32,000 nt of DNA from assembly GCA_000025185.1 (NCBI GenBank), contig CP001848.1, positions 2,880,001 through 2,912,000 on the forward strand. Direction: 5' to 3'. Shown piece after piece: positions 1-32,000 of this stretch; position 1 is the stretch's first letter; every line of letters starts with the position of its first letter. A program made the translations under genes and the position numbers. The stretch is from Pirellula staleyi DSM 6068. GTDB taxonomy: Bacteria > Planctomycetota > Planctomycetia > Pirellulales > Pirellulaceae. Below the pieces are notes generated by a model, which worked only from the letters and a program-made list of their open reading frames with translations, made no database searches and was not told the origin of the DNA.

Positions 1-1
1 C

Positions 2-205
2 CCCGAATTTGTCGTGCTCGACGAGCATCGCAAGGTGGTTTACCTCGGCGCGATGGACGATAGTCCCGATGGAAAGAAGATCGAAAAGCCGTACATCGAC
101 AACGTGATTGCGGCGCTACGTGCGGGAAAGTCGGCTGAAATTGCCGAAACGCCTGCGGTGGGATGCGCCGTGCGCTACGTGCGAGAACGTCGCACGAAGA
201 AGTAG
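2..205 (+). CDS. C-terminal fragment of a thioredoxin-fold (redoxin/AhpC-TSA-like) protein; the 5' end lies outside the window
   Basis: The frame is open from position 2 to the TAG at 203-205. The tail ...VVLDEHRKVVYLGAMDD...ETPAVGCAVRY resembles the C-terminal end of planctomycete redoxin-family proteins as I recall them. No catalytic CxxC is visible in the fragment. Confidence 0.4.
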   Translation, partial: PEFVVLDEHRKVVYLGAMDDSPDGKKIEKPYIDNVIAALRAGKSAEIAETPAVGCAVRYVRERRTKK

Positions 206-249
206 CCTGAAATTAGGCGAATCCCAGTGTATTTCGTCGTCTACTGGAA

Positions 250-1098
250 TTAGATGCCGAGGAATTCTTCGAGCGCTTCACGCATCACGGAAGCGTCGGG
301 ATCGATACCGGTCCAAATTTTGAAACTGATCACCGCCTGATTAACCAGCATTCCGAGGCCATCGATCGTCGTACAGCCACGCTCGGCTGCATTTCGAATG
401 AGCCAGGTTTGCGGCGGATTGAAAATCACATCCGCAACCACCAGTGGCGCGACGATGGTATCGAGCGCCACGGGAACCTTCGCTCCGGCATCGCCGAGGC
501 CAATCGAGGTGGCATTCACCAAGATATGCGTGTCGGGAGTCACTTCGTAGTCGCCGACGAGATGCACAAACTCGGCCTGGAGTTTGGCTTTGGTCACCAG
601 CAGATCGGTGAGTTCCTGGCCACGCGGAAGGCTGCGATTGACGATCGTTAGATGCTCGGTGCCAGCCAGGCCGAGTTCAACAGCAATCGCTCGCGCCGCG
701 CTACCGGCACCGATGATCACCACGCGTTTTCCCGCCGGATCGATCACCTCGCGCAGCGATTGTACGAAGCCTTTGCCATCGGTGTTCTCGCCGATTAACT
801 GATCGCCAACGCGATTGACGCAGTTCACCGCCTGCATCAATTCGGCCGCCGTGCTCAGCGAATCGAGATGTTCGATGACCGCCACTTTGTGCGGGATGGT
901 GAAGTTTCCGCCACGAAATCCGAAGGCACGCATGCCGCGCATAGCATCGGGGAGCTGAGCGGCGGGAACTTCGCAAGTCAGATAACGCCAGTCGAGCCCC
1001 GCAGCGATAAACGCCTTCTCCATCATGTACTGCGTGGGATTTCCTGCGACAGGTTGGCCCATGCAGCAAACGATCTCTTGTAGCGAAGGGGCTGTCAC
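250..1098 (-). CDS. aroE: Shikimate dehydrogenase
   Basis: 282-aa ORF. It has an N-terminal substrate-binding region (GNPTQYMMEKAF...GGNFTIPHK), an NTDGKGF motif and a Rossmann glycine-rich loop (VIIGAGSAARAIA), all typical of AroE. Confidence 0.9.
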   Translation of the reverse strand: MTAPSLQEIVCCMGQPVAGNPTQYMMEKAFIAAGLDWRYLTCEVPAAQLPDAMRGMRAFGFRGGNFTIPHKVAVIEHLDSLSTAAELMQAVNCVNRVGDQLIGENTDGKGFVQSLREVIDPAGKRVVIIGAGSAARAIAVELGLAGTEHLTIVNRSLPRGQELTDLLVTKAKLQAEFVHLVGDYEVTPDTHILVNATSIGLGDAGAKVPVALDTIVAPLVVADVIFNPPQTWLIRNAAERGCTTIDGLGMLVNQAVISFKIWTGIDPDASVMREALEEFLGI

Positions 1099-1155
1099 GG
1101 CTCGAAGTTTCCTGCTCGCTGGCGTGATGAAAGGCGGGAACGTCTCCTCTCTATC

Positions 1156-1866
1156 TTAGCCGATCAGCTGCTTCATCTCACGTACGGCTCGCTCGAGTCC
1201 CACAAAAACGGCTCGCGCCACGATGCTGTGCCCGATATTCAGCTCGTGCATCCCATCGATTGCCGCCACCGGCTTCACGTTGTAGTAATTCAACCCGTGG
1301 CCGGCGTGGAGCGCCATCCCCAGCGAGCGAATCAGTGCACCAGCATTCGTGAGTTTGACAAGCTCTTCGTGCTGCGCGGCACCTTTAGTAAGGGCGTACT
1401 GACCGGTGTGAAGTTCCACCGCTTCGCTCCCCAAACGCTTGGCCGCTTCGAGCTGGCGGCTGTCGGGATCGAGGAACAGACTGACCGGAATCCCTGCTTT
1501 TTGCAGTTTTTCCATCGCGCGAGCCACTGCTGCTTCGTGCGAAACCACGTCGAGACCACCTTCGGTCGTCACTTCCTCGCGGCGCTCGGGAACCAGGGTC
1601 GCCTGATCGGGTTTCACCTGACAGGCAAGCTCGACAATCTCGGGAGCAACGCTCAGCTCGAGGTTCAGCTTGATGTGCACCGTTTCTCGCAGCACTCGGA
1701 CGTCGCGCGTTTGAATGTGCCGCATATCCTCGCGCAAATGCACCGTAATGGTGTCGGCTCCACCCAATTCGGCCAGCACAGCCGCCGCTACCGGATCGGG
1801 TTCATAAGTTTTTCGAGCCTGACGAATCGTCGCAACGTGGTCGATGTTCACACCGAGTTCGGGCAT
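1156..1866 (-). CDS. pdxJ: Pyridoxine 5'-phosphate synthase
   Basis: 236-aa [33 protein letters not shown] and HAGHGLNY are hallmark PdxJ motifs, and the length is typical. Confidence 0.92.
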
Positions 1867-2022
1867 GGAAGGATGACGGTTCCTGGGAGATGTGGGGGAG
1901 TATTGGACGGCGCGATTAACGCCACCTGTCGTATTCTATCGCAAACGCCCACCAGCGAAGAGGACATCTGCCCGACTGTTGCTGGAGACCGAAAAACGGT
2001 CTTCCGAGTTCACGGCCCAATG

Positions 2023-3489
2023 TTAAGCCAGCAGACCTTTCACCACGTTTCCGTGCACATCGGTGAGGCGGAAATCGCGTCCCTGAAAGCGGTAGGTTAG
2101 CTTCGTGTGATCGATCCCCAGAGCATGCAAAATCGTCGCCTGGAAATCATGAACATGCACACCATCTTTCACGATGTTGTAGCAATAATCATCGGTTTCG
2201 CCCCAGGAAACACCCGGTTTCATCCCACCACCCGCCATCCAAAGCGTAAAGCAGCGTCCATGGTGATCGCGACCATAGTTGGTGGGAGTCAGCGAACCTT
2301 GGCTGTAGACGGTGCGGCCAAATTCGCCACCCCAAATCACGAGTGTGTCGTCGAGCAGACCTCGCTCTTTTAGGTCCTGAACGAGTGCTGCCGACGGGCG
2401 ATCGACGTCGCTGCATTGACCCTTGATCTGCCCCGGCAAGCTGCTGTGCTGATCCCAGCCGCGATGCATCAGCTGAATGAACCGTACGTCGCGTTCGGCC
2501 ATGCGTCGCGCGAGGAGGCAGTTGCGGGCGAATCCACCATCGACGTTGCTATCGTTAATGCCGTAGCGATCGAGCGTTTCCTGCGTTTCCCCCGACAAAT
2601 CGGTGAGCTCGGGGACCGACGCTTGCATGCGAAACGCCATTTCGTACTGCGCAATGCGGGCCTGAATTTCAGGATCCCCCAGTTCGCTGCTTTGCAACTG
2701 GTTCAGCTGCGAAACTGCATCGAGCATGTTGCGCCGCTGCTCGCGATCGACCCCCTCGGGATTCGAGAGGTACAAGACTGGATCTTTACCAGCTCGCAAG
2801 CGAACGCCTTGATGCTCCGACGGAATAAAGCCACTTCCCCAGAGTCGCGAGAAGATCGGCTGATCGGTCTTATTGCCACTCCCTTGCGAGATCATCACCA
2901 CAAACGACGGCAGATTGTCGTTCGCGTTCCCAAGCCCATAGCTGAGCCATGATCCAATGCTCGGACGCCCCGGCTGCTGCGAGCCGGTTTGCAAAAAAGT
3001 GATCGCCGGGTCGTGATTAATCGCCTCGGTGTTCATCGTCTTGATGATCGTGAGATCGTCGACCACTTTGGCTGTGTGCGGCAGCAGTTCGCTGATGTAG
3101 GTTCCCGTTTCGCCATGGCGATCGAATTTGAAGATCGACGATGCACAAGGGAACGATTTCTGTCCCGCCGTCATGCCGGTGACACGTTGTCCTTGGCGTA
3201 CCGATTCCGGCAGTTCCTGGCCGTGATAATCCTTCAGTTTCGGTTTGTAATCGAACAGATCAATGTGGCTTGGGCCACCCGACATCACCAGGTAAATGAT
3301 CCGTTTAGCTCGGGCGGGAAAATGCGTTTGCTTCAGAATGCCCGGATGCACATTGCCACGTATTTGCTCAGCTCCGCGCGAGTCGCCAGACAGGAGCGAA
3401 GCCAGTGCGGCAACGCCAACAGCCGACGATGCACCTGTGAGCCATTGTCGTCGCGAAATGCTTTCGAGCATCGGAAGTGGAAGTTGCAT
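2023..3489 (-). CDS. DUF1501 family protein (alkaline-phosphatase/sulfatase-fold) with a Tat-type leader
   Basis: 488 aa. It has an N-terminal SRRQWL twin-arginine-like leader. [31 protein letters not shown] and [17 protein letters not shown] are the conserved DUF1501 blocks. It lies downstream of a PSD1 protein, the classic pairing. Confidence 0.9.
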
Positions 3490-3576
3490 GGCAAGCGACT
3501 CGCTATCGAAAATGGGTGGTATTTCTAGTGGATATCTTGCGAAACATGCCCAGCAATGCGGACCGATGCAAAGTGG

Positions 3577-6500
3577 CTACCGGTTCATCGCTTCATCGGT
3601 GTTTAGCAGTGTGCTGCAGAGAATCGTCCAGGCTGCGAGCTCACTCGCTTCCAGTCCCTCGGGGCTCTTCGACTCACCGACGGCGAGCAGTTTCGTCGCT
3701 TGATCGGCATGCTTGGCGTAGTGCGAACGCTGGTAGTCAATCACGCTTTGCAGGATCGATAGCTCGAGTGGTTTGGCCTGGCGAGCAGTTACCATTTTGA
3801 CAGCCAAACGAAGTCGTTCGCCGTCGTTCTTCAGCGAAGGATCGGAGAGCAAACGTGCGGCAAATTGTCGTGAAGCTTCGACATACGTGGGGTCGTTGAG
3901 CATCACGAGCGCTTGCAGTGGCGTGTTGGTGCGAGCTCGCCGAACCGTGCAAGTTTCGCGATCCGGCGCGTCGAAGGTGACGAGCGTGGGTGGAGGAGCT
4001 GTGCGCTTCCAAAACGTGTACATCGTGCGGCGATAAAGATCTTGGCCGTGATCTTGTTTGTACTTCTGCGCGGTCCAATTATCACCGTCGGCTCGCGAGG
4101 CAAGTTCTTCCCAAATACCTGCCGGCTGATAAGGGGAAACGCTCTTCCCGCCGATGTTGCTGTCGAGTAGGCCACTCAAATAGAGCGACGAATCACGCAA
4201 GAATTCAGCCTGCAATCGAAAACGGCTGCCACGCGCGAGAAGTCGATTCTCAGGATCTCGTGCCAGCTTTTCCGGAGTCACACGCGAGCTTTGGCGATAG
4301 GTGCTCGAGAGGACGATCTGCTTCACAAGGCGTTTGACATCCCAGCGCTCGGTCGCACGATCGGCACCGACAAAATCAACGGCCAAGTAATCGAGCAATT
4401 CGGGGTGGCTGGGGAGCTCGCCTTGCGATCCAAAATCCTCGCTCGTCTTCACGAGTCCAATTCCAAAAAACATCTGCCAAAAGCGGTTCACGGTCACCCG
4501 TGCGAGCAAAGGATGCTGTGCGTCGGTGAGCCAGTTAGCGAGTCCCAAACGGTTGCGCGGCTGGTCGCTTCCGAGCGGAGGAAGAGCTGCGGGAACTTCA
4601 GCTGTCACTTTCTCGCCGTTGGCGTCGTAGGCCCCTCGCAGCTTGATGAACGTGTCGCGTGGGCTTGGCATTTCGGCCATCACCATCGTCGTCGGGATCG
4701 CCTGGTCGATCGCCGCCAGTTCGCTCTTTTGCTTCTGTAAATCGGCTTGTAGTGAGCGAAGTTCAGGCGAAACCGCGAGCTTCTCCATCAGCGAGTGGAT
4801 GAGCGTTGCGTCTTCCTGATTGCGAGCCGGGGCTGGTTTCGAGAGAGCCGCTATGTGCTCGGCTGTCAGCTGCGGATAGCTCGCGCCTGTTCCGCTGACG
4901 CGGAAGCGTCCGAGTTGATGCTGCGCAAACTGCGATTCGAACTTCAGCACTAATCGGACTCGCTTGGCGGCAATGGGCCGCACGAGTTCGAGCGTCAGCT
5001 GATGTTCTTTGCCAACTTGGGGATGAATGGCCCAGCCCGTCGTCAGGTTGTCGTCGATGGTGTTGCTGGCTGGAAATGTCTCTTGGCTAAAGTCGGCAGT
5101 GGCAGTGGCGATGGCCAGACGCTCTACCGGACTCCCTGCGTCGTCGAGCAGGTGAAGCTCGATATCGGTGAGCACAATGTTGCCATTCACACTTCGTCCG
5201 GGACCACTTCCTTGAAGTGCCGAGTCGGGAAGAGCTTCAACTCGTAAGGCCGACAGTTGCTGCTGCATATCGCGCGAGACAAGCGAACTGGTATCGAGGT
5301 CGATCGTGTAAATCTCAGTGGCAGCGTTGGGGCCACCTACCCGTAGTGAGCCATCGTCGAGTTTTTCGAACGTCGCTTTTCCGCGCGACGAAGCTTTGGC
5401 TCCCTCGAGGATCGTAAACTTCGTGGCCCCTTGTTCGATGAGTACTTTCTCGAGCGAACTTCCAGCGGGAATCGCTTTCGCAAGTTCCTCGGCAATTCGC
5501 TTTTCGGTCGCCGCAATCTTCGACTTCATGGACTCCTGCATTACCTGCTGAATACGCGAGGGTGATTTCAGCAGCGGCGCGGCATTGCCACGCGAGCCAT
5601 CCAGACCATTCTCTGGAACGTTGTTGAAAAATGCGTAGAGCTGATAGAACTCGCGGTGGCTGATCGGATCGTACTTGTGATCGTGGCACTGGGCACAAGC
5701 GACGGTGAGTCCCAGGAATACTGTGCTTGTCGTACTAACGCGGTCGACGATGTAGGCGTTGTGATATTCGGCCGGGATCGCACCACCTTCGAAATTGATC
5801 ATGTGGTTGCGATTGAATCCACTGGCAACCAGTTGTCGGTGCGTCACCTTCTCGTCGTCGGATTTCGGGAGCAAATCGCCAGCAAGTTGCTCGCGCGTGA
5901 AGACATCGTAGGGCAGATTCGTAGCAAAGGCGTCGATGACATACTCGCGCCAACGAGTCATGTCGCGGCCACTGTCGATATGAAAGCCGTGCGTGTCGGC
6001 AAAGCGAGCAGCGTCGAGCCAGTCGACCGCCATCCGTTCGCCGTAAGCAGGTGAACTGAGCAGTCGATCCACCACGCGTTCGAAAGCGTCGGGGCGGCTA
6101 TCGCTTGTAAACGCATCGACCTCGGAAGGCGTAGGGGGAAGTCCCGTGAGATCGAGAGTCACACGCCGGATGAGTGCTGCGCGGTCGGCTTCAGCTTCAG
6201 GCACAAGTCCTTCTTTTTCGAGTCGAGCCAGCACGAACTGATCGATCACCCCGCGCGACCAGTCGCGATTCTTGGTCACCGGAACAGCCGATTTCACGGG
6301 AGGAACAAAGGACCAGTGAGCAGCAAAGTTGGCCCCTTCAGCGATCCACTGACGCAGCGTGGCGACTTCGGCTGCTGAAACTTTTTTCCCGGTCTCGGGA
6401 GGGGGCATCACCACATCGTGATCGGTTGCCAAGAGCCGTTTAATGAGCTCACTCTCATCGGGCTTGCCTGGAATGATGGCTGTTTCGCCCGAGTCGAGCG

Positions 6501-6708
6501 CTGTGATGGCCGACTTACGCTCGTCGAGACGCAGCCCCGCTTCGCGCGTTCCGCTATCAGGTCCGTGACAGCGAAAGCATCGATCCGAAAGAATCGGACG
6601 GACCTGTTTCACGAAATCGATTTCCGCAGCGCTCGAAACTTGAGTCGCACAAGTGATGGCGAGCACGAACGATGCGAGGAACACCTGGAAGGGTGTTGGC
6701 TGGGGCAT
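3577..6708 (-). CDS. PSCyt1/PSCyt2(DUF1549)/PSD1(DUF1553) domain protein, a putative secreted multi-domain c-type cytochrome-like protein
   Basis: 1043 aa with a signal-peptide-like N-terminus. It has a CxxCH motif (CFRCHGPD) near the N-terminus and a second one (CAQCHDHKYDP). The C-terminal block RFWQ...FG.GLV...EDFG.QGE.PSHPELLD is typical of DUF1553. Confidence 0.9.
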   Translation of the reverse strand: MPQPTPFQVFLASFVLAITCATQVSSAAEIDFVKQVRPILSDRCFRCHGPDSGTREAGLRLDERKSAITALDSGETAIIPGKPDESELIKRLLATDHDVVMPPPETGKKVSAAEVATLRQWIAEGANFAAHWSFVPPVKSAVPVTKNRDWSRGVIDQFVLARLEKEGLVPEAEADRAALIRRVTLDLTGLPPTPSEVDAFTSDSRPDAFERVVDRLLSSPAYGERMAVDWLDAARFADTHGFHIDSGRDMTRWREYVIDAFATNLPYDVFTREQLAGDLLPKSDDEKVTHRQLVASGFNRNHMINFEGGAIPAEYHNAYIVDRVSTTSTVFLGLTVACAQCHDHKYDPISHREFYQLYAFFNNVPENGLDGSRGNAAPLLKSPSRIQQVMQESMKSKIAATEKRIAEELAKAIPAGSSLEKVLIEQGATKFTILEGAKASSRGKATFEKLDDGSLRVGGPNAATEIYTIDLDTSSLVSRDMQQQLSALRVEALPDSALQGSGPGRSVNGNIVLTDIELHLLDDAGSPVERLAIATATADFSQETFPASNTIDDNLTTGWAIHPQVGKEHQLTLELVRPIAAKRVRLVLKFESQFAQHQLGRFRVSGTGASYPQLTAEHIAALSKPAPARNQEDATLIHSLMEKLAVSPELRSLQADLQKQKSELAAIDQAIPTTMVMAEMPSPRDTFIKLRGAYDANGEKVTAEVPAALPPLGSDQPRNRLGLANWLTDAQHPLLARVTVNRFWQMFFGIGLVKTSEDFGSQGELPSHPELLDYLAVDFVGADRATERWDVKRLVKQIVLSSTYRQSSRVTPEKLARDPENRLLARGSRFRLQAEFLRDSSLYLSGLLDSNIGGKSVSPYQPAGIWEELASRADGDNWTAQKYKQDHGQDLYRRTMYTFWKRTAPPPTLVTFDAPDRETCTVRRARTNTPLQALVMLNDPTYVEASRQFAARLLSDPSLKNDGERLRLAVKMVTARQAKPLELSILQSVIDYQRSHYAKHADQATKLLAVGESKSPEGLEASELAAWTILCSTLLNTDEAMNR

Positions 6709-7483
6709 GGCGAGCTACTTTCGCTGAATGGGCGGGAGCCAGCGGCCTCGTGCGGCGTCGCGGCTAATGGTTCTAAGTATATCCCATAGCCCAACACTTG
6801 CGAGCAGCAATCAGCCGCTCCCCTGCATTGTGAATAAGTTCACAGCTGCGCATTTTCGCGCACCACGCACATCAGCCCCGCTGCCTCACGACTGTCCACT
6901 CCTGCTGTCGTGAAAAACGTTCATGTTTCCCGCAGAAAATCGGGGTTTGTAAAGAAATGGTGTCAGCTGCTATTGCCCCGCGTGAGTTCGGGAAATAGGC
7001 TTGAAATAGAGGTAACCGAGATCGACATGGGGTAGGGATCGCCCTCTCGCCAATCGCTAGCAGGCACACCTTCCAAGTGTGAATGAAGCGTCTAACCTGC
7101 CCCTGCCAAGTGTCTCATCCTCGTGAAGAACGCTCTTTCGCAAGTTCTCCCGCTATCAGCTGCGAACCATTTCACAGCGCGTAGTTTCTTTCCGGGATGA
7201 ACATTTTCTCGCGGCAAGAATCACGCGCCCCGAATCTTTCGCGCGACGTGATAGCGAACCATGTGGCTTTATGTCTTCAACGTCGGTCGACTGCGTTTGC
7301 TGCTGCGCGCATCGAATCGCAGTCGTCGATGAAATAGACAACAGCTCCACTGGCTACGAGACCTTGCGATCACAGCGTGGTGAAACAGTCGCTTAGTTGC
7401 ACACTTCCACCCGAAGTTCGCGCACGAGCGAGTGATTCACTTGCCTGTTCAGCACGTCGCCCACACTCGAGGAGGGAGTTGCG

Positions 7484-9535
7484 ATGAACGTCGGACATTC
7501 CATCATCTCGCTGGTCGCCAATCGTCAGGATCTCGAACAGTTTCGCAAGAAGAACTGGACGGGAACCTTCGAAGAATATCTCGACCTCGTGCGGACGAGT
7601 CCTCTCGTGGCACGCAACGCGTTTCAGCGTGTCTACGACATGATTCAATCGTATGGCAGCGATGTCTACGAAGAATCTCGGGGCGAGCGGCGTGTGTCGT
7701 ATCGCTTTTTTCAAGATCCCGACAACGGCGGACGCGACGCTGTATTTGGGCTCGATGAATCGCTCGAGGCGTTCGTCAACGCCATCAAGAGTGCGGCCAA
7801 AGGCTACGGCATCGAGAAGCGTGTGCTGCTGCTCCATGGACCGGTTGGAAGTAGCAAAAGCACCATCGCGCGACTCCTGAAACGAGGACTCGAACGCTAT
7901 ACAACCACCGACGAAGGTGCGCTCTACACGCTCGGCTGGATCGATGAAGAAAGTCCCGAGGACGTGCACTGGTGCCCCATGCACGAAGAACCGCTGCACC
8001 TCATTCCCGAGCGTTTTCGCGACGATGTGACCGCCAGCCTCAATGAGGGGCGCGATGACGATGGCTACAAAGTAAAGATCGTGGGCGATCTCTGCCCCTT
8101 CTGCCGGTTCATGTACACCGAGCGGCTGAAAAAATATGGCGGCGACTGGACTCGCGTGATTCAAGATATCCGCGTCAAACGGATCGTACTCAACGAACAA
8201 GATCGGATCGGCATTGGAACCTTTCAGCCGAAAGATGAGAAAAATCAAGATAGCACCGAACTGACCGGGGATATCAATTATCGCAAAATCGCCCAGTACG
8301 GCAGCGATAGTGATCCTCGCGCCTTCAACTTCGATGGTGAGTTCAATGTGGCGAACCGGGGGATCATCGAGTTCATCGAAGTCCTCAAACTCGATGTGGC
8401 GTTCCTCTACGATCTGCTCGGAGCAAGCCAGGAACATAAGGTCAAGCCAAAGAAGTTTGCTCAAACCGATATCGACGAAGTGATTATCGGTCACACGAAT
8501 GAACCCGAGTATCGACGCTTGCAGAACAACGAGTTCATGGAAGCGCTCCGCGATCGGACCGTCAAAATCGACGTCCCTTACGTAACGCGGCTGAGCGATG
8601 AGATTCGCATTTACGAAAAGGACTACAACCGCGAGAAAGTGAAGGGGAAACACATTGCCCCGCACACCATTGAGATGGCTGCCATGTGGGCCGTCCTCAC
8701 GCGGCTCGAACAGCCCAACAACGCGAGTCTCACACTGCTGCAAAAGCTCAAGCTCTACAACGGCAAAACCCTCCCCGGATTCACCGAGGAGAACATCAAG
8801 GAACTGCGCGAAGAAGCAATCACCGAAGGCCTGCACGGCATCAGTCCACGCTATGTGCAGGACAAGATCAGTAACGCCCTGGTGGTGCATCTCGACTCGC
8901 AATCGATTAACCCCTTCATGGTGCTTAACGAACTCGAAGCGGGGCTGAAGCATCACTCGCTTATCACCAGCGAAGAGACTCGCTCACGCTACCGAGAAAT
9001 GCTCGGCGTGGTGAAGGAAGAGTACGAAAACATCGTGAAAAACGAGGTTCAGCGTGCAATTGCAGCCGACGAAGATGCCCTCAAGCGTCTCTGTGGCAAC
9101 TACATCGACAACGTCAAGGCGTACACGCAGCGCGAGAAAGTCCGCAACAAGTTCACCGGCCAATACGACGAGCCCGACGAGCGGCTGATGCGCTCGATCG
9201 AAGAAAAAATCGACATCCCCGAGAGTCGCAAGGACGACTTCCGCCGCGAGATCATGAACTACATTGCTGCCCAGTTGATGGACGGCAAGATGTTCGACTA
9301 TCGGTCGAACGAGCGGCTGTACAAAGCCTTGCAACTCAAGTTGTTTGAAGATCAGAAAGACACCATCAAACTGACGAGTCTTGTCAGCCAAGTGGTGGAC
9401 AAGGATACGCAGGCCAAGATCGATGTGGTGAAGGGGCGTTTGATTCGCGACTTTGGCTACGACGAAGAGAGCGCCACTGATGTGCTGAACTATGTGGCGA
9501 GCATCTTTGCTCGTGGTGATGTGAAACGAAAATAG
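7484..9535 (+). CDS. prkA: PrkA family serine protein kinase (YeaG-like AAA/P-loop protein)
   Basis: 683 aa. GAGGAGGGAG Shine-Dalgarno sequence just upstream of the ATG. P-loop [13 protein letters not shown]. The length and conserved blocks ([26 protein letters not shown]) match PrkA/YeaG. Confidence 0.93.
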
Positions 9536-9582
9536 GTGGGAGCGTGGCCGTGCCCGCAGGATGACGAAAGGAGCCAATCACC

Positions 9583-10692
9583 GTGGTCATGAAGATCGAT
9601 CGCGATGCGCAGCGATTCAAGGAGATTGTGCGCGGACGCATTCGCGACAACTTGAAAAAGTACATCACGCACGGCGAAATGATTGGCCGTAAAGGGGGCG
9701 ATCTCGTTTCGATTCCCCTCCCCCAGCTCGATGTCCCGCACTTCAAGTATGGCAAGAATGGCCGTGGTGGAGTTGGTCAAGGGGATGGTGAAGTAGGGCA
9801 GCCTGTCGCGCCCGGTGAAGGGGAGGGAGATGCGAGCGGCAAGGCGGGTGGTGAAGCGGGCGAGCATGTGCTGGAAGTGGATGTTTCGCTCCAAGAACTG
9901 GCGGAAATCCTCGGCAGTGAGCTGAAACTTCCCAAGATTGAGCCGAAGGGGCGCGCGAGTATCACCCAAGAAAAAACGCGTTACAACAGCATCCGCCGCG
10001 TGGGTCCCGAATCGCTCCGTCATTTTCGCCGCACCTATGTCGAAGCACTACGGCGTCAGCTCTCCGAAGGCTCTTATCGCCCCATCGATCCCCGGATTGT
10101 GCCGATCAAAGAAGACCGGCGTTATCGCTCGTGGGAAAGCACCCCCGAGCCACAAGCGTCGGCGGTGATTCTCTACATGATGGACGTTTCGGGGTCGATG
10201 ACCGACGAGCAAAAGCAGATCGTTCGGACCGAAGCGTTTTGGATCGATACCTGGCTGCGATCGCAGTACAAGGGGCTCGAGCGGCGCTACATCATTCACG
10301 ACGCCGCTGCCAAAGAGGTCGACGAGCATACGTTCTATCACACACGCGAAAGTGGTGGCACGCGCATCAGTTCGGCCTACAAGGTGGCTGTTGACCTGAT
10401 CGATCGGCAGTTCAGTCCCAACGACTGGAACATCTACTGTTTTCAGTTCAGCGACGGCGATAACTGGGGAGACGATAATCGTCAGTCGCTCAGTTTGCTC
10501 CGCGAAAAATTGATCCCCAGCAGCAATCTGTTTTGCTACGGCCAGGTCGAAAGTCCCTACGGAAGTGGCGAGTATTATCGCGTGCTCGAAGAGGCGTTTG
10601 GGGAAGAGCACGACCGCCTGATCCTCTCGGAGATTGAAAACAAAGAGGGAATTTACGCGTCGATCAAAACGTTCCTCGGACGGGGAAAGTGA
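9583..10692 (+). CDS. yeaH: YeaH/YhbH family protein (DUF444, VWA-like)
   Basis: 369 aa. The GTG at 9583 lies 9 nt after an AAAGGAG Shine-Dalgarno sequence; an in-frame ATG at 9589 is an alternative start. It has a MIDAS-like MMDVSGSM motif and a glycine/acidic-rich loop. Its position directly after prkA is the conserved arrangement. Confidence 0.9.
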
Positions 10693-12218
10693 GGCCCGCT
10701 GTGCAGTCGCTTCATCGGTTTCGCTCACTCACGCCACAGCTCGTCGAAGTTCAGCGGCAAATGGAGGAGCATGCCCGCAACTATGGGCTCGACTTCTTCA
10801 CCACCATCTTTGAGGTGGTCGATGCCGATCAACTGAACGCGATCGCTGCCTATGGTGGTTTTCCGACGCGCTATCCCCACTGGCGATTTGGAATGGAGTA
10901 CGAGCAGCTGAGTAAAGGCTACTCCTATGGTCTGCAGAAAATTTATGAGCTCGTGATCAATAACGATCCATGCTACGCCTACCTTCTTGCCAGCAACATG
11001 ATGACCGATCACAAGCTGGTGATGGCCCACGTCTATGGTCACTGCGACTTCTTTAAGAACAACGAGTGGTTCAGCAAAACCAATCGCCGCATGATCGACG
11101 AGATGGCCAACCATGGGAATCGGATTCGGGACTACATGGATCGCTACGGTGTCGAGGAAGTCGAAACGTTCATCGACTCGTGCCTTACGATCGAGTGGCT
11201 GATCGACATTTACTCACCCCACATCAAACGCCGAAGCACGGTGCTGCAAAGCAGCATGATGGCGGAGCAAGAGGAGGTGGCAGGTCCCACGGCGACCCGT
11301 TTTCAGTCGAAATCGTACATGGATTCGTTCGTGAATCCCCCCGCTGCCATGCACGAAGAAATGGAGCAAAAGCGGCGAGATCTCGAGCGCAAAGAGAGTT
11401 TTCCGAGCGAACCGATGCGCGACGTCATGCTGTTCTTGCTCGAACATGCGCCGCTGAAACCTTGGCAGCACGATGTGCTGGCGATCATCCGGGATGAGGC
11501 GTATTACTTTGCGCCACAAGCTCAAACCAAAATCATGAACGAAGGGTGGGCCACCTATTGGCACAGCACGATCATGACCCGTCACGGGATCGAACCTGCT
11601 GACCTGGTTTGTTACGCCGATCATTGCAGCGGCACACTCGCCGGATCACGCACACGCCTGAATCCGTACAAGCTAGGGCTTGAGCTGTTTCGTGATATCG
11701 AAGATCGCTGGAATCGTGGCGCTTTTGGCGAGGATTTTGATGCGTGCGATGACTATCGCGAGAAAAAACATTGGGACAAAAAACTTGGGCTTGGACGGAA
11801 GAAGATTTTTGAAGTTCGAAAAGTGCATAACGATCTGACGTTCATCGATGAGTTCTTGACCCTCGATTTCTGCCGCGAGCATAAGCTCTTTTCGTTCGGG
11901 ATGAACAAGGAATCAGGCTACTACGAAATCGAAAGCCGGCAGTTTGCCGAAGTGAAGAAGACGCTGCTGTTCAATCTGACCAACATCGGCAGGCCGATCA
12001 TTTATGTGAAAGATGGAAACTATCGGAATCGAGGAGAGCTTTATTTAGAGCATCGTTACAGCGGCGTCGAACTCGATACCAAGTACGCGCAAGATACGCT
12101 GACGAATTTGCATCGCTTATGGAAGCGACCTGTCCACATCGAGACGGTGACGAGCGACGTGGTGACGGTGCATTCGTTCGATGGTCGCGAGCATGCGAGT
12201 ACGTCGACCAAAAAGTGA
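10689..12218 (+). CDS. spoVR: SpoVR/YcgB family protein
   Basis: 509 aa. The start GTG overlaps the yeaH stop (GTGA), suggesting translational coupling; GTG 10701 is an alternative start. Conserved blocks: [29 protein letters not shown]. Confidence 0.9.
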
Positions 12219-12247
12219 GCCGTCCGGCGCTCAGGAGCGGTTTTCCC

Positions 12248-12724
12248 ATGAATATCCGATTGCAGATCGACCAGGAACTAGCCGCAGCGGCTCAGGTGGG
12301 TGGTCCGGCACGCATTGAAGTGCCGCTCGGATCGGGACGTGTGATTATGGAGTTGCTGGCGGTCGATTCGATTGGATGTGGTCTCGATTTTCTCTGCTAT
12401 GAAACGCCCACACTAGCGCATGCTTCGATTCCCGATCTGCAGAAGATTGCGACCAAATTGCAGTCGCTTGTGAGTTATTTGTTCGAGCCGATTGGGCTGT
12501 TGGAGATCGATCGCGAGGCGTGTGTGTTGCAACTCCGGTCGATGCCCCCCGATCACGATCTGGAATCAGTGCGCTACTACGAACTTTGGGTGCGCAAAGG
12601 GGGAGAGATTGCTCTGACCCGTTATCGAAAAAGGCGAGGCAAAATGCGCGAGCGGATCGCCGCGCAGCTGACTCGCGAGGTGGTCAGCCGACTGGCACAT
12701 GATTTTGTTCGGAGCACGCAATAG
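12248..12724 (+). CDS. Hypothetical protein, possible fourth gene of the prkA operon
   Basis: I chose the ATG at 12248 (MNIRLQIDQE...) because the longer ORF from 12119 overlaps the spoVR 3' end. It is 158 aa, same strand, 29 nt after the spoVR stop. I recognise no motif. Confidence 0.5.
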   Translation: MNIRLQIDQELAAAAQVGGPARIEVPLGSGRVIMELLAVDSIGCGLDFLCYETPTLAHASIPDLQKIATKLQSLVSYLFEPIGLLEIDREACVLQLRSMPPDHDLESVRYYELWVRKGGEIALTRYRKRRGKMRERIAAQLTREVVSRLAHDFVRSTQ

Positions 12725-12732
12725 CAGCCTAA

Positions 12733-12765
12733 GCTCCCTTTTTTAAGCGTGGTGCGAAAGGGAGC
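12733..12765 (+). terminator. Hairpin after the prkA-cluster genes (possible terminator, non-canonical)
   Basis: GCTCCCTTT (12733-12741) and AAAGGGAGC (12757-12765) are perfect reverse complements with a 15-nt loop. No T-tract follows, so the assignment is weak. Confidence 0.3.
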
Positions 12766-12788
12766 GAGGCTGTGTACAATCGCCGGTT

Positions 12789-13379
12789 ATGGCAAAACTT
12801 CTCGATCAAGTACTCGTGGTAGATGTGGAATCGACATGCTGGCAGGGGCCCCCGCCTCATGGTCAGCTCAGCGAGATCATTGAAGTCGGTTTGTGCACGG
12901 TCGATGTGCGGAAGCGTCAGCGATTAGCCAAACGCTGCATCATGATTAAGCCTGTCCGGTCACGATTGAGCGAGTTCTGCACACGTCTAACGACTTTGCG
13001 CGACGAGGATTTGGTGGGGGCTGGCACGCTGGCCGATGCCGTCAGCATTCTTAAACGCGAGTATCGATCGCCCGATCGCCTGTGGGCCAGTTGGGGCGAT
13101 TATGACCGTCGTCAGTTCGAACGCGTTTGCAAAGAGCTGACGGTCCCTTATCCGTTTGGCGTGAGTCATTTGAACATTAAAACGCTGTTTGCCGTTCTTT
13201 ATGGCGACAATCGCGAGATTGGTGTCGACGAGGCCTGCGAGCGGATTGGGATTCCGATGGAAGGGACGCACCATCGAGGGGTCGATGATGCCTGGAATAT
13301 CGCGGCGATTTTCTGCCATCTGATGGAGCACTTTCAGCTTCCAGCGATACCACCCCAATCGATCTCGACGACGACTTAG
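12789..13379 (+). CDS. DEDDh-type 3'-5' exonuclease (ERI-1/KapD-like)
   Basis: 196 aa. ExoI motif VVDVESTC, EIIEVG, and a C-terminal HRGVDDAWN (H-x4-D) typical of the DEDDh subfamily. Confidence 0.8.
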   Translation: MAKLLDQVLVVDVESTCWQGPPPHGQLSEIIEVGLCTVDVRKRQRLAKRCIMIKPVRSRLSEFCTRLTTLRDEDLVGAGTLADAVSILKREYRSPDRLWASWGDYDRRQFERVCKELTVPYPFGVSHLNIKTLFAVLYGDNREIGVDEACERIGIPMEGTHHRGVDDAWNIAAIFCHLMEHFQLPAIPPQSISTTT

Positions 13380-13600
13380 CAAGGTGGTCGGCAGAGCGCG
13401 CAGCACGCGTTCTTGTCCGTCGTCACTGGCGGACTATTTTGCCAGATTCATGCCTGCCAAATGTAGGCAAGTGCGCAGTGGGGCGAGTAGAATCGAGGCT
13501 TCGGAATTGGCCTACCTAAAGAAGGGCCGGTCGAAGGTCGAAGCGTTTTCCCACCTGCTTCTTACCGCGACCAGCCGCAGCTGTTGTGGGAGTCGCTCGT

Positions 13601-16600
13601 ATGTTGCGCGGAACTGAGGCTCTCGAACGTCGTTTGGTGATTGCGTTACCGCTGCTTCTGGTTTTCTTATGCCAGGTCTCGACCTCTGCCGGGGCCGAGA
13701 ACAAGGTCGACTTTGCTCGCGAAGTTCGTCCGATTCTCTCGAAGAAATGCCTCGCCTGCCATGGTCCCGACGACGAACATCGTCAGGCCAATTTGCGGCT
13801 CGATACGCGCGACGGTGCTCTTGCGGCGGCCGATAGCGGCGCAGCGGCTGTTGTTCCTGGTAAGCCTGAGGAGAGCGAACTGCTGCGGCGCATTTTGTCG
13901 CACGATGAAGCCGAGAAAATGCCGCCCCCCGAGACGAGCATCACGCTCGACGAAAAGCAGATCGAAATCCTGCGGAAGTGGATTGCGGAAGGGGCCTCGT
14001 ATGCACCGCACTGGTCGTTCGTAAAACCTGTCGTGCCGACACTTCCCGAAGCAGCGAATTCCAAGTGGAATGCCCATCCGATCGATCGCTTGGTGTTTGC
14101 AGAACTCACTCGCGCGGGTCTTGCCCCTGCCGACGAAGCGGATCGCTATACGCTGATTCGTCGACTGAGCTTCGATCTCCGTGGCCTACCACCAACGCCT
14201 GCTGAAATCGAGGCGTTCGTGAAAGACACATCCGACAATGCCTACGAGCAACTGGTGAATCGGTTCCTTGCCGATCCTGCTTTTGGTGAACGCTGGGCAC
14301 GGATGTGGATGGATCAAGCGCGCTACGCCGACAGCCGCGGCTATGGCAGCGATCCTTTACGTATGAACATCTGGCCGTTTCGCGACTGGGTGATCGATGC
14401 CTTCAATCAGAACAAGCCCTACGATCAGTTCACGCTCGAGCAACTGGCGGGAGACTTGATGCCGGGTGCAACCGACGCAACGCGAACCGCCACTGCCTTT
14501 CATCGCAACACGATGACGAACACCGAAGGTGGCACCGACGACGAAGAGTTTCGCGTGGCTGCGGTGAAGGATCGAGTCGACACCACCATGCAAGTGTGGA
14601 TGGGGGTGACTGCGGGTTGCGCAAAGTGTCACAACCACAAGTACGATCCGATTTCGCAAAAGGAATACTACCAACTTTACGCAGTTTTCAATCAAACGGC
14701 CGATAGCGATCGTGGTGACGAAGCGCCGCTGCTTTCCATATCGACTAGCGACTACGAAGAGAGTTTGAAGCGTACGCAAGAACGCATCGCGCAGCTGAAA
14801 GCTAAGCTCGAGACCCCTTCGGACGAACTCACGAAAGCGCAGCAGCTGTGGGAATCGTCGCTCGTGGTGCAAGGGAATTGGCAGCCGATCATGCCGACCG
14901 AAATCACGTCGACAGCAGGGCTGAAATTCACTACCAATGCGGATGCGACTGTCGAAGCACAACCTGTCGATGGCAAGTATCCAGCTAGCGACGATTATGC
15001 GATCGGGCTGAAGCTCGACGCCAGCGATATCACTGCTCTTAAGCTTGAGGCGATCGCAGTCGCTGACAGTGGTGCTGGTACCGGCGAGAAGGGGCAACTG
15101 GCGATCTCGCAAATCGGGGTTAGTTTTGCGAAAGAGGGGGCTGCTCCGACGATTGCCCCACGCTTTGTGCGGGTCGAACTTCCCGGCGCTCAGAAAATGC
15201 TTTCGCTCGCCGAGGTGCAGGTTTTCTCGGGAGAGAAGAACGTCGCTCGCAGCGGTAAGGCAACGCAGTCGAGCACCGATTACGACGGACCACCTCAACT
15301 GGCAATCGATGGCAATACTGATGGCCACTATGCCAATGCCAAGAGTACGACCCACACCGCAGTAGAGAACAATCCGTGGTGGGAAGTCGATTTGCAGTCG
15401 GCGATCGATGTTTCGAAGGTTGTGATTTGGAATCGAACGGATGGCAACGTCGGGGGCCGAATTGCTGGAGCAAAACTCGTTCTACTGGATGCCAATCGCG
15501 AAGTCCTTTGGCAACAGCCTCTCGCAGCGGTTCCTAATCCGTCTCTCGACGTAACGATCGATGGCACCAGCAGCGTGAACTTGGTGGCGGTTAGCGCCGA
15601 GCCTGTGGCAACGTCGCTTTCGGCAGCAGCGGTGCTGGCACCTGTAGTCGATCGCGCGAAGGCCTGGATCGTTGGCGAAAGTAATGCCGGTGCTTCGCTC
15701 ACGCTCTACCCAGCGGCCAGCATTCACGTCAAAGCTGAGGCCAAACTGGTCCTTTCGATTCGCCAGCAATCGACTCGCGCTGGTGAACTGCTAAAGCGCT
15801 TCCGCATCAGTGTGACGCGCGATCCAGCGATGCTGCTCCGCTCGAAAGTACCTGCCGAAGTGCTGGCGATCATCGATCAACCGGCGGCGCAGCGAAGTGC
15901 TGAAGATGCTGCAAAGCTCGCGGCTCATTTCCGGTCGATCTCGCCACTGCTCGACACGGTTCGTCAAGAACTCGCTGCTGCTGAGAAGCAAGTTCCCGCG
16001 AAGCCGACGGTTCCTGTGATGCAAGAGTTAGCTGCGAACAAGCGTCGTGTTACGCACTTGATGCTCAAAGGAAACTTCCTGGCCAAGGGAGACGCAGTCG
16101 AACCGCAGTTGCCTCTATCGTTCCATGCCGCTCCTAAGGAGAGCGTCGATCGCTTGAAACTAGCCGAGTGGATCATCAGCCCCGAAAATCCGCTCACGGC
16201 ACGCGTCGCCGTGAACCGTTTCTGGGCCCAGCTGTTCGGAATTGGGATTGTCGAAACGGAAGAAGATTTTGGACTGCAAGGCGATCTGCCAAGTCATCCG
16301 CAATTGCTGGACTGGCTCGCGATCGAATTCGTGCGACTCGACTGGGATACCAAGCAGCTACTCAAAACGATGGTGATGTCGCAGACTTACCGGCAATCGT
16401 CGCAAACAACTCCCGAGAAACTCGAGAAAGATGCTCGCAACCGACTCTTTAGTCGCGGCCCTCGTTTTCGTCTCGAGGCAGAAATGGTGCGCGATCAAGC
16501 CCTGCAATTGGCGGGGCTATTGAGCCACAAGATGAAGGGGCCAAGTGTGTTTCCTCCGCAGCCTGCCGGACTGTGGCAAGCGGCGTTCAATGGCGAAAGA

Positions 16601-17089
16601 ACGTGGACCACCAGCGCCGGCGAGGATAAGTATCGTCGCGGACTCTACACCTTCTGGCGACGCACTACGCCGTATCCATCGATGACCACATTCGATGCGC
16701 CGTCGCGCGAGACATGCTCACTCCGCCGGGTGCGGACGAATACACCGCTGCAAGCTTTCGTGACGATGAACGATGTGGTCTACGTTGAAGCATCGCAGGC
16801 ACTCGCGCGGCGTTTGGTTCGCGAAGGTGGCGACACGCCTACCGCTCGCGCCAAGTTCGGGCTGGAACTTTGTCTCGCGCGGCCAGCGACCGAAGCCCAA
16901 GTGCAAGTGATTGTGAAACTATACGAGAGTGAACTTGCCCATTATAAGACCGACGCAGCTGCTGCCGCGAGGCTCGCAACCGATCCACTCGGGCCGCTTC
17001 CAGAGGGGGCCGATGCCGCCGAATATGCCGCCTGGACCGTGATTGCGAATGTGCTGCTGAACATGGACGCTGTGCTGATGAAAGGCTAA
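13601..17089 (+). CDS. PSCyt1/PSCyt2/PSD1 domain protein with an internal fucolectin-type F5/8 type C (discoidin) domain
   Basis: ATG 13601 (MLRGTE...); a GTG at 13586 is an alternative start. It has a signal-like N-terminus, two CxxCH motifs (CLACHGPD and CAKCHNHKYDP) and a DUF1553 C-terminal block. About 15170-15520 encodes AIDGNTDG...THT..NPWWEVDL...VVIWNRTD..R, the fucolectin/F5-8C signature. Confidence 0.9.
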   Translation: MLRGTEALERRLVIALPLLLVFLCQVSTSAGAENKVDFAREVRPILSKKCLACHGPDDEHRQANLRLDTRDGALAAADSGAAAVVPGKPEESELLRRILSHDEAEKMPPPETSITLDEKQIEILRKWIAEGASYAPHWSFVKPVVPTLPEAANSKWNAHPIDRLVFAELTRAGLAPADEADRYTLIRRLSFDLRGLPPTPAEIEAFVKDTSDNAYEQLVNRFLADPAFGERWARMWMDQARYADSRGYGSDPLRMNIWPFRDWVIDAFNQNKPYDQFTLEQLAGDLMPGATDATRTATAFHRNTMTNTEGGTDDEEFRVAAVKDRVDTTMQVWMGVTAGCAKCHNHKYDPISQKEYYQLYAVFNQTADSDRGDEAPLLSISTSDYEESLKRTQERIAQLKAKLETPSDELTKAQQLWESSLVVQGNWQPIMPTEITSTAGLKFTTNADATVEAQPVDGKYPASDDYAIGLKLDASDITALKLEAIAVADSGAGTGEKGQLAISQIGVSFAKEGAAPTIAPRFVRVELPGAQKMLSLAEVQVFSGEKNVARSGKATQSSTDYDGPPQLAIDGNTDGHYANAKSTTHTAVENNPWWEVDLQSAIDVSKVVIWNRTDGNVGGRIAGAKLVLLDANREVLWQQPLAAVPNPSLDVTIDGTSSVNLVAVSAEPVATSLSAAAVLAPVVDRAKAWIVGESNAGASLTLYPAASIHVKAEAKLVLSIRQQSTRAGELLKRFRISVTRDPAMLLRSKVPAEVLAIIDQPAAQRSAEDAAKLAAHFRSISPLLDTVRQELAAAEKQVPAKPTVPVMQELAANKRRVTHLMLKGNFLAKGDAVEPQLPLSFHAAPKESVDRLKLAEWIISPENPLTARVAVNRFWAQLFGIGIVETEEDFGLQGDLPSHPQLLDWLAIEFVRLDWDTKQLLKTMVMSQTYRQSSQTTPEKLEKDARNRLFSRGPRFRLEAEMVRDQALQLAGLLSHKMKGPSVFPPQPAGLWQAAFNGERTWTTSAGEDKYRRGLYTFWRRTTPYPSMTTFDAPSRETCSLRRVRTNTPLQAFVTMNDVVYVEASQALARRLVREGGDTPTARAKFGLELCLARPATEAQVQVIVKLYESELAHYKTDAAAAARLATDPLGPLPEGADAAEYAAWTVIANVLLNMDAVLMKG

Positions 17090-18582
17090 TGAATCCGATG
17101 AACACGAATCTCGATAAGCTGAAACTCGCCACGCGTCGCACGTTCCTGAAAGATGCTTCGCTCGGGCTCGGTGCGCTCGCACTTTCCCAGCTCGCGGGAA
17201 ATGCGACCGGCGAAGAGGCTGCGGCCGATAATCCGCTGACCGCCAATCCACTCGCGCCGAAAGCGCCCCCGCTGAAGGCAACTGCGAAACGCGTGATTTA
17301 CCTGCACATGTCGGGAGCTCCGCCGCAGCACGATCTGTGGGACTATAAACCCGAACTCGTGAAGCATCACATGGAGCCTTGCAGCGACGAGGTTCTCGCG
17401 ATCCTAAAGCAAGAGCGATTGCCGTTCATCGATCTCAACGCACGTCGCCCCAAGATGCTCGGCTCCCCATACAAATTCGCGAAGCAGGGCCAGTCGGGGC
17501 TCGAGATGAGCGAGCTCTGGAAGCACCTTCCCGAGCATGCTGATGATCTGTGCGTGATCAAAAGCATGTACACCGATCAGTTCAACCACGCCCCAGCCGA
17601 GCTGTTTCTCTACACCGGTTCGCCACGCAACGGAAACGCCTCGATGGGTTCGTGGATCACCTACGGCCTGGGGAGCGAGAATCAAGATCTTCCGGGATTT
17701 GTGGTGCTCATCAGTGGTGGCACCGATCCGACCGGTGGCAAGGCGCTCTGGAGCACTGGATTTTTACCGAGTGTTTTTCAAGGAGTGCAGTGTCGCAGCG
17801 TCGGCGAGCCGATTCTCTACGCTGATAACCCCGCTGGTATGTCGCGCGAAGTCCGCCGCCGTAGTCTCGATGCGCTGAAAGAACTCAACGAGCTTGAACT
17901 CAAAGAACTTGGTGATCCTGAAACGATCACACGCATCAGTCAGTACGAACTCGCTTATCGAATGCAGCTGGCGGTTCCTGAAGTGATGAACATCGCCAAA
18001 GAATCGCAAGCGACTCTCGACAAGTACGGCTGTAAGCCGGGCCAAGCTTCGTTTGCGAACAACTGCTTACTTGCGCGGCGCATGGCGGAAGAAGGGGTGC
18101 GTTACATTCAGCTGTACGACTGGGGCTGGGACACGCACGGCACTGGCGCTGGCGACGACATTGTGAGCGCTCTGCCTCGCAAGGTGAAAGAGACCGATCA
18201 AGCGATTGCCGCGCTGCTATCGGATCTGAAAGAGCGTGACATGCTCAAAGATACGCTCGTGATTTGGGGTGGCGAGTTTGGCCGCACCGCCCTTAATGAA
18301 GAGCGTGGCGGTTCGAAGTTCTTGGGGCGTGATCATCATCCGCACTGCTTCACCATTTGGATGGCAGGGGGGGGTGTGAAACCGGCTCACGTGCACGGCG
18401 CGACCGACGATCTGGGTTACTTCATTACCGACAAAAAGACTGGCGTGTATGATCTGCAAGCGACGATCTTGCACCTGCTCGGAATGGACGCCAAGAAGCT
18501 GAAGTATCCGTTCCAAGGGCTCGATCAACGTCTGATCGGCCCTACCGACGACGCCAAGATCATTACCGATATCTTGGCGTAA
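17089..18582 (+). CDS. DUF1501 family protein (paralog of 2023-3489)
   Basis: 497 aa. The ATG overlaps the upstream TAA by 1 nt (TAATG). It has a Tat-like RRTFLK leader. [31 protein letters not shown] and GRDHHPHCFTIWMAGGG are colinear with the other DUF1501 protein. Confidence 0.9.
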   Translation: MNPMNTNLDKLKLATRRTFLKDASLGLGALALSQLAGNATGEEAAADNPLTANPLAPKAPPLKATAKRVIYLHMSGAPPQHDLWDYKPELVKHHMEPCSDEVLAILKQERLPFIDLNARRPKMLGSPYKFAKQGQSGLEMSELWKHLPEHADDLCVIKSMYTDQFNHAPAELFLYTGSPRNGNASMGSWITYGLGSENQDLPGFVVLISGGTDPTGGKALWSTGFLPSVFQGVQCRSVGEPILYADNPAGMSREVRRRSLDALKELNELELKELGDPETITRISQYELAYRMQLAVPEVMNIAKESQATLDKYGCKPGQASFANNCLLARRMAEEGVRYIQLYDWGWDTHGTGAGDDIVSALPRKVKETDQAIAALLSDLKERDMLKDTLVIWGGEFGRTALNEERGGSKFLGRDHHPHCFTIWMAGGGVKPAHVHGATDDLGYFITDKKTGVYDLQATILHLLGMDAKKLKYPFQGLDQRLIGPTDDAKIITDILA

Positions 18583-18610
18583 AGAGCAAGGCGTATGAAT
18601 GCCTTCGATG

Positions 18611-18638
18611 ATCGAGTCGCAATCACGGGCGACTCGAT
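18611..18638. terminator. Perfect 10-bp hairpin between convergent genes (candidate bidirectional terminator)
   Basis: ATCGAGTCGC (18611-18620), an 8-nt loop, then GCGACTCGAT (18629-18638). It lies between the DUF1501 stop (18582) and the stop of the minus-strand gene (18639). Only a short TTT follows on the plus strand. Confidence 0.4.
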
Positions 18639-19829
18639 TTACTGACCGATCTTTTTGATCTGCTCAGGAAGATCAGGGGTGACGATGCCGCGAGCGCCGC
18701 GACCTTCTTCATCGATCCGGTAAGCAACGTCTTCTTGAAGCTGCTTGATGTCGGCGTCCCAAAATTTGCGTTGTTCGGCTTGAGCAGGGACCGTGAGCGG
18801 ACGCATCAGTCGCATCCCAACGCTTAGAGCAGCCGCTTCAGTGAACCACCAAGGGCTTTGGGGAAAGTTCGGATCGGTCGAGCGCCACGAATCGTCGTCG
18901 CTCTTGCGGCGAGCAGCAGCGCGGCACTGTGCGGCATCTTCGTCCCAGCTGCCACCTTTGATGACGCGGGGAAACAGCTTGGTCGGCCAGACGATCGCAT
19001 CTTGCGACGCAATGACTTTGCCAGCAAGTTTTTCGCGGCCTGTTTCGGTGAATTCGTCGAGGGTCCATTCGCCAACGTTGCCATAGATGTCGTAAAGGCC
19101 CCACTCGCTTGGCTTTTTGGTGCCGAGTTTGTGGAAGGTTTCGCTCGAGTTCTCGTAATACCAAGCGTAGTCGCCGAGTTTCGATTCGTCGTCGCCGAAG
19201 AAGTACTTGGTTGTCTTCCCATCGCGAGCGGCATATTCCCATTCAGCCTCGCTCGGCAAGCGATAGAACTGACCCGTGAGTTCGCTGAGCCAGCGGGTGT
19301 ATTGCTTGGCAGCAAATTGGCTCATCGTTACGGCAGGCTGATCGGGTTCGGCACCGAGTTTGAAAGTGAACGTGGGGTCGTAGAGATTCGATGGTGCGGT
19401 GACGAGGTTGGGTTTCAGGTCGTCGGTGATTTTGAACGTCTCGTTGAGCACCAGCTTTTTGAACATGTCGTGCATGCGCATGTAGTGCTTGTACTCAGCC
19501 CAAGAGACTTCGCGCGAAGCCATCCAAAACGGAGCGACCTCAACTTCAAGGACTGGGCCTTCACTCGCATCGCGACCTGCTTCGCTGTCGGGACTGCCAA
19601 ACTTGAATTTGCCGCCGGGAATCGGCTGCATCTCGAACTTGATCTCGGTGCCAGGGATGGTTGCCGTATAAGGGACCATGTAGCCAGCGTCGGTTTTCAC
19701 AAAGCGACCGGTGGTCGGCTCGGCGGCGACAAGTCCTGGAACGGGGTCGGCTGCGGCGAGCGAAGAAAGCCCGGCAGCGATAGTGAGCGAAAACGAGACA
19801 CAAGCAGCAAGCCAGCGAGTTACAAGCAT
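18639..19829 (-). CDS. Secreted FGE-sulfatase-fold protein (SUMF1/EgtB/PvdO family)
   Basis: 396 aa with a hydrophobic signal peptide. RLPSEAEWEYAARDG, YAWYYENS and WGLYDIYGNVGEWTLD are canonical FGE-sulfatase domain motifs. Confidence 0.85.
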   Translation of the reverse strand: MLVTRWLAACVSFSLTIAAGLSSLAAADPVPGLVAAEPTTGRFVKTDAGYMVPYTATIPGTEIKFEMQPIPGGKFKFGSPDSEAGRDASEGPVLEVEVAPFWMASREVSWAEYKHYMRMHDMFKKLVLNETFKITDDLKPNLVTAPSNLYDPTFTFKLGAEPDQPAVTMSQFAAKQYTRWLSELTGQFYRLPSEAEWEYAARDGKTTKYFFGDDESKLGDYAWYYENSSETFHKLGTKKPSEWGLYDIYGNVGEWTLDEFTETGREKLAGKVIASQDAIVWPTKLFPRVIKGGSWDEDAAQCRAAARRKSDDDSWRSTDPNFPQSPWWFTEAAALSVGMRLMRPLTVPAQAEQRKFWDADIKQLQEDVAYRIDEEGRGARGIVTPDLPEQIKKIGQ

Positions 19830-20104
19830 CGATCAAATTCCTCTTCGCGATTGATCAGCAGAGGTGGGGACCGCAGTGAAGCGGCGGCTGATCAGAAGTA
19901 AACAGTAGTTCTTCAGATTATAGACAACTGCTGCCCAGAATAGTGCTTGCATGCAACATTTGATGCGTTCCGACAGGGAGGTTTAGGTAAAGTTTGCGGG
20001 CTGGATGGTCGATAACCGAACTGGCTACTCCTGCCGCGACGAGGGGGCACTCCCTAAGTCGCTTACTGACTGAATGTTACATCAAGCCTGAATGCTGGCA
20101 TCCG

Positions 20105-21094
20105 ATGGCACCACCGGGAAAAGAACTCGCGCCGCAAGTTGTCGCTGCCTGTTTGGCGGGGGCTAGTGAAGCGTCGTCGTCGTTTGCTCGTTGCCTAGGG
20201 GCATCGATCACTCTCGCCCCGTCGGACTGTTTTGATTATCACGTCGGATCACCGCCGCAAGCCATGCAAGAGGCTGGACTTGCGCTCGTGCTGCATCTCG
20301 ACGGCGGCGCTGCCGTGGTGCTCATTCCCGAGTCGACCGGCCTTTTGCCCGACTGGTATCTTAAGCCCGACGCCACCGGTGAAAGCAAGCTCGCCACGCT
20401 GGCCCAAGAGCTCGGCATGGTGCTGCTTCCCGAAGAGCAGATGCCGCTCGATTTTGCAGCGGGAGCGGTGGCTGACTTGGCCGGTGCAGTCGAGCGCGGC
20501 GGTGCCGGGGCCAATTCATCGTGTGTGCCGCTCGAAATCACCGGGGCCAAAGGGGGGAGCATCTTTTTGCTATGGCCCCTCTCCAGCCCCGCGCAGGTAA
20601 TTCCCCCGAAGCCAGCCACTCCAGCACCACCCGCTGCGAAGCCTGCCGAGCCCAAAGCCGTGGAAACGAAAGCGGCTGAGAGCAAGGCCGCAGCTGTTGC
20701 AGCGCCTGTTCCACCACCCTCGTCAGCAGCCGATCCTGGGGCAGGCTTACGCTTTGCTTCGCCGCCGCCGAGCGACAACGTCGAAGAGCGCATCTATAAG
20801 CTTCCCCCATACACCCGGAGCATTTTGCGCATCGAAGTGCCGGTGCGCGTGACACTCGCCACCACACAGCTGCCACTCAAACGGATTGTCGAACTCGGAC
20901 CGGGCTCGATCATTCAGTTCGAAAAGCCATGCGACAGCGAACTCAGCTTGCAAGTGGGCGAGCACGAAGTGGCGATTGGTGAAGCAGTGAAGGTGGGTGA
21001 AAAGTTTGGGCTCAGGCTTACCTCGATGGTGATGCCCCCCGAGCGATTCTTCGCCGTGCGGGGGAAACGTGTCGACCCTAATAAGAAGCCGTAA
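20105..21094 (+). CDS. FliN/FliY-family protein (C-terminal SpoA/FliN domain) with a Pro/Ala-rich linker
   Basis: I chose the ATG at 20105 (MAPPGKEL...) over the longer ORF from 19994. The C-terminal ~80 aa (ILRIEVPVRVTLATTQLPLKRIVELGPGSIIQFEKP...VGEHEVAIGEAVKVGEKFGLRLTSMV) matches the FliN/SpoA pattern. A PA-rich low-complexity linker is encoded at about 20600-20760. Confidence 0.65.
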   Translation: MAPPGKELAPQVVAACLAGASEASSSFARCLGASITLAPSDCFDYHVGSPPQAMQEAGLALVLHLDGGAAVVLIPESTGLLPDWYLKPDATGESKLATLAQELGMVLLPEEQMPLDFAAGAVADLAGAVERGGAGANSSCVPLEITGAKGGSIFLLWPLSSPAQVIPPKPATPAPPAAKPAEPKAVETKAAESKAAAVAAPVPPPSSAADPGAGLRFASPPPSDNVEERIYKLPPYTRSILRIEVPVRVTLATTQLPLKRIVELGPGSIIQFEKPCDSELSLQVGEHEVAIGEAVKVGEKFGLRLTSMVMPPERFFAVRGKRVDPNKKP

Positions 21095-21096
21095 CG

Positions 21097-22062
21097 CTAA
21101 GCGATCAAGCTCCGCAGCGTTCGCAAGTTCACCACATCCCAAGGCTCTTCGTCGGCATCTTCCTTGGGAGTTTCCAGGTACATCGGCACCTTCGTGAAGC
21201 GCTTGTCGTTCAGCAAGTGACGAAACGGCTCGAGCCCCAAACATCCTTGCCCGATATGCTCGTGACGATCGACGCGGGAACCGAGTTCCTTTTTGCTGTC
21301 GTTCAGATGAAACGCGCGGATGCGATTAATTCCCACCGCGTTCTCGAGGCTCTCGAACGTAGCGTCGAATTCTTCTTTCGTGCCGAGGGGATAGCCGGCT
21401 GCAAACGTGTGGCAGGTATCGATGCAGACTCCGAGCCGATCGGCCTGTTTCACCTGCGCGATGATTTCGCCGAGATGCTCGAATTTCCAGCCGAGATTGC
21501 TCCCTTGCCCGGCGGTGTTCTCGAGCAAGATTTGGGCGGTGGCGTCGGGAGCGAGCGTATGAATTTTGTCGATGGCTGCGGCGATGCGCGCAAGGCCAAC
21601 CGCTTCGCTCGAAGTGGTGAACGAGCCCGGGTGCATCACGACCCCGAAAATTCCGAGCTGACTAGCGCGACCCAGTTCGATCACCATCGCTTCGATCGAC
21701 TTTTGCCACAGTTCTTCGTCGGGAGAAGCAAGGTTAATCAGGTACGAAGCATGCGCCAGCGGAAGCGTGATCTTGTGCCGAGCGAGCGCCTCCTTGAACT
21801 GCTGCTCTTCCTTGTCACTGATCGCCTTGGCCCGCCACTGGTTATTGTTTTTGGTCAAGAGCCCATCAAATTGAACGTCTGTTTTCTTTGCTCGACTTGC
21901 CTGAACGAAAGGCCATTGCGAGGGACTGCCGGTAAAAATCTGAACGACATCACAACGGACGTTCGCTGCGGCTTCCGCCGCTTTGTGAAGTCCACCAGCA
22001 ATCGACATGTGTGCGCCCAGCAAAGTCACGAGATCGGTCCACCATTTTTGAGAAGTTTTCAA
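21097..22062 (-). CDS. nfo: Endonuclease IV (deoxyribonuclease IV, AP endonuclease family 2)
   Basis: 321 aa. LGAHMSIAGGL near the N-terminus, HPGS, CIDTCH, and a metal-ligand pattern RAFHLNDSK...DRHEHIG typical of Nfo. Confidence 0.9.
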   Translation of the reverse strand: MKTSQKWWTDLVTLLGAHMSIAGGLHKAAEAAANVRCDVVQIFTGSPSQWPFVQASRAKKTDVQFDGLLTKNNNQWRAKAISDKEEQQFKEALARHKITLPLAHASYLINLASPDEELWQKSIEAMVIELGRASQLGIFGVVMHPGSFTTSSEAVGLARIAAAIDKIHTLAPDATAQILLENTAGQGSNLGWKFEHLGEIIAQVKQADRLGVCIDTCHTFAAGYPLGTKEEFDATFESLENAVGINRIRAFHLNDSKKELGSRVDRHEHIGQGCLGLEPFRHLLNDKRFTKVPMYLETPKEDADEEPWDVVNLRTLRSLIA

Positions 22063-22197
22063 GGAAAGGCTCGGGTTTGCGAGCTAGCAACGCTAAAAAG
22101 GTCCCTGCGAATCAACTCCGAAAATAGCAGTCGTGAGCATCCGCAGCACCGATACCGAGGTTGTTCCATAATTTTCGTCGGAAGGAAAGTAGTAGCG

Positions 22198-22890
22198 ATG
22201 ACTACCGAATACGACTATGTCGACGCCTACGAAATGGCGTGCGCCGCAATCAGGCCCGCAGATCCGACTGTTTACATCGAGCCGATTTCGAAACTGACAA
22301 AGAGGGATCGAGTCGCAATCGTCTGCCGCGTTTCACTAGATAAGCAGTCTCATTGCCTCGAAGAACATGAGGGGCAACTTGCCGCAGAAGTAGATAAAGC
22401 AGGCGCAACTTTTGTCAGGGTATTTTCTCGAGTCACGTCCGGTTGCCACTCTGACTGGCTTCGAAACGTTGCAAGGAAAGCGAGAGCGGCAGGAGCTAAC
22501 GTGCTGCTGGCACGTGACACCTCCCGTTTCGTCAGGCACCCCAGCTTTCACCTGACCAAGAGGCCATCACTGTTGCCCCGAGCCGAGGACTTCGAGCGGG
22601 CCAAGGCCAATGCAGATGGGCTCCGCTTGATGACCCTCTTTGCGCCAGACGCTCCAATCGATGAAATTCGCCTTAGGCGTACTCGAAAGAAGGCAGGTCG
22701 TAAGCCTAAACGACGAAACAAGCCGAACCATAGACAGGCCTACGCGATTGAAAAGGTTACGTGGGCGCGACGTCTAGGAATGAGGAGTGTTAGAGAAATT
22801 GCCAAGTTCCTGGAACGTCCACCGTCCACTATCCAGGGTTGGTTGAAGCAGTACGACGAACATTTCGAGCAGCTTTGTCGGCAAAATTAG
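22198..22890 (+). CDS. Divergent resolvase-like (serine recombinase N-terminal domain) protein with a C-terminal HTH-like segment
   Basis: The ATG at 22198 lies within the long 21217-22890 ORF, whose upstream part is antisense to nfo. RVAIVCRVSLDKQ resembles the catalytic RVS..Q block, and ANVLLARDTSRFVR resembles the vlv..lDRlsR block. A basic stretch and MRSVREIAKFLERPPSTIQGWL (HTH-like) lie at the C-terminus. This is a motif-level call only. Confidence 0.5.
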   Translation: MTTEYDYVDAYEMACAAIRPADPTVYIEPISKLTKRDRVAIVCRVSLDKQSHCLEEHEGQLAAEVDKAGATFVRVFSRVTSGCHSDWLRNVARKARAAGANVLLARDTSRFVRHPSFHLTKRPSLLPRAEDFERAKANADGLRLMTLFAPDAPIDEIRLRRTRKKAGRKPKRRNKPNHRQAYAIEKVTWARRLGMRSVREIAKFLERPPSTIQGWLKQYDEHFEQLCRQN

Positions 22891-22928
22891 CCGGGGTGTA
22901 CGAAGTTTTGTCGCAAGACTTGGTGAGG

Positions 22929-22967
22929 AACGCATTTCACACTGAAAATTCTGCGACGAAATGCGTT
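22929..22967 (+). other. 10-bp inverted repeat/hairpin downstream of the resolvase-like gene
   Basis: AACGCATTTC (22929-22938) and GAAATGCGTT (22958-22967) are perfect reverse complements with a 19-nt loop. No T-tract follows. An AT-rich stretch follows before the next gene. Confidence 0.3.
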
Positions 22968-23099
22968 TCGGGCTCCACAGAATTCAAAAAGGGATTCATG
23001 ATACTATGTTATTTCTTATTTACTTCGTTCTGAGCAACTTTTCTTTAGCGATTCCTTCAGCGGACATCGAGTTTACAAGTTCATCAGGGTAGGCCTCTC

Positions 23100-23840
23100 A
23101 TGGCAAAGCAATCCAGTGGTCGATGCAAGTCGCTCAAGTCTGCGTACTCGGTTTTCAACAAGGGCATTCAGACCGCAAAGCGAATTTACGGTCCGGCGAG
23201 TAAGTGGCTCGAATACTCCCACGAGTCGTTTAGCGACAAGTCTTACCATCCGAGAGTTGCAGAGAAAGTTATCGGACTTGCTTTTTTGAGCATGGTGGCA
23301 GCGTGGGAAGAGTTCGTCGAAGAAGTTTTCCTCGGCTACATGGCTGGTGCAACAACTCCAGATGGCTACGCTCCAGAACTAATGATTGGGAAATGCCAGA
23401 ACAAAGTTCATGCGATGCAGGTTCTGGGGGCAGCCGTGAATGGCGATCCTGCACGGGCTCTAAAATGGAGTGACTGGCCCTGGGTTTCGAATGTCGCGAA
23501 AGTCCACTTTAAGTACGGTGCACCATTCACCTCATTGCCGAAACTTTACCTAGAGCGACTGAAGGACGCCCAAGGGATACGCAACCGAGTGGCCCACAAC
23601 TCGGCAAAGGCAAAGAAAGGTTTCAAGACACTCGTAAATCGACTAGTTGGCGAAACTGACAAGAGCCCGCTTCCCAAAGGCATGGCCCCTGGAACGTTGC
23701 TTGCCTGTGAGCCGGAAGCCGGGCTTTTTCCTGTGTTCACAATCTGTCCGATCGATGACTACGAATGGCCAGATTTCTTTTGCAGCTATACTTCGCTGTA
23801 CCTCGAAGCAGCTTCCCTCCTGATTCCAGTGGAGCACTAG
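23100..23840 (+). CDS. HEPN-motif protein (Abi/RiboL-PSP-HEPN-like putative RNase)
   Basis: 246 aa. An R-x4-H motif with Asn after the Arg (RNRVAH, nt 23580-23597) sits in a predicted helical context (LKDAQGIRNRVAHNSAKAKKGF). An upstream AAWEEFVEEVF helix resembles Abi-type HEPN families as I recall them. No search was run. Confidence 0.5.
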   Translation: MAKQSSGRCKSLKSAYSVFNKGIQTAKRIYGPASKWLEYSHESFSDKSYHPRVAEKVIGLAFLSMVAAWEEFVEEVFLGYMAGATTPDGYAPELMIGKCQNKVHAMQVLGAAVNGDPARALKWSDWPWVSNVAKVHFKYGAPFTSLPKLYLERLKDAQGIRNRVAHNSAKAKKGFKTLVNRLVGETDKSPLPKGMAPGTLLACEPEAGLFPVFTICPIDDYEWPDFFCSYTSLYLEAASLLIPVEH

Positions 23841-24070
23841 GGGCTGAGTTAAGGAGATCCCCCTCTGACGATAGACTGGCTTGTTGAGTGACGAACAAAC
23901 GCCATCGGAGACGACCTCTCCTCGTTCGCTCCTAGCTCTCATGCGTTCAAGCGACTCGGAACTGCATGAGATGCTTGCAACGCTTCTCCTTCAAAATTCA
24001 AGGCTACCAGGAGTCTTGATGATTTCAGTGAATCGGCGTATTCTCGGGCATACCTAATCAGGAGGGTAAT

Positions 24071-24991
24071 ATGTCAGAAGTAGAAGCTGCTCAAATGCTT
24101 CAAGAGATGATCGACAAGCACTTTCGACAAACTTTGGAATGCGCCAAAAAAGTAATTGCTTTGTCTGCTCGGTCTGCGAACGAAAGCGATAGAAGGGATA
24201 CCTACATCGCACTCGCTAAAGCTACGACTGACTACCTGAGCTTTTTGCCTGAATCCCAGAAGCCATCGTGGCTTAAACAGATCGACCTCGCAGTCAAGCG
24301 GGCGGCAAACGAAATCCACAGTCAGGATAGGTGCTACGGACTCGCAGAGACAATAGCAGAGAACTATCACAAAATCACTAGGATCCAGCTAAGAATGCCT
24401 TCTGATACGAAGGTATTCAATTTTGATGAGATATTCGCGGAACTTAAGCGAAAGCATAATTTAACAGAAGTGTTTGATAGGCTCGCGGAAGAGATGCTGC
24501 AGATTCTGGCGACAAACGAAATTGATAGTGTCACAATAACAGATGTCCTCAATGAGATTATCGCCGTCCTGAAGGCCAATCGTGATGGATCGCCAGTAGC
24601 TATGAAGGGATCGGTTTCTACTGCAAGGTTCGGCTGGAATATAGCCTATGAGTTCTTGAAGACATATGTCCCGGGAGTTCAGCCAATTGCAGACGGAATT
24701 GACCGAACACTAAATGAGTGTGAGGAAAAGTTAGAGCAGATCGAAAATGGCTTTAATTCGCAGGTAACTATCGCTTTGTTGGATTCCGTAAAGTCTCTCG
24801 CTTCAATGCAAGCAAAAATGGCAAAGGATGTCGAATACTTGGCGGACTGTATGAAGAACGGAAAAATTCTAGTGATCGAAGGGAGGTGTTCGTCAGTGCC
24901 CGGCGTGTTGCAACAACAGCTCGGCAATGTCTTGGGCATCGACTACTCACAAAGTGAATCTAGCGATAGTAAGGAACTAGGCAAAAGCTAG
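24071..24991 (+). CDS. Hypothetical, predominantly helical protein with no recognisable motif
   Basis: 306-aa ORF with an AGGAGGG Shine-Dalgarno sequence 6 nt upstream of the ATG. GC is very low relative to the core. Heptad-like Leu/Ile/Glu-rich stretches suggest an alpha-helical or coiled-coil fold. Confidence 0.6.
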   Translation: MSEVEAAQMLQEMIDKHFRQTLECAKKVIALSARSANESDRRDTYIALAKATTDYLSFLPESQKPSWLKQIDLAVKRAANEIHSQDRCYGLAETIAENYHKITRIQLRMPSDTKVFNFDEIFAELKRKHNLTEVFDRLAEEMLQILATNEIDSVTITDVLNEIIAVLKANRDGSPVAMKGSVSTARFGWNIAYEFLKTYVPGVQPIADGIDRTLNECEEKLEQIENGFNSQVTIALLDSVKSLASMQAKMAKDVEYLADCMKNGKILVIEGRCSSVPGVLQQQLGNVLGIDYSQSESSDSKELGKS

Positions 24992-25060
24992 TTTAGATTG
25001 CAGTACTCAAGGAATTTTATGCATGCCCTAGGGCGATCTCGGCTTAGTTTTTTATGGGAG

Positions 25061-26521
25061 CTAGCTGCGTCCTAAGTAACTATCAATTAGTCGCATAATC
25101 TCAGAAGCCAGTGCTTCTGCGGTGCTTTCGTCAAGGCAAAATTCAACTAAATAGGACATCCCACTCGCGGATCGTAGCGTGCCGTCCAGCTTCAGCTGCC
25201 TTTCGATAGCTAGCAGTAGTTCGGAATCTGTAGGGTGAATGTTATTCAGTGTTGTGTTTGAAATTGCATCTTTAAAGAAGCTATCCGGAAACAATTCGAT
25301 GATTTTCTGAGCGGAAAGTAGCTTTAATGTGGTTGGGCTCAAGTTGATTATGTATACGCCATTCGCAATGTCTCTGATTTTCTTTGGTCTGTCACCTTTG
25401 GGTTCATCGTCTATCAAGAGAATGTAGAGGCGATCGCTTTGCACGAGTAATGAAAACAGTCTTTCTGAAGCGCTTGCAGAACCAATTGAGATGGTAGCTA
25501 CGCTCTTCACGCCTAGTTTTTTTGCAAGATCTAGGTGCCTGATTACTTGGTCAATCAAGAGTTCGTCTGTCTTGCCTTCGACTAGAAGGCAAACTTCCAG
25601 GTCGGCACGATTGCGATTGGGCTTTTGTGGCGCGAGTTCTTTTTGGGTTTTCTGGGCTGCAGCGAATCCTGAATAAAACCGTTCAATTCCCGGTATTCTT
25701 CCAACTCTAGGAAAAAGAGGTTTCCAGCCATTGCCTGTCCCCCAAATTATAGGGAGTGAGACATTGGGGGTGTTATGCCTAAACGCAAGCAAAGCTCCAA
25801 CGTTTCCAAATCCTAAATCAGATCTAGTGCAGCACCGATTGTAGTACTTTAATCTGTCAAGGTACTTTTGCCTGCTCGCATGATCAAGTCCGTCGTAAAG
25901 TGTTGCATCGAGAACGCTCGCTGTATCCAGGTTCGTGTATGTATATGCAGAGAAAGTGTGTGCTGCTGTAGTGCTTTCGACCTTCGATACGCCGTCCGAG
26001 AATCCACAGATTGAGAGTACAAAAACATTCTTAATACCCAGAGCCGTTGCTTCCTCGATTACCTTATTTGCTTCTCGTGATGCAGATTCGCCAGTCCCTA
26101 TTACGTCGTCAATTAAAACCACATTTACAACTTTTCCAGATCGAAGATTAACCTCCCAGTTCTCGTCAGAGAAGTTTCCCTCTGGCAGTTCATTAACAAT
26201 GCGAAACTCGTAGGCAACCATCGCACCACTTTTGCCAACATCTCCAATCGCTGCAAACAAAGTGTTTTCAGTAGTAATCTTGGCATCGCGATCAACGGCT
26301 TTTCTTTGAAGTCGGGTGTACGCAATTGATAGTCCACTTCTGATCTCTTCTGGGCCAAGTACATTCAAGTGTTGAACAACGCGACTAGCTAGTTCATAGT
26401 CTGTCGGGTCAAACTGAAGGATCCAGTCTACTACTCTCTCAAACTGAACTGTAACCGACCAGCACTTGACGATTGGTTCAAGTTTTTCAAGGAGCGGTCT
26501 GACTTCGCGAGGGAGCATCAT
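25061..26521 (-). CDS. Fusion protein: phosphoribosyltransferase (PRTase) domain plus a C-terminal TOPRIM (DUF4435/OLD-like) domain
   Basis: 486 aa. A PRPP-binding loop VVLIDDVIGTGES is encoded at 26084-26122 (minus strand), with four hydrophobic residues, then DD, then the TG.S phosphate loop. TOPRIM signature: LLVEGKTDE (25562-25588) supplies the conserved Glu and ILLIDDEPKGD (25391-25423) the DxD. The gene lies in the lowest-GC part of the window. Confidence 0.7.
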   Translation of the reverse strand: MMLPREVRPLLEKLEPIVKCWSVTVQFERVVDWILQFDPTDYELASRVVQHLNVLGPEEIRSGLSIAYTRLQRKAVDRDAKITTENTLFAAIGDVGKSGAMVAYEFRIVNELPEGNFSDENWEVNLRSGKVVNVVLIDDVIGTGESASREANKVIEEATALGIKNVFVLSICGFSDGVSKVESTTAAHTFSAYTYTNLDTASVLDATLYDGLDHASRQKYLDRLKYYNRCCTRSDLGFGNVGALLAFRHNTPNVSLPIIWGTGNGWKPLFPRVGRIPGIERFYSGFAAAQKTQKELAPQKPNRNRADLEVCLLVEGKTDELLIDQVIRHLDLAKKLGVKSVATISIGSASASERLFSLLVQSDRLYILLIDDEPKGDRPKKIRDIANGVYIINLSPTTLKLLSAQKIIELFPDSFFKDAISNTTLNNIHPTDSELLLAIERQLKLDGTLRSASGMSYLVEFCLDESTAEALASEIMRLIDSYLGRS

Positions 26522-26542
26522 GGCGGTATATCGTGGTTTGAT

Positions 26543-26675
26543 TTGGTGTAGGTTTAATTGGTGATATTAGAGAGTTTAGTTGGTGAGCAAATACTTTGGA
26601 AGGTTTCTTCTTGAGTAACGGTGATATGGCAGGGCAGGGTCTACCCTCTGCCATCTATCGCATCGGTCCTCTGCC
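26543..26675. repeat. Cluster of short repeats in the divergent control region between the PRTase-TOPRIM gene and the resolvase operon
   Basis: TTGGTG occurs at 26543, 26558 and 26580. GGTGATAT occurs at 26560 and 26620. An imperfect hairpin ATGGCAG...CTGCCAT spans 26626-26654, with an inner GGG/CCC stem. CCTCTGCC occurs at 26645 and 26668. Confidence 0.35.
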
Positions 26676-26753
26676 GTGAGTCTCTCTAGCACTCGCGAAA
26701 ACAATACCTCTCTTTTGCCCGAGAGTTTCTAGCGTCAAGTCGCTTTCCCCGTT

Positions 26754-26779
26754 CCCAATTCTACAGAATTGGGTTGACG
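26754..26779 (+). promoter_or_regulatory. Perfect palindrome abutting a -35-like hexamer upstream of the small ORF/resolvase operon (operator or recombination-site candidate)
   Basis: CCCAATTC-TACA-GAATTGGG (26754-26773) has 8-bp perfect arms and is followed immediately by TTGACG (26774-26779). I could not identify a convincing -10 element. Confidence 0.35.
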
Positions 26780-26842
26780 CCTCCCGGTAACGGGCCCTAG
26801 CGTGTAGTGGTCGGATGTTCACTACGCAAAAGGAGCAGGCAG

Positions 26843-27148
26843 ATGTCAGCGAAGAAATCGAAACCCGTGAAGAAAGTCGACAGCACCCCAGCCCCAGCGA
26901 GCAAACGCGAATCGCGTCGAATCACGATCCTGGGCTTCTCCGCCACTTCAATGCTGAAATGGATGGGAATGAACGGGTGGACCCGCGAAGCCGCTGTAAA
27001 AGCCTTCTGCGGGCTCTCAGAGGGTGGAGAACTCGCTCCCTCGACGATCAGCACGGGTTTGAGCGACGGACGGAACCCAAAGTATCGCAAGGGGGCCGCA
27101 ACTCCCTCAGCCGCTCAGGTCAAGCAACTCAAGGCAGCAGCGAAGTGA
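26843..27148 (+). CDS. Small basic hypothetical protein upstream of the resolvase (possible accessory DNA-binding or directionality factor)
   Basis: ATG at 26843 is preceded by AAAGGAG (26829-26835). It is 101 aa. Third codon positions are strongly G/C-biased in this frame, which supports it over the overlapping open extension of the resolvase frame. It ends 8 nt before the resolvase ATG. Confidence 0.55.
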   Translation: MSAKKSKPVKKVDSTPAPASKRESRRITILGFSATSMLKWMGMNGWTREAAVKAFCGLSEGGELAPSTISTGLSDGRNPKYRKGAATPSAAQVKQLKAAAK

Positions 27149-27156
27149 GGAACGTC

Positions 27157-27843
27157 ATGCAATCGAAACGAGTAGAAGCGTTTGGCTACGTTCGAGTATC
27201 AGGGAAGGGGCAAGTAAAAGGACATGGCCCCACGCGACAAAAGGAAGACATTCAGCGTTTCGCAGAGTCGCAAGGATTCGAAGTAGTGCGAGCCTTCGAG
27301 GATGCGTGGTCGGGCACGGAAGCCGATCGCCCCGCGTTTGTCGAGATGCTCAGCACGATAATGGGCGGCGGGCCTCGTGTGGTGATTGTCGAATCGCTCG
27401 ACCGTCTCTCGCGTGACCTCATGATTCAAACGCAGTTGCTGGCGAAGCTCGTCACTGAGGGCATTCGCTTGATTGCTGCGAATACGGGTGAGGATGTCAC
27501 TGCTGCGATGCAGGACGATCCCATGCGCCGTGCGATGATTCAGATTCAGGGAGTGTTTGCAGAACTCGATAAGTCGCTTCTCGTCCGCAAGCTACGCAAG
27601 GGACGCGAGAGCAAGCGGCAGTCCCAAGGCAAGTGCGAGGGGCGTAAAGCATTCGGCGAGAAACAAGGCGAGCAAGCGATTGTTGCGAGGATGCTCGAAT
27701 TGCGACGCAAGCCAAAAGGTGGTGCCCGTCGCTCGTTTCAAACAATCGCTGAAATTCTCAACACTGAGAAATTACCAACGCGAACAGGGCGTCCTTGGTC
27801 TGGCTCCACGGTTGCCGCAATTATCTCGCGTTCTCGGTGTTGA
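27157..27843 (+). CDS. Small serine recombinase (resolvase/invertase family)
   Basis: 228 aa from the ATG at 27157. FGYVRVSGKGQ contains the catalytic Ser. VVIVESLDRLSRD is the conserved DR..R block. A C-terminal HTH-like SFQTIAEILNTEKLPTRTGRPWSGSTVAAII is present. Confidence 0.9.
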   Translation: MQSKRVEAFGYVRVSGKGQVKGHGPTRQKEDIQRFAESQGFEVVRAFEDAWSGTEADRPAFVEMLSTIMGGGPRVVIVESLDRLSRDLMIQTQLLAKLVTEGIRLIAANTGEDVTAAMQDDPMRRAMIQIQGVFAELDKSLLVRKLRKGRESKRQSQGKCEGRKAFGEKQGEQAIVARMLELRRKPKGGARRSFQTIAEILNTEKLPTRTGRPWSGSTVAAIISRSRC

Positions 27844-27928
27844 GTTTTGAATTAGGAGGTATTAAGTTCGCACGCTATTGCACCACAGATAGTGGTCAGA
27901 TGTACCCTAGATAGCGAGCGAATGGGTC

Positions 27929-28294
27929 ATGGCTAAGTCCCGAGAACAACAACCAAAGTCGGTAGCAATTCCTGAGAAGTTTGTGCCTCAGTTCTGGGAT
28001 GCTGTAGACGGACGTTGCGGGATCGTGAAAGAGATTCGACGCCGCTACGAAATCTTGAAGCAGGACGCAGGCGTCGAAAGTTATCAAAAAGACCTGCTCT
28101 GCCAGCGTGCAATCTTTATCGGCGTGCAACTCGAAACCATGGAGTGCATCGCCGCCGCTGAAGGCAAGTTCGATCCCGGCTGCTATACGCAGATGGTGAA
28201 CGCTTTTTCTGGTCTTCTCTCGAAGCTCGGCCTCGAGCGTCAGTTTCCCAATCGCAAGACGCTCAAGGCCTATGTGCAGGAGCTTGAGGAATGA
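27929..28294 (+). CDS. Putative terminase small subunit (assigned by position only)
   Basis: 121 aa. Its stop overlaps the terminase large subunit start (ATGA at 28291-28294). I recognise no sequence motif; the call rests on synteny. Confidence 0.4.
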
Positions 28295-29688
28295 ACATCA
28301 TCGAAGCGATTAAGGACGAGAACTTGCTTGGCTCGTTTCTCGGCGCAGATACCGAAAGTTGGTGGAACTGGTTTGCCGCCCTTCGTGTTCTGTATGGATT
28401 GAAGCTGAATCGCAATCGCCGTGGTCTTCTCGCGAGCTGCACGGGGCGAAATCCCCACAAGTTGCCAGACGACGGTTTCAATACAGCACTTTTCCTCACG
28501 GGGCGTCGGTCAGGGAAAAGCCGGATTGCCGCTGTTATCGCATCCTACGAGGCTGCACTTGCTGGCCGCGAGTCTCGACTATCGACTGGCGAGCGGGGCG
28601 TGGTGGCAGTGTGTGCCCCGACAAAGTACCAAGCTCGCGTCGTCAAGGACTACATTCGCGGTTGCTTTACCTCGCCAATGCTAAGCGGAGAAGTCACCCA
28701 GGAAACACAGGAAGGGTTTACCCTCGCCAATGGTGTTCGCATCGCAGTTCTCGCGGGCGACTGGCGAACGATTCGCGGCTATACGCTTCTCGCTGCAATT
28801 GTCGATGAGGCTGCATTTTTCGGATACGACGCCGAAAGCAAAGTCAAAAGCGATACCGAGCTCATCCGAGCGATTAAGCCGGGGCTCGCCACCGTAGGTG
28901 GAAAGCTCATCGCCATCAGCAGTCCTTACGCTCGCAAAGGTTGGTGTTTCAAGACGTACCAACGAAACTTCGGCAACAACGAAGGAAAGACTCTCGTTTG
29001 GAATTGCCCATCGAAAACGATGAATCCAAAGCTGCCGCAAAGCGTGATTGATGAGGCACTCGCGGAAGACCTTGCCTCAGCGAAAGCCGAATACCTCGGA
29101 GAGTTTCGCGACGATGTCAGTTTGTTCCTGCCGCGTGAGGTGGTTGCGAAACTTGTTGTGCCAGGACGCTACGAGCTTTTGCCAAACCAGAAGCATCGCT
29201 ATTTCGGCTTTGCCGACTTGAGCGGCGGGCGTTCGGACGATGCTGCACTTGCGATTGCTCATCGCGAAAGTCGGGTTGTCGTTCTCGATTACCTGAGGGT
29301 GTGGAAAGCCCCATTCAATCCGCAGTTAGTCGTTCTCGAAATGGCTCGCGACTTGAAGCGTTTCGGACTCCCGAGAGTAACAGGCGATAACTACGCCGCC
29401 GAGTTCGTGAACCGAGCCTTCCGAATGGAAGGAATCAACTACTTCAAGAGCGAAAAAGCCAAAAGCGAACTCTATGGCGAACTATTGCCACGCCTTTGCT
29501 CAGGCGAAATCGAGTTGCTCGATAACGAGAAGCTCATTTCCCAAATTGCAGGCCTTGAGCGAAGAACCCGCAGCGGCGGCCGTGACATCATCGACCACCC
29601 GCCGAATGGGCATGACGATCTTGCAAACGCAGTTGCGGGAGTTGCGGAACAGGCTTTCAGAAAACATCTGGTTATCGGTTCTCTCTAG
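28291..29688 (+). CDS. terL: Phage terminase large subunit
   Basis: 465 aa. Deviant Walker A-like LTGRRSGKS, Walker [12 protein letters not shown], and RNaseH-like nuclease residues (FGFADLSGG and a C-terminal [15 protein letters not shown]) typical of TerL. Confidence 0.88.
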
Positions 29689-29711
29689 CTTCGAAAGAAA
29701 GGAATGCGACT

Positions 29712-30191
29712 ATGCCAACAGTCAAGGAAACTATCGATGCGTTCGACCGCCAAAACGGGAATGAATGCATTCGAATTGGCGACTGGCTCTATTTCTCCAA
29801 CGGCGCAAAACGTGACGCGAATCCCTACGGCGTTCTGTACGATCCGCCTTCCGATGAATTCCTGCGGTTGAAACATATCGAGATGTACCGCGAGGAACTT
29901 TTGCGAAGGGCAATCAATGCTCTGGAGCGGCAGCGGGAAAACTTTCTCGCGGAAATCAGTTTCGCGGTTAACCACGGCTATCACCCGCCCTACTCGCAAG
30001 AGGACGTAAAGCAGGAACTTGAACCGCTTATCAAGGAAGTTCGTCGCCTTCAGCGACACTTGCGAGAAATTCAGCGGAAACTTGAAGCGATGCCCAGCGA
30101 AGTTGAGAAACGACACGCCGAAGCGTCGCGAGCTTTCAACCGCAGTCAGGGCGAAAGTGTGCTTGCCGTTCTTCGGTCAATCAAAATTTAG
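29712..30191 (+). CDS. Hypothetical phage-module protein (helical/coiled-coil C-terminus)
   Basis: 159 aa. ATG at 29712 follows a purine-rich GAAAGAAAGGAA stretch. It lies between terL and the DUF2213-like gene and is far too small to be a portal. Confidence 0.55.
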   Translation: MPTVKETIDAFDRQNGNECIRIGDWLYFSNGAKRDANPYGVLYDPPSDEFLRLKHIEMYREELLRRAINALERQRENFLAEISFAVNHGYHPPYSQEDVKQELEPLIKEVRRLQRHLREIQRKLEAMPSEVEKRHAEASRAFNRSQGESVLAVLRSIKI

Positions 30192-30230
30192 TCATCCCCC
30201 GTGGAACCGTTTTGGCGAAGAGGTATTGCC

Positions 30231-31064
30231 ATGAGTTTGCAGAATCTAACTTTCAACCTGGGTGGTCGTATTCGGTACGAAACACTTGAAGGACGCGACC
30301 ACATTGTGGTGCCAACGGTGATGATCGTCGAAGGCGTTTTGGCGGGGAACAGTGGCCCTCTGATGTATCCGGCTGCAGAACTCGCAGCAGCGCCTCAGGT
30401 CTGGAACCACAAGCCCATCGTGATTGGTCATCCAAGCGAAGGAACTGCCTGCCTTCCTCACGTTCTCAACAATCGGAAGGTCGGAATCATCCTCAACACT
30501 CGTTGGGATGCACCGAAGCTAAGAACCGAGGCGTGGATTGACGTAAAGCGGTGCGATGGACTGGACAAAAGCATCATCGACAAGTTGCAGAGATTGGAAA
30601 AAATCGAGGTTTCAACCGGACTCTACACCGAGAACGAGCCTTCGCCTGGCGTTTGGAACGGAAAGAAGTACGAGGCGATTGCCAGAAACTATCGTCCCGA
30701 CCACCTCGCGATCCTCACCAATCAGGTTGGTGCCTGTTCGATTGCGGATGGGGCAGGAATGCTTCAACTCAACAGCGAAGATGGCACGTTATCGCGTCGG
30801 CAGATCAATGCAGCGTTACAGCTTTTCGACCAATACGACCGCATGATGAATGGTCCACCCGTATTCCTTCCCGAGATCATGCAAGCGATTCGCCGGGATC
30901 CCTATACGTATCTGACGGGCGGGCTGTCAGCAATCGAAGTGGCGAATGCAGATGCACCGGAGCTATATGAAGCGCCCCGGCTCGAATTCGAAAACCCGCT
31001 TTCTCGAGGTCAGTCGTCTTCCGCATCAGATTTTGCGGATATTGACTTCGAGGAGGTGAATTAG
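30231..31064 (+). CDS. DUF2213-like phage protein (putative prohead protease/scaffold-type)
   Basis: ATG 30231 lies 7 nt after GAAGAGG; the ORF track's GTG at 30201 is an alternative start. It is 277 aa. NHKPIVIGHP and YRPDHLAILTNQVGACSIADGAG resemble the DUF2213 conserved blocks as I recall them. The C-terminus is acidic. Confidence 0.45.
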   Translation: MSLQNLTFNLGGRIRYETLEGRDHIVVPTVMIVEGVLAGNSGPLMYPAAELAAAPQVWNHKPIVIGHPSEGTACLPHVLNNRKVGIILNTRWDAPKLRTEAWIDVKRCDGLDKSIIDKLQRLEKIEVSTGLYTENEPSPGVWNGKKYEAIARNYRPDHLAILTNQVGACSIADGAGMLQLNSEDGTLSRRQINAALQLFDQYDRMMNGPPVFLPEIMQAIRRDPYTYLTGGLSAIEVANADAPELYEAPRLEFENPLSRGQSSSASDFADIDFEEVN

Positions 31065-31190
31065 GAAGGGCTTCAGACCGCTTCTGCGAGCGTTTCTGCA
31101 ATCTAGCGACGCGAGAGCAGGAGAGAGCCATTCCTGAGGGCTCTGCGAGGGTTTAATCGCGAATCACCTGGACGTATAACGAATCACTCG

Positions 31191-31273
31191 GGCGGCACTG
31201 CTAGGAAGTCATGAGCCTAGCAGGGCAAACAATCCCCTAGCCGGGTTTGCCAGCCGCCTTTTTTCTTTCTTTG
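31191..31273 (+). other. Three-way-junction structure followed by a T-tract (complex terminator, small RNA 3' end or recombinase site)
   Basis: The outer stem is GGCGGC (31191-31196) with GCCGCC (31253-31258). It encloses hairpin 1, CTGCTAGG-10 nt-CCTAGCAG (31198-31223), and hairpin 2, GGCAAAC-14 nt-GTTTGCC (31224-31251). TTTTTTCTTTCTTT (31259-31272) follows directly. Confidence 0.4.
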
Positions 31274-31300
31274 AATCGGCTAGGGAAAGGCTAGGAAATC

Positions 31301-32000
31301 ATGGCAAATGCGAATGGCATCAAGCGTCTGTCCAATAGTAGGTTTGACGTCGTTTTTATACGTAAGAGCACGCAAAGCCAAGACGTAACAGGGCAAATTG
31401 CAAATGTCGAAAATATGCTTGCCGAAAAGAGCCTTGTGATCCCTAAGGAGCGGTGGTTCGTCTGCACAGTGACACGGGCTAAGGTTCGTTCTAACCCTGA
31501 CTTCCAAAAACTAATGGAGCTTATTTCGGAAGGAAGAGTTGGGACGGTATACATTGAGTCGCAAGACAGATGGGGAACAGGACACCTCAGAGAACTGTAC
31601 ATACTCCTCGAGTTGCTTTCGGAACATGGCACTGGACTGTATGACCTTCGGGGCAAGCTTGATCTTACGGAGGAAGATGACCTCACTGAAATGCAAACGT
31701 TCCTGGGCGGAATTCGTTCTAAGAAAGAGCGTAAGGATATTTCCTACCGCTCGCTAAGAACACGACTAAATAACTTCCGTGAAACGGGGACTTGGCCGAC
31801 AGGAACACATCCTTTTGGATACGGCAAGCGATGCTACAGCCCTAGCGGAAAAATACTGTGGGAGTGGCAGCCGGTAAGTCGATCTCGTGGTCAGGTTTTC
31901 TATCCAAGCAAATCGGGAAAGAAATTGATAGCCGGCCAGGAGAATGTTCGTATCCCGTCCAAGGGCAAGTTGGACAAGAGTGCATCGTCGCGTGATCGAA
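31301..32000 (+). CDS. Large serine recombinase (integrase-type), N-terminal part; continues beyond the window
   Basis: This ORF is absent from the ORF track because it has no stop in the window. I translated it by hand from the ATG at 31301: MANANGIKRLSNSRFDVVFIRKSTQSQD... (catalytic Ser block), TVYIESQDRWGTG (DR block), then ISYRSLRTRLNNFRETGTWPTGTHPFGY (the start of the 'recombinase' domain typical of large serine recombinases). Confidence 0.85.
   Translation, partial: MANANGIKRLSNSRFDVVFIRKSTQSQDVTGQIANVENMLAEKSLVIPKERWFVCTVTRAKVRSNPDFQKLMELISEGRVGTVYIESQDRWGTGHLRELYILLELLSEHGTGLYDLRGKLDLTEEDDLTEMQTFLGGIRSKKERKDISYRSLRTRLNNFRETGTWPTGTHPFGYGKRCYSPSGKILWEWQPVSRSRGQVFYPSKSGKKLIAGQENVRIPSKGKLDKSASSRDR

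Follow-up and report, generated by a model that had tools for sequence, protein, structure and literature searches.

Psta_2242 of Pirellula staleyi: a PRTase-CE and OLD-like TOPRIM fusion protein in a mobile cargo slot, and a candidate single-gene anti-phage effector

Gene Psta_2242 and its two domains

The window, a 32,000-nucleotide stretch of the genome of Pirellula staleyi DSM 6068, carries on its reverse strand a single gene for a two-domain protein, located between two arms of a mobile element (Table 1). The product of this open reading frame is 100% identical to NCBI Psta_2242, and its N-terminus aligns with the N-termini of its homologs. The initial annotation of this DNA described a polypeptide of 486 residues with the PRPP loop of a phosphoribosyltransferase (PRTase) and a C-terminal TOPRIM signature, and all three of the motifs quoted there were found to translate exactly.

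Table 1. Positions in the window of the gene, its domains and motifs, and the surrounding element
Feature	Position	Strand	Basis or remark
Element left arm	22132..24991	+	74% nucleotide identity to L034 5110-7791
HTH/weak-resolvase ORF, left arm	~22300-22890		Pfam: resolvase E=1.3e-3, and HTH
HEPN-like Psta_2240, left arm	23100-23840		Sub-threshold RiboL-PSP-HEPN match, E=5e-4; HEPN name in UniRef
306-aa unknown ORF, left arm	24071-24991
Variable cargo slot of mobile element	24992..26607	.	Psta_2242 sole occupant; flanks of 69 bp and 86 bp
Psta_2242	25061..26521	-	486 aa, ATG start; PRTase-CE and OLD-like TOPRIM fusion; ORF call
OLD-like TOPRIM domain, aa 310-475 (TOPRIM core and poorly conserved helical tail)	25097..25594	-	Pfam PF24395, Foldseek
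Second acidic TOPRIM motif ILLIDDEPKGD (D371, D372, E373; DxD equivalent)	25391..25423	-	Translation
TOPRIM glutamate motif LLVEGKTDE (E315, D319, E320)	25562..25588	-	Translation
PRTase-CE domain, aa 31-272	25706..26431	-	Pfam PF24390, PADLOC, Foldseek
Motif G237-x14-P252-N253...P257, common to retron-associated PRTases	25751..25813	-	Translation
PRPP-binding loop VVLIDDVIGTGES, aa 134-146	26084..26122	-	Translation
G-K-S-G, aa 96-99, candidate PPi-binding loop	26225..26236	-	Conservation
Element right arm	26608..32000	+	96.4% nucleotide identity to L034 9839-12738; extends past window end
Small ORF, right arm
Serine recombinase, right arm	27154-27843
121-aa ORF, right arm
Large terminase, right arm	28291-29688
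Head-protease-like ORF, right arm	30201-31064

The N-terminal half of the protein was assigned to the PRTase-CE family, in which 'CE' reportedly stands for 'conflict effector', a term said to go back to Nicastro, Burroughs, Iyer and Aravind in 2023. The match to Pfam PF24390 reached 129.2 bits against a cut-off of 27 (E=3.2e-37) and extended over positions 2-253 of the 253 in the profile, and the same half was matched by the retron PRTase_III-A profile of PADLOC (E=9.8e-37). For the C-terminal half, the match to PF24395 (OLD-like_TOPRIM_1) reached 204.8 bits against a cut-off of 27 (E=9.2e-61) over the entire profile (1-162 of 162). Both families are thus matched at full length and far beyond chance. 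A further family, PF20469 OLD-like_TOPRIM, gave a match just below its own cut-off (E=2.6e-4).

Conservation was examined across 52 family members. In the PRPP loop VVLIDDVIGTGES, which carries the acidic pair followed by T-G of type I PRTases, D138, D139 and G144 do not vary, and the conservation of T143 is at least 90%. Also invariant are G237, P252 and N253 of the retron-type motif, and K97, S98 and G99 of the G-K-S-G sequence, which by analogy to type I PRTases may represent the PPi loop. In the TOPRIM domain, E315 and E320 are each retained in 51 of the 52 sequences and D319 in 47, with glutamate in four more; an acidic residue is present at position 371 in 49/52 and at position 373 in 46/52. 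Conservation of TOPRIM is limited to these metal-binding residues, and the 52 members have no conserved basic surface residues. The helical tail showed no conserved residue in the family alignment. Mean pairwise identity is 51% for the PRTase, 32% for the TOPRIM core and 18% for the tail, the PRTase being the best-conserved part of the protein.

The predicted structure agrees with these assignments. For the AF2 model (pLDDT 84, pTM 0.80), the top PDB matches by Foldseek were OLD C-terminal regions and UPRTases, and the PRTase-CE domain matched both UPRTase and OPRTase folds. The C-terminal region was aligned with the C-terminal regions of the Xanthomonas and Burkholderia OLD proteins 6njv and 6nk8 at a probability of 1.0 and a target TM-score of 0.45-0.50, the E-value of about 2e-3 being weak. 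Structure search against BFVD returned generic PRTase and TOPRIM folds alone, and a PDB profile search with the TOPRIM-only alignment gave as its sole match the VEGKTDE motif of PH0156/2p62 (E=0.1).

The TOPRIM signature of Psta_2242, VEGxxDE followed by D/E-x-D/E, is that of OLD nucleases, GajA and the effectors of retrons I-B and I-C. The OLD family is, however, defined by an N-terminal ABC/AAA ATPase, and Psta_2242 has no match to any ATPase family at E≤1, in line with the earlier remark that another domain stands here where OLD, GajA and AriA-type systems have their ATPase. The GajB-like helicase partner of Gabija is likewise absent, and the Old and GajA profiles of PADLOC gave marginal matches (E=0.02-0.06). 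In class 2 OLD proteins, the helical tail contributes to catalysis. PARIS AriB resembles Psta_2242 in being an ATPase-less TOPRIM polypeptide that serves as a defence effector; in PARIS, the DUF4435 TOPRIM of AriB works with the AriA ATPase, whereas Psta_2242 carries a fused N-terminal PRTase instead. Neither DUF4435 (at E≤1) nor AriB was matched by Psta_2242, and no AriA-like ATPase neighbour was found at the locus or at 24 homologous loci. The VEGxxD motif, initially compared with both OLD and DUF4435 nucleases, lies in a region that is OLD-like by PF24395 and Foldseek.

The mobile element and its cargo slot

Psta_2242 has a GC content of 45.2% and a GC3 of 42.5%, against 56.5% GC in the chromosomal part of the window, in agreement with the low-GC setting first reported. 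Comparison with a sister element (L034) defined the borders of a variable slot: homology between the two stops at about 24979/24924 on the left side and restarts at 26608/26621 on the right side. In L034, the same position is occupied by a type II methyltransferase (MTase) and an unknown ORF of 251 residues in place of Psta_2242, which makes Psta_2242 an exchangeable cargo cassette, complete in itself. The mobile and variable genomic setting initially suggested for this gene is supported.

The host element is prophage-like. In the right arm, PHROG matches were obtained for an integrase/invertase, a large terminase (TerL) and a head maturation protease, and the TerL matches those of phages. The claim of a recombinase-rich island holds for the serine recombinase of the right arm, which is a strong match to Resolvase (E=2e-29), and is weak for the resolvase-like ORF of the left arm. 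These two ORFs on either side of the gene are not paralogous to each other. The HEPN neighbour of the initial annotation, Psta_2240, is so named in UniRef, but its domain match is sub-threshold, another ORF lies between it and Psta_2242, and it is not a conserved partner. No tRNA integration site was detected within the window, and around the island a search for direct or inverted repeats resembling att sites gave only short matches at chance level. The scan for promoters and terminators between 24900 and 27200 detected fewer sites than in shuffled sequences and was thus not informative.

Distribution of the fusion family and neighbourhoods of its members

The same pair of PRTase-CE and TOPRIM was detected in 20 of 20 close homologs. 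By profile search, 3145 cluster representatives carrying the domain were collected, of which 16 were full-length TOPRIM fusions, a rare family as counted in clusters at 50% identity; the short TOPRIM-only matches of this search proved to be gene fragments. Elsewhere, PRTase-CE is the terminal domain of NACHT/STAND NTPases, is joined to HAD or histidine phosphatase (His_Phos_1) domains, as in P0061, P0050 and P0083, or is joined to DAC domains. Among the architectures sampled, TOPRIM is its partner in this fusion alone. The initial wording of an 'undescribed architecture' was overstated, since Pfam has a curated family for each half and the fusion recurs in all 20 of these homologs; domain databases already list proteins of this kind. 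It matches no named or experimentally examined defence system, and among the papers searched none was found that describes a PRTase-CE-TOPRIM fusion.

Members of the fusion family are sporadically spread over Planctomycetota, Myxococcota, Alpha-, Beta- and Gammaproteobacteria, Chlorobiota, Spirochaetota, Bacillota and Bacteroidota. No match was obtained in phage records, in IMG/VR viral contigs, or in complete E. coli genomes when the copy from an E. coli MAG (L024) was used as the query, and the plasmid search detected PRTase-CE-only relatives and no fusion. Across 24 loci from nine phyla, no neighbour gene is conserved. Homologs are flanked by Avs4 and PIN-TPR-GreABC (L001), QatAB (L021), LmuCB of Lamassu (L013), an adjoining type I restriction-modification system (L033), AbiEi/Eii (L005), or HicA together with an IS (L003), and McrBC, a KAP NTPase, ABC-3C MC2 and CbtA/CbeA are also among the neighbours. 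Several homologs lie amid ordinary metabolic genes without a defence neighbour, for example L002. Control ORFs more than 6.5 kb away from the homologs matched Gabija, Cas12f/TnpB and Csx1 as well, and since these distal controls are also rich in defence genes, the comparison shows only that the loci are islands. The candidate role as a single-gene conflict system, as first proposed, fits the lack of a conserved neighbour at the 24 loci, the frequent defence neighbours and the allelic cargo slot.

This distribution bears on two alternative functions. One is a housekeeping phosphoribosyltransferase of nucleotide salvage or competence (ComF-like), to which weak matches of UPRTase, APRT, PyrE and ComF, all around the PRPP loop only, might point. 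All such scores were far under the cut-offs (comF 12.5 against 233.6 bits, upp 12.1 against 208, pyrE 13.6 against 107, and Pribosyltran 12.4 against 26.3), and the 24 loci have no operon for salvage or competence in common. Together with the sporadic spread, variable context, low GC and cassette behaviour, these scores effectively refute a housekeeping identity, which we regard as hardly credible. The other alternative is that Psta_2242 does not defend the host and is cargo serving the mobile element itself, as an addiction or stabilisation toxin or in interference with the host or rival elements. Its position inside a prophage-like element and the lack of an antitoxin-like partner would be compatible with such a role. 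Most homologs, however, are located outside recognisable prophages and none was found in phage records or IMG/VR, their neighbours are those of typical host defence islands, and the cargo found in the slot of the sister element includes a type II MTase; service to the element is thus improbable.

Mode of action and significance

Defence PRTases are known from retrons, ShosTA/PsyrTA and Ophion. The PRTase effectors of type III-A retrons are the closest sequence relatives of the N-terminal half of Psta_2242, with which they have in common the PRPP loop and the G-x14-PN motif, given as Gx14PNNxP for retron PRTases (PMC12746101). In both, a nucleic-acid-directed domain follows the PRTase on its C-terminal side, this being a winged helix in retron III-A3 and an OLD-like TOPRIM in Psta_2242. 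Upon activation of Retron-Eco11, PRPP is depleted and infection is aborted, and the effector by itself is not toxic (PMC12746101). Unlike retron III-A, Psta_2242 is a stand-alone gene. No RT domain was found in ORFs of at least 110 residues between 22 and 31 kb, no RNA of Rfam, which holds few retron ncRNA types, was matched at E≤1 between 21000 and 32000, and the slot flanks of 86 bp and 69 bp leave no room for an msr/msd ncRNA. Psta_2242 was rejected as a retron component for lack of an RT in neighbouring ORFs. Nor is an RT or an ncRNA a regular feature of the 24 homologous loci; among the neighbours of homologs, one of 75 gave an RT-like match.

ShosT is likewise a defence PRTase fused to a second domain of hydrolytic type, which is an N-terminal pyrophosphatase-like domain in ShosT and a C-terminal TOPRIM in Psta_2242. 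The toxicity of ShosT, exerted by way of nucleotide metabolism, depends on the DD of its PRPP loop, its N-terminal PPase assists its PRTase, and it binds PRPP but none of the free purines assayed (PMC11961720). ShosT requires a DprA-like antitoxin gene, ShosA, whereas no DprA-like neighbour was found for Psta_2242, either at its locus or among the neighbours of its homologs. By sequence, ShosT gave no PADLOC match at E≤1, and no match was obtained to the ShosT chains in the PDB.

We propose, with a probability of about one half, that Psta_2242 is a horizontally mobile, self-contained single-gene cassette for anti-phage defence or abortive infection, with PRTase-CE as the main toxic activity and TOPRIM as a second effector and/or sensor. 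The N-terminal PRTase-CE, once switched on, would consume PRPP and/or derail the nucleotide pool, as in Retron-Eco11 and ShosTA, and would be the chief toxic activity. As its metal-binding acidic cluster is kept, the TOPRIM domain in all likelihood engages nucleic acid, which it probably cleaves as well, and may act as the second effector, as the point at which infection is sensed, or as both. The fast-diverging helical tail (aa ~397-486) appears to be the best candidate for recognition of the trigger or for auto-inhibition. Weighing against this proposal are the rarity of the family and its absence from phage records, IMG/VR contigs and complete E. coli genomes, the homologs that lie amid metabolic genes, the lack of toxicity of the Retron-Eco11 effector by itself, the weak E-values of the structural matches to OLD, and the lack of a conserved residue in the tail.

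The initial annotation suggested the opposite division of labour, in which TOPRIM as a nuclease has the effector role and is gated by a PRTase-like domain that senses PRPP or nucleotides and takes the place of the ATPase. The PRTase is indeed N-terminal, the same place as the ATPase of OLD and GajA, the conserved acidic cluster makes catalysis by TOPRIM plausible, and the binding of PRPP by ShosT with no assayed free purine leaves room for a ligand-binding role (PMC11961720). Nevertheless, in STAND/NACHT fusions and in retrons PRTase-CE is found where the effector belongs, rather than the sensor. In the fusion family its catalytic residues do not vary and its sequence is better conserved than that of TOPRIM, and the PRTase active site drives toxicity in ShosT and loss of PRPP in Retron-Eco11 (PMC11961720, PMC12746101). 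Accordingly, the direction first assumed is probably reversed, and gating of TOPRIM by the PRTase is rather unlikely.

Two further readings keep the PRTase as an enzyme and assign TOPRIM another task. As an auxiliary small-molecule phosphoesterase, TOPRIM could pull the PRTase reaction forward or degrade its product, in parallel with the PPase domain of ShosT (PMC11961720) and the HAD and His_Phos_1 fusions of PRTase-CE; conservation of the metal-binding residues alone, without a conserved basic surface, is in keeping with this. The entire C-terminal region, however, matches the C-terminal regions of OLD nucleases in both fold and profile, and all TOPRIM domains known to us act on polynucleotides, which makes a phosphoesterase role quite unlikely.

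The second of these readings is a nucleic-acid-modifying toxin, in which TOPRIM would hold or nick DNA or RNA and the PRTase would add phosphoribose from PRPP to a base or an end, a logic comparable to DNA ADP-ribosylation. The effector chemistries of retrons, PRTase in type III-A and OLD-like TOPRIM in types I-B and I-C, would then be united in one 'retron-less' polypeptide, TOPRIM capturing or nicking DNA or RNA of the phage or the host and PRTase phosphoribosylating the same substrate. Defence PRTases do recur with nucleic-acid-binding partners (the winged helix of III-A3, the DprA-like ShosA, and TOPRIM), and the model, with its pTM of 0.80, suggests that the two domains are fixed relative to each other. 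This reading is pure inference, and we know of no PRTase that modifies polymers. The purines assayed as the acceptor of ShosT did not bind (PMC11961720), which would suit another type of substrate, but the Retron-Eco11 data are explained by PRPP depletion alone (PMC12746101), and the fusions of PRTase-CE with the small-molecule phosphatases HAD and His_Phos point to free nucleotides. We consider both the modification and its 'retron-less' form improbable.

The fusion family offers the simplest test bed for defence PRTases, being a single gene without RT, msDNA, antitoxin or ATPase. Psta_2242 has two separable catalytic centres, as predicted, and, in its rapidly evolving tail, a possible sensor of the trigger. 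Should it confer protection from phages, it would represent a compact single-gene system and would show an OLD-type TOPRIM working without an ATPase. If instead phosphoribosylation of nucleic acid were true, a nucleic-acid modification of a new type would be serving as a toxin, and this would identify the acceptor substrate of ShosT, of the retron III-A effectors and of OpnC of Ophion. To our knowledge, almost no defence genes have been studied in the planctomycete phylum, and the allelic cargo slot is a ready place for finding further ones.

Domain composition of Psta_2242

The ORF under study is uninterrupted, starts from ATG, and codes for a product with 100% identity to Psta_2242 of Pirellula staleyi DSM 6068, annotated as 'hypothetical protein' by NCBI and as 'phosphoribosyltransferase' by UniRef. 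The initial annotation had read phosphoribosyltransferase (PRTase) and TOPRIM signatures from it, and had proposed a Pfam search and a structural comparison. All three quoted peptides translate exactly, and Pfam matched both domains over their full length, with scores well beyond threshold (PRTase-CE, E=3.2e-37; OLD-like_TOPRIM_1, E=9.2e-61), placing Psta_2242 within both families; the generic OLD-like_TOPRIM model scored slightly below cut-off. By PADLOC search, the closest matches of the N-terminal half were type III-A retron PRTase effectors (E=9.8e-37), and the C-terminal half gave marginal matches to Old and GajA only. A confident AlphaFold2 model (mean pLDDT 84, pTM 0.80), built with 19 homologs, matched best among solved structures the OLD C-terminal catalytic regions of Xanthomonas and Burkholderia (6njv, 6nk8) and uracil/orotate PRTases, with high probability and weak E-values of about 2e-3. 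A weak match was also observed to NCBIfam NF053875, 'DS32_1 phosphoribosyltransferase-like anti-phage protein' (E=2.8e-4; 20 bits vs cut-off 250), which points to another defence PRTase family, presumably a validated one.

Features of Psta_2242, its surroundings and related loci (window positions unless a locus or aa is named)
Feature	Position	Strand	Remark
Psta_2242	25061-26521	-	486 aa
PRPP-loop motif VVLIDDVIGTGES	26084-26122	-	
TOPRIM motif LLVEGKTDE	25562-25588	-	
Second TOPRIM motif ILLIDDEPKGD	25391-25423	-	
PRTase-CE (PF24390)	aa 31-272		
OLD-like_TOPRIM_1 (PF24395)	aa 310-475		
AP endonuclease	21097-22062		first gene of ordinary chromosome left of element
HTH/weak-resolvase ORF	~22300-22890	+	HTH domains, weak resolvase match; L034 counterpart 230 aa
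HEPN-like ORF Psta_2240	23100-23840	+	contains RNRVAH; Pfam RiboL-PSP-HEPN only E=5e-4
306-aa ORF	24071-24991	+	no known function; weak AIPR_N match
Serine recombinase/invertase	27154-27843	+	229 aa
Large terminase	28291-29688		
Head-maturation-protease-like ORF	30201-31064		
Left arm	22132-24991		L034 5034-7846
Right arm	26608-29519		L034 9827-12738
Paired PRTase-CE genes, Herbaspirillum	L011 3389-5903	-	
Paired PRTase-CE genes, Massilia	L020 7281-9795	-	

A variable cargo slot in a prophage-like element

Psta_2242 is monocistronic and convergent with the 306-aa ORF; upstream lie about 280 bp of non-coding DNA and then a divergent ORF, and to the right a phage-type module of recombinase, terminase and head-maturation-protease-like ORF. 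As had been claimed, GC content across the window is lowest in this gene (45.2%, GC3 42.5%, vs 56.5% in the chromosomal part). Using its HEPN-like neighbour, we located a metagenomic contig (L034) carrying a related copy of this element. The left arms of the two copies (aligned over window 22208-24924) share 74% and the right arms (aligned over window 26621-29519) 96.4% nucleotide identity, and such unequal values suggest mosaic recombination. The sequence between the arms is unrelated. In the window this slot of 1.6 kb holds Psta_2242 alone, flanked by 69 bp and 86 bp, whereas the 2.0-kb slot of L034 holds a type II DNA methyltransferase (PADLOC MTase_II, E=1.8e-106; Pfam N6_N4_Mtase, E=7e-43) and a divergent 251-aa ORF of no assignable family, which together look like a candidate restriction-modification pair with a putative nuclease. 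Shared arms around unrelated contents show that Psta_2242 is a single-gene cassette, and that the prophage-like mobile element carries it in a variable cargo slot. The contigs differ again beyond about 22130 on the left, an AP endonuclease gene being present in the window and a Mg-chelatase-like gene in L034, and the element thus occupies different chromosomal sites in the two genomes. We rank this comparison as the most informative result of the analysis, and the slot as a place to seek defence genes in Planctomycetes.

Several features of the element were observed in addition. Most of a GTG-started ORF of 557 aa (21217-22890, plus strand) is spurious, lying antisense to the AP endonuclease gene; a real gene corresponds to no more than the final ~196 aa, which begin at about 22300. 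The recombinase carries a complete resolvase catalytic domain and just the initial portion of the 'Recombinase' domain; since the L034 copy is equally short (228 aa), it is a conserved small recombinase/invertase and not a recent truncation. The HEPN-like ORF and the 306-aa ORF are kept together in L034 (70% and 65% identity), and in two further contigs (L035, L036) an unrelated DUF2806 protein of 310 aa comes after the HEPN homolog; the HEPN-like ORF and the next gene may form a module of two genes, the second of them variable. The pair gave no PADLOC matches.

Distribution and conservation of the fusion family

The initial annotation had called the architecture undescribed. This was too strong, since both halves are catalogued in Pfam, the same domain pair was found in 20 of 20 close homologs (37-54% identity), and the fusion was probably already included in the 2023 computational survey of Nicastro et al. 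The abstract of the survey reportedly presents Calcineurin-CE, HD-CE and PRTase-CE as immune effectors predicted to target nucleotides. A 2026 preprint with Aravind as co-author traces 'CE', for 'conflict effector', to this work (Nicastro, Burroughs, Iyer & Aravind, NAR 2023). Our literature search turned up neither a named system nor experimental work on the fusion.

In an exhaustive profile search of 1.84 billion cluster representatives, the full-length fusion formed 16 clusters, and PRTase-CE alone or in other architectures was found in 3145 representatives; shorter 'TOPRIM-only' matches were fragments of fusion genes. In sampled proteins, PRTase-CE is located at the end of NACHT/STAND NTPases or fused to HAD/histidine phosphatases, DAC cyclase or TPR arrays, and this variety of architectures marks it as a modular effector-type domain. 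Partners across P0050, P0060, P0061, P0066, P0083, P0104 and P0105 were histidine phosphatase, HAD hydrolase, AAA/STAND NTPase, TPR arrays, NACHT plus FGE-sulfatase, and a diadenylate-cyclase-like DAC domain, an unexpected partner for an effector domain.

Among 52 full-length members, the PRTase invariants are K97, S98 and G99 of the GKSG loop, R107, N133, D138 and D139 of the PRPP loop, G144, D199 and D205. The motif G237-x14-P252-N253 is also invariant; Gx14PNNxP is the reported signature of retron-associated PRTases (PMC12746101). In the TOPRIM part, E315 and E320 are each present in 51 of 52, D319 is kept, and the acidic pair is found at position 371 in 49 and at 373 in 46, altogether a complete TOPRIM metal-binding set. 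Mean pairwise identity drops along the protein, from 51% in the PRTase core to 32% in the TOPRIM core and 18% in the helical tail, which starts near aa 397. The VEGKTDE(x)FF stretch at the first TOPRIM motif is nearly identical in the uncharacterised archaeal PH0156 (PDB 2p62; weak DUF3226 match, E=0.05-0.1), a likeness that may reflect a wider group of TOPRIM proteins without an ATPase.

The neighbourhood survey covered 24 loci with full-length homologs, from Myxococcus, Photobacterium, Prosthecochloris, Leptospira, Enterobacter, Herbaspirillum, Janthinobacterium, Massilia, Paraburkholderia, Paenibacillus, Spirosoma, Flavobacteriaceae, Acetobacter, Rhizobium, Erwinia, an E. coli MAG and several metagenomes. 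No neighbour is common to these loci, except in two related betaproteobacterial ones (L011, L020), where a second PRTase-CE gene adjoins the fusion gene; this second protein is divergent (573-581 aa), with a conserved 268-aa ORF alongside. The immediate neighbours often include known defence or toxin-antitoxin genes: Avs4 and PIN-TPR-GreABC (L001), QatA/QatB (L021), LmuC/LmuB (L013), type I R-M (L033), AbiEi/AbiEii (L005), HicA with an IS element (L003), and elsewhere McrBC, KAP NTPase, ABC-3C MC2 and CbtA/CbeA. Some loci (e.g. L002) have no such neighbours, and ORFs 6.5-10 kb off also include Gabija, Cas12f/TnpB and Csx1, leaving no clean background for enrichment. The fusion was not found in GenBank phage records, IMG/VR contigs or complete E. 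coli genomes, and the plasmids searched carried PRTase-CE-only relatives alone. Profile scores and genomic context effectively rule out a housekeeping or ComF-like function.

Predicted mode of action

Defence PRTases offer several precedents. ShosT PRTase binds PRPP, needs its DD pair for killing (PMC11961720) and disturbs purine metabolism (PMC11961720, PMC12961424); in Retron-Eco11 (type III-A3), phage helicases fire the PRTase effector, PRPP is roughly halved and infection is aborted (PMC12746101); and Ophion depends on its PRTase for defence against jumbo phages (bioRxiv 2025.09.30.679545). In retron III-A3 effectors, a DNA-binding winged helix C-terminal of the PRTase contacts msDNA (PMC12746101), whereas Psta_2242 carries the OLD-like TOPRIM at that position. 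From these precedents and this position, we propose that PRTase-CE would be the principal toxic effector, through collapse of PRPP or the nucleotide pool, that TOPRIM would engage and, because its acidic cluster is intact, probably cleave nucleic acid, and that the fast-evolving tail may sense the trigger or restrain the enzyme. The initial annotation had suggested that the PRTase could gate a TOPRIM nuclease; our proposal reverses that suggestion, which we regard as unlikely. Two other schemes are compatible with the data: TOPRIM may be an auxiliary small-molecule phosphoesterase, by analogy with the ShosT pyrophosphatase or the HAD/His_Phos fusions, or both domains may act on one polymer, by PRPP-dependent phosphoribosylation of nucleic acid.

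With PRTase-CE as the presumed effector, Psta_2242 would by analogy resemble retron III-A effectors most in its way of working. It is not a retron, since no RT lies alongside and the short flanks in its slot seem to leave no space for ncRNA; nor is it PARIS AriB, because DUF4435 match and AriA are both missing, or ShosTA, because PPase domain and DprA-like partner are both missing. OLD and GajA resemble it in C-terminal fold and motifs, but their defining ATPase is absent. We rate Psta_2242 as a putative defence PRTase effector that shares one stand-alone gene with an OLD-like TOPRIM lacking an ATPase. It is chiefly valuable as a minimal model, free of partner genes, in which the action of defence PRTases could be worked out.
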